A DNA stretch of 64,000 nucleotides from Gammaproteobacteria bacterium (GTDB lineage Bacteria > Pseudomonadota > Gammaproteobacteria > UBA4575). The position numbers and the translations under genes were made by a program. Location: the NCBI GenBank assembly GCA_965243395.1, contig CBDEUS010000002.1, positions 800,001-864,000 on the forward strand, written 5' to 3'. Below the pieces are notes generated by a model. It saw only the letters and a program-made list of their open reading frames with translations, made no database searches and was not told the DNA's origin. Shown here piece by piece: positions 1 to 64,000 of the stretch (position 1 is the first letter of the stretch; each line of letters starts with the position of its first letter).

Positions 1-379
1 TACCTTTTTTGCGATATTCCCGAATAGTACCATTGTCTTGTACGCGCCATAAACCATGTTTCCCTTCGCCTACCATGGTAAATGTTTGTTCAACAATATT
101 TACAAACCGATATGTGTAGTTTGTATTCATGTATCCAGAATAAACAGGAAGATGGGGTATTTTTGAATGAGTGGTTTTAACACGACCTAAACCAACAACA
201 TTTTTCTGCGCATTATCTTCTTCGATGATCTGGTCTTGCGTGTAGTAGTAGGGATCATCACCGGTTAAATCGGTGAGATTTCCTTCAACAGGCAGTTCAT
301 TTTTATCATCTGCAATTGTGCCAGGAATGTAAATTACAATTGCGATACACACTATGCAAAGTAAATATATTTTTTGCAT
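1..379 (-). CDS. Secreted protein of unknown function, partial (runs off window start)
   Basis: Hand translation from ATG 379 (GGAGG RBS upstream): MQKIYLLCIVCIAIVIYIPGTIADDKNELPVEG... open to position 1; N-terminal signal-peptide-like segment; absent from ORF track. Confidence 0.75.
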   Translation of the reverse strand, partial: MQKIYLLCIVCIAIVIYIPGTIADDKNELPVEGNLTDLTGDDPYYYTQDQIIEEDNAQKNVVGLGRVKTTHSKIPHLPVYSGYMNTNYTYRFVNIVEQTFTMVGEGKHGLWRVQDNGTIREYRKKG

Positions 380-422
380 ATTTTTCACCTCCTAAATACT
401 CTTAGAGTATTTTTTATATTTA

Positions 423-857
423 TTACAATTCTCCAAGGGCGCGTTGTCCGCAATAGAAACCAAGACCACTTGATTTACTTGAGAATGTTATTTTCGCACC
501 TTCTTCAAAGTAAAGAACATCTCCTGCTTTTACCTCTATTGTTTCACCACCCACTTCAGAAATTGTCATTTCTCCTTCAAGGATTATCTTGGCCTCATCG
601 TAGCTGTATACGTACTCAAGTGGATTACCCTTGTCCATTCTAAAAAAGCCGCAGGTGATTGGAGCATTTGGATCATTCGATGCAACAACATCTTGAAGAT
701 AAGCGTTAACACCTTCGATATTCAGTGATGCAATATCTTTTGATTGGGCACCTGCATGATGCTCCATTAGAGCTTTATGCGCATGGATTGAATATGATCC
801 TAGGAGTAAAACTAAAATTACAAGTAAATAGAAATAAATAGTGTTTATTTTCTTCAT
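423..857 (-). CDS. EutQ-like cupin with N-terminal signal peptide
   Basis: ITCGFFRM...YSYDEAKIILEGEMTI...VKAGDVLYFEEG cupin pattern; hydrophobic N-terminus. Confidence 0.75.
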   Translation of the reverse strand: MKKINTIYFYLLVILVLLLGSYSIHAHKALMEHHAGAQSKDIASLNIEGVNAYLQDVVASNDPNAPITCGFFRMDKGNPLEYVYSYDEAKIILEGEMTISEVGGETIEVKAGDVLYFEEGAKITFSSKSSGLGFYCGQRALGEL

Positions 858-982
858 GAGCGTTCTCGGTTATTTGTTATAAATACATGGTAAGTGGAAT
901 ACATAAGGATTACATGACAATAAACCCCTATGAGATTGAACATGTGCTTGGAATTTGTCCAGAACTCACGTAGATAGGAGCT

Positions 983-1768
983 ATGAATTTCAAACAAGAA
1001 CCACCCTCGACTAAAGCATTAAAACAGCACTTTATAGATGGTAATTACCAAACTATCACAGATAGTATGTTGGACTGTGTTGCGCATATGATTTTAGTTA
1101 TTGAAAACCCAACTGAAACTGTACGCATAGCACTGAGTTATTTAGGAAGTCATTTAGATACATGCAGAGCTGATGCCGGGTTTGCAGTACCTACGGATCG
1201 AGAGTACACACCTTTAGCAGAATACTGCAGTGAGGATTCAAAACCTCCGTCAGTAGCTGATTTTGTAATTTCTAATCAGCATGAAGTTATGCAACGTGTA
1301 TGGCGTAGTCGTATACCTGTTAAATATGAATATATTGCAACCAACCCTCAATTAATAGAAGTTCGTGACATACTTGATGCGATCAATAGTAAATCAATGA
1401 TGCTGCAACGCTTAGTGTGGGATAAAGATCCTATAGGAATTACATGTGTCGATCATACTTTAAAAGAACACGAATGGGATGACACAGAAGTAAACTTTAT
1501 GCACCAATTTTGTACAAAGTTTTTTGCACCTCTTGCAGGGATTAGTAACTATTGGCATAACCCTACTATGCATCAAATGTTTAAAAAGCCTAGTGAGTCA
1601 GAATTAAATGCGATTCGTTTAGCTGCGGAAGGCTTAAGTTATAAAAAGATCGCAGAAGAATTAAATAAATCAGTACGAACAATTGAAAATCAACTTCGTA
1701 ATGCGCGAAGCAGATTGAATGCAACTAACCAAGCAGAGTTAATTAAAAAATGTGAGCCTTGGCTTTAA
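983..1768 (+). CDS. GAF-like sensor + LuxR-family HTH regulator
   Basis: C-terminal GLSYKKIAEELNKSVRTIENQLRNARSRL LuxR HTH; GAF-like IGITCVDHTLKEHEWDDTEV; AGGAG RBS. Confidence 0.85.
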   Translation: MNFKQEPPSTKALKQHFIDGNYQTITDSMLDCVAHMILVIENPTETVRIALSYLGSHLDTCRADAGFAVPTDREYTPLAEYCSEDSKPPSVADFVISNQHEVMQRVWRSRIPVKYEYIATNPQLIEVRDILDAINSKSMMLQRLVWDKDPIGITCVDHTLKEHEWDDTEVNFMHQFCTKFFAPLAGISNYWHNPTMHQMFKKPSESELNAIRLAAEGLSYKKIAEELNKSVRTIENQLRNARSRLNATNQAELIKKCEPWL

Positions 1769-1769
1769 A

Positions 1770-1940
1770 TTATTTTTTTTTGTAAGAGTTCCAAAACAAC
1801 ACATATCCTGCAAATAAAGCGATTAAAAGTACGATTAGGGATAATGCTTGATTTAAATTCAGCATTGGAAGGTTAATGATGATGACCGATAGAAATATTA
1901 CCAGCACGAGTGCAATTCTATTGCGTTGCCAGGGGCGCAT
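1770..1940 (-). CDS. Small two-TM membrane protein
   Basis: MRPWQRNRIALVLVIFLS...LFWNSYKKK, two hydrophobic stretches; ATG 1940 preferred over the track start at 2003. Confidence 0.5.
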   Translation of the reverse strand: MRPWQRNRIALVLVIFLSVIIINLPMLNLNQALSLIVLLIALFAGYVLFWNSYKKK

Positions 1941-2055
1941 ATTTATTTGGTAAATTGTTGAGGGGTAGTGCTCAAGCTTAAAAATTTTCAACTTGCTTGG
2001 CACTTTCGGTTACAAGATCTTGAAAGCTTTTCATTATTTAAGAATTTACGACTTA

Positions 2056-2077
2056 GGTTAACAATATTTTGTTAACC
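2056..2077. terminator. Hairpin just downstream of the response regulator gene
   Basis: GGTTAACAA-TATT-TTGTTAACC perfect 9-bp inverted repeat. Confidence 0.45.
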
Positions 2078-2084
2078 CAAAGCG

Positions 2085-2762
2085 CTAGGTTCCAGGAAAT
2101 GTTTTGTTCGCTCGCAGACCCTGTTCAACTGCAATCACAGCGGCTTCAACACGTGAGTGAATATTGAGTTTTCTTAATATCGCTTTAACATGCAACTTCA
2201 CAGTGCCATCTGATATTCCCAAATTTCGTGCAATTACTTTATTGCTTTGGCCTTCAGCCAATAAACTTAAAATTTCTCGCTCTCGAGGTGTGAGATTATC
2301 AAGTGGACTTGGTTCAGGTTCTAATGGATCTTCACCTTTTACGACTTTAGCAAGAATTTGTGTAAGATTGGGCGCCACTACAGTTTCACCCTGAATAATT
2401 TCACGCAGGGCAGCCACAACATCATCAGGTTCCATATCTTTCAGCAGATATCCCTTTGCTCCATTGCGTAAAGCTTCAACCAGATCTCTTTCGTCCCCAC
2501 TCGTTGTCAGCATGACAATAGGGGACTCAAACTTTACTTGCTGAAACTGTTTGAGTACATCTAAACCACTCATATTCGGCATACGCATATCCAGCAGGAC
2601 AATATCAGGTTTAAGCTCTTGGGCCTGACGAATGCCTTCACGCCCATCCCCTACCGAAGCCACTACTTCGATTCCATGACGACCGAGAAGGGTCTGTAAT
2701 CCTTCGCGAAAAAGGGTGTGATCATCGATAACGACGATACGTAGCGGTATTTCCACAGTCAT
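2085..2762 (-). CDS. NarL/FixJ-family DNA-binding response regulator
   Basis: REC domain (IDDH, LLDMRMP, GAKGYLLK) plus LTPREREIL...SNKVIARNLGISDGTVKLHV HTH. Confidence 0.95.
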   Translation of the reverse strand: MTVEIPLRIVVIDDHTLFREGLQTLLGRHGIEVVASVGDGREGIRQAQELKPDIVLLDMRMPNMSGLDVLKQFQQVKFESPIVMLTTSGDERDLVEALRNGAKGYLLKDMEPDDVVAALREIIQGETVVAPNLTQILAKVVKGEDPLEPEPSPLDNLTPREREILSLLAEGQSNKVIARNLGISDGTVKLHVKAILRKLNIHSRVEAAVIAVEQGLRANKTFPGT

Positions 2763-2768
2763 ATTCTT

Positions 2769-4175
2769 TTAACTTATATTTTCGTTTTTATTGATATTTT
2801 GCAGATTTATATCTTGCAGGTCATCGGGTAAATAATCAAATTCCAGGCGTACTTGAACACCTTCTCCGGTATCGCCATCAATGCTTAGTGTACCACCAAT
2901 TCTATTCGCACGGTCTTGCATCACGCTGAGGCCCACATGTTCTCCTGCAGTATTCTGTTTTTGATGCTCGGATATTCCTATACCGTCGTCCTCAATTAAT
3001 ACAGTGAAATGACCATTCTTGTCGCCCCGCATCCAGACACGAACTACATTTGCTTCACTATGTTTACGTGCATTGGTTAGTGCTTCTTGGATGATTCTTA
3101 AAACTTGTAACTCAATTTGTGCGGGTAAGGCAATATCGGGCCACTCTTTTTGCAGATAGATCTGAGTATCGTCAGAGTCTTGTTTAAAACGTTCAACAAT
3201 TTGTTCAACAGAAGCAATTAAACTATGTTCACTTATGGGTACGCGAAAATGAGCGATTAAGGCACGTAATTCAGAGTGTGCTTCATCAATTGTAGTTTCT
3301 ATACGTTCGAGTTCTTGCCAAGTTGCTGCTTCATCTCCTTGATGGATGGTTTCATCCAATACGCGAACTTGATATTTCACACTAGCAAGAGTTTGAGCCA
3401 ATGAATCGTGCAGTTCATTTGCAAAACTCGTGCGTTCGTGCACGATACTTAAAGCATTTGCTTCGTTATCTAAACGCGCTTTTTCTACAGCGATCCCAAG
3501 ATGTCTTCCGATGCTTGTAAATAATTCTTCGTATTCGCTTCTACTTGAAAATCGATTTTCATCAATATATATATTATAAACACCCAATATATCGCCTCTG
3601 TATTGCAATGGTACAACCAGTATCGAAAGTTTTTTACCATCGAAATAGTTATCTAAAATCTCTTTTGGACAAGGGATGATGCTCACAGGAATGGTTTGTT
3701 GTTGATCTGAATTATTATTTTCTTCTGGTAATTGTGGGTGTTGATTACTGAATTCATTGCTTAAGCCAATTTCAGAAATAAGTAAGCAGGTATTTTTTTC
3801 AGATTTTAAATACACGGTCGCAGCGTGTGCATTTGCAAGTTCGGTCATGGTATGCAAGAAATGTGTGAGCAGTGTATGAATATCTCGCGTCATATTAATG
3901 CTCGTGACTACATCGTAGAGCGTTTCAAGTGATTTATTTTTTTGTGCAATATGCTCAGTATGTTTTTGTAGTTGTAACTCAGCTCCACGGGATAATGAAT
4001 TCAACATTTCGGCTACAAAATTAATATCTTGGCAAAGCTCGGATATTTCACTATTTTCCGCAATAGGTATTCGCGCAGAGAGTTCTCCTGCACGGATTTT
4101 TTGAGTCCATAAACGCAGTGAAGATAAGAAATCGTTTACAGTTTGTTGGGTTGTAGATTGCAGATCTTGTTGCAT
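2769..4175 (-). CDS. NarX/NarQ-type histidine kinase (HAMP-GAF-HisKA_3-HATPase), no TM segment
   Basis: ERTSFANELHDSLAQTL H-box, QEALTNARKHS, IEDDGIG, GLSVMQDRA; adjacent cognate regulator. Confidence 0.9.
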   Translation of the reverse strand: MQQDLQSTTQQTVNDFLSSLRLWTQKIRAGELSARIPIAENSEISELCQDINFVAEMLNSLSRGAELQLQKHTEHIAQKNKSLETLYDVVTSINMTRDIHTLLTHFLHTMTELANAHAATVYLKSEKNTCLLISEIGLSNEFSNQHPQLPEENNNSDQQQTIPVSIIPCPKEILDNYFDGKKLSILVVPLQYRGDILGVYNIYIDENRFSSRSEYEELFTSIGRHLGIAVEKARLDNEANALSIVHERTSFANELHDSLAQTLASVKYQVRVLDETIHQGDEAATWQELERIETTIDEAHSELRALIAHFRVPISEHSLIASVEQIVERFKQDSDDTQIYLQKEWPDIALPAQIELQVLRIIQEALTNARKHSEANVVRVWMRGDKNGHFTVLIEDDGIGISEHQKQNTAGEHVGLSVMQDRANRIGGTLSIDGDTGEGVQVRLEFDYLPDDLQDINLQNINKNENIS

Positions 4176-4239
4176 GAAATTGTTTTATTTTTAGTACTTA
4201 TTTTTATTATACGCATTATATTGCGTAAGAACTGCTAAC

Positions 4240-5016
4240 TTATTCCCAAATACTCTTCAGATAAGTGCTTCCTCCCAATAACTTGATTTGTTCTTCAATA
4301 TGTAAAGTGCGTAGCTGGACATATTCAGATGGCTGGGAGGCATGCATTGTGTGCGGGTTGGGTAATACAGCTGCTAGAGTTGATGCTTCGTATTGCGTGA
4401 GTTGTAAGGCTGGTTTTTTATAATGCATAAATGCTGCATTTTGAGCACCAAAAATATTAGGACCAAATTCTGCAACGTTTAAATATACTTCTAAAATACG
4501 CCACTTAGGCCATAAGGTTTCAATCAGTAATGCAAAATAAGCTTCTAAACCTTTTCTTAATAAACTTTTCTTTGGCCAAAGGAAAACATTTTTAGCTACT
4601 TGTTGAGTAATCGTACTGGCGCCACGTAATGTTTTACCTGTTTTATTTTTTTCTAATGCTAGTTGGATAGCTTTAAGATCAAATCCATAATGGACTGGAA
4701 ACTTTTGATCTTCAGCAGCAACTGCTGCAATTTGTAAATGCGGTGAAATATTGTCAAGCGATACCCAGTTAATTTTATAAGGCACAAAATCAGTCGCGAT
4801 CCGTTGTACGATCATAAAGCTTGTGTACGGCGGGTTAATCCAGCGCATTGACAGCGTTAACAGAAAAGTAATACCAACAAAAACGAAGATTAAATTTCTT
4901 ATCCACTTCAATAAACGTTTTAGCGCGTAGAGTGGTGAAAAGAAAATATTTTTCCTGCTGGAACGTTTTTTTCTGTATTTAGGCTTTCTTCTTTCAGTAT
5001 AAATGTGCAGGCTCAT
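4240..5016 (-). CDS. mtgA: Monofunctional biosynthetic peptidoglycan transglycosylase
   Basis: AAEDQKF, RGASTITQQVAKN, RKGLEA, ILEVYLNVAEFG motifs. Confidence 0.95.
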   Translation of the reverse strand: MSLHIYTERRKPKYRKKRSSRKNIFFSPLYALKRLLKWIRNLIFVFVGITFLLTLSMRWINPPYTSFMIVQRIATDFVPYKINWVSLDNISPHLQIAAVAAEDQKFPVHYGFDLKAIQLALEKNKTGKTLRGASTITQQVAKNVFLWPKKSLLRKGLEAYFALLIETLWPKWRILEVYLNVAEFGPNIFGAQNAAFMHYKKPALQLTQYEASTLAAVLPNPHTMHASQPSEYVQLRTLHIEEQIKLLGGSTYLKSIWE

Positions 5017-5147
5017 GGTGTATCAATATATAGACAAAATAAGCTATGACTCAAAGTCTAGACCTTAACTTGGGCTATCTTATTTTGAGAACGTTTAAAA
5101 TCGATATAAAACAATAGATTATAGTATTTATCGTCTCCCAGCATGGC

Positions 5148-5176
5148 TTTAGCAAGGAAGGGGGCAGTGGTATAAT
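5148..5176 (+). promoter_or_regulatory. Sigma-70 promoter with extended -10
   Basis: TGgTATAAT at 5168-5176; TTTAGC 17 nt upstream; precedes small ORF at 5261. Confidence 0.55.
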
Positions 5177-5260
5177 ACGGCATGGCTGGATCTGCCTCAT
5201 GGCTGTATATCGTAAAAGCCAAATAAAACCATATAAAAATATTTCATAGGAGTAATGAAA

Positions 5261-5350
5261 ATGGATGAGTTTGTAAAAACGATGCTAGTAGTGGCGGCAA
5301 TGGTAATCCCCTGCATCATTTTAGCTGTTGCTATTATCGGCAAATTTTAG
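5261..5350 (+). CDS. 29-aa single-TM small protein
   Basis: MDEFVKTMLVVAAMVIPCIILAVAIIGKF; AGGAG RBS 8 nt upstream; below ORF-track cutoff. Confidence 0.65.
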   Translation: MDEFVKTMLVVAAMVIPCIILAVAIIGKF

Positions 5351-5439
5351 CCACCGGCCCGAATCTGTACTAGGCGCGGTATTCATTCGCGCCTAAGTCG
5401 CAGATAATCAGTTCTTTATAGTTTCTTTCTTCATTAAAT

Positions 5440-5790
5440 TTGATTCGTTCTAATTTGAATTTAAAACGTTCCCGTTTACTTGTACTTAGCATGCTGAGTA
5501 TAAGCGTATGTAGCGCTTGTTTATCCTTACCAAAATCAAATGAGGAGGTACAGGCAAAGTATAGCCACACAGAGCTTAGCGCAGGCAAACATTACTTGGC
5601 TTATAGTGGTGAATTATCGATGACCTTGGAAATCGCGAGTGAAAAGTGGTTAGCTAAAGCAGAGAAGTTGTGTAAGTCCCGTGAATTTGATTATGAGTTC
5701 GATAAAGAAGAATTTCGCGGTAGAGATTTTTCTGAAAATAAATACCCATACATTGAAGGGAAATTATTCTGTAATAAGCCAGAAGTCTAG
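5440..5790 (+). CDS. Putative lipoprotein
   Basis: Signal peptide with lipobox-like CSAC; small Cys-containing periplasmic domain. Confidence 0.6.
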   Translation: MIRSNLNLKRSRLLVLSMLSISVCSACLSLPKSNEEVQAKYSHTELSAGKHYLAYSGELSMTLEIASEKWLAKAEKLCKSREFDYEFDKEEFRGRDFSENKYPYIEGKLFCNKPEV

Positions 5791-6012
5791 CGTTTTTTCT
5801 TAATTAATTTTTTTTAAACTCAAAAATTAAACTATTGTTAGCTGACAATGGTTTACGTCGTACTTTTATCATGGCCAATTAAATTGATTCTCGGCATAAG
5901 AAATTTTTGTCGAAAAGTCAGATACTTTGATTTACAATTATTTAACATTTGAGCGATTCAAATGTCGAAGTTGGTAATAATAATTATTGAATGAGAGAGT
6001 TGGAGTTGGATT

Positions 6013-6375
6013 ATGGCTATATGGTCATCACGTGCGAAAAAAAGCGATTCGTCTAAACGAGCGCAATTAAATACTGTAACGAAATCTTCGACCAGTCCCT
6101 ATCACTGTGTTGAGATAAAGATGTCATATAATGCTTGCGAAGAAGTATTAAAGCTTTATGGCAAGCGTTATTTATCTGCTGAAGCCCCATTATTGCCGGT
6201 CGCAGGGTGTGACCAACAATGTAAATGCAAATTCAAGCATTATGAAGATCGACGTCATGAAGATCGTCGGGATGCTTTTAGTTCCAGTGGAATTCATTTC
6301 AGTGGTGAAAAAAATCGCCGCTTGGGAGGAGACAGACGTCGTAACTCTGAAAGCTACCGCTATGGCTTAGGTTAG
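6013..6375 (+). CDS. Conserved hypothetical protein, Cys-rich with DRR repeats
   Basis: YHCV...C...RYLSAEAPLLPVAGCDQQCKCKFKHYEDRRHEDRR; GGAG upstream. Confidence 0.7.
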   Translation: MAIWSSRAKKSDSSKRAQLNTVTKSSTSPYHCVEIKMSYNACEEVLKLYGKRYLSAEAPLLPVAGCDQQCKCKFKHYEDRRHEDRRDAFSSSGIHFSGEKNRRLGGDRRRNSESYRYGLG

Positions 6376-6427
6376 TTGCTGATCAAAGCATAAGCCGGGT
6401 TTGTGTAGGTGTAAATCTTCAGGCATC

Positions 6428-7132
6428 TCAAATGTCTTCTTTTTGCTGAGCAACAATTTCTTCATCTAGTTCAATTTCATCGATATCAAAATCGATGGGC
6501 CGCAAATTTAAATCATTGGTTATGTCTGCAAATGCAGATTCAAATGCATGTACCATTGCTTGATATATTGCTTGACCATAGCTATCTTGAGTATCGCGTT
6601 TAGTTCGCAAAATTTCACTTTCTTTACCCTCGCCAACTGCAGTAAATACACTTTCATATATACGGTTTCCATCTGTATCAGTTAAAAACACTTCAATCTT
6701 AGTTTTTGTCATTGGCTGCATACGGCCTTTTACAACACGGATAGAGTGATCTAACTTATAAATACGAGCATGTATATTTAATAATGGTACATCTGTATGT
6801 TTACCGTCATCTTGGAACCAGCGGAAAATACTTGCATGACCCGCAAGGTTAAGCATTTCATCTTCGGGGAAGACAATTTTATTCAAATTGCGTTGGTCAG
6901 CATTATCGACTTCGACTTTCCCTGATTTAGTGCGCACTTCAGGATAAAAATATACTTTTGCTAAGTACGGCTTTACTTCAGGAAGTTCTTGCATGGCAGC
7001 AACTAATTGGTCTGCGTCTGCATCTGCTTCATATTGTGTTGCACATGCAGATAACATGAGCAAAGCTAGAAAAAAGATAGATTTGATTACATGATTGATC
7101 TGATGTATTCGCATACTCATCTCACTTGTCAC
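6428..7132 (-). CDS. Putative lipoprotein
   Basis: LMLSAC lipobox after hydrophobic stretch. Confidence 0.7.
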   Translation of the reverse strand: MTSEMSMRIHQINHVIKSIFFLALLMLSACATQYEADADADQLVAAMQELPEVKPYLAKVYFYPEVRTKSGKVEVDNADQRNLNKIVFPEDEMLNLAGHASIFRWFQDDGKHTDVPLLNIHARIYKLDHSIRVVKGRMQPMTKTKIEVFLTDTDGNRIYESVFTAVGEGKESEILRTKRDTQDSYGQAIYQAMVHAFESAFADITNDLNLRPIDFDIDEIELDEEIVAQQKEDI

Positions 7133-7256
7133 TACTCCTATATAGAAGTGTAACGGGATCAGCAGCTAACACGAATACACTAGCAGACCGTTAGTAAGCT
7201 AGATTGAACTTACGGTCTGGATATCTAATGAGAGGCTAGAAATATAAGCCGTCTGC

Positions 7257-7781
7257 TTACTTGTCTTGTTCTACGGTACTTTTAAGTTGGGTTAAGTTTT
7301 CTTTAAACATTTTGCCAATTGAATATTGTATGAATAAAGCAAAATAACCACCAATAATAGGAACATCCATATTTCCTTCCAGTGTCCATTTCACACGTGT
7401 TCGTGTTGTAGAGGCACTATGATATTGAATCGCACTTTTACTTTTATATTTTCCGCCCTGAAAAAAAAGATCATATTCAATACCTTTTTCAGGTGACCAA
7501 TATGTAAATGTAAGCGATCCGCCTCCATGTTTGTCTTTCCAGCTTTGGTTAGCACCAATACCTTTCGTTTTTTCACTAACAGTTATTTCTATATCTGGGT
7601 CATCGCCTTTCCACACAGTCCATTCTTGCCAGGTGCTTAAGTCTCCCACGTATTCATGGATATGTTCAGGTGTAGAAGAGATGGTTGTAGTTTTACTTAT
7701 TAAAAAATTTGTAGGTAAAAAATATCCTAGTACACCTAAAATAATAATCAGCAACAGCAGGGTGCTTAGTAATTTTTTCAT
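7257..7781 (-). CDS. SRPBCC/polyketide cyclase-like protein with N-terminal TM
   Basis: LP...IHEYVGDLSTWQEWTVW...GIGANQSW...ENLTQLK pattern. Confidence 0.8.
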   Translation of the reverse strand: MKKLLSTLLLLIIILGVLGYFLPTNFLISKTTTISSTPEHIHEYVGDLSTWQEWTVWKGDDPDIEITVSEKTKGIGANQSWKDKHGGGSLTFTYWSPEKGIEYDLFFQGGKYKSKSAIQYHSASTTRTRVKWTLEGNMDVPIIGGYFALFIQYSIGKMFKENLTQLKSTVEQDK

Positions 7782-7799
7782 TAGGATTAGAAATAATGC

Positions 7800-8210
7800 T
7801 TAGCTTGACTTGTTTCGATAAATCAAAGCAACAATTACACCAGCTAAAACGAGTTGTATTGTAATCGCAACTATCCAGTTAATTACCAAACTTAGCGGGT
7901 AAGGTGCCACGGCATAGCCAATTAAGTTGTGTCCAGCAAATATTATCGCCAACAGTAAGCCATATACCGCACCTTCAATAATACCGCCTCTTTTAAATGC
8001 TTTTGTAAACAATGCGACAAAACCAATTGAGATAATTATTTGTCCAATCATTATCCAAATTCCATGGTTTTGCATATCTGCTTCAGGTCGCCATAAGCTC
8101 GCAGTGTTTTTGTATGTATCCGCCATTAGCATGCCATGGAATATATAATCAAAAGCCATAATGAAAATAATAACTGCGATGCACGCAATGATAAATTTTT
8201 TAGTGTTCAT
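7800..8210 (-). CDS. Four-TM membrane protein (DUF1761-like)
   Basis: Four hydrophobic segments; FHGMLMADTY...LWRPE motif. Confidence 0.65.
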   Translation of the reverse strand: MNTKKFIIACIAVIIFIMAFDYIFHGMLMADTYKNTASLWRPEADMQNHGIWIMIGQIIISIGFVALFTKAFKRGGIIEGAVYGLLLAIIFAGHNLIGYAVAPYPLSLVINWIVAITIQLVLAGVIVALIYRNKSS

Positions 8211-8231
8211 ACAATTTCCTCGCTTATTAAT

Positions 8232-8558
8232 TTAAGTTTCTGTTGGAGGTACGTAGTTAGGGTCGTTAGGATTTAAAAACACAAAATGAAATTGTTTGGG
8301 CTCTAATTCAATATAATCAAGCGTAGTGCCATTCAAAAATTCGTAGCTTGAATCTGCCACAACTATCTCTATTCCATTTGATTTAAAAGCATGATCTTTT
8401 TCACCACTGCTCCCAACATCATCAAAGCCGAGCCCATAGTGGAGTGAATTATCTTCTTGGCGAGTGGCCGCAATGCGAAGTGGGGTGTTTTCCAATTTAG
8501 CTTCAAGAGCCGCTTTCTTGATTTGTTCTGCAGCGGCTTCAGTTACTTCAATTGTCAT
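8232..8558 (-). CDS. dsrR: DsrR, IscA/HesB-like protein lacking Fe-S cysteines
   Basis: TEAAAEQI...LRIAA...YGLGFDD...LNGTTLDY...FVFLNPNDP; directly after dsrN; no Cys. Confidence 0.88.
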   Translation of the reverse strand: MTIEVTEAAAEQIKKAALEAKLENTPLRIAATRQEDNSLHYGLGFDDVGSSGEKDHAFKSNGIEIVVADSSYEFLNGTTLDYIELEPKQFHFVFLNPNDPNYVPPTET

Positions 8559-8606
8559 AGAGCCTTACATTTATAATTATTATTTAAGCTTCTAATTGTA
8601 GTACAT

Positions 8607-9965
8607 CTACTTATGTGTTTTTACAAATTCTAGAAAGTTTGATATCCACTGATTTTGTGACGTATTTCGTTGATGTGCATAACAAGCCAGGAGGTTTTTA
8701 TACACAATTCCATCATTTTGACCATTTATTCCATAACCACGATTTACTTGATAGGCATATTGCTGGTGATCCAAAGAATTGTTTAATTTTGAATAATGAA
8801 ATTCATGTCCTGGCAATTCACTAGTTTCTACATCTCCCCAGGGATGGCGTGAAGTTTTTTGTAACAATGTATAACCGCGCCCAATGGGCTTCTCTTGCAT
8901 TTTGCAATCAGCGTCGATGATTCCGACCATTTCTGCACGTTGTTCTTCATATTCGATGGTACTGCACAAATACATTAAGCCTCCGCACTCTGCGTAACAT
9001 GGCATACCATTCTCAATCGCTGTTCTGATCGTGTTTTTCATCTGAGAGTTTTTTGCAAGTTGTTGCATGCGTTTTTCCGGGAAACCGCCACCGATAAATA
9101 ATGCATCCGCTTCGGGTACAGTCGTATCATGTAATGTATCAAAGGGGATAAGTTGTACTCCAAGTTCGCGAAACATATCTAGGTCATCTGCATAATAAAA
9201 GCCAAAGGCTTCATCTTTTGCATAAGCAATTTTCAAATCATACTTAATATTAGTTTTGTCATTCTTATATGACGGTATGGATTTTGCTGTTTTGGAAATT
9301 TCAAAAATTTTATCTATGTCAACCTGATCTGAAATAATTTCCGCAATTTGTTTTACTTTTTTATTTGCAAACTGATCTTCATTGCTTGGCATAAGTCCTA
9401 GATAGCGTTCGACTAATTCAAGTTTTTTGTTGCGATGTACTACGCCTAATACGGGGATTGTTGTGTAACGTTCAATTACAGTTTGTAATTTGGCTGCATG
9501 TCGACTGCCACCTACAAAGTTTAAAATTACACCTGCGATATTTACTTCGGGATCGAATTGCTGATAACCCAACAATAGAGGTGCGACCCCGCGAATTGTG
9601 CCACTTGTGTTTAATATAAGAATTACCGGGGCGCCTGTAAGCTTTGCTAAGGCAGCATTGCTGTTACTGCCATCTGCAGCGAGTCCATCATGTAAACCTT
9701 TATTGCCTTCGATAATAGAAATATCGGAATTTTGGCTATGCACACTTAGTGTGGTTAGGATTTCCTTTTTACTTTGTGTCCAGAAGTCTAGGTTATAACA
9801 ATCACGCTGTGTGGCTTTCGCTAACCACATCGGATCAATATAGTCTGGACCCTTCTTAAAACTTTGTACGGTATAGCCTTTGTTGCGCAGCGCGTTACAG
9901 ATTCCTACAGTGAGAACGGTTTTACCTGAAGATTTTTGTGCGGCTGAAAGTAGTAAATTAGCCAC
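8607..9965 (-). CDS. dsrN: Siroheme amidase (cobyrinate a,c-diamide synthase family)
   Basis: KSSGKT, KKGPDYIDP, EGNKGLHDG, YAECGGLMY, HEFHYS; position in dsr operon. Confidence 0.93.
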   Translation of the reverse strand: MANLLLSAAQKSSGKTVLTVGICNALRNKGYTVQSFKKGPDYIDPMWLAKATQRDCYNLDFWTQSKKEILTTLSVHSQNSDISIIEGNKGLHDGLAADGSNSNAALAKLTGAPVILILNTSGTIRGVAPLLLGYQQFDPEVNIAGVILNFVGGSRHAAKLQTVIERYTTIPVLGVVHRNKKLELVERYLGLMPSNEDQFANKKVKQIAEIISDQVDIDKIFEISKTAKSIPSYKNDKTNIKYDLKIAYAKDEAFGFYYADDLDMFRELGVQLIPFDTLHDTTVPEADALFIGGGFPEKRMQQLAKNSQMKNTIRTAIENGMPCYAECGGLMYLCSTIEYEEQRAEMVGIIDADCKMQEKPIGRGYTLLQKTSRHPWGDVETSELPGHEFHYSKLNNSLDHQQYAYQVNRGYGINGQNDGIVYKNLLACYAHQRNTSQNQWISNFLEFVKTHK

Positions 9966-10004
9966 GATGTTTTAAGCAAGCACCTTGGTGCTGGAGAAAT
10001 TAAT

Positions 10005-11219
10005 TTAAGAAGCCTTAGCCGTGTCTAGCTTTAAAGCTTTATCTGAAAGGCTTTCAGGTAAGAAGTCAAGTACGGCAACGCTTACAGTGACAATTAAGAG
10101 TGCTATACAAGTGCCACCAATACCAAGCAGAATTTCCCATATGCTTGGTGAATATTCCGCTACAACACCATCAAAGAAGCCACTGCTAACTTCATAACCT
10201 GGAAACATATCGAGAGGATAGGCTTGTCCACCGATGATAATGACATATAACTGAGCTAACCCACCGATGATGACCAGTACCGAAGCAATACTTAAGCAGT
10301 TTCGGCATTGACTCATAGGTTTAATAAACACAAGTGCGAGTGGGATTAAACTACCTAAAACAATCTGTACGCCCCAAAATAAGAATGTATAGATACCACC
10401 GTTTAACAAAATAAATGCTTCTATGCCGTGATGTTCTGTTGCATATAAGTTTGTTAAATGTTTTGCGATTACAAAGTACAAAATTGCTGAAACAAATATA
10501 CCGAGTAACTTTCTAAGCTTATCCAGCATAGCATCACCCAAATTGCGATGTGTCCATGCATAGCTTGCTTGAAGAACTAAAATGAAAACAGCTAAACCAA
10601 ATGCAAATGACATGATAATAAACATGGGTGCCATGATGGCAGCATCATAGGCCTGGCGAGCGACTAAAAAACCAAAAATAGAACCAGTACCTGTAGTAAG
10701 TATTAATCGCCAAATAAATGCTAAGAAACCAGCAGGCTTGGTAAATTTGTTCATTTTGCGTTCCATCATCATCCACAAATAAATACCCGTAATGATGATA
10801 AATCCGGTATATAAGAAAATATTCCAGGCAAAGATCGATTTAAAGTTATATACCGTCATGGCAACGATCAGCCTATCCGGTCGGCCTAAATCCAAGACGA
10901 GAATAACCAGCCCACCAACTAACAAGGCAATTGCTAATAGGGCAGAAAGTCTGGCTAGGGGTTTGTAATCATATTTTCCAAATACAGATGAAATAGAGGC
11001 GACGTTAAGAGCACCAGAAGCGGCGACGATTAAAAAGATCGCAATGACATGCGGGAAGCCCCAGATAATTTGATTACTCATGCCTGTAATATGGTGGCCT
11101 TCAACATCCATATGATGTGCGGATAGATAACCAATCAATGCGGCAAGACCAAGTGCACTTAACAAAATCCAATACTGAATAGATTTTGCTTCGATAGAAC
11201 TAAAACGTGTGGTTTCCAT
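10005..11219 (-). CDS. dsrP: NrfD/PsrC-family membrane subunit DsrP
   Basis: TGMSNQIIWG, DLGRPDR, ARQAYDAA, multi-TM; start reassigned to ATG 11219 to remove the overlap with dsrO. Confidence 0.93.
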   Translation of the reverse strand: METTRFSSIEAKSIQYWILLSALGLAALIGYLSAHHMDVEGHHITGMSNQIIWGFPHVIAIFLIVAASGALNVASISSVFGKYDYKPLARLSALLAIALLVGGLVILVLDLGRPDRLIVAMTVYNFKSIFAWNIFLYTGFIIITGIYLWMMMERKMNKFTKPAGFLAFIWRLILTTGTGSIFGFLVARQAYDAAIMAPMFIIMSFAFGLAVFILVLQASYAWTHRNLGDAMLDKLRKLLGIFVSAILYFVIAKHLTNLYATEHHGIEAFILLNGGIYTFLFWGVQIVLGSLIPLALVFIKPMSQCRNCLSIASVLVIIGGLAQLYVIIIGGQAYPLDMFPGYEVSSGFFDGVVAEYSPSIWEILLGIGGTCIALLIVTVSVAVLDFLPESLSDKALKLDTAKAS

Positions 11220-11229
11220 AATACTTGTC

Positions 11230-12033
11230 TTATAAACCGCTATATCTAACACCCGTGTTGAGATTTAAATCAGCACGAATCTGTACACCACCATGTTTTT
11301 CTAATTTTTTAGAAATCTCACTGTTAGGGTCATTTAAATCTCCGAACAATAAAGCTTGATGCCCATCTTTCGCACAAGCTTCAGCGCAGGCAGTATTGTT
11401 ATCACCACGATCCACTTTGTGCACACACAAAGTACAGCTCTCTACACAACCTTTTCCACGTGGTGCATGCGGAAGTTGGTCTACAAGGGGTTCGTGTATA
11501 AATGAACGAGCTTTATATGGGCATGCCATCATGCAGTAACGACAGCCGATGCATGTGTGTGGGTTGACTAATACGATACCGTCTGCACGTTTAAAGGAAG
11601 CCTTAGTAGGGCAAACATCTACACAAGGCGGATGCTCGCAGTGTTGGCACATCATAGGCAATGATGTTACATGTCCTGTTTGTTTGTCTTTTATATTTAA
11701 TTTTCGAATCCATTGAGCATCAGTTGCGGGACGCCCTAAATCCCATAAACCATGCTCTTCATTGCATGCGGTAACGCATGCATCACAATCTTCTTGGCAG
11801 ACGTTTGTGTCAATTAACATACCCCAACGTTGCTTGTCCGTTACGGGTTCATCATCGAGTTTAGCAGATGCGGTTTGGTATAGCATCACACCAGGGGCGA
11901 TGGATAGTCCGCCTACTACAGCAGCGCTACGTAAAAAACTGCGCTTCTCAAGATCGACCTCATAAACGACATCGTCTGATGAATTGTTTAGTACGTGATC
12001 AATATTCGTATCAATATCTAATTTGTAGCGCAT
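11230..12033 (-). CDS. dsrO: Periplasmic 4Fe-4S protein DsrO
   Basis: RWGMLID, CQHCEHPPCVDVCP, CIGCRYCMMACPY; Tat-like KRSFL signal. Confidence 0.94.
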   Translation of the reverse strand: MRYKLDIDTNIDHVLNNSSDDVVYEVDLEKRSFLRSAAVVGGLSIAPGVMLYQTASAKLDDEPVTDKQRWGMLIDTNVCQEDCDACVTACNEEHGLWDLGRPATDAQWIRKLNIKDKQTGHVTSLPMMCQHCEHPPCVDVCPTKASFKRADGIVLVNPHTCIGCRYCMMACPYKARSFIHEPLVDQLPHAPRGKGCVESCTLCVHKVDRGDNNTACAEACAKDGHQALLFGDLNDPNSEISKKLEKHGGVQIRADLNLNTGVRYSGL

Positions 12034-12051
12034 GAGTATAATTTTACGTTA

Positions 12052-12546
12052 TTAACGCTCTACATTACTAAATTGCAAGTAATGTTGTATTTTTTCCTCG
12101 TTTGATTGATCCACTGTCTGGTTAGGATTCATAGCTTTACGTATCGCTTCTTCAGGGCGATCCGCATGGCACTGAAAACAATCAATGTTTACTGCCGTAA
12201 ATTGATGACAGCTTGCACAAAAATGCGTTTCCTCTGAATAGCGCGCATATTCACCTTCTGCATTCGCGGTGATATGACATTCAATACATTCAATTAAGCT
12301 GTGTTTTTTTGTGCGAATTCCATCGATTACGGTTTTATCGCGATGATCCAGCACAAATTCAAAATGTTGTTTACGCATAACTTCCACCGGCTCAACGCAC
12401 AATGTTTCATCATTATAATTTTCTTTTGGCGGCGGAATGTCTGGATGGTCATCATGTGCATAGGCAATCGTAATACCAATTATGCAGAACACGAGCGTGA
12501 TAGCTAATAACAAATAAACAAGATATTTTTTTACAAGTTTTCGCAT
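12052..12546 (-). CDS. dsrJ: Triheme cytochrome c DsrJ
   Basis: CVEPVEVMRKQH plus CIECH, CASCH, CFQCH heme motifs; N-terminal TM. Confidence 0.94.
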   Translation of the reverse strand: MRKLVKKYLVYLLLAITLVFCIIGITIAYAHDDHPDIPPPKENYNDETLCVEPVEVMRKQHFEFVLDHRDKTVIDGIRTKKHSLIECIECHITANAEGEYARYSEETHFCASCHQFTAVNIDCFQCHADRPEEAIRKAMNPNQTVDQSNEEKIQHYLQFSNVER

Positions 12547-12596
12547 CTCTAGATTTTATAAAAACGCTGTCTTCGACCCTTATCAATGACCCAATC

Positions 12597-14549
12597 TCAA
12601 TGACCCAGGGCCATATCAATGTAGCCCGTAGGGCATACATCTGCACAAATATGACAACCAATACACTTGTTGTAATCGGTGTCTACATAACGACCTGTTG
12701 TTGACTCATCTTTCTTGACTCTGAAAACAGCGTCTTGTGGGCAGTACACAACGCAGTTATCGCATTCAAAGCACATGCCGCAACTCATGCAACGATTGGC
12801 TTCTTCTACAGCTTGTTCTTCAGTGAAATTTTTCATGCGTTCTTCAAAGTGACCTAATACTTGTTCTGCATCTGGGCCATGTTCTTCACGTAAACCGCGT
12901 GGCGTGAAGGGGAAGTGTCCTAGGAATAATTCATCATAAGAAATGATTTCTTGTTCTGAACGATCTTCATAGTTATGTACTGAGAATTTAGATTCATCTG
13001 TGCCACGTGTTTCGCCAACGCTATAGTCGTCAGGTTCAAGACCAGACTCACGCAATTTTTCTAAAAGATCAAAATGATGCACATCCACTTTAGGGCGTTT
13101 TCTGATTTCGGTATCTTTAAAATAATAATCGATACTTTCAGCTGCAATGGATGCTTGTCCGATAGCAGTGGTTAATAAGTGAGGGCGAATGATGTCGCCA
13201 CAAACAAAATGGCCTTCGCGATCTGGTACTGCATAAAATTTATCTGCATCGATTAACCCACGGCCATTATCAAATTCTTCCAAGCCATCCAGGTCACCTC
13301 CTTGACCAATCGCAGATACGATAAGATCACATTCAATTTCAAATTCTGTACCTTCAACTGGTACGGGTCGGTTATCTTCCATTTTGCATTCCGCCATACG
13401 TATTGCGGTTGCACGGCCATCCTCTCCAGTCACAACTTTGACAGGCATTACACCATCTTTAATTTTTACCCCTTCGCGTTGTGCATCATGAACTTCGTGT
13501 TCCGCTGCAGTCATTTCTGATTTAGGGAACAATGAAGTAAGTGTTACATCTGCACCTTCACGAGCCGCGGCATAAGCCGCATCATGTGCTACATAGCCAC
13601 CTATCACATGTTCAGGGGCTTCTTCTTTATTAAGTTTTTCAATTTTTCCAAGTCGGCGTGCAACGGAAACGACGTCGATTGAAGTATCACCACCGCCCAC
13701 ACAGACAACACGGTCTGCGGTAACTTGTAAACGACCTGTATTGAAGGCTTCTAAAAACTTCACCCCCGAAACACAGTTTGGCGCATCGCCGCCCTCGACC
13801 GGCAAGCCGCGACCAGATTGACAACCTAATGCCCACAGAACTGCATCAAATTCTTTTTCGATATCTTCGACCGATACATCTTTACCAACACGGGTATTCA
13901 TACGTGTTTCGATGTTGCCCATGTCTAGAATGCGTTGTATTTCATGGTTTAGAAAATCACGCGGGGTGCGATAACCAGGTATGCCATAACGGAACATGCC
14001 GCCCAGTTCTTCATGATCATCGAAAATAACGCTGGCATGGCCCATACGACGTAATTGGTAGGCAGCAGCAAGTCCTGCTGGTCCACCGCCGATAATGGCT
14101 ATGGTTTTACCGGATAATTGTTCAGGAGCCTCAAATTTGAAACCTTGCTCATAAGCCGTGTCACCAATATATTGCTCTACAGCATTAATACCTACAAAGT
14201 CTTCTACATGGTTGCGATTACAGCCATCCTCGCAAGGTGCGGGACAAACTCGACCCATCATAGATGGAAAAGGGTTTGCATCCGTTGAACGCAAGAACGC
14301 ATACTCTTGCATACTCATGCCTTCTACTTGTGGTTTTTCTATACCACGTACAATTTGCAACCAGCCACGAATATCTTCTCCAGAAGGGCAGCTACCCTGG
14401 CATGGAGGTGTGCGATGTACATAAGTAGGGCATTTATGTGAATGATCAGCTTCAAAGATTTTTTCGCCAAAATTTCCCCACTCGTAATCTCCGTCTTCAA
14501 ATTTTCTAAACGTTAGTTTGTGGGTTATTTGTTCCTTAGGCGTCGCCAT
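12597..14549 (-). CDS. dsrL: Iron-sulfur flavoprotein DsrL (operonic copy, no YRR motif)
   Basis: TPPCQGSCP, GRVCPAPCEDGCNR, GGGPAG, GGGDTS, TSLFP, C-terminal CMSCGMCFECDNC and CIGCHICADVCP. Confidence 0.96.
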   Translation of the reverse strand: MATPKEQITHKLTFRKFEDGDYEWGNFGEKIFEADHSHKCPTYVHRTPPCQGSCPSGEDIRGWLQIVRGIEKPQVEGMSMQEYAFLRSTDANPFPSMMGRVCPAPCEDGCNRNHVEDFVGINAVEQYIGDTAYEQGFKFEAPEQLSGKTIAIIGGGPAGLAAAYQLRRMGHASVIFDDHEELGGMFRYGIPGYRTPRDFLNHEIQRILDMGNIETRMNTRVGKDVSVEDIEKEFDAVLWALGCQSGRGLPVEGGDAPNCVSGVKFLEAFNTGRLQVTADRVVCVGGGDTSIDVVSVARRLGKIEKLNKEEAPEHVIGGYVAHDAAYAAAREGADVTLTSLFPKSEMTAAEHEVHDAQREGVKIKDGVMPVKVVTGEDGRATAIRMAECKMEDNRPVPVEGTEFEIECDLIVSAIGQGGDLDGLEEFDNGRGLIDADKFYAVPDREGHFVCGDIIRPHLLTTAIGQASIAAESIDYYFKDTEIRKRPKVDVHHFDLLEKLRESGLEPDDYSVGETRGTDESKFSVHNYEDRSEQEIISYDELFLGHFPFTPRGLREEHGPDAEQVLGHFEERMKNFTEEQAVEEANRCMSCGMCFECDNCVVYCPQDAVFRVKKDESTTGRYVDTDYNKCIGCHICADVCPTGYIDMALGH

Positions 14550-14597
14550 TAGTTACTCCTATGTATAAATTTCCATCTAGGTTAATGTGTTAAAAAA

Positions 14598-16139
14598 TTA
14601 AGCGGCTTCTGCTTGCTCTTCATCATCAGGCTCGATTGCATCTCGGTTCTCAGGCTCAAATACAATTGCATTGCTGACTAATTGATGCAGACTCAAAATT
14701 TGATCCATACGAAAGTCATAGTATGGGAAAACTTTAGAAAATTGACTCTTACAAATGGCACATATGGCGGCCATATGGGTTACTCCATATGTATCCACAA
14801 CGTTTTTAAGAGCTTCCATGCGTGGTTGTGCACCTTTCACACGCAACTCAATTAAATCGTCGGTAAGTAGGCCACCACCACCACCACAGCAGTAAGTACC
14901 TTCTTTGATGGCATAGCTGGGCATATCCACATAGTTGTTGCATACCGCTTTGATAATTTCTCTGGGGATCTCAAACTGACCACCAGGTTTGTCACCCATA
15001 CGTGATGCCCGTGCAACATTGCAAGAATCATGATAGGTCACAACCATGTCATCATTTTGTGAAGGGTCTAAAGTTAACTTACCTTCTTTAATTAATTCAT
15101 GAGTAACTTCGCAAATATGTTGTGGCACTGGATAGTTGGGGTCTAGAAAATCAAATGGGCCCGCCAATGTGTTTAAGAAAGAATATGCGACACGCCATGC
15201 ATGTCCACATTCTCCAAAAACAATTCTTTTTGCACCTAAATCTATTGCAGCTTGACGTATGCGTAAGGCGAGTTTCTGCATGTTTTCATAACTACCTATA
15301 AACATGCCAAAGTTTGCAGCTTCACTGGCATAAGAACTTAAAGTCCAGGAAATGCCTGCTTGATGAAATACTTTTCCGTAACCAATTAAACCGTCAATAT
15401 GAGGTTCTGCAAAAAAATCAGCAGAAGGGGTAATTAACAATACCTCTGCACCTTTTTCATCTACCGGGAAGCGAACTTTTACACCTGTATCTTCTTCAAC
15501 GTCTTCTTCTAAACCTTCTAAGGTGTCAATTAATGCTGGTTCAGGTAAGCCTAAGTTGTTACCAATGGTTTGGGCTTTACCGATAATCTCATTGCAATAC
15601 TTTTGACCTTTGCCTACAGCGTCCATCACTTCACGAGCAGCCATAGAAATTTCTGCAGTATCAATTCCATATGGGCAATACACTGAACATCGTCTGCACT
15701 GAGAACACTGATGGAAATAGCTGTACCAATCATCCAACACTTCTTCTGTTAAATCTTCTGCCCCAACAAGCTTTGGAAATAGTTTTCCAGAAATAGTGTG
15801 GTAGCGACGATAGACTTTACGAAATAAATCTTGTCGAGCAACTGGCATATTTTTTGGGTCAGTTGTGCCTAGGTAGTAATGACATTTATCAGTACAAGCG
15901 CCACATTTCACACAGGAATCCAAAAACACTTGTAAGGAGCGATATTTGCCAGTGAGCTCTCCCATTTTATCGATTGCAACCTGTTGCCAGTTATCAACTA
16001 GCTCACCAGGGAAACCTAATTTTTCTTGAAACTCAGCTTTGGCAACAAATGGCTGACTATGTTTCATCACATCTTTTTGTAGATGTGGAATAACGGGATA
16101 TTCTTTTAATTCCGGTGTATCAAATTCTGCAGCAGCCAT
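14598..16139 (-). CDS. dsrK: DsrK, HdrD-like Fe-S subunit
   Basis: CVKCGACTDKC, CSQCRRCSVYCP, GECGH, HDSC, CCGGGGG, CAIC. Confidence 0.97.
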   Translation of the reverse strand: MAAAEFDTPELKEYPVIPHLQKDVMKHSQPFVAKAEFQEKLGFPGELVDNWQQVAIDKMGELTGKYRSLQVFLDSCVKCGACTDKCHYYLGTTDPKNMPVARQDLFRKVYRRYHTISGKLFPKLVGAEDLTEEVLDDWYSYFHQCSQCRRCSVYCPYGIDTAEISMAAREVMDAVGKGQKYCNEIIGKAQTIGNNLGLPEPALIDTLEGLEEDVEEDTGVKVRFPVDEKGAEVLLITPSADFFAEPHIDGLIGYGKVFHQAGISWTLSSYASEAANFGMFIGSYENMQKLALRIRQAAIDLGAKRIVFGECGHAWRVAYSFLNTLAGPFDFLDPNYPVPQHICEVTHELIKEGKLTLDPSQNDDMVVTYHDSCNVARASRMGDKPGGQFEIPREIIKAVCNNYVDMPSYAIKEGTYCCGGGGGLLTDDLIELRVKGAQPRMEALKNVVDTYGVTHMAAICAICKSQFSKVFPYYDFRMDQILSLHQLVSNAIVFEPENRDAIEPDDEEQAEAA

Positions 16140-16141
16140 AA

Positions 16142-16882
16142 TTAACTCGATTTATTAGATTCAAATTGATTTGCCCATTCTGCGAGATGGCGTTGTTCAC
16201 GCGGGTTATCAATTTGATTTCTTGTTGGACTAAAAAATACACCTGGAACATGTAAGAGCTTACTAAATGGAAATATGATCATTAAAATTATTACTAAACT
16301 CAGATGTATAATTAAGAACAGGTCATTAGGTAAGGGGTTAATTTCAAAAACCATAAGACCCAGTAAAAAAGATTTTAAAGAGACAATGTCGGTATGATCG
16401 ACAAACGTCATGAGCGCGCCTGTTACACCAATTGCAATAAGTAACAGCAACATTAAATGATCAGAAGGCGCAGAAATATAACGCACACGATCAACAAAGA
16501 TTCTGCGTGCTAATAATCCTGCCAAGCCGGCTAACATCATAAACGACGCATATTTGCCAAACGGCTGCAAAAAGACTACCCAGCCCCAAACAGGATCAGT
16601 GAAGTAACGCAAATGTCTCAATAAAACTAAAAACAGGCCAAAATGAAATAACCAACCAAACAACCATGTCCACTTATTTGATTTAAATAAGCTCTCAAAT
16701 ATTGTGACTTCTTTTATTATTCTAAAAGCTACGCCACTGCGTGTAGTCGGGGCAGGTGTGGTCGGGATTTTTAAAGGTGCCGGTATTTTTGCGTACAGCC
16801 AAACTTTATATGCTAAACCTACTACTAAAATAGCGGTCGCCACATAAAATAAAATTGCAAAAGTTATGGTTAAGGCTGACAT
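16142..16882 (-). CDS. dsrM: DsrM, NarI-like membrane cytochrome b
   Basis: PLKIPTTPAP, FH...LRHLRYF, PFSKLLH, PTRNQIDN. Confidence 0.96.
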   Translation of the reverse strand: MSALTITFAILFYVATAILVVGLAYKVWLYAKIPAPLKIPTTPAPTTRSGVAFRIIKEVTIFESLFKSNKWTWLFGWLFHFGLFLVLLRHLRYFTDPVWGWVVFLQPFGKYASFMMLAGLAGLLARRIFVDRVRYISAPSDHLMLLLLIAIGVTGALMTFVDHTDIVSLKSFLLGLMVFEINPLPNDLFLIIHLSLVIILMIIFPFSKLLHVPGVFFSPTRNQIDNPREQRHLAEWANQFESNKSS

Positions 16883-16936
16883 GTTTGTTACTTCCTTGAA
16901 ACATCATGCTTTGTTAAACATGACTAGCAAATAACA

Positions 16937-16962
16937 TTTAGAGGTGTTTAAACCACCCTAAA
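16937..16962 (-). terminator. Stem-loop immediately 3' of dsrC (partial terminator or stabiliser)
   Basis: Minus strand TTTAGGGTG-GTTTAAA-CACC(T)CTAAA; no U-tract. Confidence 0.45.
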
Positions 16963-16971
16963 TTATATGTG

Positions 16972-17304
16972 TTATACGCAACCAGTTGGTTTAGGTAGAC
17001 CCGCATATTTACATGCTTGTTTAGCAGGACCATAAGGAAATAATTCATATAAATATTTACTATTACCTTTGTCTTTACCTAATTTTTTACCAATTGCTTT
17101 AGTCAATACACGAACTGCTGGTGCAATTTGATATTCTTCATAGTACTCACGTAGAAAGTTAATAACTTCCCAATGATTATCTCCTAGCTCTGCACCATCA
17201 GCAGCAGCCATTGCATCTGCTAATTCGGGGCGCCAATCATTAAGATTTGCTAAATAACCTTCTTCGTCAGTTTCGTATGACTGCCCATTTACTTCTAAGG
17301 ACAT
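16972..17304 (-). CDS. dsrC: Sulfur carrier DsrC (both C-terminal Cys)
   Basis: C-terminus LFPYGPAKQACKYAGLPKPTGCV. Confidence 0.98.
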   Translation of the reverse strand: MSLEVNGQSYETDEEGYLANLNDWRPELADAMAAADGAELGDNHWEVINFLREYYEEYQIAPAVRVLTKAIGKKLGKDKGNSKYLYELFPYGPAKQACKYAGLPKPTGCV

Positions 17305-17342
17305 ATTGTTCTCCTGTTACCTATATAACGTTTATAAAAAAA

Positions 17343-17651
17343 TTAAAGCCAAGACTGAACTGTTTCATGTTCGGTCGTTAGATCTACAAAGCCGTCATAA
17401 TCGATTACATTGATACCATCGATTAATTTAGTGTCGCTAAGGCCACGGGCTTTGATATCGGGGCCTAAGACATAAAACGAAAAATCATCCATTGCTTTAG
17501 AAACGGCATCACTATATTTGGTGTTTTGCATTGCTCCAATTACACCGTCTTCAAATAACAATACAGAGCTACCTTTTTTTGCCAAGCGCAAGCAAGATTC
17601 AAGAGTATTGCGTTCAAATGGAGATTTATTAACTGTATGTAAAGTTGCCAT
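17343..17651 (-). CDS. dsrH: DsrH (TusB-like)
   Basis: LHTVNKSPF...LESCLR...EDGV...YDGFVDL...QSWL. Confidence 0.96.
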   Translation of the reverse strand: MATLHTVNKSPFERNTLESCLRLAKKGSSVLLFEDGVIGAMQNTKYSDAVSKAMDDFSFYVLGPDIKARGLSDTKLIDGINVIDYDGFVDLTTEHETVQSWL

Positions 17652-17707
17652 AAATTTTAATTAAAAGATTAGTGATCTTGTAAATTGTTAATTTGATATT
17701 TTGTCTC

Positions 17708-18127
17708 TTAGAAGCTCAAGACCACGTCTTGTTCATCAATAATATTAGTAAGCTCTTCACGACCAACAACGAATAAAGAATCTTTTTCAGCCCAATCATC
17801 ATCTTCGTCTTCATATTTTAATGCTTGAAGGTCATCTACTGATAAGCCACGTTCCTCTAAGGATTCTTTTTCCACGTAGATCTTTTTAATGTCGTAATCA
17901 CCCAACGCAGTATAAGTTTTAGAGAAATTTTTCATGCCTATACCGTCGGTATCCTGATCTTTAGTAAGTTGAAAAACACCATCATCAGCAAATACCAAAC
18001 TAATATCTTGATCAAATGCTGCCGCAATAAGTACAACTTCTAGCGATTCCAATGCGTAAATCGTTCCATAAGGGGCTTTACGATTGATATAACAGAATTT
18101 TTTTACTATGCCTTCACCATCTTCCAC
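17708..18127 (-). CDS. dsrF: DsrF (TusC-like)
   Basis: NRKAPYGTIYALESLEVVLI, DDGVFQL; GTG start after AGGAG. Confidence 0.96.
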   Translation of the reverse strand: MEDGEGIVKKFCYINRKAPYGTIYALESLEVVLIAAAFDQDISLVFADDGVFQLTKDQDTDGIGMKNFSKTYTALGDYDIKKIYVEKESLEERGLSVDDLQALKYEDEDDDWAEKDSLFVVGREELTNIIDEQDVVLSF

Positions 18128-18144
18128 TAGGTGTTCTCCTAAAA

Positions 18145-18537
18145 TTAATCTCCAAAGGTAACAAGTCGATCAGCTTGTATGCCCGCTTCAATAAGTTGTC
18201 CAAGACCTGATATGCGAAAGCCTTTGGCTAAATTATTTGCTTCTTTACCATGTCGTTTCATTTCATCTTCATCTAGCATGCCTCGACGCTGTGCTGCAGC
18301 AACGCACACAACTAAATCAAGCCCATGTTTCTCAGCTAGCTCAGACCATTCATTAGTAAGATTACGGTCATCTTGAGGTGGCACGCTTAAACTTGTGCCG
18401 TTGTTAACGCCGTCGTGGTAAAAAAAGACACGAAATATTTCGTGCCCATTATTCAACGCTGATTTGACAAACTGCAAGGCCGAATCAGAAGATTGATGCG
18501 TGTACGGTCCCTCGTTTATAACAATTCCAAATTTCAC
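18145..18537 (-). CDS. dsrE: Sulfurtransferase DsrE (TusD-like)
   Basis: GPYTHQ, RVFFYHDGV, active-site VCVAAAQRRG, SGLGQL. Confidence 0.97.
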   Translation of the reverse strand: MKFGIVINEGPYTHQSSDSALQFVKSALNNGHEIFRVFFYHDGVNNGTSLSVPPQDDRNLTNEWSELAEKHGLDLVVCVAAAQRRGMLDEDEMKRHGKEANNLAKGFRISGLGQLIEAGIQADRLVTFGD

Positions 18538-18551
18538 ATTGATCCCTCATG

Positions 18552-19625
18552 TTAGAAGCGAATGTGAGTCGAAGAATTCAAGCTTCGACGTGCACCGCGC
18601 CAGTTATCAATGTGGAACTTTGTAAACGGAAGTCCAGTAACCTCAAAGAAACGTGGCCAACCAATGCGCTCAACCCAATCGTTAATGCGTTCCCAGTCTT
18701 TTGCATTGTCACGATAGGCACGCAAAATATTTTTAACTACTGCAGTTGCTTCGGGCCACCGTGGCGGATTGTTAGGAATTCCAGCTGCCACTAATTTTTG
18801 GAATGTAGGTTTGCCTCTTGCATTACTGTGATTTCCACCCACCCAAATCGCGAGCTGACTATGTTCAGCGTCATTAATTTGCATTGGTGGGCATGGTGGG
18901 TAACAAGCCCCGCAGCAAATACATTTTTTCTCATCAACTTCTAAAGAAGGTTTGCCGTTAACTTGAGCAGGTCGAATGGCCGCAACAGGGCAGCGTGCTA
19001 CTACAGAAGGTCTTTCGCAAACATTAGAAACTAAATCATGATTTATTTTAGGTGGTTTGGTGTGTTGCACATTAATTGCAATATCACCTTGCCCACCACA
19101 ATTAATTTGACAACAAGATGTTGTGATATGAACACGATTAGGCATGTTGTTTTCGCGGAACTCATCAATGAGTTCATCCATCATTGCTTTAACAACACCT
19201 GATGCATCAGTACCGGGGATATCGCAGTGCAACCATCCTTGAGTATGCGAAATCATTGCTACTGAATTCTTTGTGCCGCCAACAATAAAGCCTTCAGATT
19301 CTAATACATCAATTAATGGCTGTACTTTTGCCTCATCGGCAACCATGTATTCAATATTGCTTCGAATCGTAAAACGCACATGTCCGTCTGCATACTCATC
19401 GCCTATGTCGCACAACTTGCGTAGAGTAAACACGTCTAATATGCGCTGAGTGCCTGCACGCACTGTCCAAATTTTATCGCCACCATCAGCTACATGAAGT
19501 AATACCCCTGGACGTGGGTGCTCATGATATTCCCAGTTACCATAATTTTTACGCATCAACGGATGCATGTATTGAAATCCGTCCGGACATCCAGATTCAA
19601 TGGGTGGACGATGTTCTTGCGCCAT
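18552..19625 (-). CDS. dsrB: Dissimilatory sulfite reductase beta subunit (oxidative type)
   Basis: HTQGWLHCDIP, SCCQINCG, CICCGACY, KDWERINDW. Confidence 0.99.
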   Translation of the reverse strand: MAQEHRPPIESGCPDGFQYMHPLMRKNYGNWEYHEHPRPGVLLHVADGGDKIWTVRAGTQRILDVFTLRKLCDIGDEYADGHVRFTIRSNIEYMVADEAKVQPLIDVLESEGFIVGGTKNSVAMISHTQGWLHCDIPGTDASGVVKAMMDELIDEFRENNMPNRVHITTSCCQINCGGQGDIAINVQHTKPPKINHDLVSNVCERPSVVARCPVAAIRPAQVNGKPSLEVDEKKCICCGACYPPCPPMQINDAEHSQLAIWVGGNHSNARGKPTFQKLVAAGIPNNPPRWPEATAVVKNILRAYRDNAKDWERINDWVERIGWPRFFEVTGLPFTKFHIDNWRGARRSLNSSTHIRF

Positions 19626-19689
19626 TATTTTCTCCTACGCTTATATATTTAAATTTTTATTGAAAGCTGTTGTGTTTATTTACGTGTGA

Positions 19690-20949
19690 TTAACCAGCTG
19701 CAGCTTGTTCAGCTTTGTTGTTAAACCACTTCTCAGCTTCCTCGTCCCAACTATCTGAACGGAAATATGAGCTTTGGCGCGGTTCATTGATCATATTTGG
19801 ATCAACTTCAACACCAACACCTTCTAAGAAGTTGACCAAACCAATGCGTTCGATCATCTCTCCACAACGTTCATGCTCAAGACCATTTTCAGCCCAGAAA
19901 TCAATAGTTTCTTCAGCCAACTCTACTAGGCTCTCGTAATCTTCTTCGGTCTCAAGTTTCTTAAACGGAACAATTACAGTTCCCATTAAGTCGCCAATTT
20001 TAAGTGTACGCTTGCCACCAATTAATATTGTTACGCCTTGATCGTCACCTGGAGATAATGCTTTCACCATGACATTTAAACAGTGCATGCAGCGCACACA
20101 GTCTTGGTTATTTACTTCTAAGGTATCATCATCTTTAAGAGCGAGGGCTTGAGTGGGGCAGCGAGTGATTACATTATCAATTACATATTGGCGTCCTTTG
20201 CGTTTAACGAATTTTTTAACTTCGTCTTGGTCAACCTTCATGTCATCACGCCAAGTGCCAATAATGGAAAAATCCGAACGTTCGATTGAGTTCATGCAAT
20301 CATTTGGACAGCCTGAAACTTTAAATTTAAATTTGTATGGTAAAGCAGGACGATGAACATCATCTGTGAAATTATTTAGAAGTGTGCGATGAATTTTCAT
20401 TTCATCTGCATTGGACATTTCACAACGTGCAGCGCCTACACATGACATGCCTGTACGTACGCATGGTCCAGCACCACCTAAGTCCCATCCATAATCATTA
20501 ATTTCATCAAAAAAGTGTTGTGTGTTTTCAGTTGTTGCACCAATGAACATGATGTTTCCGGTTTGACCATGGAAAGTAACAAGACCTGAGCCATGTTTTT
20601 CCCAACTATCACCAAGCTGTCGTAGCATGTCTGTGGTGTAATAGTTACCTGCAGGTGGTTGTACTCGTAAAGTATGAAATTCCTTTGATTCAGGAAATGC
20701 CGCACCTACTTCAGAAAATCGTGGAATGATTCCACTACCGTAACCAAATACAGAAACCGTACCGCCTTTCCAATAACCTTTACGTGTTTCGTAAGAGTGT
20801 TCCAGTTGACCTAATAAAGAATTTGCTACGCCTTGAATTCTTTCGTCTTGATGTTGATCGCGTAAACGTTTAATGCCAGAAACAAAACTAGGCCAAGGAC
20901 CCGTTTCTAGCTCATCGAGCATGGGAGTTGGATGATGCTTGTCGGCCAT
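19690..20949 (-). CDS. dsrA: Dissimilatory sulfite reductase alpha subunit (oxidative type)
   Basis: GPWPSFV, CVGAARC and SGCPNDC siroheme motifs, CVRCMHC. Confidence 0.99.
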   Translation of the reverse strand: MADKHHPTPMLDELETGPWPSFVSGIKRLRDQHQDERIQGVANSLLGQLEHSYETRKGYWKGGTVSVFGYGSGIIPRFSEVGAAFPESKEFHTLRVQPPAGNYYTTDMLRQLGDSWEKHGSGLVTFHGQTGNIMFIGATTENTQHFFDEINDYGWDLGGAGPCVRTGMSCVGAARCEMSNADEMKIHRTLLNNFTDDVHRPALPYKFKFKVSGCPNDCMNSIERSDFSIIGTWRDDMKVDQDEVKKFVKRKGRQYVIDNVITRCPTQALALKDDDTLEVNNQDCVRCMHCLNVMVKALSPGDDQGVTILIGGKRTLKIGDLMGTVIVPFKKLETEEDYESLVELAEETIDFWAENGLEHERCGEMIERIGLVNFLEGVGVEVDPNMINEPRQSSYFRSDSWDEEAEKWFNNKAEQAAAG

Positions 20950-21267
20950 GGTGGAATCTCCTAATAACTTTAGTCGAGAATGTAAAATTGCACTTTAAAT
21001 AAGTGGACTAATTGTACCGAAACGGCACTGGCATAATTGCCGTAACCGTCATGGAAACACATGTTTAGCAGTCTAGAAGTAGGGCTAAATAGGCAAAATC
21101 CCCTCCATGGGGTGCCGACTTAAATACAACTTATCCCATGAGAGATAGAGTTTATTAGGGCGAGGAGATAAGTGAAATTCAGTGTACATAATGTAGTCTA
21201 AATACTTATTCTATAACCAATTTATTTACATCGGCTTATTCTTCAAAACTATTGTAATTCTTTAACT
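20950..21267. promoter_or_regulatory. Divergent control region between dsrA and the tauD-cas6 operon
   Basis: 318-bp non-coding gap with inverted repeats ACGGCA-N10-TGCCGT (21022-21043), GGCA..CCCC-TCCAT-GGGG-TGCC (about 21092-21116) and TATCCCA-TG-AGAGATA (21132-21147). Confidence 0.7.
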
Positions 21268-22185
21268 ATGAAGCCATGTTTTCTCGAATCTGAAAGTGAT
21301 TATCGCCAATGGCGGGCAGAGAAGCTTAGTGGATATCCTGACTCCATCGAGCCGCTCATTGTAGATATCGAGGATCCCTATCATATTTCGCAGCAAGAGA
21401 GGACGAAATTAGTCCAAATATGCAAAAAAACCAATATGGTTTTCTATCGGATACTAAATCTCAAAACTGAGGAAAAGGGAATTGTTAAAACTATTGCTGC
21501 ACAAGTTGGTTTAATGAACATGGATGGAAATTTGTGTGCGGATCAGAATCGAATTTCTTCGATTCAAGTTCTAGATGATAAGTTGAGTGGCAACTATATT
21601 CCGTATACTAACAAATCACTTAATTGGCATACCGATGGATATTACAATCAAGATCAACAACGCATTCGTTCTTTTTTGATGCATTGTGTACGACCTGCAC
21701 ACTCAGGTGGAATCAATTCTTATTTAGATCCTGAAATCTTTTATATTTTGTTGCGTGATCTAAATCCGAACTATATTGAGACATTGCAGAAAGAGGATGT
21801 GATGTCCATCCCGGCAAATATTGATAAAAATAAAGTAATTAGAAAAGAAAAGCAGGGACCAGTATTTTTATTTGATAAAAAATCACAATCGCTCTATCTA
21901 CGTTATACCGCAAGAGCGCGCAATATTATTTGGAAAGATAATGTTGAAACGAAAAAGGTAAGAGATGTGATATTAGATATATTAAATAATAACGATTATC
22001 AGTTTCAATATCGTTTGCAGAGTGGTGAAGGCGTTATTTGTAATAACGTATTGCACAACCGAACTTCATTTAAAGACCAACCTAACTCTACACGTTTACT
22101 ATACCGTGCACGTTTTTATGACCGCGTTGCGGCTACTGTACAAGAACATGACTTAAGGGAGCAGATTGATGTTGTGGCTAAGTGA
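21268..22185 (+). CDS. TauD/TfdA-family Fe(II)/2-oxoglutarate dioxygenase
   Basis: LNWHTDGYY (HxD), HCVRPAHSGG, NNVLHNRTSF, RLLYRARFYDR. Confidence 0.88.
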   Translation: MKPCFLESESDYRQWRAEKLSGYPDSIEPLIVDIEDPYHISQQERTKLVQICKKTNMVFYRILNLKTEEKGIVKTIAAQVGLMNMDGNLCADQNRISSIQVLDDKLSGNYIPYTNKSLNWHTDGYYNQDQQRIRSFLMHCVRPAHSGGINSYLDPEIFYILLRDLNPNYIETLQKEDVMSIPANIDKNKVIRKEKQGPVFLFDKKSQSLYLRYTARARNIIWKDNVETKKVRDVILDILNNNDYQFQYRLQSGEGVICNNVLHNRTSFKDQPNSTRLLYRARFYDRVAATVQEHDLREQIDVVAK

Positions 22186-22369
22186 AGTTTTGTTGCAACA
22201 TCATGAATTGCAATCTTTTGAGGAGCTTAAGTTAAAGTTGGGTGAGCGAGCCCAGCAAGGTGAAATGTTTTTTAGAATGGACGTGCGTCCACCCTTTCAA
22301 GATACACCCGAAAATTGGGAAGATATATTAGAAGCCGTGTTTACAGCGGCGAACAAATCGTCTGACTAA
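22169..22369 (+). CDS. Small conserved sulfur-oxidiser protein
   Basis: MLWLSEVLLQHHELQSFEEL...FFRMDVRPPFQDTPENWED; overlaps the end of the TauD-like gene; GGAG RBS. Confidence 0.8.
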   Translation: MLWLSEVLLQHHELQSFEELKLKLGERAQQGEMFFRMDVRPPFQDTPENWEDILEAVFTAANKSSD

Positions 22370-22378
22370 AAAATTAAC

Positions 22379-23068
22379 ATGTATTGGCAAGATAAAGAAG
22401 ATAAGAAAGAACAGTTTATCGTTCCAGACGACATCATTGATGTGTCATTTAAAGTGCAGTGTAAACAACTACCCTTGGATCATGCTTATGCGCTTTCGCA
22501 AGCCATTCAAAATGAATTACCCTGGATACATGATGAACCTCAGGCGGGGATCCACTTAATACATGGCGCAGAGTCTGGCAATGGCTGGATTCGTCCACAA
22601 GAGCCTGATGCAATTCTAAATTTATCTCGACGTACACGTTTTATGTTAAGGCTTCCAAAACATCGTGTTGAAGAAGCTCATCAGTTATTAAATGTGCCCA
22701 TAAATGTGGGAGGTTTTGAGGTGATTTTGAGCAATCCTCAGTCAAAAAAGCTTTCTGCACTGACTACAATATTCGCACGTCATATCATTACAGAAAGTAT
22801 TGAAGATGAAGATGAATTTTTAAATCAAGCGGCCCTGTTATTAAAGAATCAGGGAATACGGGTAAAGAAAATGATGAGTGGTTTAGCGCATGTGCTACGC
22901 ATGCCGGAGCAAAATTTATCAACCCGTAGCCTGATGATTGATGGGCTTGATATTGAAGAATCAATATTTTTGCAACAGCATGGTTTGGGGGAAGGCAGGA
23001 AAATAGGTTGTGGCTTATTTTTACCACATAAGGGGATTGACGCAGTGGGAGAAGCTCAGCAAAAATAA
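22379..23068 (+). CDS. cas6: Orphan Cas6/Cmx6-like RAMP protein (type I-MYXAN-like), no CRISPR context
   Basis: LPLDHAYALSQAI N-terminal motif, GIHLIHG, LRLP, C-terminal SIFLQQHGLGEGRKIGCGLFLPH Gly-rich loop (GhGxxxxxGhG). Confidence 0.85.
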   Translation: MYWQDKEDKKEQFIVPDDIIDVSFKVQCKQLPLDHAYALSQAIQNELPWIHDEPQAGIHLIHGAESGNGWIRPQEPDAILNLSRRTRFMLRLPKHRVEEAHQLLNVPINVGGFEVILSNPQSKKLSALTTIFARHIITESIEDEDEFLNQAALLLKNQGIRVKKMMSGLAHVLRMPEQNLSTRSLMIDGLDIEESIFLQQHGLGEGRKIGCGLFLPHKGIDAVGEAQQK

Positions 23069-23133
23069 TTACTTTGAAAGTAATTTAATAATAATTATCA
23101 AAACTGTTATTTATATTTTGTGAGGAGTTAGAT

Positions 23134-23475
23134 ATGGCAATGAATGTAAATGGCAAAGAAATAGAAACCACTGATTCTGGGTTTCTAGTGAGCCTAGAAG
23201 ACTGGAATAAAGAGGTGGCAGAGGAAATTGCTAAAGACGAGGGCGTTGAATTAACAGATAAACATTGGGATGTAATCAATTATTTACGGGATGAGTTTGT
23301 AAATAATAATGGCAATCTGCCTAATACCCGCAATATGGTTAAGGCTATGGCCAAAGCTTGGGGAGAGAAAAAAATTGATGCCAAAGTTTTATATGACTTA
23401 TTTCCAGGCAATCCAAGTAAACAAGCAGGCCGTATTGGAGGATTACCTGAGAGTAGGCGCAAAGGTGGTTATTAA
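23134..23475 (+). CDS. DsrC/TusE-fold protein with no cysteines (RspA-type)
   Basis: IETTDSGFL...DW...LTDKHWDVINYLR...LYDLFPGNPSKQAGRIGGLPESRRKGGY. Confidence 0.9.
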   Translation: MAMNVNGKEIETTDSGFLVSLEDWNKEVAEEIAKDEGVELTDKHWDVINYLRDEFVNNNGNLPNTRNMVKAMAKAWGEKKIDAKVLYDLFPGNPSKQAGRIGGLPESRRKGGY

Positions 23476-23574
23476 CTTCTTTGTATAATTCCACCCAATA
23501 CGGAATACAGACAGGCTTCAGGGGTCTGATTACATTAGTTATAACTATTTTCAGTGTTACTGAGCGAGGTTAAA

Positions 23575-23778
23575 GTGAGTTCAAAACAGGAAAAGATTAA
23601 AAAATTACTCGAAATGCAAAAAAAGTTTATTGAGTTTGAGCAGAATGGTGAATTGACTGCACAAGGTTATTGGTTTCCTGAAGATGGCTCTGAGCTTGAT
23701 GGCTACAAAGAAGAATATATGAAGCTTGCTATGGAAGTGGTAGATGACGCGCATGAAGAAGTGGGCTCGAAACGATAA
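23575..23778 (+). CDS. Small conserved acidic protein of sulfur oxidisers
   Basis: LEMQKKFIEFE...LAMEVVDDAHEEVGSKR; GTG 23575 after GAGG RBS. Confidence 0.8.
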   Translation: MSSKQEKIKKLLEMQKKFIEFEQNGELTAQGYWFPEDGSELDGYKEEYMKLAMEVVDDAHEEVGSKR

Positions 23779-23787
23779 CCAAAATTC

Positions 23788-23839
23788 ATAATGTAATAAA
23801 AAAAAGGCCGCGAATGCGGCCTTTTTTTTATTACATTAT
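23788..23839. terminator. Bidirectional intrinsic terminator
   Basis: Perfect 24-bp arms ATAATGTAATAAAAAAAAGGCCGC-GAAT-GCGGCCTTTTTTTTATTACATTAT between convergent genes. Confidence 0.93.
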
Positions 23840-24507
23840 TAAACTTCACTCCACATGCGTACCAAGTTTACATATACATTATCGATTCGTTTTGTATCTT
23901 CTGATTCAGGATCTTTACGCAACATTTTTTCTCTCGTTTTGTTGAGTTGATAAAGTAGCTCACGTTGTTCATTGCTGCGAATTAAACTTTGCACCCAGGT
24001 AACGGCTACCAAGCGCTCACCTTTGGTTATCGGTGTCACTTCATGATGAGTAGTAGCAGGATAGAGGACGGCGTCACCTGCAGGATATTTAATAGTTTGT
24101 TCACCATAGGGTGATCGTATGCGTAGTTCACCCCCTTCATATTCATCAGGAGCATTTAAGAAAATCGTTACTGCAATATCGGAACGGTAGTAATTGTCTT
24201 TGCCCATAATCGGGTCATCTAGATGTTCGCCATATTCCATTCCTATCTGGTAACGAGCATAAAATGGTGTGGCAACTCGATGTGGTAAAGCGGCACGTTG
24301 ATATTCTGGATGGCGAACTAAGTTATTCATGACAATTTGATTTAACTCGGCAATAATATTTTCATTAACCAGTTCTTCATTGTTTTTAACAGTTTTTGCA
24401 ATGTCGCCTGCTGATAGTTTTCCATGATGAAAATCTGCATTTGAGAGTAAAGCTTGAACTTGTTTGAGTTCCTTATCTCCAAGCACATGTTTAATTTGTA
24501 CTAACAT
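23839..24507 (-). CDS. PKHD-type Fe(II)/2OG hydroxylase (PiuC/YbiX-like)
   Basis: SAGDIAKTVKNN, YGEHLDD, RSDIAVTIFL, YEGGEL, HEVTPITKGERLVAVTWVQS. Confidence 0.92.
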   Translation of the reverse strand: MLVQIKHVLGDKELKQVQALLSNADFHHGKLSAGDIAKTVKNNEELVNENIIAELNQIVMNNLVRHPEYQRAALPHRVATPFYARYQIGMEYGEHLDDPIMGKDNYYRSDIAVTIFLNAPDEYEGGELRIRSPYGEQTIKYPAGDAVLYPATTHHEVTPITKGERLVAVTWVQSLIRSNEQRELLYQLNKTREKMLRKDPESEDTKRIDNVYVNLVRMWSEV

Positions 24508-24560
24508 TTTTTATAGTGCACGAAAGGTTATACTAGTGATCAATTCTGAATATGTAATTT

Positions 24561-24887
24561 GTGATGATACTTAAAGTTACAATCGATGAGAAAACATTTC
24601 CGCTTGAGGTGGATGAAGAGATGATGCAGCGTGCGGATAACGCATTTAAAAAAATGGATGACGACATGAGTCAAGGTTGGCAGATGAGTAGAGTGTGGGT
24701 TGAAAACCCATCTGATTTACAACGCTGTCAAATCGCTGCAGATAAAATGCTAACGGCCATACAGCAAGAGAATAAGGCTACGGTTGGTCTCATGGCGGCT
24801 TATATTATGCGTAAACTACCGGGAATCACTGCTATTGATATTGATACCTCGGGCGATATGACTTTAACGGAAGTCGTGATGAATTAG
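24561..24887 (+). CDS. Conserved hypothetical protein, sulfur-oxidiser associated
   Basis: KKMDDDMSQGWQMSRVWVENP...RCQIAADKMLTA...DTSGDM. Confidence 0.75.
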   Translation: MMILKVTIDEKTFPLEVDEEMMQRADNAFKKMDDDMSQGWQMSRVWVENPSDLQRCQIAADKMLTAIQQENKATVGLMAAYIMRKLPGITAIDIDTSGDMTLTEVVMN

Positions 24888-25086
24888 GGATGTTCAGCTT
24901 TACTAGTAACTCAGTAAATTCCTCTGAAACAACACAAAGTAAAACAGAATCAATACTTTTATTAGTGTTGTTTCCATCATCATAGCTCGCATTTTTAAGC
25001 ATAATCAGCAATACTTATCCCCCTAAAAATATGATTATTTAATTCCGGCAATGGCATGTCGGAATACCTTATCTCTGGAGGTACTT

Positions 25087-27015
25087 ATGGCGGAAGAGAG
25101 ACTTACGTTTCGACGCTACAAGGATGGTGATCATGTAACCACGCAGTGGAACAAGGACGTTGTTCAAAACGGACTTTCTGAAATTTGCCCGGCCTATATT
25201 CATCGCACTCCACCTTGTCAGGCTAGTTGTCCTTCTGGCCATGATATACGCGGATGGTTATCTATTGTTCGTGGCATCGATAAACCAAAAGGCGATATGA
25301 CGTGGGAAGAATATGCTTTTAGACGCATGACTATGTCGAATCCGTTTCCTTCTGTAATGGGTAGAGTGTGTCCCGCTCCTTGCGAAGATGGGTGTAATCG
25401 TAATGAGGTGGAAGAAGCGGTTGGAATTAATTCAGTTGAGCAATACGTTGGAGATTGGGCACTCGAACATAATTTAACTTTTCCAGAACCTGGACCAGAC
25501 AGTGGCAAAAAAGTTGCCATTGTTGGTGGTGGATGCGCCGGACTTACTGCGGCCTTCTTTTTAAGACAAAAAGGTCATGCATGCACATTATTTGATGAGT
25601 ATGACCAGCTTGGTGGCATGATGGTGTTTGGTATACCAGGTTATCGTACACCGCGTTCTGTTTTGGAAGGCGAGATTCAAAGAATTATTGATATGGGTGT
25701 AGAGGTCAAACTCAATACTCGTGTGGGTACTGATGTTTCGGTTGACGAACTTGAGCGAGATTATGACGCAATCTTTTGGGGGATTGGCGCAGTAGCTGGA
25801 AAAAGAATTCCTATTCCAGGTGGTGATGCGCCGAATGTTGTAGATGGAATGTCATATCTTCGAGCTTTCAATGAAGACCGATTGAAGTATTTAAATGGAC
25901 GCATTCTGGTGATTGGTGCCGGTGATACTGCAATGGATGTGCTAGCGGTTGCGCGACGTATTGGAAATATAAATAAAGTTACTAAAAAAGATCGTCCTGA
26001 AAATGTAATTTTAGGATACACCGTGCACGATGTTGCATCAGTGGCTAAACGTAAAGGTGCAGATGTTTGGGTAGTGTACAGACGTCCTATTTCTGAAGCG
26101 CCTGCAACTAAACATGAACTTGATGCCGTTATACGCGAGGGTGTGGAGATTCATGACGGTTTATCCCCTGTAGAAGTTATTCTGGATGAGAAAGGTCGGG
26201 CCAAAGCATTGCGCGTGGTGCCCGTTGAGCTTGTTGATGGTGAATTAAAAACTAAAGATGGTGAAGAGTTTGATATCGAATGTAGCCTGATAGTGAGCGC
26301 AACCGGTCAAACAGGTGATTACCGCGGTATTGAAGAGTTTGATAATGGATGGGGCTTAATGAATGCCGACAAGGTCTATCGAGTTGAAGGGAAGCCAGGG
26401 CATTTTGTTGCAGGAGATGCGATTAATCCGCATTTGTTAACTACTGCAATTGGGCAAGCGTCTATCGCTGCTGAAAGTATGCACCATTATTTAATGGACG
26501 AGGAAATTCCAGCCAGGCCTAAAATTGATACTCATCATTTTAAGTTGTTAGATGAATTACGAGAGCGTGAATTAGAGCCTGAACATTTTGAAACTCAAGA
26601 AGCATGGGGCACTGATTCTGCAAAATTTGCAGTGCATAATTATGAAGATCGCTCTGCTACAGAGATTGCAACTCATGACCAGTTGCACATGGCGTATTTT
26701 GAAGAAGTGCCAATGAATCGTAGAGATGAAGCGAACATTACTGCGGAAGAAGTGCTAAATAATTTTCAAGAACGTTTCTCTGTATTAGAAGAACAAAAAG
26801 CAATTGATGAAGCAGAGCGTTGCATGAGCTGTGGTATGTGTTTTGAATGTGACAACTGCGTTGTCTATTGTCCGGAAGATGCAATCTTCAGAGTAAAAAA
26901 GGAACAGTATGCAGTGGGGCGTTATGTCGATACCGATTATGACAAATGTGTAGGTTGTCACATCTGTGCAGATGTATGTCCAAGCGGTTATATCAAAATG
27001 GGATTAACGTATTAA
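25087..27015 (+). CDS. dsrL: Second DsrL paralog with YRR motif
   Basis: Collinear with 12597-14549 (LTFRR, TPPCQASCP, CMSCGMCFECDNC, CVGCHICADVCP) but GAGDTA and VYRRP; start ATG 25087 after GGAGG. Confidence 0.93.
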   Translation: MAEERLTFRRYKDGDHVTTQWNKDVVQNGLSEICPAYIHRTPPCQASCPSGHDIRGWLSIVRGIDKPKGDMTWEEYAFRRMTMSNPFPSVMGRVCPAPCEDGCNRNEVEEAVGINSVEQYVGDWALEHNLTFPEPGPDSGKKVAIVGGGCAGLTAAFFLRQKGHACTLFDEYDQLGGMMVFGIPGYRTPRSVLEGEIQRIIDMGVEVKLNTRVGTDVSVDELERDYDAIFWGIGAVAGKRIPIPGGDAPNVVDGMSYLRAFNEDRLKYLNGRILVIGAGDTAMDVLAVARRIGNINKVTKKDRPENVILGYTVHDVASVAKRKGADVWVVYRRPISEAPATKHELDAVIREGVEIHDGLSPVEVILDEKGRAKALRVVPVELVDGELKTKDGEEFDIECSLIVSATGQTGDYRGIEEFDNGWGLMNADKVYRVEGKPGHFVAGDAINPHLLTTAIGQASIAAESMHHYLMDEEIPARPKIDTHHFKLLDELRERELEPEHFETQEAWGTDSAKFAVHNYEDRSATEIATHDQLHMAYFEEVPMNRRDEANITAEEVLNNFQERFSVLEEQKAIDEAERCMSCGMCFECDNCVVYCPEDAIFRVKKEQYAVGRYVDTDYDKCVGCHICADVCPSGYIKMGLTY

Positions 27016-27061
27016 TAAAAACCCATAGAAGAAAATAAAAGCTTTTATAAAAAAGTAATTT

Positions 27062-27400
27062 CTATACTGCGCTTCCGAAGCCTTTGTCTTGTGCACCAGC
27101 AGGTGCATGCAGACCCGCTACTCTACAGCCTTGCGCAACTGGACCACCTGGGAATAGATCATATAAATATTTCATGCCGCCTTTGTAGTGGAATTTTTCT
27201 TCCAATGCATCATGCAATTCACGCATATTAATTTGCTTAATTTCATGGCGCGAATAAAATTCTTGTAAAGCATGGATTACGCCAAAATGATCTTCAGTCA
27301 GAACCAGACCTTCTTCTGTAGCTACATCAGTTGCATTCTCGTCCGTCCAATCTTCCGTAATGAACATCCGGGCATAATCATTTTTAGTAGTTACTGTCAT
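27062..27400 (-). CDS. DsrC-family protein lacking the terminal Cys (RspA-type)
   Basis: DWT...EEGLVLTEDHF...YLYDLFPGGPVAQGCRVAGLHAPAGAQDKGFGSAV. Confidence 0.88.
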   Translation of the reverse strand: MTVTTKNDYARMFITEDWTDENATDVATEEGLVLTEDHFGVIHALQEFYSRHEIKQINMRELHDALEEKFHYKGGMKYLYDLFPGGPVAQGCRVAGLHAPAGAQDKGFGSAV

Positions 27401-27618
27401 TTGTTTATCCCTTTTGTTACAACTAGATTACGTAAATAAATTGACGCTTCTAATTATATCAGTTTTTGCAAGCTCTAATAAAAAAAGGAATAGATAAAAG
27501 CTCAAAAATATTTGGGTTTATGCATATGGCTGTTTAATAAATTAGAGACGATATAAAATCGTTTTGTCTTTAAAGAAAGATTTATTTATATTTAAGCTGT
27601 ATCTCTATGGGAAAAATA

Positions 27619-28059
27619 TTACTTTGTTAATCTCTTTTCCATTCTTTTATGCTTGATTTCTGACAGCTCGCTTTTATTCTTACCTTTAATCACATAACCA
27701 TTTTTATGGTAAAAATTAATTGCGTTCTCGCGAGCATATAACCAACACTTTTGTGCATTATTGGTTATGGCATGATTCTCTAGATGGTTAAGAATTGTGC
27801 TGCCAATCATTTGATTTTGAAATTGTTCATGAACAGCCATATAGCGAATGCGTGCATCGCTATTTAATTCAAAATGAAGTCGACCGATTCCGACTATAGA
27901 ATCATTATAAAAGGCAGCCATATGAAAAGCGCTTTTTTCTAAGTCATCTTTTTCTGTTCCAATAGGGAGATTTAAGGGCTTACGTAATTGCTCCCAGCGG
28001 AATGCGAAATATTCTTCAAATTCATTCTTATTTGATGGTGACCGGTATATATACGACAT
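27619..28059 (-). CDS. GNAT acetyltransferase (YiiD N-terminal-like)
   Basis: RWEQLRKPL, ARIRYMAV...QNQMIG, ARENAINFYHKNGY. Confidence 0.88.
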   Translation of the reverse strand: MSYIYRSPSNKNEFEEYFAFRWEQLRKPLNLPIGTEKDDLEKSAFHMAAFYNDSIVGIGRLHFELNSDARIRYMAVHEQFQNQMIGSTILNHLENHAITNNAQKCWLYARENAINFYHKNGYVIKGKNKSELSEIKHKRMEKRLTK

Positions 28060-28653
28060 TTAAGCAAAGACGATCCAAGTCGTAGCAATGTACTTAACTC
28101 CACTTTCCAAAATTACGCCACGATGTTCATGGGTCCAAAATGGTGGAAATAAAATTAACTTTCCAAGTTCCGGTTTAATTTTAATATCTTGAAATAAAAA
28201 TTCTGTTTCACCTCCTGGTCCTTCTACATCATTTAAATACCAAATAGCCACCAGTTGTCTATGGCTAAAATCATGACTACCTCCATCGATATGCCAATGG
28301 TAATGCTCACCCGGATTTGTTCGTTGCACGCCATAGCCCATGTCTTTAAACGGGCCTTTAAAAAAAGGATAGGTTTCGCGAAACTCTAAAATGGTTTTGC
28401 CTAAAGATTGAAATAATGCTTTATCTACGTCTTTCCAATGCTCTTTTCCACTTACAAGAAGATCAGTTGATTTTTTGATACTTTCATCTTTGTCTGCGAG
28501 TTGACCAATTCGTCCTTTATATTGTCCCTTTTTGTCTTTTTCAAAACGTTCAATTATGTCTTGGCAAAATTCATTTGTGAGCGCGTTTCGTTTTTCAAAA
28601 ACAAATGAATAGGGCTTGACCTCTTCTATGGTCTGTAAAGATTTAGTGGACAT
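28060..28653 (-). CDS. Prolyl-4-hydroxylase-like 2OG-Fe(II) oxygenase
   Basis: YHWHID, WYLNDVEGPGGETEF, FPPFWTHEHRG, KYIATTW. Confidence 0.9.
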   Translation of the reverse strand: MSTKSLQTIEEVKPYSFVFEKRNALTNEFCQDIIERFEKDKKGQYKGRIGQLADKDESIKKSTDLLVSGKEHWKDVDKALFQSLGKTILEFRETYPFFKGPFKDMGYGVQRTNPGEHYHWHIDGGSHDFSHRQLVAIWYLNDVEGPGGETEFLFQDIKIKPELGKLILFPPFWTHEHRGVILESGVKYIATTWIVFA

Positions 28654-28656
28654 TTT

Positions 28657-29700
28657 TTATAAGATATTACTTTCTACAAGACGTTCTAATTTTGCAAAAT
28701 CCATATTTTTATCTTTTTTGTACTGTTGTAACAATTTATTTGCCAAGTTGCTCCAATGTTGCACTCCTTTAGCAACAAGTGTTTTCATAGGTTTAATATC
28801 ATTCGTTTCTATCCAAGTCTGATAGGCTTTATGAAAACTTGGGAATAACTCTTTACGCATGGCCACTAAATTAGCTGAATAAAAATGTAGGGAGGCAGGA
28901 TTGTAATTTTCAATTAAACCGGGAAGTGTAGACAAACAATCAGCCAGTAAATCTTTAACTGCTCTTGCCATAAGTTCAGCACGTGAACGTGGTAAGTTTA
29001 CAATCATTTCCCGCCAATCCTCGCCCAGTTCTTTAGTAGCAATTAATTCTCCGATTTCATGCAGAGTGACAGCTTCAAGCTCATTGTCTGTCATTTGATC
29101 GAGTGCATGATCAACATTATTTTCAAAATCGTAATAAGATAAAGCACGTGACATTGCGTTTTCATATTTGTGCCACTGCCATTCGGTAAATTTTTCCCAA
29201 AGATATCTGCGTAACGCTTCGCGTCGAATGAAAACATTTTTACCTTGTGTCATTGCTGGAGGGGCTGTTAAGTCACGTGCACATTCATCTGCAGATACAT
29301 ACATAGTGAAATCGTTATACACTTCTTTTTCTTCTAGCTTGGCTAGAAAAAAATGCGGTGCAGATCGAACACCGATACCACCACTGTACACATAGCCTTT
29401 AGGCGCCAAAACTTTATTGATATTTTCGGTATCGAAAGGATCATATTCTTTGCCATCAATTTTTAAAGGAATATATGATTGATCTTCAATTTCCTCCCAC
29501 AATGTTTCACGCTCTTGTACCCAATTTCCAACATCTTCTTTTGGTAAGACATCATTATATGAATAACCATTCTCCCAACGATAATATTCACGCATCTTAA
29601 GTAGATACACACACAGAGTGTAATTTGCCGCGTGATGAGCATCTGAAATATCACAGTTCTTCTGAACCGTTTCACAAAGTGGATGTGTATCTTTTTGCAT
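28657..29700 (-). CDS. Sfum_1244-like conserved protein
   Basis: VQKNCDISDA...CVYLLKMREYYRWE, YSGG, PHFFLA, ARDLTAPPAM, LHEIGE (recognised from memory). Confidence 0.75.
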   Translation of the reverse strand: MQKDTHPLCETVQKNCDISDAHHAANYTLCVYLLKMREYYRWENGYSYNDVLPKEDVGNWVQERETLWEEIEDQSYIPLKIDGKEYDPFDTENINKVLAPKGYVYSGGIGVRSAPHFFLAKLEEKEVYNDFTMYVSADECARDLTAPPAMTQGKNVFIRREALRRYLWEKFTEWQWHKYENAMSRALSYYDFENNVDHALDQMTDNELEAVTLHEIGELIATKELGEDWREMIVNLPRSRAELMARAVKDLLADCLSTLPGLIENYNPASLHFYSANLVAMRKELFPSFHKAYQTWIETNDIKPMKTLVAKGVQHWSNLANKLLQQYKKDKNMDFAKLERLVESNIL

Positions 29701-29770
29701 AGGCCTATTATAAGGACTCTATGTTAGGATCTTAATACCATGTTTATTAACACTATAAATTGCAGGTTAA

Positions 29771-30385
29771 ATGGCAAGATTAAAGACTAAATGGAATCAA
29801 GCAGATAGAAAGCGTACCCCTGAGGAAGTTGCGAGTGTCATCGGATTCAATGTTTGGGTGTTGGCTGGCGATTCTTGTCTATTTCTTGAAAATGAAGGTT
29901 TTGAAACCGAGACGCAATCTCAGCGACTAGATGTAATAGCTGAGTTTGCCGCCTTTGGTGCACACATTGCTGATCGAATGGTTTTCGACGAGCTTACGGC
30001 TGCGGAACGAGAATTATTTATAAATGCATTAGGACATAATCTTGCAAATACTATGCAAGCTAATCGTGAAGAGCTGTATGGTTCTGGAGAGTATCGAAAA
30101 GTATTTATTAATCTGCTAAATAATCGGATGAATGAGTATAGTGAATATTCATATACACATGAAGATGGTCCGAGTTTTTCCATGCGGCGTTTAGTGGGTA
30201 ATCATGTGCAAGAAGTAATGGGTGAAAAAGATAATAAATGGATTCCTGATTACGTAATCGATTCAGAAATTCCGAAAATATTATTAGGGCTAAAAAGAGT
30301 GTTTAAAGGTCAAAGTGCATCTTTAAGTGACGCTGAATTTGCTCCACCTCCTATACCTGAAAGTGGCGTTTGGGGTGAAGAATAA
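29771..30385 (+). CDS. Conserved hypothetical protein, sulfur-oxidiser associated
   Basis: RLKTKW...EFAAFGAHIADR...FINLLNNRMNEYSEY...WIPDYVIDSE. Confidence 0.7.
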   Translation: MARLKTKWNQADRKRTPEEVASVIGFNVWVLAGDSCLFLENEGFETETQSQRLDVIAEFAAFGAHIADRMVFDELTAAERELFINALGHNLANTMQANREELYGSGEYRKVFINLLNNRMNEYSEYSYTHEDGPSFSMRRLVGNHVQEVMGEKDNKWIPDYVIDSEIPKILLGLKRVFKGQSASLSDAEFAPPPIPESGVWGEE

Positions 30386-30403
30386 ATAAACAAAGGAGTA
30401 AAG

Positions 30404-30655
30404 ATGCTTTTATTAAAACCAAGTTGTGAATGCTGTGATAAAGATCTTCCTCCTGAATCAATGGAAGCACGAATGTGTTCATTCGAATGCACATTTTGTT
30501 CATCGTGTGCGGATTCGGTTCTTAGTGGCAAATGCCCAAATTGTGGTGGTGAATTGGTAAGGAGGCCACGAAGACCGAAATATAAGTTAGTAGAGTTCCC
30601 CGCATCCACAGAACGTGTATTCAAGCCAGATGGATGTAAAAAGATTGCCTCATAA
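30404..30655 (+). CDS. DUF1272 zinc-finger-like protein
   Basis: KPSCECCDKDLPP...CSFECTFCSSC...CPNCGGELVRRP; AGGAG RBS. Confidence 0.9.
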   Translation: MLLLKPSCECCDKDLPPESMEARMCSFECTFCSSCADSVLSGKCPNCGGELVRRPRRPKYKLVEFPASTERVFKPDGCKKIAS

Positions 30656-30757
30656 TTAGGTATAAAGTATTAAAGACTGCTAGCAACCCAAAGTGGTTTT
30701 TCTATTCGTTTACATTTATTAACAAAAGTTTTTACTTTTGTATCATGCTTAGAATTC

Positions 30758-30921
30758 TAAACCGTTCTAACTCTTAACTCTAAACCACACTCCACTGTTT
30801 GTGTGTTTTATTTCGCTTAAATTTTTCTATAAAAAATTTATTTTAGAATTAAGCGTTGTTTATATAAACACGCTCTAACTCTTAACTTTAAACTAAACTC
30901 CAATGTTTATTTCTCTTAAAT
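30758..30921 (+). repeat. Imperfect direct duplication (about 57-65 bp, two copies about 107 bp apart)
   Basis: TAAAC-CGTTCTAACTCTTAACTCTAAACCACACTCCACTGTTT..ATTTCGCTTAAAT (30758-30822) vs TAAACACGCTCTAACTCTTAACTTTAAACTAAACTCCAATGTTTATTTCTCTTAAAT (30865-30921). Confidence 0.8.
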
Positions 30922-31030
30922 AAATATGGACTAAGATCATTTATGGACCTTAATGCAATTTAATCCTTGAACATTTCCGTTAAGTAAAAACTTTATTTAA
31001 GCAATTATTTTTTTATGTTTAAATAAATTT

Positions 31031-31732
31031 ATGCAAAATACATTTATACATCCAGACTATATGTTGTTAGTTAAAAATCTAGCTAACTATTATAAAAATA
31101 AATTTATTAATAATACTGATTATAAAGATCTAGAGCAGTCCGGTTTGGTAGGTTTATTAGAAGCACTACGCTTAGTTGATGAAAATAAGCAAGACAGCTT
31201 TAGGTCTATTGTATATGCGCGTATATGTGAAGAAATGCAAAAAGAACTTCGCAATGGAGATTGGACACCTCCCAGATATACCAAATTGTTTCAAAACATC
31301 ATCGATGCTAGAGAAAATATTGAAAGAACAAAAGGAACTAAAGCAACTGACTTACAGGTTGCAAACGAAATGAAAATATCAATCGAAAAGTACTATAAAC
31401 TGATTAGTGATTATCAAATCTCTCGCATGTTGAGTTTTAAAGAAAATCAAAACCTTCATGCCTCCTCACAATATGATGACTTGTTACAGTTAAATTTCAC
31501 TGCAAGTATCTACTTAAGCCCTGCTGATAAATGTAATTTAGATGATTTACGCGCAAGACTTGCAAAGGAAATAGATAAGTTACCAAAAAAACAAAAGCTG
31601 GTGCTCTCTATGTATTACGATGATGAGCTTAAAATGAAAACAATCGGTAATATCCTTGGCATCAGCGAATCAAGGGTATGTCAAATACATAAAAGTGCAT
31701 TAGATCAATTACGCAAATCATTCGTTAATTAA
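31031..31732 (+). CDS. Divergent FliA/WhiG-like sigma factor
   Basis: DLEQSGLVGLLEA, ELRNGDW, LPKKQKLVLSMYYDDEL...IGNILGISESRVCQIH. Confidence 0.88.
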   Translation: MQNTFIHPDYMLLVKNLANYYKNKFINNTDYKDLEQSGLVGLLEALRLVDENKQDSFRSIVYARICEEMQKELRNGDWTPPRYTKLFQNIIDARENIERTKGTKATDLQVANEMKISIEKYYKLISDYQISRMLSFKENQNLHASSQYDDLLQLNFTASIYLSPADKCNLDDLRARLAKEIDKLPKKQKLVLSMYYDDELKMKTIGNILGISESRVCQIHKSALDQLRKSFVN

Positions 31733-31760
31733 TCGTAAATTGTAGTAACTTTACGCAAGG

Positions 31761-32090
31761 ATGCAGACTATGAAAACTCAAAACGATACCTACAATTACC
31801 CTAAAGAAGTAATTTCAGTTCTCTCTGAGAGGCTCATTAAATGCCGCCAATTTGATAATCGAGATACCACTGTGATGTATCAAGCTAATGATAATGACAC
31901 AATTTATGAAACTCCCACAGATGGAGCAAATACCAAGATATGGAAGGCGCGAACAAATTTATTTAATAAGGCAAAAATAAAAATTAGTCTCAATACAATA
32001 GAGATGTCAGAAGAAGAGTTTCGTAGTTATCTCGATGATAAAAATTTACTCGATTGCACTACGAAAATAACTGGAAGTAATTGCAAGTGA
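31761..32090 (+). CDS. Hypothetical protein
   Basis: 109-aa ORF directly after the sigma gene with AAGGA RBS-like sequence. Confidence 0.5.
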   Translation: MQTMKTQNDTYNYPKEVISVLSERLIKCRQFDNRDTTVMYQANDNDTIYETPTDGANTKIWKARTNLFNKAKIKISLNTIEMSEEEFRSYLDDKNLLDCTTKITGSNCK

Positions 32091-32242
32091 CTTACAGTGT
32101 TCTTATAAGTGAGTGTCCCCAAACCTAAGTATTTATCTTCTAGTCACTTATAAATAATTAACTTTCTTTCCAACAGGTGCGCGTGTTTAGCTTCTGAGTG
32201 TAAATCCCCTAATTTAGTAAATTTATTTTGCGATTATTCTCT

Positions 32243-33112
32243 TTAATGTGTTGTCATAAGTTGCCCATTTAATTTTTGTAGTTTGTAATCCCATTTAAGA
32301 ATTGCTTTCTCGCCATTGGGTACAACACCTGAAGATTCATACATTTCTGGGCTTAGTTTTTTCATATGTTCATGTGCTTTGTAACCATGTTCTGTCATTT
32401 CATAATTTTTAAAGATATTATCGCCTGCAAATAAGATTGAACCGATTACTTCACCAAAAGTAGAACAATCTGCAACAAATCTTGTGACATCTCTTTCCAA
32501 CGGAATAGCGGGTATAAAAAAATTAATGTCTGCGTTGGAACCATCTGCAATTGTGAATTCACGGCTTACATTCCACATGCCGTCTTTATGTTGCACGCTT
32601 ACAATTCCTTCAATATCCACGGCATCTGAATTCTCTTGTGCGACTGTACCAACTAGTTTCCAGTCCCCAACCTCAAATAAATACGTATGTCTACAGACAA
32701 CAAGTTCAGATGCATCTACATTTTGATCTGCAAATAAATGATCTAAAAATTGACGATTTTCTTGCTCGGGTGTGCAGCGTGCTTCCATCATGTCGAGAGT
32801 GCGTTTGACATGTGCGATTTCAGCTAAATATTTACCATATTGTCCGGATTTATTTTTTAATATCTCTTTAATTTCAAAACATGCTTCTGGTTGGTAATTA
32901 AACTGAAGTAATTGTTTGATTTCTGATAGTGAAAATCCAAGACTTTGCGCCTTTTTGATAAACATTATTTGCTTTATGGATTCATCCGTATAGATGCGAT
33001 AACCATTTTGTTTTCGTTCATGAGGTTTAAATAATCCTTGTCGCTCGTAATAACGGAGGGTATCTACATTTACCCCCGTTTTTTCAGCTAATTTACCGAT
33101 TTTAAATTCCAT
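32243..33112 (-). CDS. MerR-family regulator (ZntR/CadR-like) fused to a beta-rich C-terminal domain
   Basis: IGKLAEKTGVNVDTLRYYERQGL...NGYRIY...FIKKAQSLGFSLSEIK; ATG 33112 after GGAG. Confidence 0.9.
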   Translation of the reverse strand: MEFKIGKLAEKTGVNVDTLRYYERQGLFKPHERKQNGYRIYTDESIKQIMFIKKAQSLGFSLSEIKQLLQFNYQPEACFEIKEILKNKSGQYGKYLAEIAHVKRTLDMMEARCTPEQENRQFLDHLFADQNVDASELVVCRHTYLFEVGDWKLVGTVAQENSDAVDIEGIVSVQHKDGMWNVSREFTIADGSNADINFFIPAIPLERDVTRFVADCSTFGEVIGSILFAGDNIFKNYEMTEHGYKAHEHMKKLSPEMYESSGVVPNGEKAILKWDYKLQKLNGQLMTTH

Positions 33113-33136
33113 GCACACTCCAAAAAAATTTTCTGA

Positions 33137-33167
33137 ACTGTAAGTCTAAACCCCACTTCAGAGTCAA
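33137..33167 (-). promoter_or_regulatory. MerR-type promoter (19-bp spacer) driving the merR gene
   Basis: Minus strand TTGACT-CTGAAGTGGGGTTTAGACT-TACAGT. Confidence 0.7.
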
Positions 33168-33565
33168 CTTATTTAAAAATTTATTATTTTATATTTAATA
33201 AAATTGAAAGATGCATTAAGACCATTTTTGGGCTTAAAGAATAGTGTTTGCAGTATTTCATTTATCAAATGAATTTGATTCACTGAAGTGCATTTGTTTC
33301 AAGAATGTGCATTTTTATTTTTTTGCAAAATCATTTTCGATAATCTATATGTATTAGACATTTTCTTTATTACTGCGCCACATCAATTGAATAACTTACA
33401 TTGATAGAGTTTGAATTAGCTAAACCTATTGCTTGGATAATGAATACCTATAAATATTAGAGTGTATCTAATGCGTGATATAAGTTTTATTAAATAGGCT
33501 AATTTCATTGAAAGTGCTAAAGCTTGTTCTTAAGCCCCCAACTGAGCCGTAAATAACATTACCTA

Positions 33566-33596
33566 TTGACTCTGGTCTGAAGTTCAGACTCATACT
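33566..33596 (+). promoter_or_regulatory. MerR-type promoter (19-bp spacer with dyad)
   Basis: TTGACT-CTGGTCTGAAGTTCAGACT-CATACT; internal dyad GTCTGAA-G-TTCAGAC. Confidence 0.8.
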
Positions 33597-33630
33597 CAAC
33601 AATAATTCTGCAACTTGTTTTTATTTTAAA

Positions 33631-33648
33631 TATTCCGATATCGGAATA
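33631..33648. promoter_or_regulatory. Perfect 18-bp palindrome, candidate operator
   Basis: TATTCCGATATCGGAATA between the promoter and the winged-helix gene. Confidence 0.6.
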
Positions 33649-33687
33649 CTTCAGGGGACTCAATCAATAGCACATCTGTGCAAATTA

Positions 33688-34113
33688 TTGATGGCGCAAA
33701 TTACTGTGTTAACGAAGGAACAACTCATTGCGATCGAAAAGTTACGTGGGTGTATTCATGCTGCACAAGAATTTGTTAGTAAAACGTTCAATGCACATCA
33801 TTTAGATATTCTTTTTCTGATTGGCTTAAACGGTGGTATTACCCGCAAAGAAATAAACAAAGCTTTAGCTCCTCAATCATTGACGACCACCAAACGCTAT
33901 GTAGGGGATCTAACACAATATTCTTTCGATCGTGACCGGCAAAGTAAACAACGTTTACCAGGCTTTGACTTGATCCATGAAATAGAAGATGAGTTTGATA
34001 GCAAAACTAAACATTTGTATCTTAATGAACGCGGACAAGAACTGTGCGCAGTGTTAGCGAATCGCGTGTTAAATGAGCCACTTAATATTAATCAAAAAGA
34101 TGAAGAACATTAA
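33688..34113 (+). CDS. MarR-like winged-helix protein
   Basis: LDILFLIG...GITRKEI...PGFDLIHEIEDEFDSKTKHLYLNERG wing motif. Confidence 0.7.
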   Translation: MMAQITVLTKEQLIAIEKLRGCIHAAQEFVSKTFNAHHLDILFLIGLNGGITRKEINKALAPQSLTTTKRYVGDLTQYSFDRDRQSKQRLPGFDLIHEIEDEFDSKTKHLYLNERGQELCAVLANRVLNEPLNINQKDEEH

Positions 34114-34265
34114 GTCGTTAAGTCGTCTATCAATTTAAACATATCTAAAATTAACCAGTAGAAATTTCAGTCTACTAACTGTTTCTGCGTTGTCCTAATA
34201 AGTTACATCCCTGTAATGATGCAATTTCGGTGCTTCCGCCAGCCATGACAGGCGATGTGAATATT

Positions 34266-34967
34266 TTAAATTTCTAATGAAACAAAAGTACCGTGCGCAC
34301 GGTGAAAGCGCAGGGTTACATACTCAAGCCCGTAACGCCATTCCTGATCGATTTGTTGATAGTTAACTACTTTCGCAACAGCAAACAGCTCATTACTTAT
34401 TATTTTCAAAACTTGATTGTTTTCTAATTCAGTCGTCGTGATAAGTTGCATACCATTTAAGGATACGTTTTTAGTTGTGCCCGTATTGGTTTCAGTATGA
34501 GGCCATGCGGTATAAAATTTTACAGGCCATTCTTTATTAATACGTTCGATAGTGCGTTTACCACAAATTTCTACAGTTTGTTTGGTTGCAGGGAATAGTG
34601 GGCTTTCACATTTTGGGCAAACATCGTCTGGGCCAATATTGTTTCCCATATTGTGTAGAGTGCTACAAAAGGGGCATTGTTGTGTGACATCTACATGTTT
34701 GTAATACTTGTTTTTTTTCGTTTGATTTTTTGTTTTAGAAGTTCTTTTTGTCTTAGTGTTTAATGACGCATCATACTCTGCGCGTTTAGCGGGATTCATC
34801 AGCACGTTGTAAGCTTCATTTACAATCGCCGCATTTTCATGGCAGCCGCCTAAATCAGGATGCATTTTAAGTTTTTGCATCATGGTTCGATAACTCGAAC
34901 GTATCACCTCCTGTGGTGCATCGGGTTGAACGTGAAGGATTTGATAATAATTCTTTTGATTACTCAT
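34266..34967 (-). CDS. J-domain + zinc-ribbon + PilZ protein
   Basis: NYYQILHV...MHPD (J domain); CPFC...CPKC; RTIER (RxxxR) and NVSLNG (NxSxxG). Confidence 0.88.
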   Translation of the reverse strand: MSNQKNYYQILHVQPDAPQEVIRSSYRTMMQKLKMHPDLGGCHENAAIVNEAYNVLMNPAKRAEYDASLNTKTKRTSKTKNQTKKNKYYKHVDVTQQCPFCSTLHNMGNNIGPDDVCPKCESPLFPATKQTVEICGKRTIERINKEWPVKFYTAWPHTETNTGTTKNVSLNGMQLITTTELENNQVLKIISNELFAVAKVVNYQQIDQEWRYGLEYVTLRFHRAHGTFVSLEI

Positions 34968-35016
34968 ATCTGTCTATATAGATGTATAAAACAATTACGC
35001 ACAATTGCTTGATTGA

Positions 35017-35043
35017 TTATCGGCTAGAGATCTTCATACTTTA
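35017..35043 (-). promoter_or_regulatory. Consensus sigma-28 promoter
   Basis: Minus strand TAAA-GTATGAAGATCTCTA(15)-GCCGATAA, about 50 nt upstream of the J/PilZ ATG. Confidence 0.85.
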
Positions 35044-35189
35044 ATGAAATATAAAGGATTTATGGACTTCAACATCATTTTTTAATCTCAGAATGAGGGC
35101 GATTATATGTCTGAAATTGAAGATGAACTTAGTAGACTTTGCTAGGTCATAAGAGTAGATTAAAAGCAATAATCAACAGAAATTCTTGC

Positions 35190-35534
35190 ATGAGAACTTT
35201 TATTATTTACATATTTATTCTGATGTTCTCAATTGGCTCACTACAGGCCAGTATGAATTACTGTGTGCATATGGATATGCAAGATAATTCAAGCTCTAGC
35301 ATGTCTGATGAACAAACCCCATGTCATTCAATGGGTGATGAAATCCCAGCAGAAGAAGAAACCGATAATTCATGTTGTGATGGTGGATGTGATACTTGTC
35401 TGAGCACACCTGCTAGTTTTGACTCACAATCCAGTAAATTTGAGCAAGCCTACACTAAAAGTTATGCCCAAAGCGTATCGTTTGCATTTCCTTCTAACCA
35501 TATAAAAATTCCAACTCCTCCCCCGAATAGCTAA
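35190..35534 (+). CDS. CopL/DUF2946-like exported Cys/His/Met-rich leader protein
   Basis: Signal peptide MRTFIIYIFILMFSIGSLQA; PCH, CCDGGCDTC; C-terminal IPTPPPNS; ATG 35190 preferred. Confidence 0.75.
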   Translation: MRTFIIYIFILMFSIGSLQASMNYCVHMDMQDNSSSSMSDEQTPCHSMGDEIPAEEETDNSCCDGGCDTCLSTPASFDSQSSKFEQAYTKSYAQSVSFAFPSNHIKIPTPPPNS

Positions 35535-35596
35535 CTCCTACTAAACCGTTTTCGGTTTAACACGTTTGTTTTTATAAGACGTAAGGAGTTACGTTC

Positions 35597-36235
35597 ATGA
35601 TATTTAGAATTTTTTTGTTGTTGATAATTTCAGCAACTATACAAGTACACGCAAGACCCGTTTCCTATCCGGGCGGATGGACTTTTTCTACGTTCAATGA
35701 CGGGGATCGGTATTCTGTATTTACACATTATTCACCGACAGCCTTTTATTCCGTTGGCTATCATGCTGAATATTGGCGTGCCCAGGATTATCAAATCCAT
35801 GCATTTCATGTAAATAATTTAATCAAACGTTGGAACGCAGAAGCATCACAAGGCAATTTTTATGTGAAATCAGGTGTTGGCTTTGCGCATTCAGATGAAG
35901 GTGAGTTTGATAATCGTACTGAACTAGCCGCATACACCGGGATCGCTGCAGATTGGGAAACACGAGAAGTGTTTGTTGCTTATGAAAATAGAGTTACAGA
36001 TGCGGGGAACATTGCGGATAATTTTCGGCAAAAAGTTAAGTTTGGCTTTGCACCCTATGTTGCAGAGTACGGCAATTGGCACACTTGGCTAATGATGGAA
36101 GTCAGTCATGCGCCAGAGTCCGACGACAAGCTGGTTGCAACCCCATTAGTGCGTCTGTTTAAAGGCGCAAATCTATACGAAGCCGGAATAAGTGATCAAG
36201 GCGATGCGCTGATTAATTTTGTACATCGTTTTTAA
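35597..36235 (+). CDS. Exported protein, probable outer-membrane beta-barrel
   Basis: Signal peptide, ARPVSYPGGW, aromatic-rich beta strands, terminal Phe; AAGGAG RBS. Confidence 0.7.
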   Translation: MIFRIFLLLIISATIQVHARPVSYPGGWTFSTFNDGDRYSVFTHYSPTAFYSVGYHAEYWRAQDYQIHAFHVNNLIKRWNAEASQGNFYVKSGVGFAHSDEGEFDNRTELAAYTGIAADWETREVFVAYENRVTDAGNIADNFRQKVKFGFAPYVAEYGNWHTWLMMEVSHAPESDDKLVATPLVRLFKGANLYEAGISDQGDALINFVHRF

Positions 36236-36249
36236 GTTAGGAGATTTAT

Positions 36250-36594
36250 ATGAAGAAGTTAATTTTAATTTTGCTAATTATGTCTGTTACAACTTTTGAT
36301 GTTTTGGCAACCGATACACCTGAAGTCAAAGTAGGCGAAGTGGATCCTAATGGAGAAGTTGTAAAAGTTAAAGCATTTGGATTGGTTTGTGATTTTTGTG
36401 CAAATGCAATTGAAAAAGTGTTTATGCGCAAAGATGAGGTTTCAGGGATTGATGTTAGTTTGGATAAACATCAGATTTTGATTGCATTAAAAGAAGGTCA
36501 GCAATTAGATGATGATGAAATAACAAAACTGGTAACCGATTCAGGCTACAACGTTAAAGAGATCACAAGATCATATTTAGGAGGGGTTGAATGA
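36250..36594 (+). CDS. Periplasmic heavy-metal-associated (HMA, MerP/CopZ-like) protein
   Basis: Signal peptide; GLVCDFCANAIEK; DSGY. Confidence 0.88.
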   Translation: MKKLILILLIMSVTTFDVLATDTPEVKVGEVDPNGEVVKVKAFGLVCDFCANAIEKVFMRKDEVSGIDVSLDKHQILIALKEGQQLDDDEITKLVTDSGYNVKEITRSYLGGVE

Positions 36595-36974
36595 AACCCT
36601 CTACTGGTAATAATCACTTTCTACCTTTTTTAAGTTTGTTTACAAGTGCGGGCACATTAATTTGTTGTGCATTACCGGCCCTATTAGTCACGATAGGCGC
36701 AGGAGCTGCTTTAGCTGGGCTAGTTTCTACGGTACCGCAGCTAATATGGCTGTCTACGTATAAAATAGAAGTGTTTGCAATTGCAGGATTATTGTTGCTC
36801 GCGACAGGCTTTATTCAGTGGAAAATGAGAAACGCGCCTTGCCCGGTAGATCCGGACTTAGCAGCATCTTGTATGAGGATGAGAAGCATAAACAAATGGG
36901 TGTTTATGCTATCTCTCTTTATCTATGCTGTGGGGTTCTTTTTTGCTTTTTTAGCTGTAAAAGTTTTAAGTTAG
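36591..36974 (+). CDS. MerT/MerF-like metal transport membrane protein
   Basis: TM1 LICCALP Cys pair; cytoplasmic PCPVDPDLAASC; ATGA overlap with HMA gene. Confidence 0.8.
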   Translation: MKPSTGNNHFLPFLSLFTSAGTLICCALPALLVTIGAGAALAGLVSTVPQLIWLSTYKIEVFAIAGLLLLATGFIQWKMRNAPCPVDPDLAASCMRMRSINKWVFMLSLFIYAVGFFFAFLAVKVLS

Positions 36975-37169
36975 TTACTTTTTCCAGCTGTCAAAATTAC
37001 TGTCATTTTTTTCCTGGCCGTCTTCATACCCTGCGGTGTAGGCATCCGTAACACGTTGTTCTTCACGCTCAGGATGACCTAAGTAGCCCCCTTGCCAGCC
37101 AAGAATATATTCTGGGTCAACATCAGCAGCTTCCATTTTAGTTACCGCATCTCGATAAGCTTGGTCCAT
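36975..37169 (-). CDS. Alvin_2107-like sulfur-globule oxidation protein
   Basis: YILGWQGGYLGHPEREEQRVTDAYTAGYEDG; AGGAG RBS (family recognised from memory). Confidence 0.78.
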   Translation of the reverse strand: MDQAYRDAVTKMEAADVDPEYILGWQGGYLGHPEREEQRVTDAYTAGYEDGQEKNDSNFDSWKK

Positions 37170-37198
37170 GATTGTCTCCTTATTATTGAATTCTAAGT

Positions 37199-38335
37199 TT
37201 AATGTAATTGGTTTTTTTGAAAATGATTGAATGCTTTGCCAGAGTCTAGAACATCTCTTACTTTTTTTGCAGATGCCTGCAAATCTTCTTCGATGCCTTT
37301 GTGTGTAAGCATAATGGCAGAGGAATAAATTAAACTATCTCGTGCAGGCCCTTGTTCACCTTGCAATGCTGCAACCCCTACTTTTGCTGCTTCTGCAGCA
37401 AGTTGATCGGTATCAATTTTCGCAGCCGTCTCATCACCTTGAACTTTAGCAGTGTTTAAATCAGGCAAAGGTACTGCTCGAACGTCCTGTTGAATACTTA
37501 TTTGATCAGGATGGATCTCAACTTCTAAAAGTTCATTCTTGTTTTTATATTCAAAGTATTTCGATTCTTGTTTTAAAGAAGGAATTACACCTCCTTCGAC
37601 TCCACGTACCAACACAGCAGAATCGAATCCAGAAAGTTTTGCCAAATGTTCATAGACAGGGGGATAAGGTTTGTGAACATATCCTGTCATTAAAGTTGTA
37701 GATTTTTTTCCTCGCACGGGTCCGATTAAAACTTCAACGGTAGTTATTACAGGACGTTTAACAATTTGAGTGCGCAAAGGAATTAAATTATGCAATGCTG
37801 GGCAAATCGTTTTTTGGTCTAAATATGCCCATCCAACTTCAGGATTATTAATTTGTGTTAATGCTTGTTGCATATCAAAATCCACATTAATTCCCGCAGC
37901 GCGTAACACTTTTCTATGAGTAGCACCATATTTTGGCCCAACAGCTTCCGCACCATGTGACACAGAAGGTAAATCGCATGCTGCAAGTACAGCGGGTATA
38001 AATGGTGAAACAGGTAGGCCGCGAGTGTAGCCATCATAGGGGTCTGCAACATCTATTACATGATCGACGTCTGCCGTTACGATATTAGATGTATCAATAA
38101 TTGCTTGTAACGAGCCACCATTTTCATCCAAAGTTTCGCGTTTCATGCGCAAGGCAATTAAAAAGATTCCTGCTTGCACTGGATCGGCTGAGCCATTCAA
38201 GATATGGCTCATCGCATCTCGTGCTTCTTCAAACGAGATGTCTTTACTGTATTCTGGTCCAGTTGCTACACGTTGTATATAAGAACGCATGGCAAGTTTG
38301 GCATCCGGGTTAATTTCTTGTGCTGCTGCTGACAT
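37199..38335 (-). CDS. Anthranilate phosphoribosyltransferase-like (TrpD/YbiB-like) protein
   Basis: RVATGPEYSKD, FLIALRMKRET, DPYDGY, SHG...GPKYG, GYVHKPY, RGVEGG. Confidence 0.82.
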   Translation of the reverse strand: MSAAAQEINPDAKLAMRSYIQRVATGPEYSKDISFEEARDAMSHILNGSADPVQAGIFLIALRMKRETLDENGGSLQAIIDTSNIVTADVDHVIDVADPYDGYTRGLPVSPFIPAVLAACDLPSVSHGAEAVGPKYGATHRKVLRAAGINVDFDMQQALTQINNPEVGWAYLDQKTICPALHNLIPLRTQIVKRPVITTVEVLIGPVRGKKSTTLMTGYVHKPYPPVYEHLAKLSGFDSAVLVRGVEGGVIPSLKQESKYFEYKNKNELLEVEIHPDQISIQQDVRAVPLPDLNTAKVQGDETAAKIDTDQLAAEAAKVGVAALQGEQGPARDSLIYSSAIMLTHKGIEEDLQASAKKVRDVLDSGKAFNHFQKNQLH

Positions 38336-38546
38336 GAATCGAATAATGCCACTTTAGATGAGATCTGGCAGGATACAAAAGGTGGTATTTGCCTCAATAT
38401 ATCCCTATCGAGAGAACAATTTTTAATTTATTTCTAATAATCCCTTACTTGTACTGATTATATTAAGGGTTATTCGTTCTAATTCGGCGATTCGCGTATC
38501 ATCATTATTACTGAATTATCCTTAATGACCGAAATATGGAGTCCCT

Positions 38547-38990
38547 ATGTCTGCACAAGATGAAATGGATTTTAATAGTGGCATGATGGCTTTTGAAGCC
38601 AAACACTTTTCCCGTGCTATGCAAATTCTTTCCCCAATTGCAGAAAAAGGTAATACAGATGCTATGCATCGATGTGCCATCATGTATCAAAATGGACTTG
38701 GGGTTGCGGTTAATAAAGAAGCAGCTTTTAAGTGGATGCAAAAAGCTGCAGAAATGGGGCATGAGCTTGCACAACATGGCTTAGGGTTTATGTACATGGA
38801 AGGAGATTGCGCCGAGCAAAATGGTGAGCTCGCTGTGAAGTGGTTTACTGCGGCAGCCGAACAAGGCTTACAGGGCTCACAAACTACTCTTGCTATGATG
38901 TATGAGCAAGGTACTGCCGGAATACCAAAAGATCCTGAAAAAGCAAAACAATGGTATTCCAAAGCCGGTTTTTCACCAGAAGAGATTTAG
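38547..38990 (+). CDS. Sel1-repeat protein
   Basis: Three SLR repeats (AFKWMQKAAEMG, AVKWFTAAAEQG, AKQWYSKAG). Confidence 0.92.
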   Translation: MSAQDEMDFNSGMMAFEAKHFSRAMQILSPIAEKGNTDAMHRCAIMYQNGLGVAVNKEAAFKWMQKAAEMGHELAQHGLGFMYMEGDCAEQNGELAVKWFTAAAEQGLQGSQTTLAMMYEQGTAGIPKDPEKAKQWYSKAGFSPEEI

Positions 38991-39036
38991 AAAGAAGAGA
39001 TATAAAAGAAGAGATTCAAAAGAAAAAATATAAGAT

Positions 39037-40086
39037 ATGCGTCCTGCTCATTTGTTAACAGTTTTAGAAAAAGAATTTCAAGGTGCTGCTTCAGGACATC
39101 ACACCCCAGTGATGTTGTGGGGGCCTCCCGGTGTAGGAAAATCGCAAATGGTTTCTCAGGTTGCGCAAAAAAACAATGTAGAAGTGATTGATATTCGATT
39201 ATCACAAATGGAACCAAGTGATCTAAGAGGTATACCTTTCAGAGAAAATGGTTCTGTGGAATGGGCTATTCCTGCGATGTTGCCAAATGAAGAACGTCAC
39301 GGCAAAAATGGAATTTTATTTTTAGATGAAATCACTTCAGCTGCACCAAGTGTTTCTGCAGCTGCTTATCAACTAATTCTTGACCGTCGGCTCGGTCAAT
39401 ATCTTGTTCCCCAAGGTTGGGCAATATTTGCTGCAGGTAATCGACAGGGGGATCGCGGAGTTACTTATACGATGCCTGCACCCCTGGCAAACCGATTTTC
39501 ACATTTTGAAGTGGATTTAAATTTAGATGATTGGGTTGCGTGGGCATATTCAAATAATATTGATGAACGAATCATTGCGTTTTTGCGTTTTCGACCCGAC
39601 TTATTATTTGATTTTGATCCTGCGCATAATCCTGTTGCATTTCCTTCACCCCGTTCCTGGGAATTTGCACACCGTGCGCTACAAAAATTTTCTGAGCGCC
39701 CCGATTTATTAACTGGTGCGTTACAAGCTTGTGTAGGTCCTGCTGCAGGTGTTGAATTAAACGCATTTATTTCTAATCTTGACCAAATGCCAGATCTCGA
39801 AGCGATTGTACGAGGTGAAGAAATAGCAGCTCCACAAGAAATTGATTTGCAGTATGCCGTTGCATCGGCATTAGTAGGTCACGCGATCAGGGCAAAAAAA
39901 TCTGATGATCCGTCTGTGGTGCAAGGCAATATCCTTAAATATGCAAATCAGTTTCCGCAACGTGAAATGGGTGTGATGATGGTTTCTGATATGCACAGAG
40001 CGATAGGTGAAGATTTATTTGGATTACCCGAGTTTGCAATTTGGGCAGATAAGATTGCAGATATCATGATTTTCGATCATGCCTGA
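39037..40086 (+). CDS. MoxR/AAA_5-like AAA+ ATPase
   Basis: GPPGVGKS Walker A, LFLDE Walker B, AAGNR, LANRF, SPRSW. Confidence 0.92.
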   Translation: MRPAHLLTVLEKEFQGAASGHHTPVMLWGPPGVGKSQMVSQVAQKNNVEVIDIRLSQMEPSDLRGIPFRENGSVEWAIPAMLPNEERHGKNGILFLDEITSAAPSVSAAAYQLILDRRLGQYLVPQGWAIFAAGNRQGDRGVTYTMPAPLANRFSHFEVDLNLDDWVAWAYSNNIDERIIAFLRFRPDLLFDFDPAHNPVAFPSPRSWEFAHRALQKFSERPDLLTGALQACVGPAAGVELNAFISNLDQMPDLEAIVRGEEIAAPQEIDLQYAVASALVGHAIRAKKSDDPSVVQGNILKYANQFPQREMGVMMVSDMHRAIGEDLFGLPEFAIWADKIADIMIFDHA

Positions 40087-40131
40087 TTAAAATAAACCAG
40101 AGCCACTTTGGTTTTATATGTTGTGCTCTAA

Positions 40132-41379
40132 ATGTCTAAATCTGATATTCAAAATAAACTTGCGGCGGCACGAACGCGATTAATTCTAGATAAACCTTTT
40201 TTAGGCGCATTAGTTTTGCGTCTTCCATTAGTTGCAGCTGATCCAACATGGTGTAAAGGTGCAACAACGGATGCTAAAAAGTTGTATTACAGCCAGGACT
40301 ATATTGACGCTCTTGATATTCAACAAACTCAATTTGTATTAGCTAAACAAGCATTGCACTGTGCACTTTCACATTTCGCACGCAGACAACATCGTATTAA
40401 ACATCGATGGGATTTAGCTTGCGACTACGCTGTAAACCCACTACTTATTAATGATGGGTTAAAAGCACCACCCGAAACACTGGTTGATGATGGGTATGAA
40501 GGTATGACTGCTGAGGAAATTTACCATTACATCGGTGATTTGGATAATGAGGATTCTGAATTTGATAAACAAGATGAGAATAATCAAGATGATGAACCTA
40601 ATCAAAACGGAGATGCGCAAAATTCTTCAAATGGTTCTGCCCAGCAATCTGAGTCACTATCATCAAGCTCATCAAATGATATAGATAATAATGAAGAAAA
40701 CGATAAACAAGAATTAGCACCGCAACCTGCAGAATTAAGTCCACAAGAGCAAGAAGAACTCTCTATTCAATGGCAACAACGCCTTGCAGGGGCTGCCCAA
40801 CAAGCAATGCAAGCAGGGAAAATGGGTGGTGCTATGCAACGTATGATTGATTTTATGTTGCAACCTAAGCTGCCATGGCGAATGTTATTGGCGCGCTATA
40901 TGACTGCAAGTGCACGCGATGATTACAGCTATGCTCGACCATCTTCGCGACGTGGTGATCCAGCTATTTTTCCAAGTTTACGCAGTGCACAAATTGATAT
41001 TGCGGTCGGAATCGATATTAGTGGTTCAGTGGATGACAAAGAAATGAGTGAGTTTCTCTCAGAAGTAAATGCGATCAAAGGTAATATGCGTGCCAGAATT
41101 ACATTATTGCCGTGTGATGCAAAACTTGCTGAAGGGGCACCATGGATATTTGAGCCTTGGGAAGAAATTAATTTACCGAAGTCTTTAAAGGGTGGGGGTG
41201 GAACAGATTTTTGTCCAGTATTTGAGTGGTTGGATTTTCAAGATCAAAATCCAGACTTGCTTGTATACTTTACAGATTGCAAAGGTTCTTTTCCTAAAGT
41301 TGTACCAAGTTATCCTGTGATCTGGTTAGTTAAAGGTAAAGATGATGTTCCATGGGGGCAAAGAGTTCAACTTAATTAG
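40132..41379 (+). CDS. DUF2201 metallopeptidase-like + VWA protein
   Basis: ATTD, ACDYAVN, DISGS MIDAS, GGGGTDF, YFTD; HExxH replaced by KQALH. Confidence 0.88.
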   Translation: MSKSDIQNKLAAARTRLILDKPFLGALVLRLPLVAADPTWCKGATTDAKKLYYSQDYIDALDIQQTQFVLAKQALHCALSHFARRQHRIKHRWDLACDYAVNPLLINDGLKAPPETLVDDGYEGMTAEEIYHYIGDLDNEDSEFDKQDENNQDDEPNQNGDAQNSSNGSAQQSESLSSSSSNDIDNNEENDKQELAPQPAELSPQEQEELSIQWQQRLAGAAQQAMQAGKMGGAMQRMIDFMLQPKLPWRMLLARYMTASARDDYSYARPSSRRGDPAIFPSLRSAQIDIAVGIDISGSVDDKEMSEFLSEVNAIKGNMRARITLLPCDAKLAEGAPWIFEPWEEINLPKSLKGGGGTDFCPVFEWLDFQDQNPDLLVYFTDCKGSFPKVVPSYPVIWLVKGKDDVPWGQRVQLN

Positions 41380-41434
41380 AGCTTCTTTTGTGATTTGATA
41401 ACGAAGCTTAAATGTTCACTAAAAATTATTAGCA

Positions 41435-42541
41435 ATGCAGCTCTCTAGTGAAGATCAATTGCGTCTGAATGTTTTGGTTGCTCAGCCATTGCAAGCTGTT
41501 CGTATTGATGAATCTCGAATGTGTGTGCATGTGTTATCGGAGAAAGGCGATGCAAGTGTGCAACTTAATCCTACTTGTAAAGATGAAAGATATATTCGTT
41601 TAGTACGCCAGTTTTTATCAACACATTATTTGGGCTCGCCTGGTGGCTATCCTGTTTTTTTACGTCGTTGGACGCGAATGGGGCAGGCGCGTGATGATAG
41701 TTTAGAAAAATTATTATTAATAGGAGAACCAGAAGCTGTAGCTGCAGTAGTACATGCCTCAGGATTAACGGACGAATTAGCTAGACGCGCGTGGTGGTCC
41801 AGTGCTACCGCTGAAAATGCTCGACGTATGCTAGAGAAAGAATGTGTTGTAAACGGTGAAATGGGAAAAGAACTAGCGCAATTTTTAATTGAGTTTTTAC
41901 CATTTGAGGAACAACAAAAATCAATTATTGATAGTGTTCGTCTGGTGCTACAGCCTGGTTTAATTAGCAATGAAGTGCGAGAAGAAATTTGGAAAAGGGG
42001 CAAGCGGAAAAATACTTACTATGTAGGATTTTTACAGCAAACCCCAAATGATTTGCCTATTGAAATGCCAGCACATAAACAATGGCAATTGCTAAACGAA
42101 AAATTACAGTCGGAAGTTAATCAGGGAAATGAAATTGCTGAACTATTGATTTTAGTGTTAAGCCCAAGCGGTCAGGCTTTTTTGCAAATTGCGGAGCTTG
42201 TTTTAAATAAACCTAATGACCAGGATGCCGTTGCAATAATACTGAACAGCATAGGACAGTATTTTAATAAGTTTAATGCTGGTCATTGCAAATGGCGTGA
42301 TATTCATGAGTTAGCAGCTTATGCGAATGACAGCTATCATACTCATGAAGAGGTTCGGAAGATTCTAGTAATAGATAATTCATTAGAATCTAAGCTAAAA
42401 GCATTATTCATTTTATCGATGATATCTGAAACACTCGTAGACCCAATTTTTGGTATGACTGATGCCATAGGTTCTGTGATGAGAAAAAAGATCCAGCATG
42501 TTGTAAATCCCATCACAGAAAATATGCAGTTGCTTAGATAA
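41435..42541 (+). CDS. dsrS: DsrS
   Basis: LSSEDQLRLNVL...RIDES...LGSPGGYPVFLRRWTRMGQ...GEPEAVAAV; 368 aa. Confidence 0.88.
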   Translation: MQLSSEDQLRLNVLVAQPLQAVRIDESRMCVHVLSEKGDASVQLNPTCKDERYIRLVRQFLSTHYLGSPGGYPVFLRRWTRMGQARDDSLEKLLLIGEPEAVAAVVHASGLTDELARRAWWSSATAENARRMLEKECVVNGEMGKELAQFLIEFLPFEEQQKSIIDSVRLVLQPGLISNEVREEIWKRGKRKNTYYVGFLQQTPNDLPIEMPAHKQWQLLNEKLQSEVNQGNEIAELLILVLSPSGQAFLQIAELVLNKPNDQDAVAIILNSIGQYFNKFNAGHCKWRDIHELAAYANDSYHTHEEVRKILVIDNSLESKLKALFILSMISETLVDPIFGMTDAIGSVMRKKIQHVVNPITENMQLLR

Positions 42542-42551
42542 AAATATACCC

Positions 42552-43985
42552 ATGGACTATTTGCCCCTATTTCTTGATATTAAAAATAAGCCTTGTTTGA
42601 TCGTTGGAGGAGGTGTCATAGCGGAGCGAAAAGTCTCCATTCTTTCACGTGCTCAAGCAAAAATTACCTTAATCGCACCAGAGATCACTCAGGAAATTCA
42701 ACATAAGTGCAATGAAAGCAAACTGGATTGGCAGCAAAAAGAATTTGAAGCAAATGATTTGCAAGACTTTCAAATTGTGATTGCAGCAACAGATAACCAC
42801 AAAGTAAATTTAGAAGTAGCAGAACTTTGTAGAAAGAAAAATATTTTAGTTAATACCGCTGACGATAGTAAAAATTGCGACTTTATATTGCCATCAATAA
42901 TTGATCGTTCTCCTGTTCAAATCGCTGTTTCAACAGGTGGCGCGTCTCCTGTGCTTGCAAGAATGTTGCGTACTAAATTAGAAAATTGCACGCCTGCATC
43001 TTATGGAAGCTTAGCTAAGCTCATCGAAGACAATCGCGTCAAAGTTAAAGAAAAATTATCTACTATTGATAAAAGAAGAAAGTTTTGGGAAAAAGTATTA
43101 CAAGGACCAATTGCAGAGTTGGTGTTTGCAAACCAATTAACTGCAGCTCAAAAATTATTAGAAGACACAATTAGTCAAGCTGATAATAACGAACTACCTC
43201 AAGGTGAAGTGTATTTAGTAGGTGCTGGGCCAGGAGACCCTGACCTTTTAACATTCCGAGCATTGCGCTTAATGCAACAGGCAGATGTTGTGGTTTATGA
43301 TCGTTTGGTGTCTCAAGAAATTATGGACTTAGTAAGAAAAGATGCTGAGCATATTTATGCAGGCAAAGAGCGCTCACAACACACACTACAACAAGAAACG
43401 ATAAATGAACTTTTGGTGCGTTTAGCTAAAGAGGGAAAACGGGTATTGCGGCTAAAGGGGGGCGATCCATTCATCTTTGGTCGTGGCGGAGAAGAAATTG
43501 CATCTCTTATAGACGAGAACATTCCATTTCAAATTGTTCCAGGTATTACCGCAGCTGTGGGTTGTGCGGCGTATGCAGGTATACCCTTAACACATCGTGA
43601 ATATTCTCAGGCAGCCATATTTGCTACGGGGCACCTTAAGGATGGTACCGTAGATTTGAATTGGGAAATGTTAGCTCATTCTAATCAGACTTTAGTTTTT
43701 TACATGGGCTTACATGGGCTTGAAATAATTTGTGATAATTTAGTAAAGCATGGTCTTAGTAGTGACACACCTGCTGCATTAGTGATGCAAGGTACGACTG
43801 AAAATCAAAGAAATATTATTGGAACTATTGAAACTCTACCAGGGCTTGTTGAAAGGCATGATGTTAAACCACCCACTTTGGTTATTATTGGTGAAGTTGT
43901 GAAACTTCATGAAAAGTTAAACTGGTTTAAACCAGAAGAAGATATAACCGCAGGAGCTGTGAAAGCATTTGGTGCAAAAACATAA
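42552..43985 (+). CDS. cysG: Siroheme synthase
   Basis: MDYLPLF, VGGG, STGGASPVLAR, LVGAGPGDPDLLT, RLKGGDPFIFGRGGEE. Confidence 0.97.
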   Translation: MDYLPLFLDIKNKPCLIVGGGVIAERKVSILSRAQAKITLIAPEITQEIQHKCNESKLDWQQKEFEANDLQDFQIVIAATDNHKVNLEVAELCRKKNILVNTADDSKNCDFILPSIIDRSPVQIAVSTGGASPVLARMLRTKLENCTPASYGSLAKLIEDNRVKVKEKLSTIDKRRKFWEKVLQGPIAELVFANQLTAAQKLLEDTISQADNNELPQGEVYLVGAGPGDPDLLTFRALRLMQQADVVVYDRLVSQEIMDLVRKDAEHIYAGKERSQHTLQQETINELLVRLAKEGKRVLRLKGGDPFIFGRGGEEIASLIDENIPFQIVPGITAAVGCAAYAGIPLTHREYSQAAIFATGHLKDGTVDLNWEMLAHSNQTLVFYMGLHGLEIICDNLVKHGLSSDTPAALVMQGTTENQRNIIGTIETLPGLVERHDVKPPTLVIIGEVVKLHEKLNWFKPEEDITAGAVKAFGAKT

Positions 43986-43994
43986 TTAAGTATT

Positions 43995-44654
43995 TTAATT
44001 ATCAGATATTGCACTTTCTTTTATATTAATTTTACCGTTCTTTACTTGAATAAAGCCATCTTGCTTTAAGTCGTGGATAACACGGCTTACTGTTTCGCGT
44101 GAAGAAGCTACAAGGTTGGCAATATCTTTGTGTGTTAATCCTTTTACAATCCTTCGTCCATCAATATTAATAGAATGATCCAGTAGCGCGCGTACAACCC
44201 TTCGATGAACATTATTAAGTGCAAAATTCTCTAAATCGTTTGTTAATTTTTTAATGGTTGTTGCCATGCTGAGCACAATTTTTTGTGCAGCTTTTGGGTT
44301 GTTACTGTAGAACTCGATAAAATCGTTTTTATTAATTATTAAGACTTTGCATTTGTTTTTTGCAAGAATACTAGCTGTTCTAGGGGTATTACAAAATAAT
44401 GCAAGCTCTCCAAATGTATCGCCTTCGTTAATTTCATTTAGTGTAACTTCTCTTCCCTGTTCGTTTTCTATATATACACGAACGCTGCCTTCTAAAATAA
44501 AATATACAGAAGTAGACTCATCACCTTCAGTCAAAATGATTGTGTTTTTTGCATAATTTTTAATACGCAATTTGTTTGATAAAGGCTCTAGTTCTTCCTT
44601 GGAAAACTCTAGAAAAAAGGGTATTTGTTGGAGAGCATTTAATTTAGTATTCAT
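43995..44654 (-). CDS. CRP/FNR-family cNMP-binding regulator
   Basis: FGELAL...PRTAS cNMP pocket; LTHKDIANLVASSRETVSR CRP-type HTH. Confidence 0.93.
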   Translation of the reverse strand: MNTKLNALQQIPFFLEFSKEELEPLSNKLRIKNYAKNTIILTEGDESTSVYFILEGSVRVYIENEQGREVTLNEINEGDTFGELALFCNTPRTASILAKNKCKVLIINKNDFIEFYSNNPKAAQKIVLSMATTIKKLTNDLENFALNNVHRRVVRALLDHSINIDGRRIVKGLTHKDIANLVASSRETVSRVIHDLKQDGFIQVKNGKINIKESAISDN

Positions 44655-44665
44655 AATTCGAATTC

Positions 44666-46537
44666 TTAGTGAGTAAAATTATTTAACGCAAGATCAACCA
44701 CAGAATGAACCTGAGAGTTGAAAGAATCTAAAGTTGAAGGTGTTAAATACAAGCTGCCATTTTCAGTCCAAGAGTCAGATAATAAATGGCGAGTATTTCT
44801 CTCTATAACTGCTTCTGAATTGCAATTATAAACTACAAGCGAACTTGAATGAGTCCAGTTAGTAATTGACTTAGCAACTCGTACGCTGGCCACATAGTCT
44901 GCTTCATATACATCACAGTGTTCAGAATCTAAACTATTTAAGTCGTCAGAGTCTGTTGGAGGACTAAGCAGTACAAAGTTAGTTTTATAAGCTTGAAAAG
45001 CCGAATCTGCTAGAGCATTTTTATATAAATTTACAATATTGCTGTTGATAATTTTTTTATTATTTGTAGTTTTATGGGGAAGAGTTGGTATATACGCATA
45101 TACGACTACCTTTTTTTCCTTAGGAATAAACTCTTTTTTATAATAACCAGGCTCCGCTAATTTGCTCTGTGGTATTGGGGCACTTTCGTTTTTATCGGGT
45201 TTGCAAAATAACTCCTCTCTAACGGAGCCATTTATGCTTTCTAATGTTTGAGGTTTGACACCTTTGTTAGAGTAAATCGAGCAATTTATTTGATCTTCAT
45301 TGTTTTCAATTGGCGTAGGGTTTGATTCTATTATATCAATAATCTGTTGCCGTACAGGATTATACTCTGCGTATAAATTTTCATAAGTACTTAATGCTTG
45401 ATCAGAGATTACTTTATCGAGTTTAGTAAGTAGATTTTTATTTGCTTCGATTAGAATTCTATTCTTATTTGTATAATTCCTTATTTGTTCATTCTTGATA
45501 TTTAACTCATCCTCTACTAATAGAAATCTTTTTCTTATATCTTCTTGTTGTGCGATAAGTTTTTTATTTTGTGCTTCTAATGTGTTAAGAGTTTCTATTT
45601 GAGATTTGTACTTTAGTGTTAGTTGATTTTGTAAATATTTTTGTGTGTTAAGTTCGTTATTTAAAGCGCTGATCATTTTGTTGAAAGTATCAACACTGTA
45701 GTTCCTGCTATTTCTAGCAGCTAAATTGGATTCATTAACGTTAAACCGGTAAGTATCATTAGTTTTAATTGTTAGTGAATTTTTATTATTAGAAGTCTTA
45801 TCATGGTTATCTTTAGAATTTTGACTGGCTTTTGAGAATATATAATTAGTATTTGTCTTTTCTGTTCCTATATAGAATGCAATAAAAACAACGCAAAATA
45901 TTGAAATTGCATAGGTAAAAATCGGAAGAAATGAACTTTTTAATTTGAATGAAAAGTCAGAAAAAATTTTTATTTTTGTTACTGAATTATTTTGCTTAAG
46001 AGATACGCTATAGATTTTGAGAGATTTGTGAATATTTTTTAAACGATGCTTGCCTTTATAGCAATATTTATAAGGTAATTTGCGGTGAACATGGTTGAAT
46101 AGGGTTTCGGAAAAAATTATTTCTCCTGGTTTTGCAAAAGCTTCTAACCGTTTAGCAATGTTTACACAATTACCAAATGCTTCTCCATTGTCAATTAGCA
46201 CTTCACCACAATTAATACCAATTCTTAATTTAAATTTTTCATTGCTCGAGAGAGTCTCATTGTGTTCAGATGAGATAGATTGAATATCTATCGCGCATTG
46301 AAGTGCATTAGAAGTCGATGTAAATGTTGCAAGAAGACTGTCACCTTCAGTTCTATGGATCACACCACAATGGTGACGAATTATGTTAGATATGAGTGAA
46401 TATCGCGCACATAAATTCGCGTGAGTACGGTCTTCATTTTTTTCTGTCAATCGAGCGTACTCAGCAACATCTGCAAACAGAATCGTTTTTAATTCACGAT
46501 GAGTAGATCCTTGTGGAGCCCCATTCACGTTAATCAT
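44666..46537 (-). CDS. Class III nucleotide cyclase with TM and coiled-coil C-terminal region
   Basis: ILFADV, EGDS, LRIGINCGEV, GNCVNIAKRLE; TM near aa 205-225. Confidence 0.88.
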   Translation of the reverse strand: MINVNGAPQGSTHRELKTILFADVAEYARLTEKNEDRTHANLCARYSLISNIIRHHCGVIHRTEGDSLLATFTSTSNALQCAIDIQSISSEHNETLSSNEKFKLRIGINCGEVLIDNGEAFGNCVNIAKRLEAFAKPGEIIFSETLFNHVHRKLPYKYCYKGKHRLKNIHKSLKIYSVSLKQNNSVTKIKIFSDFSFKLKSSFLPIFTYAISIFCVVFIAFYIGTEKTNTNYIFSKASQNSKDNHDKTSNNKNSLTIKTNDTYRFNVNESNLAARNSRNYSVDTFNKMISALNNELNTQKYLQNQLTLKYKSQIETLNTLEAQNKKLIAQQEDIRKRFLLVEDELNIKNEQIRNYTNKNRILIEANKNLLTKLDKVISDQALSTYENLYAEYNPVRQQIIDIIESNPTPIENNEDQINCSIYSNKGVKPQTLESINGSVREELFCKPDKNESAPIPQSKLAEPGYYKKEFIPKEKKVVVYAYIPTLPHKTTNNKKIINSNIVNLYKNALADSAFQAYKTNFVLLSPPTDSDDLNSLDSEHCDVYEADYVASVRVAKSITNWTHSSSLVVYNCNSEAVIERNTRHLLSDSWTENGSLYLTPSTLDSFNSQVHSVVDLALNNFTH

Positions 46538-46640
46538 TCTCTTTTTGTTCTGTTTATATTATTTGTATCATAGCACTAGGTGCTTGTTTTATATAATTAA
46601 ATTTCTGTTTAGAGCCAATAATATTAGTGCGGAACACTTT

Positions 46641-46681
46641 ATAAACTATTTATATAAATTTTATTTATATAAATAGTTTAT
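46641..46681. repeat. Perfect AT-rich inverted repeat with nested palindromes
   Basis: ATAAACTATTTATATAAAT-TTT-ATTTATATAAATAGTTTAT (19-bp arms). Confidence 0.85.
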
Positions 46682-46931
46682 TTCCATTTATCATATTAAA
46701 TTTGATGGAAGTCATAGTTAAATATCCCTTCGATATGTAATTCATATCTTATCGAATTCGCTTCAATTAAATACCGTTTTCCTCGTTTATACAAAATCAA
46801 GCATCACTAAAATTGTGTAGTAAATATCACAATTGATTCGTATGTATTTTCACTGATGCATATTCTTTATTTCGATTAAATATTTCCACTGCAAACATAA
46901 ACAAACGCGTTAAGCGTTTATTGGAAAGTAC

Positions 46932-47231
46932 GTGGTAAAAATATCTAATAAAATAATTTCTAGCTTATTTGTAAGCGCACTGACTTTTTTATTAATTCAG
47001 CCGACTTCTGCTGAATTACAAACACATTCAGAAAATAAAGTATTAAATATAGAAATTGCATATATATTAAATGGAGAAACTTTTTCTTGTAACGAGGATT
47101 ATTACTCACGCTCAAGATTTGATTATAAGTTTCACTATGTGTCCAGCATGAGATTCACGCTTTCCGACAAAGATTGTTTGCAAAACTTTTCGCGGTCATT
47201 TGAAAAAGAAATCTATGGTTCAAGTGACTAA
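46932..47231 (+). CDS. Small exported hypothetical protein
   Basis: Signal peptide ending PTSA; two Cys; upstream of porin. Confidence 0.5.
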   Translation: MVKISNKIISSLFVSALTFLLIQPTSAELQTHSENKVLNIEIAYILNGETFSCNEDYYSRSRFDYKFHYVSSMRFTLSDKDCLQNFSRSFEKEIYGSSD

Positions 47232-47279
47232 GCAAAGCTTGGGGAAACTAACTTTAAACATAAGTCGGAGAGATAAAAA

Positions 47280-48614
47280 ATGAAGAAAATTGGAATTTTA
47301 TTTGGAGCACTATTTATCATCACTCCTTTAACAGTGACTGCCGGTGTCGGGGGAGGGAATGCAAATTCAAACTGGACGATCTACGGATGGCAAAACTATT
47401 CATGGGAATTCGTTGATAACGACGCGCGAGAATTCGATCGTATTAAGGCGAATGCGGCTAATATAGGATTTGCAGCAACACTAAATACGGGTGTCTCCGT
47501 TGGCGGGACAGCTGTAAAAGCAAATGTCCAGTGTGAGCAATTTACATTTTATAATGAATTTGCAGGTGGAGGTGGTTGGTGTAACCGTAACTCTAAGTTA
47601 AGTCTTTCAGGTCCCTGGGGTGAAGTCGGTTTCGCTATCTGGTTGTTACCATTTAACGAAATGGTCGCACAGTGGGTGGACCCATTCTATGACGCAGGTG
47701 CAGATTCTCACACCTCGATAATGGGTACTCACGGTCTATCCGGTAACTTTTTTAATGGTGGCACATTTGATGACACAACTTTTGGAGGGGACTTCGACTA
47801 TTCAAATTACGCCGACTATGAAACCAGCTTTAACCGACGTCAGGAAAACTTGATTCATTGGTGGAGTCCTAATTGGAATGGTTTCAATGCTCGTTTTGCA
47901 ATTACTGCAGGGTTGCGTGATGAAACAGCGGGTCCAGATGGAGACCTAGATCCACAAATCATCTCAACGGGAATTTCATACACGACTGACATTGGTAATG
48001 ACAACCTCTGGCTTGCATTAACCTATGAAGAGCATGATGAATGGACTGCTGAAGCGAACAACCGTACTGCAGCTTTCGTAGCGGATCCTCCTAATACAGA
48101 TGCTACAGAGCCTGGCGCACAATTATCAGGTGCACCAGCGGATGGTACAGGTAGATGCTCAGACTCCGATGACGATGCTTGGCGTATAGCAGGACGTTAT
48201 ATAAAGGATTGGGGTAACGGACATTCCACTCAAATTTCGGCAATGTATGAGGAACTTTCATGGGAAACCGACTGTGACTTTGAGACTGTGTTCGAAGATC
48301 TTGAAGTGGATCATTGGATGATTTCTGGTAAGCACAACTTTCCGGGTCCATTAGACTTTCGGTTCTCATACATGGATGCAGACGAGTATGACTGCGGTGC
48401 TGGAGCAACCGCATGTGTTGAAGATGACTCTGATGCAATTGCATACAACATTGGTCTCTTCTATACGATGCCTGCTGGCACAGAACTTCGTTTAACCTAT
48501 TCTGAAGTGGACAACGAGGATAATGGTACGTATGACTTTGGTATTAAAGGCGCCGGCAATGCAAGAGGTGAAGACGTCGACATGATTGCACTCGGTATGG
48601 TTCAGTGGTTCTAA
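47280..48614 (+). CDS. Gram-negative outer-membrane porin
   Basis: Signal peptide; TIYG, NIGF, QCEQ, NRNS.L.LSGPWG, SPNWNGF; terminal WF. Confidence 0.88.
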   Translation: MKKIGILFGALFIITPLTVTAGVGGGNANSNWTIYGWQNYSWEFVDNDAREFDRIKANAANIGFAATLNTGVSVGGTAVKANVQCEQFTFYNEFAGGGGWCNRNSKLSLSGPWGEVGFAIWLLPFNEMVAQWVDPFYDAGADSHTSIMGTHGLSGNFFNGGTFDDTTFGGDFDYSNYADYETSFNRRQENLIHWWSPNWNGFNARFAITAGLRDETAGPDGDLDPQIISTGISYTTDIGNDNLWLALTYEEHDEWTAEANNRTAAFVADPPNTDATEPGAQLSGAPADGTGRCSDSDDDAWRIAGRYIKDWGNGHSTQISAMYEELSWETDCDFETVFEDLEVDHWMISGKHNFPGPLDFRFSYMDADEYDCGAGATACVEDDSDAIAYNIGLFYTMPAGTELRLTYSEVDNEDNGTYDFGIKGAGNARGEDVDMIALGMVQWF

Positions 48615-48677
48615 CTAAACTATAGCGTTAAGAATACTCCTCATAATAACTACAATATAGGAATTTACTCGAGCACT

Positions 48678-48708
48678 AACCGGGCTTTATTCAAAGCCCG
48701 GTTTTTTT
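48678..48708 (+). terminator. Rho-independent terminator
   Basis: AACCGGGCTTT-ATTC-AAAGCCCGG followed by T7. Confidence 0.9.
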
Positions 48709-48730
48709 GTGCCCTGAACTCATTTAAAGC

Positions 48731-49876
48731 TTGATAGAATTGCAGTCAATAAAACAAATGACTGTAATGATGAGCAACTATAAAAGCATTTATTTAATTA
48801 TATTTATTCTATCCATCTCGAATGTATCAGCAGTCGAGTTAGAGCTTTACGTGGAAGATATACACCTTCCAGTCCTTGTTACTCATAATGATGAAGGCAC
48901 TAATTTTGTAGTCGAAAAAACAGGTAAAGTGTTTTCTTATGATAAGAATTTCAAAAATAAACAATTATTTTTAGATGCTACATCTATTGTAACTACATGG
49001 GGTAGTGAACAGGGTTTGTTGTCCATTGCATTTCATCCAAAATATTCTAAAAACGGATTTGTATATATTTTTTACACTGCAAAGAATGGTGATAACACAT
49101 TAGCGCGTCTCACGGTTGATCCAGCTAATTCAAAACAAGTTGATTTAAATAGTCTCGAGGTGCTTATTGCCCAAAAAGATCCTGCGTCAAATCATAATGG
49201 AGGTATGCTGACATTTGGTAAGGATGGATATTTATATTTGGGAATCGGTGATGGAGGTCGTGGAGGAGACCCTTGGAATAATGCACAAAATCTAGAAACG
49301 TTTTTAGGGAAAATGTTACGTATAGATGTGGATGATAATTCTGGTTATTCCATTCCCGACGACAACCCATTCGTTGACCAAAAAAATGTTTTACCTGAAA
49401 TTTGGGCATATGGTCTACGCAATCCATGGCGCCATTCCTTTGATCGTGAAACAGGTGATTTATGGATTGCAGATGTTGGTCAAAACAAATGGGAAGAGAT
49501 TCATTGGCAATCTGCTGAAAGTAAAGGTGGAGAAAACTATGGTTGGCGGTTAATGGAAGGTAACCATTGTTTCCAACCAAGAAAAAACTGTGATGATGGT
49601 AATCTGATCAAACCCGTTGCTGAATATTCACATAAACATGGCTGTTCTGTAACGGGTGGATACGTATATCGTGGTCAAGAAATTAAAGAACTATATGGTA
49701 AATATATATTTGGTGATTTTTGTACAGGGACAATTTGGATGATAGATGAAAATAATAGTTTTTTAATACAAGAGTTAATGAAGACTAATATCAAGATCAG
49801 TTCATTTGGCGAAGATATAAAGGGTGAACTTTATGTGTTGGATTACAGTGGCAAAATTTTTAAATTTGTTCCGTAA
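48731..49876 (+). CDS. PQQ-dependent glucose/sorbosone dehydrogenase-family protein
   Basis: EQGLLSIAFHP, NHNGG, GDGG, YGLRNPWR, DVGQNKWEE, SVTGG; true start may be downstream. Confidence 0.88.
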   Translation: MIELQSIKQMTVMMSNYKSIYLIIFILSISNVSAVELELYVEDIHLPVLVTHNDEGTNFVVEKTGKVFSYDKNFKNKQLFLDATSIVTTWGSEQGLLSIAFHPKYSKNGFVYIFYTAKNGDNTLARLTVDPANSKQVDLNSLEVLIAQKDPASNHNGGMLTFGKDGYLYLGIGDGGRGGDPWNNAQNLETFLGKMLRIDVDDNSGYSIPDDNPFVDQKNVLPEIWAYGLRNPWRHSFDRETGDLWIADVGQNKWEEIHWQSAESKGGENYGWRLMEGNHCFQPRKNCDDGNLIKPVAEYSHKHGCSVTGGYVYRGQEIKELYGKYIFGDFCTGTIWMIDENNSFLIQELMKTNIKISSFGEDIKGELYVLDYSGKIFKFVP

Positions 49877-49897
49877 TAGTTAGGTATTAATATACCT

Positions 49898-50383
49898 ATG
49901 GGTCTTTTCAATACAACTTCAGCAACAAAATTGAATGCCGGGATGCCTGCACCGTCTTTCGAGTTAGCAGACCAAACGGGTAAAACTCATAAGCTAAGGG
50001 ATTATTTGGGGAAGTGGGTAGTGCTTTATTTTTATCCCAAAGATGACACCCCAGGCTGCACGAAAGAAGCATGTGCATTCAGAGATGATATTGCTGCTTT
50101 GCAAAGTTTAGATGTACAAGTATTTGGAGTGAGTGTAGACACTGTTAAAAGTCATGCTGAGTTTGCAGAAAAATATAGTTTACAGTTTCCTTTATTAGCA
50201 GACACTGGTGGAGAGTTAGCCAATAGTTATGGTTCTTTAACCAAATTTGGACCGTTGAAACTTGCTAAACGCCATACATTTATTATCGATCCTGAAGGTA
50301 AGTTAGCGAAGATTTATCGTAGTGTGAGCCCAACTTCGCACAGTGATCAAATTATTGCTGATATCAAACAACTGCAAAACTAA
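49898..50383 (+). CDS. bcp: Peroxiredoxin BCP/PrxQ
   Basis: YFYPKDDTPGCTKEAC. Confidence 0.92.
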   Translation: MGLFNTTSATKLNAGMPAPSFELADQTGKTHKLRDYLGKWVVLYFYPKDDTPGCTKEACAFRDDIAALQSLDVQVFGVSVDTVKSHAEFAEKYSLQFPLLADTGGELANSYGSLTKFGPLKLAKRHTFIIDPEGKLAKIYRSVSPTSHSDQIIADIKQLQN

Positions 50384-50422
50384 ACGCTTTCTTTTGTTAT
50401 AATCTCACGTTACAACCTCGCT

Positions 50423-50611
50423 TAAGGTGTCCTTGCCCATAAATCTATAATAATTTTGGGCCAAGGGTGAAACAGGGAAATCTGTGAAAAGCAGATGCTG
50501 CCCCCGCAACGGTGATTGAGTTAGGTAGTTCAAAAAACCACTGTGTTTTCTAACATGGGAAGGTGAAATACCTAGTCTTTAGACAGCTCTTTAGCCCGGA
50601 GACCGGCCTTA
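50423..50611 (+). ncRNA. Cobalamin riboswitch
   Basis: TAAGGT...AAACAGGGAA...GTGAAA...CTGCCCCCGCAACGGT...CCACTG...GGGAAGG...AGCCCGGAGACCGGCCTTA upstream of btuB. Confidence 0.95.
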
Positions 50612-50720
50612 TGTGACTCAGAAAGTTGCGGCGGGCGACTCTGGCTGAAGTTCGCATACACAAGTTTACTTGTGTGCTTCGCAGTGTGTCCGTCATTAAA
50701 AATTAATTAAGGGGCACAAA

Positions 50721-52616
50721 ATGCATTACATAATTCAATTATTAATTCTTATTCTTTTTACTAGTAATGTGGTGGTTGCAGCCGATGATGATGTAGTCAT
50801 TATAAGTGCATCCAGAGTATCAGTTCCTGAGAAAGAAGTCGGTGGTTCTATAACCATTATCAATAGAGAAGAAATAGAAAAAAGTAATGCTTTAACCTTA
50901 GTTGATCTATTGCGTGTTGTGCCGGGAGTTGCAATTAGTCAATCGGGCCCACTTGGTTCACTTACGCAAGTACGTATCAGGGGTGCAGAAGCTAATCATG
51001 TGCTTGTCTTGATTGATGGCGTTGAAGCGAATGACCCGGCCACTGGATCAGAATTCAATTTTGCAAACTTATCTCCCGACAGTATTGATAAAATTGAAGT
51101 TATGCGCGGATCACAAAGCTCGGTATGGGGTAGCGATGCGTTAGCAGGCGTAATCAATATAACAACGCGAACCGGAGGTAGCGATACCTCTTTTACAAGT
51201 ATTGCTGAACTAGGTTCACATGATTTTATTCGAAGTTCAGCATCAGCATCAGGGGGTTCAGACAAATTAAGATTTTACATACAAGGTACATACTTGGATA
51301 CGAGTGGTGAAAATATTTCTGAACAGGGAACTGAAAATGATGGGTATGACCAGTCTGAATTAATATTCAATACTCAATATAGAATTAAACCGGAGTTATC
51401 TTTCGGTTTGAATGCACGCTATATCGACTCTTCTAATGAATTTGATGATGGGACGTTTGGTTCACCCATTGATGCAGATAATAGTTCGGATGTAAATCAA
51501 TTCTATGGATCCTCCTATTTAAAATATTCTTTATTTGAAAATCGCTGGAACCAAAAGCTAAGCTTGAGCCTTACCGATACACGTAATCAAAATCAAGATG
51601 TTTTCGGTAAAAGAAAAACAGAAGGGGAGAGACTGAAGTTTGATTATTTGTCCGAGTTTGTATTGGACACGAAGTTGCTATCTAACGAGCAACATAGGTT
51701 TTTATTTTCTATTGAACAAGAACAAGAACGTTTTAAACAAAGAGGGCCTATTTCATTTGGTGATCCGAATCAAAACCAAGATCTCACAAACATAGGATTC
51801 ACGACAGAATACCGATTAAGTATCTCAGACCAGTTATTTCTCTCGGCTTCTTTGAGGAAAGATGATAATGATGAGTTTGAAGACAGCGATACGGTTCGAT
51901 TTACTGGTGCGTATAATATAGTGAGTACAGGTACAAAATTGCGTGCTTCCTATGCTACGGGGATTAAAAATCCAAGCTTTACCGAAGTATTTGGCTTTTT
52001 TGCCGGATCATTTGTTGGTAATCCGAATTTAAAACCAGAAAAATCTGAGTCCTGGGAGTTGGGTTTCGACCAATCATTATTGGCTGATGCCATGCACTTG
52101 GGCGCGACTTTATTTTGGGAAGACCTAAAAGACGAAATTACTACAGTTTTCTTTCCAGTGAACACAGCCATTAATTTGGATGGCAGAAGTGAACGCAACG
52201 GGATTGAATTTTATTTTGACGCTAAGTTGGGGAGTCAACTCGATATACGAGGGGCGTATACTTATACAGATTCTACGGTACCGGATGCTAATGGTATACA
52301 AGTCCGTGAAATTCGAAGACCCAAAACCGTAGCCAGTTTGCAATTGAATTATAAATCGTTATCTGGAAAAGCAAATTTGAACTCATCATTAAGTTATGTA
52401 GACGAACAAAACGATTTAGATTTTGCTACATTTCCGGCAGGTGAAGTTACGCTAGATGATTATTATTTACTTAATTTAAGCGGATCCTATAACGTGACTG
52501 ATAATTTAAATGTATACATGCGAGTGAATAATTTATTTGATGAATCTTATCAAGATGTATATGGGTTTGAAACGCTTGGGCAAACAGTATATGCAGGGCT
52601 TAAGGTGAAATTGTAA
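50721..52616 (+). CDS. btuB: TonB-dependent cobalamin receptor
   Basis: Plug motifs LRVVPGV, IRGAEANHVLVLIDG, IEVMRG; GNPNLKPE; riboswitch upstream. Confidence 0.9.
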   Translation: MHYIIQLLILILFTSNVVVAADDDVVIISASRVSVPEKEVGGSITIINREEIEKSNALTLVDLLRVVPGVAISQSGPLGSLTQVRIRGAEANHVLVLIDGVEANDPATGSEFNFANLSPDSIDKIEVMRGSQSSVWGSDALAGVINITTRTGGSDTSFTSIAELGSHDFIRSSASASGGSDKLRFYIQGTYLDTSGENISEQGTENDGYDQSELIFNTQYRIKPELSFGLNARYIDSSNEFDDGTFGSPIDADNSSDVNQFYGSSYLKYSLFENRWNQKLSLSLTDTRNQNQDVFGKRKTEGERLKFDYLSEFVLDTKLLSNEQHRFLFSIEQEQERFKQRGPISFGDPNQNQDLTNIGFTTEYRLSISDQLFLSASLRKDDNDEFEDSDTVRFTGAYNIVSTGTKLRASYATGIKNPSFTEVFGFFAGSFVGNPNLKPEKSESWELGFDQSLLADAMHLGATLFWEDLKDEITTVFFPVNTAINLDGRSERNGIEFYFDAKLGSQLDIRGAYTYTDSTVPDANGIQVREIRRPKTVASLQLNYKSLSGKANLNSSLSYVDEQNDLDFATFPAGEVTLDDYYLLNLSGSYNVTDNLNVYMRVNNLFDESYQDVYGFETLGQTVYAGLKVKL

Positions 52617-53155
52617 TGCCAAATCGGTTAACTAAAATATATACCAAGACAGGAGACAAAGGGGATACGGGATTATCTACTGGTTTGCGAGTACGAAAAG
52701 ATTGCCCACAAATTCAAGCAATTGGTGATGTTGATGAACTCAATTCGGTGTTAGGCATGGTTATGACTCATGACATACCGAAAGAAATGCAAGGCATTAT
52801 TGTAGAAATTCAATATCAATTATTTAATTTGGGAGCTGAATTAAATAATGCTGAGTTAAGTTTTATGAATAAAGATATTGTTAATAAACTAGAAAATAAT
52901 ATAGATGAATTTAATCAGTCATTACCACCGTTAAAAAATTTTATTTTACCAGGAGGTGGGCCTGCTGCGGCAACTTGTCATCTCGCGCGTGCTGTATGTC
53001 GCCGGGCTGAACGTAGTGTTGTTATGCTAAATGAAGACAATGAGCTGAATCCGCAGTTGCAAGTTTATTTAAACAGACTGTCAGACTTCCTGTTTGTGGC
53101 ATGTAGAGTGTTCGCAAAACATGCTGGTGAAAAAGAGACGCTATGGTCAAAATAA
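52616..53155 (+). CDS. pduO: PduO-type cob(I)alamin adenosyltransferase
   Basis: KIYTKTGDKG, GDVDELNS, FILPGG, RAVCRRAER, YLNRLSD; TAATG overlap with btuB. Confidence 0.94.
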   Translation: MPNRLTKIYTKTGDKGDTGLSTGLRVRKDCPQIQAIGDVDELNSVLGMVMTHDIPKEMQGIIVEIQYQLFNLGAELNNAELSFMNKDIVNKLENNIDEFNQSLPPLKNFILPGGGPAAATCHLARAVCRRAERSVVMLNEDNELNPQLQVYLNRLSDFLFVACRVFAKHAGEKETLWSK

Positions 53156-53292
53156 ACTCTTACTTAGGCAATAATTGCTAGTATTAATATGGTTTAAGCA
53201 AGGTAAAGTATTGTTTGAGTTAGAATAACAATCTATTCACATAACATATATTCGGGTAGTAAAATAAATGTATCAATACTTGTTTATAAAGC

Positions 53293-54249
53293 ATGAATAG
53301 CAGACAAACTGAAGAAGCAGAAAATCTAACTGTAGCAGTGTTATTTGCTGATATATTTGAATACAGCAAACATACAGAGCTTTATGAAACAGAAACCCAT
53401 CAAAATTTACAAACAGTATTAGAGCGAGCTCGCTCACTCGTTAATAAAAATTCAGGCCATGTTTCTCGAGCACATGGAGATAGCATTTTAGCAACTTTCT
53501 CAAACCCGCTTGATGCAGTTTATTGTGCTGTTGAAATACATGCAGCGACAACACGCCATAATTTTAATATTTTAGAAAAACATCAACTGAAGTTTCGTAT
53601 TGGCATTAATTTTGGCCAAGTAATTTATGATAATGATAATCAGCCATATGGAAATACTGTTAATGTTGCAGCGAGGCTGGAAAAAATGGCCAACCCGGGT
53701 GATACCGTAATTTCAGAACATGTTTATAGTGAGTTAGATGAATCAATTCCTTTTGCTTGCTGCTACTTGGGTAATGCAAAACTAAATAATATCGAAAATT
53801 CAGTAAAGACATTTAAAGTTATACAGCATAAAAGAATAAGCGACCGATGGTTTGATGTGACAAAACGGGTTTTTCAGCTTGAAGCATCTAAAGCTAATGT
53901 TTTTTTTGGTGTAGCGATGACTTTGATGATCGTATCAATATTGACACTTATCACTGCATTAGGTTTATTTAATGTATTTGAAGATAACTATATTGCGATT
54001 AAGACGAGCCCTTATTATGTAGAACCTATCATTGAAGAAGTAGATGTCGAGCACAAGGATAAAAACCGAGCTTACTTATATTTAATTTCGATAGCTGAAG
54101 ACAGCATTATCGATAATGATTTTGAACGAGCACAAGAATATTTAGATAAAGCAATTGCTATTTTTCCCGATAAGTCAGAAGCCTATAAAAAGAAAATTGA
54201 AATACTAGAAATCAAGCAAAAGAATCTAGTTGATTACGATAATATTTAG
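53293..54249 (+). CDS. Class III nucleotide cyclase with TM and TPR-like tail
   Basis: VLFADI, HGDS, FRIGINFG, GNTVNVAARLE. Confidence 0.88.
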   Translation: MNSRQTEEAENLTVAVLFADIFEYSKHTELYETETHQNLQTVLERARSLVNKNSGHVSRAHGDSILATFSNPLDAVYCAVEIHAATTRHNFNILEKHQLKFRIGINFGQVIYDNDNQPYGNTVNVAARLEKMANPGDTVISEHVYSELDESIPFACCYLGNAKLNNIENSVKTFKVIQHKRISDRWFDVTKRVFQLEASKANVFFGVAMTLMIVSILTLITALGLFNVFEDNYIAIKTSPYYVEPIIEEVDVEHKDKNRAYLYLISIAEDSIIDNDFERAQEYLDKAIAIFPDKSEAYKKKIEILEIKQKNLVDYDNI

Positions 54250-55436
54250 CTCGCACGCAAGCCTTTAGAAACAGAAATTTTAGTTGCGTAGTAACAGGGA
54301 TATAACGCACTCAATATTCCTATTGCAATTGAAATGAGTCCTCCCGCCATAAGTAAATTCGGAGTTACTGCAAAAGTAAATGCAACTTGGCTAAAACTTT
54401 GAGGATTAACACTGGAGACTTGTTGCCCATTAAATAACAAGTACGCAATAAGTAAACCAATTGCGCCTCCAATAATGGAAATAATTATCGACTCTAGCAA
54501 AATAGCACCGATGATGGCGCTTGAATTGAAACCTAATGCACGTTGAACCGCAATTTCACGTACTCGACTAACAATTGCATTGTAAGCGGTGACCAAGGCA
54601 GACACGATGGCACCTAAAGCCATTAAAATACCGACTATAATTCCTATTGTTTTGGTGAGACGAGTAAAAAATTCTGATTGTTCGGAATAATATTCTTTTT
54701 CAGATGAAATACGTGTTGTTAAATTTGGATTTGTGTTTAACCAATTTTCTAAGTTTGATCTTGCATTAGGGGATTCGTCTAAAACTATTCTAACAGTTGA
54801 CCAATATTCAGCTCGATTGTATGCGGACATCATAATGGGTGCATCCGCCCAAATTTCAGATTCCGTAATACTTCCTTCAGCCTCCATGATGCCTACTATT
54901 GTCCACTCATTTGTTCCCCAAGTATGAGTGCTGCCAACATCTAAACCTATAAATTGTTTTGCGGCTTGTTTTCCAATAATAACCTCGTTTAAACCTGTCT
55001 TGAACATTCTTCCTTCGATTATTTTTATATTTCCTCGTACATCAAATGCCTGTTGTTTAACTCCACGTAAGGATAAATTGGCGTCTGTTCCAAAAGGTTT
55101 AATGGGTGCATTTATCCATACAAGTGTTTCGGGAGACATGATGGGGCCATTCTCGTTACGTTTAATTCCTTCAGCTTGCTGCATACTTAAATATTCTTCA
55201 GTTGAAAAATATCCCTCTATCTCACTATTTGCGAATCCTCTGAAAACAATCATTAAATTGTCTGATGCTGTATTTTGCATGGTTGAATAAAAGCCTGATG
55301 CTATGGAGAGCAATCCTGTAAAAACTACTACAGTTCCAATCACACCTATTAATGCGGTAAGCGTTGAGGATTTACGGCTAGCGATACTGCGAAGATTGAT
55401 GCTCGTTAAACTTAGTACACAATTAAGTAAATTCAT
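54246..55436 (-). CDS. MacB/FtsX-like ABC permease
   Basis: Four TM plus periplasmic domain; RVREIAVQRALGF. Confidence 0.9.
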   Translation of the reverse strand: MNLLNCVLSLTSINLRSIASRKSSTLTALIGVIGTVVVFTGLLSIASGFYSTMQNTASDNLMIVFRGFANSEIEGYFSTEEYLSMQQAEGIKRNENGPIMSPETLVWINAPIKPFGTDANLSLRGVKQQAFDVRGNIKIIEGRMFKTGLNEVIIGKQAAKQFIGLDVGSTHTWGTNEWTIVGIMEAEGSITESEIWADAPIMMSAYNRAEYWSTVRIVLDESPNARSNLENWLNTNPNLTTRISSEKEYYSEQSEFFTRLTKTIGIIVGILMALGAIVSALVTAYNAIVSRVREIAVQRALGFNSSAIIGAILLESIIISIIGGAIGLLIAYLLFNGQQVSSVNPQSFSQVAFTFAVTPNLLMAGGLISIAIGILSALYPCYYATKISVSKGLRAS

Positions 55437-55444
55437 ATTTAGCC

Positions 55445-56608
55445 CTAATTAATTGCACGCAATGCTTGAACTTTGTCCATGCGTAAAATCAAAATTACGG
55501 GGATTAAACCTATGATGAATCCAAATAAGCCAGCCAATCCCAATCCTTTCCAAGCTACTAGAATAGGCATATGAAAAATAGGAAGCAGCCCGTTTGTGGG
55601 ATCACCAAACATACTGCATGCAAGCCAGGCAAGCACGATACCAATACTACTACCGATTAGCGCAACAACCACGCTCTCGATTATGCTTATTGTTGCAATA
55701 AAACGTGGTGAAAACCCAATAACAGACATCACTGCGATATCACTCATGTGTTCTTTGATACCTTGAGTCATTGCGCTGCCCGTTACTGCAAGAAGCGTAA
55801 TAAAAACTACTCCAAGAATGGACAAAAAAATTGCTTGGATATCACCTATTTGATTAATAAATCCTCTTGTAAATGATTTCTCGGGTGATGTTTTGGTTTC
55901 GTTATCAGAGTTCTCAAAAAAATCATCAATTCTGTTACTAATTGTGTCGAGCTGTTTTGCATCTTCACCTTGTATAGTAAACCAACCCACTTGATCATTT
56001 CCCCAGGCACGCGCTTCATCAAAATATTTATGATGGAATAGCATGCCCTGCATATTTACATTTTTGTTTTTAGTTGTTGCAATACCACGTATATTAAATT
56101 CCCAATCATTATTCCATTGTTTGTTTTCCCAAATTGTTGTGGTCAAAGTGATACGATCTCCCACTTCCCATCCAAAACGTTCCGCAATTGTGTCACCAAT
56201 TAGTGCGCCTTCTCTATCTTTAGTCCAAGCTTGTATATGTTCTTTATCAATCTCAAATTCTCCTTCACGCATCGCTAAGTAATCTTCAGGATGTACGGCA
56301 TACTGAGGAAATGTATTTTTTCGATCTTGATAATAGCCACCAAACCATGATGCTTCGCTTACTCTTAAAACACCAGGAACATTAAGTATTTTGTGTTTAT
56401 AAGAAATTGGCATCGTATTGAACGTAGAAATCTTATTTACAACTATCATGCGGTCGACACCAGAGGCATCAACCCCACCAATAAAACCTTGTTTGATGGC
56501 AGAGAGGTAAGCAAATAAAAAGAATGCAATTGAAAGAGCAGCTAAAATGAATATAAAACGAACTTTCTTAGTTAATATATCTGCAAAAATAAGAGGCAAG
56601 AATTTCAT
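55445..56608 (-). CDS. MacB/FtsX-like ABC permease
   Basis: WFGGYYQD, ETKTSPE, four TM. Confidence 0.9.
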   Translation of the reverse strand: MKFLPLIFADILTKKVRFIFILAALSIAFFLFAYLSAIKQGFIGGVDASGVDRMIVVNKISTFNTMPISYKHKILNVPGVLRVSEASWFGGYYQDRKNTFPQYAVHPEDYLAMREGEFEIDKEHIQAWTKDREGALIGDTIAERFGWEVGDRITLTTTIWENKQWNNDWEFNIRGIATTKNKNVNMQGMLFHHKYFDEARAWGNDQVGWFTIQGEDAKQLDTISNRIDDFFENSDNETKTSPEKSFTRGFINQIGDIQAIFLSILGVVFITLLAVTGSAMTQGIKEHMSDIAVMSVIGFSPRFIATISIIESVVVALIGSSIGIVLAWLACSMFGDPTNGLLPIFHMPILVAWKGLGLAGLFGFIIGLIPVILILRMDKVQALRAIN

Positions 56609-57300
56609 TATTGCAAAGCCTTTGTCGAAACTTTCCCTTCATTCAAATACAAAGTTCTTTTTGCAGAAGCAGCCGCATGTGGATCATGTGTAACCATTAT
56701 GATGGTCTTGTTATGTTCAGAGTTTAATCCTTGTAGTAGTTCTAAAATTTCATCACCCGACTTGCGATCAAGATTACCTGTTGGTTCATCACATAACAAA
56801 ATATTGGGGTCTGTAACAATCGCGCGAGCTATACCAACTCTTTGTTCTTGCCCACCAGATAACTCAGAAGGTTTGTGATGAGCACGATCCTCAAGGTCTA
56901 CTAATGACAAAGCCGCTAGAACGCGTTTTTTGCGGTCTGTTTTATTTAGCTTATGTAACAGTAATGGGAGCTCAACATTTTTTTCTGCATTTAAAGTAGA
57001 AATTAAATGATACTGTTGAAAAACATAGCCAATATTATTTGTTCTCCACTTCGTTCTTTGTGAATCGTTTAATTTAGCAATATCAATTCCATCAATTACA
57101 ATTTGCCCATGTGTAGGTGTATCTATTCCAGCAATCAGATTCAGCAATGTGCTTTTACCAGACCCCGATGCACCCATTAATGCAATAAAATCCCCTGATT
57201 CAATTTCTAAATCCAGATCATTTAAAACATCAATAGATTCAGAGCCTTTACTAAATTGTTTATGAATATCTTGGGCATTGATATAGCTGGAACTGTTCAT
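56608..57300 (-). CDS. LolD/MacB-type ABC ATPase
   Basis: GASGSGKS, LSGGQEQR, LCDEPTGNLD, VTHD. Confidence 0.95.
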   Translation of the reverse strand: MNSSSYINAQDIHKQFSKGSESIDVLNDLDLEIESGDFIALMGASGSGKSTLLNLIAGIDTPTHGQIVIDGIDIAKLNDSQRTKWRTNNIGYVFQQYHLISTLNAEKNVELPLLLHKLNKTDRKKRVLAALSLVDLEDRAHHKPSELSGGQEQRVGIARAIVTDPNILLCDEPTGNLDRKSGDEILELLQGLNSEHNKTIIMVTHDPHAAASAKRTLYLNEGKVSTKALQ

Positions 57301-57312
57301 ATGGATAATCCT

Positions 57313-58554
57313 TTAATTTATAGTTTCTGGTGAGATAATTACTTTTTTGTTTTCTTTCAATTCATTTAAAGAACTAATCGCAATTTGATCTCCTGGGGAT
57401 AATCCATTTTTGATTTCAATTAGATTGCCGAAGCGTTTTCCTGTAATTACTTCTGTTTCAGTCACTGAGTCTTTATTCACTCGCCACACATAGGTTGATT
57501 CTTCACTCCTTACAACTGCGTTTCTTGGAATAACAATTGAATTTTCGTTACTTTCGTTTTCATCGTTTTCAGTTTCTTGCGGGAAGAATTTAACTTTTAC
57601 GCCCATGTCAGGAAGTATTCTTGAATCTAGCTCATCAATTGAAATGCGGACTTTCACAGTTGCTTTTTGTCTATCCGCGGTAGGAATAATATTGATAACT
57701 TTGCCTGGAATTTTCCAGTCTTGATATGCATCAAGTTTGGCACTTATTGTCTGATTTTTTTGGACTCTGTTGATATAGGCTTCATTAACGTTGACTTCAA
57801 TTTCTCGTGAATCCATATCGACAATGGTGCATATACCTGTACGTGTAAACTCACCACTTGAAATCGGAGAGACAATTTCGCCAACTTGCGCGTCTTTAGA
57901 AATAACAACACCTGGAAAAGGCGCATTTATAGAATATTCTTCAAGGTTACGTTGTAAACGGCTTATATTATCTTGCTCTACTTGCACATTATTTTGAGCA
58001 GTAACAAGCATTGCCTTGAGTGTATTAACTTTTTGTTTAGATTGATCGAGTAAATCTTCACTTACATAATCGTTATTATTCAACTTTGTATAGCGCGCAT
58101 ATTTATTTTTCGCTTCGATTAATTGTGATTGAATTTCGTCAATTTTTGATTGAGCTACTTTTAATCTTGATTCTGAGAGTGAGATTTCTTTTTTAACCAA
58201 GCTGCCATCTAGAACCGCAATTTCATCTCCTTTTTCTACTACATCACCTTCTTCAACATTAATTTTTAACAATCTTGCAGTGACCGTAGCGGATAGCGTT
58301 GCATTTTTACGAGTCACGATATAACCAGATGCATCTAATATTGCAGAAGACTGATTTTTTCCTAACAATTTCACTTCATACACATTTATAGTGGGTTTTG
58401 TTTGTATCGATTGCCATAGATAAAACAGTCCATAGGCTAGAAGTCCCATAATTAGCAAGGAAAACAACGCCACATAAATTGATTTAGAACCCGATTGTTC
58501 TGGAGTTTTATTCTCTAATCTAAGCGCGTCTAATTTTTCTTTGTCTAAGGCCAT
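57313..58554 (-). CDS. Periplasmic adaptor (MacA-like membrane fusion protein)
   Basis: LDASGY, VEEGD, APFPGVV, IIPTADRQKATVKV. Confidence 0.92.
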   Translation of the reverse strand: MALDKEKLDALRLENKTPEQSGSKSIYVALFSLLIMGLLAYGLFYLWQSIQTKPTINVYEVKLLGKNQSSAILDASGYIVTRKNATLSATVTARLLKINVEEGDVVEKGDEIAVLDGSLVKKEISLSESRLKVAQSKIDEIQSQLIEAKNKYARYTKLNNNDYVSEDLLDQSKQKVNTLKAMLVTAQNNVQVEQDNISRLQRNLEEYSINAPFPGVVISKDAQVGEIVSPISSGEFTRTGICTIVDMDSREIEVNVNEAYINRVQKNQTISAKLDAYQDWKIPGKVINIIPTADRQKATVKVRISIDELDSRILPDMGVKVKFFPQETENDENESNENSIVIPRNAVVRSEESTYVWRVNKDSVTETEVITGKRFGNLIEIKNGLSPGDQIAISSLNELKENKKVIISPETIN

Positions 58555-58652
58555 AAATTCGTATTTATTATTAATTTAATGATTAAGGCCTCATGGTTAA
58601 TACATTAGCCTGTAATCCACACTTTTTAAGGTATTTAAGGTCACTAAGAGCA

Positions 58653-58668
58653 AGTGATAAATGTCACA
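58653..58668 (-). promoter_or_regulatory. CRP box upstream of the ABC operon
   Basis: Minus strand TGTGA-CATTTA-TCACT (9/10 core match). Confidence 0.6.
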
Positions 58669-58774
58669 AATAAGATAATATAATGACAGCCATCACATGA
58701 ATATATAAATTTTAGTAATTAATTAAGCTAGTTACGCTAACGAATTAACAAGGTCAATTATTAAATAAGTCGAT

Positions 58775-59188
58775 TTAAGAAAAAAAGCTTCCCCCGCCTA
58801 TAACTATGAAGGCTGAGTTAGAAATAGACGCACTTAGGATTACATAAATTTTGGCAAGTACACTAGCGCTAAAATTTTCTCTACAAGCATTGGCTTTTTT
58901 CCAAGTAAGCACATAAATTATAGGAAAATATATACAAGAAAATATGGCGAGTATGGTTATCAACCAATAGGTGATGAAGTGGCTTGCTAAAAATTCTTTA
59001 TGATTTGCACATAAATAGAATACTGATTTTACGATAACATCTGGGATAAATAAGAACTTCCAAAAAACTTCAAATAATGTATTTTCAACTTTTGAGGAAA
59101 ATTGAAACGGCGAATACATTTCATGTTTTTTATTTTTTTCCATCAGCATAAAGATTTTATGAAACTTATGCCGACAGTTTATTTGCAT
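58775..59188 (-). CDS. Hypothetical membrane protein
   Basis: Hydrophobic ORF in AT-rich DNA; no recognisable motif; start uncertain. Confidence 0.35.
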   Translation of the reverse strand: MQINCRHKFHKIFMLMEKNKKHEMYSPFQFSSKVENTLFEVFWKFLFIPDVIVKSVFYLCANHKEFLASHFITYWLITILAIFSCIYFPIIYVLTWKKANACRENFSASVLAKIYVILSASISNSAFIVIGGGSFFS

Positions 59189-59258
59189 ATTTATTGTAAA
59201 TTATGTGATCGAGGGTACAGTTGATTGGTAATATTAATCACAGCTATGAGATGCAAGT

Positions 59259-60161
59259 ATGAAAGTAGGGGTTGATTTAGGTGGCACAAAAATTGAAATT
59301 TTGGCGATAGATGAACAAGGAAGCGAGTGTCTAAGAAATCGCATTGATACACCTGGCAATAACTATCAAAAAATTATTTCTTCAATAGCTGACTTAGTTT
59401 CGACTGTTGAAAAAAAATTAGCAAAAGATTGTACTGTTGGAATCTGTACCCCTGGATCACTTTCTCCTGCAACGGACCTGCTGAGAAATTCCAATACTAC
59501 TTGCTTAAATGGTCAACCATTTAAACAAGATCTCGAAAATGTTCTTGGGAAAGAAGTCCGCATAGCTAATGATGCAAATTGTTTCGCTTTGTCTGAGGCT
59601 ATGGATGGAGCTGCACAGAATGCAAAAACAGTTTTTGGGGTAATCATAGGTACGGGTACGGGCGGGGGATTGGTTGTTGATCAAAAAGTTTTAACAGGTG
59701 GAAATGCAATTGCAGGTGAATGGGGCCATAACCCACTTCCCTGGCCAGAAGAAGGTGAACTAGAGTTAACAAAGTGTTGGTGTGGACAAAAAGGTTGTAT
59801 CGAAACATATTTGTCTGGACCTGGGTTAGCAAACGATTATCAGCGTAGCACTCAAAAAACTGTTTCCGCTGAAAAAGTCGTTGAGTTATCTGTGCAGAAT
59901 GATGTTGCAGCTGAAGAGGCTTTAGATAGGTATGAACATCGAATGGCAAGGGGGTTTGCTCATCTAATTAATATATTCGATCCAGATGTCATAGTTTTAG
60001 GAGGCGGAATGTCAAACATAAATCGTCTCTATGAGAATGTATCTGAGCTATGGTCTCAATGGATATTTTCAGATTGTGTGAGCACAAAATTGGTTGCACC
60101 CAAGCATGGAGATTCTAGTGGTGTCAGAGGAGCGGCATGGCTATGGAATGAGGATGCTTAA
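59259..60161 (+). CDS. mak: ROK-family sugar kinase (fructokinase)
   Basis: GVDLGGTK, ANDANCFALSEA, GTGTGGG, GEWGHNPLP, CWCGQKGCIE, HGDSSGVRGAAWLW. Confidence 0.9.
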   Translation: MKVGVDLGGTKIEILAIDEQGSECLRNRIDTPGNNYQKIISSIADLVSTVEKKLAKDCTVGICTPGSLSPATDLLRNSNTTCLNGQPFKQDLENVLGKEVRIANDANCFALSEAMDGAAQNAKTVFGVIIGTGTGGGLVVDQKVLTGGNAIAGEWGHNPLPWPEEGELELTKCWCGQKGCIETYLSGPGLANDYQRSTQKTVSAEKVVELSVQNDVAAEEALDRYEHRMARGFAHLINIFDPDVIVLGGGMSNINRLYENVSELWSQWIFSDCVSTKLVAPKHGDSSGVRGAAWLWNEDA

Positions 60162-60325
60162 CGAAATCTTATATTTGCAGTAAAGATTTAAGGGTTTTAG
60201 TAAAGATTTTTATGCCAGCTTTGATTAATAACCTATAGTGAAATGTATAAACCTCACGAAAACTAGTTGATTATCTATATTTTTCAACTAGATATCGCTA
60301 AAAACATTAAAAAAATAGGGTGCAA

Positions 60326-60341
60326 TGTGAAGCATCTCACA
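60326..60341 (+). promoter_or_regulatory. Perfect CRP box upstream of the EPS export locus
   Basis: TGTGA-AGCATC-TCACA; -10-like TACTAT/TATACT at 60363-60371 gives roughly class II spacing. Confidence 0.75.
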
Positions 60342-60693
60342 ACCAAAACATCGCTCTAAATCTACTATACTTAAGCTATAAGAATACAAGCAGTGGAATA
60401 GATTCCAGTTGATCGTAATTGGGTGTAGGTATTTGTTATGGAGTTGGATGAAATTTGACAATCAAATGCATTCAATCCCGAACTAAACAATTTTTGAATT
60501 GTTCAAACAATTAGAAAAATAAGTATTTTAAGCCAATTAAGCACTTCAAAATTCAATTGGTTTAAATTATTTAAGTTTATATAGAGTCGATTGTTCGAAT
60601 AGAAAAATTATATTGCAGTATCTGAAGGAGAAAGTTGTGGGAATACGTGGCACAAGTGTTGTTTTAATTTCCGATAAGGAAGAATCGGAAATT

Positions 60694-61293
60694 ATGAATA
60701 AGAATTTACTTTTCAATACCAGCAGATATCTGATAACAGTAATTTTTTTACTGTCTTCTTGTTTTGCATTAGCTGCAGATGAAAAATTTAATGGTGCATC
60801 ATCCAATCCTGATGAATATAGAATTGGACCAGAAGACGTACTTGATATATCTGTGTGGAAAGAAGAAGAGTTGCAACGTGAAGTTCTTGTGCGACCTGAT
60901 GGCGGAATATCATTCCCATTGGCTGGAGATATTCAAGTAGATGGTAAAACACCACAAGAAGTAGAGCAGGAAATTACTACCAGAATTCAAAAATATATTC
61001 CTGAAGCTGTGGTTACCGTATCGGTTAAAACGGTTTCAGGTTATACCATCTTTGTAAACGGAAAAGTTAAAAGCCCTGGAAAATTTGTTGTAGGTAGATA
61101 TATGGACGTAATGCAGGCGATAACTTTAGCTGGAGGCTTAGATACTTTTGCTAAGGGGAACTCAATTCAAGTAATTCGAAGAGTGGGGAGCAAGCAGGTT
61201 GTACATAAATTTAACTATGATCAAGTTAAGAAAGGGAAAAACATGAGTCAGAATATCGTTTTAAAGAGCGGTGATACGATTGTGGTTCCCTAA
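60694..61293 (+). CDS. Short OPX (Wza-like) polysaccharide export protein
   Basis: YRIGPEDVLDISVW, VRPDGGISFPLAG, SLBB domain, ends GDTIVVP; ATG 60694 preferred. Confidence 0.92.
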   Translation: MNKNLLFNTSRYLITVIFLLSSCFALAADEKFNGASSNPDEYRIGPEDVLDISVWKEEELQREVLVRPDGGISFPLAGDIQVDGKTPQEVEQEITTRIQKYIPEAVVTVSVKTVSGYTIFVNGKVKSPGKFVVGRYMDVMQAITLAGGLDTFAKGNSIQVIRRVGSKQVVHKFNYDQVKKGKNMSQNIVLKSGDTIVVP

Positions 61294-61337
61294 TTAATAT
61301 TATTTCTAAATTAATAATTATAAATGGGTAAAAAATC

Positions 61338-62603
61338 ATGAATAAAATTTGGGAAAAGTTAGAGATGCAATCAAAATATAAAAATCGATTTGTTACCTTT
61401 ATTAGCATAATCGGGGTTTTCTTATTTGCTAATAATGTTCAAGCTGCAGTTTGGTTGCTTGACCCGACGGTAACCCTTTCCTATGAATATAGTGAAAATT
61501 ATCGACTGGATAACGTTTCAGCATTAGAAGACGATGTGGGCACGACTACCTTGTCTGGAGAAATTGCAGTAAAGGGTAAATCTGAGCGTTTAGATTTTTT
61601 GGGCTTATTACGCATTGATGCTCCCAACTATAGTGGAGATGACGATGATCTGAGCGAAAGAAATAACCAAACAGTTGGATTAAATACGGGATATTGGTTA
61701 TCAGATAGAAATAGAGTGTCGCTTAAATCGTCGTACATTCGTGATACTCAAATTAGAGATTCACAAATTGAAGTTGATCCCGAGGATTTTGGAGATACTG
61801 GATCATTAGATCCAACTTTGGATGTGGATCAAAGTCTGATTAGACAAAATATTAGACGAGAGCGTACTAAAATTCGCCCGCGTTGGGATATTCAGGTAAG
61901 TGAAAGAACTAACATTGGATTTGATTACTTGTATAAGGATCTGTCATTTAGTGGCAGTGGAAGTGCGCTTTTAGTTGAATCTGAATCGCATGCCATTGCA
62001 GCAGATATCTCTCGAAAAATTTCAGAAAGAGATACGATTAGCTTGAGGATAAGTGAAGATCGTTTTGAGCCAGATAGTAACAATGGCCCAGACCAAGATA
62101 TCGATACAACTGAGGCGAGAGTTGGATGGGTGCATGCATTTTCTGAAACTTTCAAGATGGATTTAACCGCAGGCGGCTATGACGCCGACTTTGATAATGC
62201 AAGAAGAAGTAGTGATTCAGGTTTTGTAGGAAACATAGGGGCTACAAAAAATGCTGGATTAACAACTTACAGAATTAATTTAGAGAAAAGAGTTACTCCA
62301 ACCTCTTCGGGCAGGCAAGTTGAAGTTGATGAACTTAAGCTCGATGTGCGTCGAGATATCACCGAGAAATTATCTTTTAGATTTTTAGGTCGCTATTTTG
62401 ATTCAGAAACAACGGATGGTTCCGACGGGAATAGTAATCGAGATTATTTTTCGTTAACACCAGAATTATCCTGGAGGTTTTTACCTTCTTGGGTTGCAAG
62501 TGCTCATTATGAGTATGAGGAAGAAGATTTAGATGATGGTGGAGATGCAGATAGCAATACAGCATTTATTAGTATTAGCTGGTCACCGCCGAGACAATTT
62601 TAG
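61338..62603 (+). CDS. Outer-membrane beta-barrel associated with EPS export
   Basis: Signal peptide (VQA-A), alternating beta strands, terminal Phe; lies between OPX and Wzc genes. Confidence 0.75.
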   Translation: MNKIWEKLEMQSKYKNRFVTFISIIGVFLFANNVQAAVWLLDPTVTLSYEYSENYRLDNVSALEDDVGTTTLSGEIAVKGKSERLDFLGLLRIDAPNYSGDDDDLSERNNQTVGLNTGYWLSDRNRVSLKSSYIRDTQIRDSQIEVDPEDFGDTGSLDPTLDVDQSLIRQNIRRERTKIRPRWDIQVSERTNIGFDYLYKDLSFSGSGSALLVESESHAIAADISRKISERDTISLRISEDRFEPDSNNGPDQDIDTTEARVGWVHAFSETFKMDLTAGGYDADFDNARRSSDSGFVGNIGATKNAGLTTYRINLEKRVTPTSSGRQVEVDELKLDVRRDITEKLSFRFLGRYFDSETTDGSDGNSNRDYFSLTPELSWRFLPSWVASAHYEYEEEDLDDGGDADSNTAFISISWSPPRQF

Positions 62604-62653
62604 AATAATTTTTACTGAGATAAATACAGATGAATACTCTTTTCGTAAATGGC

Positions 62654-64000
62654 ATGCAAGAACAATTTCAGCCAATGAAATTTCAAGATTATATGGCGAT
62701 AATAAGACGTCGAAAACTTGCCTTTTTGGCGACTTTTTTTATTCTTTTGCCAATTGCAATTTCACCTGCAATTTTTTTGCCTTCTGTATATCGTTCTCAG
62801 ACAACAATCATAGTTGATAGACAAGATATCCCTACCGATCTAGTTGAGACTACTGTTACAGGGCTAGTAAATGAACGTATCGAAGGATTAACTAAAAGAC
62901 TCCTAACGATCGAAAACTTGTGGACGATAATTGAAAAACATGATCTATATAGCGAACTTCGTGAAAGCAGTAACGATGATCAATTTAAAATCACAACCAA
63001 GATGCGCGAAAATATAGAAATTCAAAATGTAGAAATTGAGGCTACTGATCCAGTTTTATTTAGAACCAGTACAACAACAATTGCCTTTACGATCGCTTTT
63101 GAAGGATCAGATCCTCAAGATGTTCAATCAGTTACTGAGGATCTTGCAAATTTATATATCAACGAGAATCAAAGATTGAGATCTGAACACGCACAAGAAG
63201 TTTCAAAATTTCTTGAGTTTGAAGGTCAAAGGCTAAGTGAAGAAATCACCTCTTTGGAAAAACAGTTAGCTGATTTTAAGCAAAATCAGAGAGATAAATT
63301 ACCTGAGCTGATGGATTTAAACCTTCAGTTATTTGAGAAAACTGAGGGTGAAATTGTTTTTTCAAGAGGACAAATTAACGAGTTACAAGACACTATCGCA
63401 GCACTGCAAGCTGAGTTAGCCATTACTAATACTCATCAAGATGTGGTTGATAGTACGGGTAATAGAGTATTAATGGGGGACGAACGTCTTAGCTTGTTAA
63501 CCGCTGAGTATCTGCGGCTATCAGCAAGATATTCTGCTCAACATCCCGATCTTATAAAACTACGAAGGGAGATTGAGTCGTTAGGTGGAGAAAGCAATGT
63601 AAGCGGTGTAACAACACTAATTAATAAGCTTACGGTATTAAAATCACAACTAACCGAAGCAAAGCGTAAATATTCGAATGATCATCCAGAAGTTGTAAAT
63701 TTGCAAAAATCTATATCTGCAGTTGAAAAAGGTATTCAAACTGCATCATTAGGTTCATCAAGAGTTTCCAGTGGCTCAGTTAGTGCTCCGGATAATCCCC
63801 GCTATGTTTCATTAAAAACTCAGATCAATGCTGCCTTGGGTAACTTGGCAAGTGAAAGAGCAAGATTAGCAAGTCTAAATGAAAAATTAGAAGAGTATGA
63901 AAAAAGATTATTTCAAACCCCGGTTGTAGAGCGTGATTATAAACTGCTCACACGTGATTATGAGAATGCTAGAAATAAGTACAATGAAATAAAAGATAAG
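62654..64000 (+). CDS. Wzc/GumC-like polysaccharide co-polymerase, partial (runs off window end)
   Basis: Hand translation MQEQFQPMKFQDYMAIIRRRK...LPSVYRSQTTIIVDRQDIP...YSAQHPDL...YSNDHPEV; alternative in-frame ATG 62630; absent from ORF track. Confidence 0.88.
   Translation, partial: MQEQFQPMKFQDYMAIIRRRKLAFLATFFILLPIAISPAIFLPSVYRSQTTIIVDRQDIPTDLVETTVTGLVNERIEGLTKRLLTIENLWTIIEKHDLYSELRESSNDDQFKITTKMRENIEIQNVEIEATDPVLFRTSTTTIAFTIAFEGSDPQDVQSVTEDLANLYINENQRLRSEHAQEVSKFLEFEGQRLSEEITSLEKQLADFKQNQRDKLPELMDLNLQLFEKTEGEIVFSRGQINELQDTIAALQAELAITNTHQDVVDSTGNRVLMGDERLSLLTAEYLRLSARYSAQHPDLIKLRREIESLGGESNVSGVTTLINKLTVLKSQLTEAKRKYSNDHPEVVNLQKSISAVEKGIQTASLGSSRVSSGSVSAPDNPRYVSLKTQINAALGNLASERARLASLNEKLEEYEKRLFQTPVVERDYKLLTRDYENARNKYNEIKDK

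Follow-up and report, generated by a model that had tools for sequence, protein, structure and literature searches.

A probable dsr-dedicated Cas6/Cmx6-family protein and its Cys-free DsrC-like neighbor in gammaproteobacterial sulfur oxidizers

Closest described systems and layout of the locus

Cas6 proteins are ordinarily the RNA-cutting enzymes of CRISPR systems. The closest relatives of the protein analyzed here are the Cas6/Cmx6 proteins of type I-MYXAN and type I-B systems, represented by 8fcj_B and by the cas6 product of Synechocystis sp. PCC 6714 pSYLB. They belong to the same Pfam/NCBIfam family and have the same double-RRM RAMP fold and a similar size. On pSYLB there is a cas3-cmx8-cas7-cas5-cas1-cas2 operon together with an array, whereas the Cas6 of the present locus has neither and, unlike the type I-MYXAN and I-B proteins, is tied to dsrAB and passed on along with the host lineage. 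A second point of comparison is the DsrC/TusE/RspA family, within which Venceslau et al. (2014) are said to have proposed RspA as regulatory. In the excerpted text of PMC8477390, RspA denotes members of the DsrC family without both C-terminal cysteines. The third is dsrQ. Excerpts of PMC7596348 give this name and the position divergent from dsrA, citing Lenk et al. 2012 for the tauD-like gene; a guessed sulfonate-cleaving role is offered, and those excerpts mention no Cas6, DsrC-like, or small neighbors. The first gene of the cluster described below is this gene, being of the TauD family and divergent from dsrA. Our literature search found no paper describing a link between Cas6 and dsr; the figures of Lenk et al. 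2012 may show the neighboring genes.

The window, that is, the whole stretch of 64,000 nucleotides analyzed, comes from a genome of 2.58 Mb (2 contigs, 100% complete). Reading of its open reading frames (ORFs) located five co-oriented genes at 21268-23778, divergent from dsrA and closed by a terminator, where the first-pass annotation had put them (Table 1). The intergenic region that it described as shared with dsrA was found, as was the closing terminator, whose GGCCGC-GAAT-GCGGCC stem is followed by T8 at ~23805-23828 and has A8 and T8 flanks. The 66- and 67-aa proteins (pI 4.6 and 4.7) had no Pfam or NCBIfam match. The GTG start of the latter is preceded by a GAGG ribosome site, and its conserved core reads MQKKFI...AH.EKGS.

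Table 1. Features of the dsrA-linked cluster and its surroundings (positions in the window)
Feature	Position	Strand	Remarks
dsrA	19690..20949	-	First gene of oxidative dsr operon; context, divergent neighbor of the cluster
dsrA-dsrQ spacer	20950-21267		318 bp; common to dsrA and the five-gene cluster
Palindrome TATCCC-ATGA-GAGATA	21132..21147		dsrA-dsrQ spacer; consensus TAYCYC-N4-GRGRTA; candidate operator
dsrQ, TauD-family Fe(II)/2-oxoglutarate dioxygenase	21268..22185	+	305 aa; Pfam TauD E 3.4e-16
66-aa acidic protein	22166/22169-22369	+	67 or 66 aa by start codon; overlaps dsrQ end
Cas6/Cmx6-family RAMP protein	22379..23068	+	229 aa; PF09559 and TIGR02807
Cys-free DsrC-fold protein, RspA type	23134..23475	+	113 aa; PF04358 (DsrC) E 1.7e-35
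Element CCC-AATAC-GG-AATA-CAGACAG	23494..23514	+	Between DsrC-like and 67-aa genes
67-aa acidic protein	23554/23575-23778	+	74 aa, or 67 aa from GTG; last gene
Intrinsic terminator-like hairpin	23790..23837		Between convergent 67-aa and YbiX-like genes
Often-linked neighbor block	23839..27400		Basis: Pfam/NCBIfam profile matches
YbiX-like PKHD hydroxylase	23839-24507	-	Often-linked neighbor
108-aa protein	24561-24887	+	Often-linked neighbor
Second DsrL-like flavoprotein	25051-27015	+	Often-linked neighbor
One-Cys DsrC/TusE-like protein	27062-27400	-	Often-linked neighbor

The assignment of dsrQ agrees with its family, its 2-His-1-carboxylate triad, and its orientation relative to dsrA in the window. 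Across 69 orthologues, conservation of H121-x-D123, H263, and R265/R276/R280 is at least 95%. The gene is also present in other classes, where oxidative-type (rDsr) loci carry dsrQ and the 66-aa gene without the Cas6 pair; the 66-aa gene adjoins dsrQ in four of six such dsr loci. By gene neighborhood, the 66-aa protein is a predicted partner of dsrQ. Treating the five genes as one unit, as was done initially, therefore fits less well than two modules, and the cluster is better read as dsrQ plus the 66-aa gene on the one hand and the Cas6-like, DsrC-like, and 67-aa genes on the other.

A Cas6/Cmx6-family protein and the search for CRISPR-Cas

Profile searches placed the Cas6-like protein above the curated cut-offs of both PF09559 (E 3.1e-58; 197.3 bits, cut-off 26.7) and TIGR02807 cas6_cmx6 (132.4 bits, cut-off 98.85), in agreement with the identity first assigned to it, and it is the only PF09559 match in the genome. 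Its AF2 model (pLDDT 91.7) has a double ferredoxin-like (RAMP) fold. The best Foldseek match was the type I-B CAST Cas6 8fcj_B (TM 0.76/0.80), a structure also matched in the PDB profile search (E 3e-25), and all matches listed to rank 44 were Cas6, Cse3/Cas6e, or Cascade entries. The motifs initially reported as intact, LPLDHAYAL and the C-terminal Gly-rich loop GLGEGRKIGCGLF, are both present, with G202, G204, G210, and G212 of the loop invariant or nearly so. D34-H35 (the DH motif), R91, R134, R207, and the GxGxxRxxGCGxF loop are common to the dsr-linked clade and three CRISPR-linked Cmx6 proteins. H35, which these three proteins share with at least 90% of the clade, precedes helix 36-46 in the model, and the aligned residue of 8fcj_B is Asn. 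By analogy with other Cas6 enzymes, we take H35, at the start of helix 1, to be the presumed catalytic His.

Other features set the clade apart. W3, W49, an SGNGWxRP insert, E144, G168, R183, and PHK217-218 occur in the dsr-linked clade only and are absent from CRISPR-linked Cmx6; relative to the cyanobacterial proteins, an N-terminal MxW extension, the SGNGWxRP insert, and the PHK tail are additions, whereas a 12-residue insert of the cyanobacterial proteins is missing. The median core net charge of the clade is -3 (range, -11 to +8) and its median pI is 6.25 (above 8 in 11 of 81), as opposed to net charges of +2 to +9 in the CRISPR-linked set, which consists of three cyanobacterial Cmx6 proteins only. 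Judged from these sequences, the clade appears markedly less basic than the three relatives compared.

The first-pass annotation had noted the lack of CRISPR components in the 64 kb, and this can be extended to the whole genome for arrays and for cas1, cas2, cas3, cas5, and cas7, the genes covered by the search. Profile search of the 2.58 Mb gave no match to Cas1, Cas2, Cas5, or DevR/Cas7 and, for the Cas3 core, sub-threshold helicase matches only (43 and 29 bits, cut-off 102). Scanning for repeats with k=18 and k=13 revealed no CRISPR array in the genome and recovered only one coding Lys/Arg-rich repeat; with k=14, a scan of this type did recover the Synechocystis array that served as control. 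An ordinary Cas6 serving an array in this genome is thus contradicted. The synteny described below is also independent of arrays: none was found around the Cas6-like gene in the 86 loci scanned, where the only two repeat matches were coding repeats.

The broader idea of an ordinary Cas6 for an array elsewhere, or of a decaying CRISPR-Cas remnant that merely lies near dsr, is consistent with the NCBI-type annotation of the gene (type I-MYXAN Cas6/Cmx6) and with Cas1 being present somewhere in 6 of the 27 relatives that carry the gene. Cas1 is, however, also found in 4 of the 14 relatives without it, and the Cas6-like gene does not track Cas1 among these 41 genomes. The complete genome without array or the Cas proteins searched argues against this idea, as do a reading frame that is intact in 27 of 27 matches among relatives and a position kept in 80 further loci. 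Identity across the host's family is 67-77%, which is high for a cas gene. Finally, the Cas6 phylogeny suggested at first pass, here a quick tree, separates the dsr-linked proteins from CRISPR-linked Cmx6 (SH-aLRT 98; identity of only 25-28%). Taken together, we give this explanation next to no chance.

Conservation beside dsrA and the DsrC-like neighbor

Among the 41 relatives, the Cas6-like gene and dsrA were both present in 27 and both missing in 14, so that the two sets are identical, and among 401 genomes sampled from the phylum, the 5 with PF09559 all have dsrA; since the genomes compared are related, these co-occurrence counts do not represent independent events. A synteny survey of the 80 further loci beyond the window, whose labels include Thiothrix, Thiomargarita, Sulfuricaulis, and Thiogranum, showed dsrA divergent from the cluster in 62 of 64 loci, the DsrC-like gene adjoining the Cas6-like gene in 69 of 71, and dsrQ upstream of the latter in 67 of 72. 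The 66-aa gene precedes the Cas6-like gene in 73 of 78 loci, whereas the 67-aa gene (52/69), the YbiX-like gene (50/61), and the 108-aa gene (42/60) are less constant. Within the same genus or family, dsrA homologues of 89-94% identity are also divergent from the cluster. In three matches of 32-36% identity, dsrA is still divergent from the Cas6-like and DsrC-like genes, with dsrQ relocated downstream. One genome (G101) has the genes of the cluster scattered but retains all of dsrA, the Cas6-like gene, and a DsrC-like protein ending in RKGGY.

The arrangement with dsrA and a Cys-free DsrC-like gene thus recurs across many gammaproteobacterial sulfur oxidizers, in line with the similar arrangements that the first-pass annotation mentioned for other sulfur oxidizers, and for this reason recruitment of the Cas6-like protein into the service of sulfur metabolism is most likely. 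The proposed recruitment away from immunity is supported by the lack of an array and of the cas genes searched, the tracking of dsrA, the synteny, and the separate clade. We consider it highly probable that the protein is CRISPR independent and dedicated to dsr.

The neighboring 113-aa protein matches PF04358 and has no Cys in its whole sequence, in accordance with its description as a Cys-free DsrC paralog. The top match of its AF2 model (pLDDT 87.9) is DsrC of A. vinosum (1yx3; TM 0.86, 41% identity). It has the DsrC fold and, like RspA, lacks the Cys of the functional DsrC/TusE arm; instead of a Cys-bearing end, its flexible arm ends in RKGGY (R109, K110, G111, G112, and Y113), invariant in 26 sequences. 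This type was found in all four Cas6-bearing genomes tested and was absent from the one without Cas6, so that in the genomes tested it always accompanies the Cas6-like gene.

The predicted complex of the two proteins scored 0.54 (0.00 for the best of three controls), within a score band in which passes are wrong more often than right unless the pairing is likely beforehand. Of 80 solved complexes, 58 scored high enough to pass, as did 2 of 110 mismatched pairs; passes at or below 0.60 comprised 7 of the 80 solved complexes and both passing mismatches. The runs, made with self-made alignments, agreed in at least 54% of contacts, with a partner pLDDT of at least 83. The partnership proposed at first pass thus has adjacency and co-occurrence behind it, and direct contact obtained a weak pass.

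This weak pass also enters into a protein-only explanation, according to which the Cas6 fold would do no nucleic acid work and would serve to bind or chaperone the DsrC-like protein in an oxygen-dependent switch of the Dsr system. The RKGGY arm might then mimic the DsrC arm at DsrAB, or be a substrate of the DsrQ or YbiX-like oxygenases. Such an adaptor would fit the shift of the clade to acidic or neutral charge, its clade-specific conserved residues, the invariant arm on a DsrC fold, and the two oxygenase genes that flank the pair, with intact metal triads or family matches. On the other hand, a scaffold would have little reason to retain the DH motif, the three arginines, and the entire Gly-rich loop, all of which persist through deep divergence. 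Moreover, dsrQ occurs without the Cas6 pair in other classes, so that this oxygenase does not need the pair, and no modification of the RKGGY arm is known. On balance, we regard the adaptor as doubtful.

A further explanation is modeled, by analogy, on TusE in 2-thiouridine formation: a TusE-like protein and an RNA-binding fold might act together on tRNA or rRNA, with the oxygenase as modifier. The DsrC-like protein does reach 93.6 bits with the TusE model, although this is below the cut-off of 191, and in G101 the Cas6-like gene is divergent from rnc-era-recO, a neighborhood that is a single case. Without Cys, however, the DsrC-like protein cannot relay sulfur, and the strict tie to dsrA would be unexpected for a function related to translation. 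A role as RNA-modification helper is therefore very improbable.

Conserved cis-elements and possible role of the pair

Two short elements are conserved at the locus, and both fit CYC-N4-GRGATA. The palindrome between dsrA and dsrQ was present in 46 of 66 such spacers at no more than one mismatch per half, and the genome has no other such site at this locus. It also lies upstream of dsrA in G101 despite the dispersed cluster; four loci with the Cas6 pair, three of beta type and L115, gave no match. Among 35 distinct sites, full pairing was possible on the plus strand only in 10, on the minus strand only in 11, on both in 9, and on neither in 5. The element behaves as a DNA palindrome and not as a one-strand hairpin, and this strand symmetry of the departures from pairing fits a DNA operator of a dimeric factor, possibly encoded elsewhere.

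The element after the DsrC-like gene, of the general form CYC-N4/5-GRG(A)ATA, is strand specific: of 51 spacers, 37 contain the plus-strand form and 10 the reverse complement. Its exact motif gave 21 matches on the plus strand versus 1 on the minus strand, in the bins +750 and +1000 from the Cas6 start. The GGAATACAGACAG block has one exact match in the genome and occurs at two other places with one mismatch. The stem is just 2-3 bp in the host's family and 2 bp in the window. At locus L031 the element reads CCC-ATTA-GGG-A-ATACAGAC and resembles in outline the pSYLB CRISPR repeat, GCC-GTAA-GGC followed by G-TTGAGCAC, the two having in common a 3-bp G+C stem, a 4-nt loop, and a conserved tail. 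This resemblance does not go beyond form: the two sequences are different, and the window element has the shorter stem and is a single copy. The spacers of the window fold no better than shuffled sequences (z, -0.88 to +1.28), and the Rfam search gave nothing above threshold. Of the initial proposal that this Cas6 acts on transcripts of sulfur genes, the part placing it outside immunity and with dsr is well supported, and the DH motif and Gly-rich loop are kept; no structured RNA target was found in these searches.

The reading that we prefer, to which we assign as a whole, mechanism included, a probability of about 0.4, is that a domesticated Cas6 and its DsrC-like partner regulate the dsr genes. 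A distinct, vertically kept Cas6/Cmx6 clade would have been drawn from immunity into an accessory role in the oxidative Dsr system of Gammaproteobacteria (in the GTDB sense), working together with the Cys-free DsrC-fold protein whose arm ends in RKGGY. The most likely role of the pair would be the regulation of dsr genes: it would recognize both elements, in the dsrA-dsrQ spacer and on the sense strand just past the DsrC-like gene, and thereby determine the levels of dsrA and its own operon. Sequence-specific nucleic acid recognition would come from the Cas6 half, through the conserved DH motif and Gly-rich loop, and the DsrC-like half may make this recognition responsive to oxygen or to the state of the Dsr system. 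Family membership, fold, CRISPR independence, the linkage to dsrAB and the DsrC-like gene, and the occurrence and location of the elements come directly from the data; the binder of the elements, the RNA or DNA nature of the target, any cleavage, and the signal sensed are inferred. That the Cas6-like protein acts by binding nucleic acid at the two elements is a tentative proposal, with the odds somewhat against it, and RNA cleavage by it is unlikely.

A stronger form of the regulatory reading makes the pair a CRISPR-independent riboregulator of a core energy pathway, acting on short hairpins with the DsrC-like arm as reporter. Its targets for binding, and perhaps for cutting, would be CYC-N4-GRG hairpins that carry an AUA tail, located in the dsrA-dsrQ leader region and after the gene of the partner, and the pair would in this way set the stability or translation of sulfur oxidation transcripts. 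The RKGGY arm might report the state of DsrAB, or oxygen via the adjacent dioxygenases. We judge this form improbable; if true, it would represent the first Cas6 domesticated for host gene control.

For CRISPR biology, the locus would offer a clear case of a Cas6 endoribonuclease fold that an entire bacterial class has retained, with members down to 32% identical to one another and without an array or the cas genes searched, and so prompts one to ask what function a RAMP protein has by itself; the annotation "type I-MYXAN Cas6/Cmx6" in such genomes should not count as evidence of CRISPR. In excerpts of the surveyed literature, the control of dsr expression is treated only for dsrR, dsrS, and extra promoters in Allochromatium. 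For sulfur microbiology, the locus adds to the oxidative Dsr system of gammaproteobacterial sulfur oxidizers a conserved, unnamed gene pair, the Cas6-like gene and the RKGGY-ended DsrC-like gene, accompanied by two small genes and two conserved cis-elements, which together provide direct handles on the control of dsr expression.

Gene content of the locus and identity of the Cas6-like protein

The window contains five closely packed open reading frames on the plus strand, divergent from dsrA and followed by a hairpin (see the table). The first-pass annotation had described this arrangement, and its description was correct at every point that could be checked against the reading frames, the family matches and the hairpin. 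In the Protein Atlas, the clusters of the 66-aa protein have no Pfam family and bear the automatic label "sulfur relay protein DsrC", which is uninformative. Two DsrL-like genes were also observed in the window. The second shares about 56% identity with the operon type of relatives. It is preceded by a conserved, family-less 108-aa gene (given the equally uninformative label "hypothetical" in the Protein Atlas clusters), and its neighbors include a one-Cys DsrC/TusE-like gene and the gene for a YbiX-like hydroxylase.

Table. Features of the dsrA-divergent locus and its surroundings (window coordinates).
Feature	Position	Strand	Remarks
DsrL-like gene	12597-14549		within the dsr operon
dsrA	19690-20949	-	divergent neighbour of the five-gene cluster
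Spacer blocks GCAGTCTAGAAGTAG and AATCCCCTCCATGGGGTGC	21068-21115		conserved within the window's family
Palindrome	21132-21147		dsrA-dsrQ spacer
TauD-family dioxygenase (dsrQ)	21268-22185	+	Pfam TauD, E 3.4e-16
66-aa acidic protein	22169-22369	+	start overlaps the 3' end of dsrQ
Cas6-like protein, 229 aa	22379-23068	+	PF09559 Cas6, E 3.1e-58; NCBIfam TIGR02807 cas6_cmx6, 132.4 bits (cut-off 98.85)
DsrC-family protein, 113 aa	23134-23475	+	E 1.7e-35; zero cysteines
Second element	23494-23514		after the DsrC-like gene
67-aa acidic protein	23575-23778	+	GAGG ribosome site in front
G+C-rich hairpin between A8 and T8	within 23790-23837		divides the cluster from the convergent YbiX-like hydroxylase gene
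Region of YbiX-like, 108-aa, DsrC/TusE-like and second DsrL-like genes	23839-27400		
Second DsrL-like gene	25051-27015		

The 229-aa protein, whose database name is "type I-MYXAN Cas6/Cmx6", is a true member of the Cas6 family, an identity upheld by the profile matches (PF09559, TIGR02807) together with structural matches. With 48 diverse relatives as input, AlphaFold2 gave a model with a mean pLDDT of 91.7, and the closest PDB structures were Cas6, Cse3 and Cascade entries, led by 8fcj_B (TM 0.76/0.80). This chain, the Cas6 of a type I-B CAST Cascade, was also the sole significant sequence match in the PDB (E 3e-25). Residues D34-H35, R91, R134 and R207 and the entire GxGxxRxxGCGxF loop are common to the window protein and three cyanobacterial plasmid Cmx6 proteins. 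H35 stands directly ahead of helix 36-46 in the model, a position at which, by analogy with other Cas6 enzymes, a catalytic His would be expected; 8fcj_B has Asn at the aligned site. The alignment of the family (A1) comprised the window protein, the representative P0061 and 46 of the other 149 representatives listed (150 listed of 947 representative clusters).

The genome (2.58 Mb, two contigs) is rated 100% complete. A profile search of the whole genome returned zero matches to Cas1, Cas2, Cas5 and DevR/Cas7; for the Cas3 core, it gave helicase matches below threshold and nothing else, and PF09559 occurred a single time. Scanning the whole genome for repeats (k=18 and k=13) detected no CRISPR array; the sole output was an extended repeat within the minus-strand coding sequence of an Ala/Lys/Arg-rich protein (contig C1 of this genome, 81400-81950). 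The absence of a CRISPR system, at first noted for the 64 kb, thus extends to the entire genome. In this genome, the data rule out both a standard CRISPR function for the protein and a CRISPR-Cas remnant in decay. A scan at k=14, which recovered the 9-repeat array of the Synechocystis plasmid as a control, found no arrays in 86 related loci. Repeat matches in the fetched loci L049 and L106 were rejected as arrays, both being coding repeats; the Gly/Trp/Pro/Tyr-rich repeat of L049 (17300-17600), located ~7 kb from the cluster, is reminiscent of sulfur-globule proteins. No relatives of the Cas6-like protein were found in the viral contig set.

Association with dsr, gene modules and clade

Among 41 genomes (the window's own and 40 relatives), a homologue of the Cas6-like protein was present in 27, with 67-77% identity within genus and family. 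Exactly the same 27 genomes contained dsrA, and the 14 without dsrA were also without the homologue; Cas1 was detected in 6 of the 27 and 4 of the 14. In an even sample of the phylum, PF09559 occurred in 5 of 401 genomes, all from the window's class, and these five are the only sampled members of that class with dsrA, while the 42 dsrA-bearing genomes of other classes were devoid of PF09559. The PF09559 and dsrA samples of 401 genomes were taken as the same because both list identical handles. Since the genomes are related, all these counts represent patterns rather than independent events.

Pattern matching across 185,579 species genomes retrieved at least 529 loci that encode a relative of the Cas6-like protein, and the best 80 of these are labelled, for example, Thiogranum, Sulfuricaulis, Thiohalobacter, Thiothrix, Thiomargarita, Parabeggiatoa and Muproteobacteria. 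The neighborhood survey, in which only loci with sufficiently long flanks were counted, established that the synteny with dsr is conserved: dsrA was upstream and divergent at 62 of 64 loci, and a DsrC-like gene adjoined the Cas6-like gene at 69 of 71, with 62 on the same strand. Upstream of the Cas6-like gene were also the TauD-like gene (67/72 loci) and the 66-aa gene (73/78), and nearby were the 67-aa gene (52/69), the YbiX-like gene (50/61) and the 108-aa gene (42/60). All five genes occurred together in 22 of 23 loci of the relatives of the window's family, the remaining locus being cut by a contig end.

The five genes, initially viewed as a single unit, are better read as two modules. Three distant matches (32-36% identity) have dsrA, then the divergent Cas6 and DsrC-like genes, with the TauD-like gene farther along. 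At six dsr loci of other classes (L119-L124), dsrA diverges from the TauD-like gene, with a detectable 66-aa gene next in four, and the Cas6, DsrC-like and 67-aa genes are absent from all six. One module thus consists of dsrQ and the 66-aa gene, and the other, confined to the window's class, of the Cas6 and DsrC-like genes, usually with the 67-aa gene. As the 66-aa gene follows dsrQ in 4/6 loci that do not possess the Cas6 pair, its product, for which there is no family in Pfam or NCBIfam, is probably a partner of DsrQ. In at least 95% of 69 orthologues, DsrQ retains its metal triad (H121-x-D123...H263) along with three arginines. In the literature (PMC7596348, section 17; PMC9371685), dsrQ is the name of this TauD-like gene, which many aerobic sulfur oxidisers carry in divergent orientation to dsrA, and its sulfonate-cleaving role is a guess.

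In the sampled genome G101, the parts are dispersed along one contig with dsrA (0.59 Mb), the Cas6-like gene (1.20 Mb) and the DsrC-like gene (1.52 Mb, alone) all retained. In this single case, one flank of the Cas6-like gene is occupied by a divergently oriented rnc (RNase III)-era-recO-pdxJ-like run and the other by a thioredoxin-like gene (locus L114, 9974-10645 and 10694-12240).

CRISPR-linked Cmx6 proteins of cyanobacterial plasmids share 25-28% identity with the window protein. On pSYLB (Synechocystis sp. PCC 6714) and pCENA543a, their genes are within full cas6-cas3-cmx8-cas7-cas5-cas1 operons, with cas2 too on pSYLB, whereas the stretch fetched for Gloeothece, a shorter region, reads cas6-cas3-cas8a1-DevR-cas5. 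A quick maximum-likelihood tree was rooted for drawing only. Its input, besides the window protein, was drawn from the 80 loci (20 sequences), the distant loci (6), the 150 listed representatives (14) and the plasmid proteins (4). The 41 dsr-type and representative rows, the window protein among them, were split from the four plasmid rows with an SH-aLRT of 98. Conserved traits of the dsr-linked clade itself are an N-terminal MxW, W49, E144, G168, R183 and a PHK tail, as well as an SGNGWxRP insert that is missing from three beta-type sequences. Locus L110 (Gloeobacter morelensis plasmid pGMOR1, 8974-9765) carries a Cas6/Cmx6 gene without cas neighbors in the fetched stretch. It is accompanied by a run of annotated PAPS-reductase-family proteins and a cupin, with DNA methyltransferases further along, and may represent a different non-CRISPR use of the family.

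The DsrC-like partner and two cis-elements

The model of the DsrC-like protein has a DsrC fold (pLDDT 87.9), and its top match was A. vinosum DsrC (1yx3; TM 0.86, 41% identity). Where the arm of DsrC/TusE has cysteines, that of the DsrC-like protein has an RKGGY end. Residues R109, K110, G111, G112 and Y113 were invariant across 26 sequences; the alignments (A3, A4) drew on the window plus 25 loci out of the 50 in which both proteins had the expected lengths. The RKGGY-type profile was matched through its last position only in genomes bearing Cas6 (G101, G318, G338 and G360; 4/4), and no such match was found in G317, a genome without the Cas6-like gene. Structure prediction of the complex, a step proposed in the first-pass annotation, was run on alignments made for this analysis and gave a score of 0.54, against 0.00 for the best of 3 controls. 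Of 80 solved complexes, 58 attain the mark of the predictor, as do 2 of 110 mismatched pairs; scores of up to 0.60 include only 7 of the 80 solved complexes, yet both passing mismatches. With at least 54% of contacts agreeing between runs and a partner pLDDT of at least 83, the prediction lends weak support to a direct contact. Grimm et al. 2010 are said to have found that A. vinosum DsrC binds DNA near the dsrA promoter, and Venceslau et al. 2014 reportedly proposed RspA as regulatory.

The dsrA-dsrQ spacer contains the palindrome TATCCC-N4-GGGATA, in which two positions allow Y/R variation; it was present in 46 of 66 such spacers (≤1 mismatch per half). These sites account for most of the 78 pattern matches in 1.31 Mb of loci. 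The palindrome is also upstream of dsrA in G101; searches of the six other-class loci, the three beta-type loci and locus L115 did not recover it. Full pairing at 35 distinct sites was observed on the plus strand only (10), the minus strand only (11), both (9) or neither (5). A one-strand hairpin was rejected as the simpler reading because departures are equal between the strands; such symmetry is more in keeping with a DNA operator than with a hairpin of one transcript, making the palindrome a candidate operator. The two further spacer blocks are each unique in the genome, and AATCCCCTCCATGGGGTGC contains a CCCC/GGGG inverted repeat.

The second element, CYC-N4/5-GRG(A)ATA and then YRG, is located 20-90 nt past the DsrC-like gene, on the plus strand in 37 of 51 spacers and as the reverse complement in 10 of 51; control spacers had 0 to 6 of 38-69 and 2 to 11, respectively. 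The exact motif peaks at only two places, the dsrA-dsrQ spacer (34 plus, 39 minus) and after the DsrC-like gene (21 plus, 1 minus). In outline, the second element has a 3-bp G+C stem (2 bp in the window) capped by a tetraloop, then a conserved tail; it resembles, in form alone, the hairpin end of the CRISPR repeat on pSYLB, GCC-GTAA-GGC-G-TTGAGCAC. Folding of the spacers was no more stable than that of shuffles (z -0.88 to +1.28; the core of the dsrA-dsrQ spacer in either orientation and the two within the unit), and Rfam returned nothing above threshold, with sub-threshold terminator-like matches only. Genome-wide, the 13-19-nt blocks of the elements had no copies beyond the locus except one-mismatch chance matches, and the loose palindrome pattern gave only scattered weak matches elsewhere.

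Role of the pair

The first-pass proposal that this Cas6 was recruited away from immunity is well supported by the lack of an array and of the cas genes searched, the tracking of dsrA in 27/27 genomes and the separate clade. Taken together, the data strongly support a Cas6 that has been removed from immunity, retained in the oxidative Dsr system and paired with an RKGGY-ended DsrC-like protein. Because the Cas6 determinants are kept and the elements travel with the genes, we favor a regulatory role, in which the pair would recognize nucleic acid at the two cis-elements. Close behind is a protein-only role, in which the pair would act as an adaptor for a DsrC mimic or as a substrate of the flanking oxygenases. 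It draws on the DNA-like behavior of the main palindrome and on the acidic shift of the dsr-linked clade (core net charge with a median of -3, median pI 6.25, pI >8 in 11/81), the three CRISPR-linked Cmx6 proteins being more basic (net +2 to +9).

Within the full texts searched, dsrQ was recovered but a Cas6 gene at dsr loci was nowhere mentioned; Lenk et al. 2012 and article supplements may show the neighbors. Likewise, no Cas6-dsr link appears in the sections covered of PMC7596348, PMC9371685, PMC8477390, PMC10952691, PMC5728499, PMC7540712, PMC8616872, PMC5965381, PMC3368242, 10.1101/172254 and PMC11406059. The fold, the family and dsrQ were already known; what appears to be new is the conserved non-CRISPR setting of Cas6 beside dsr.
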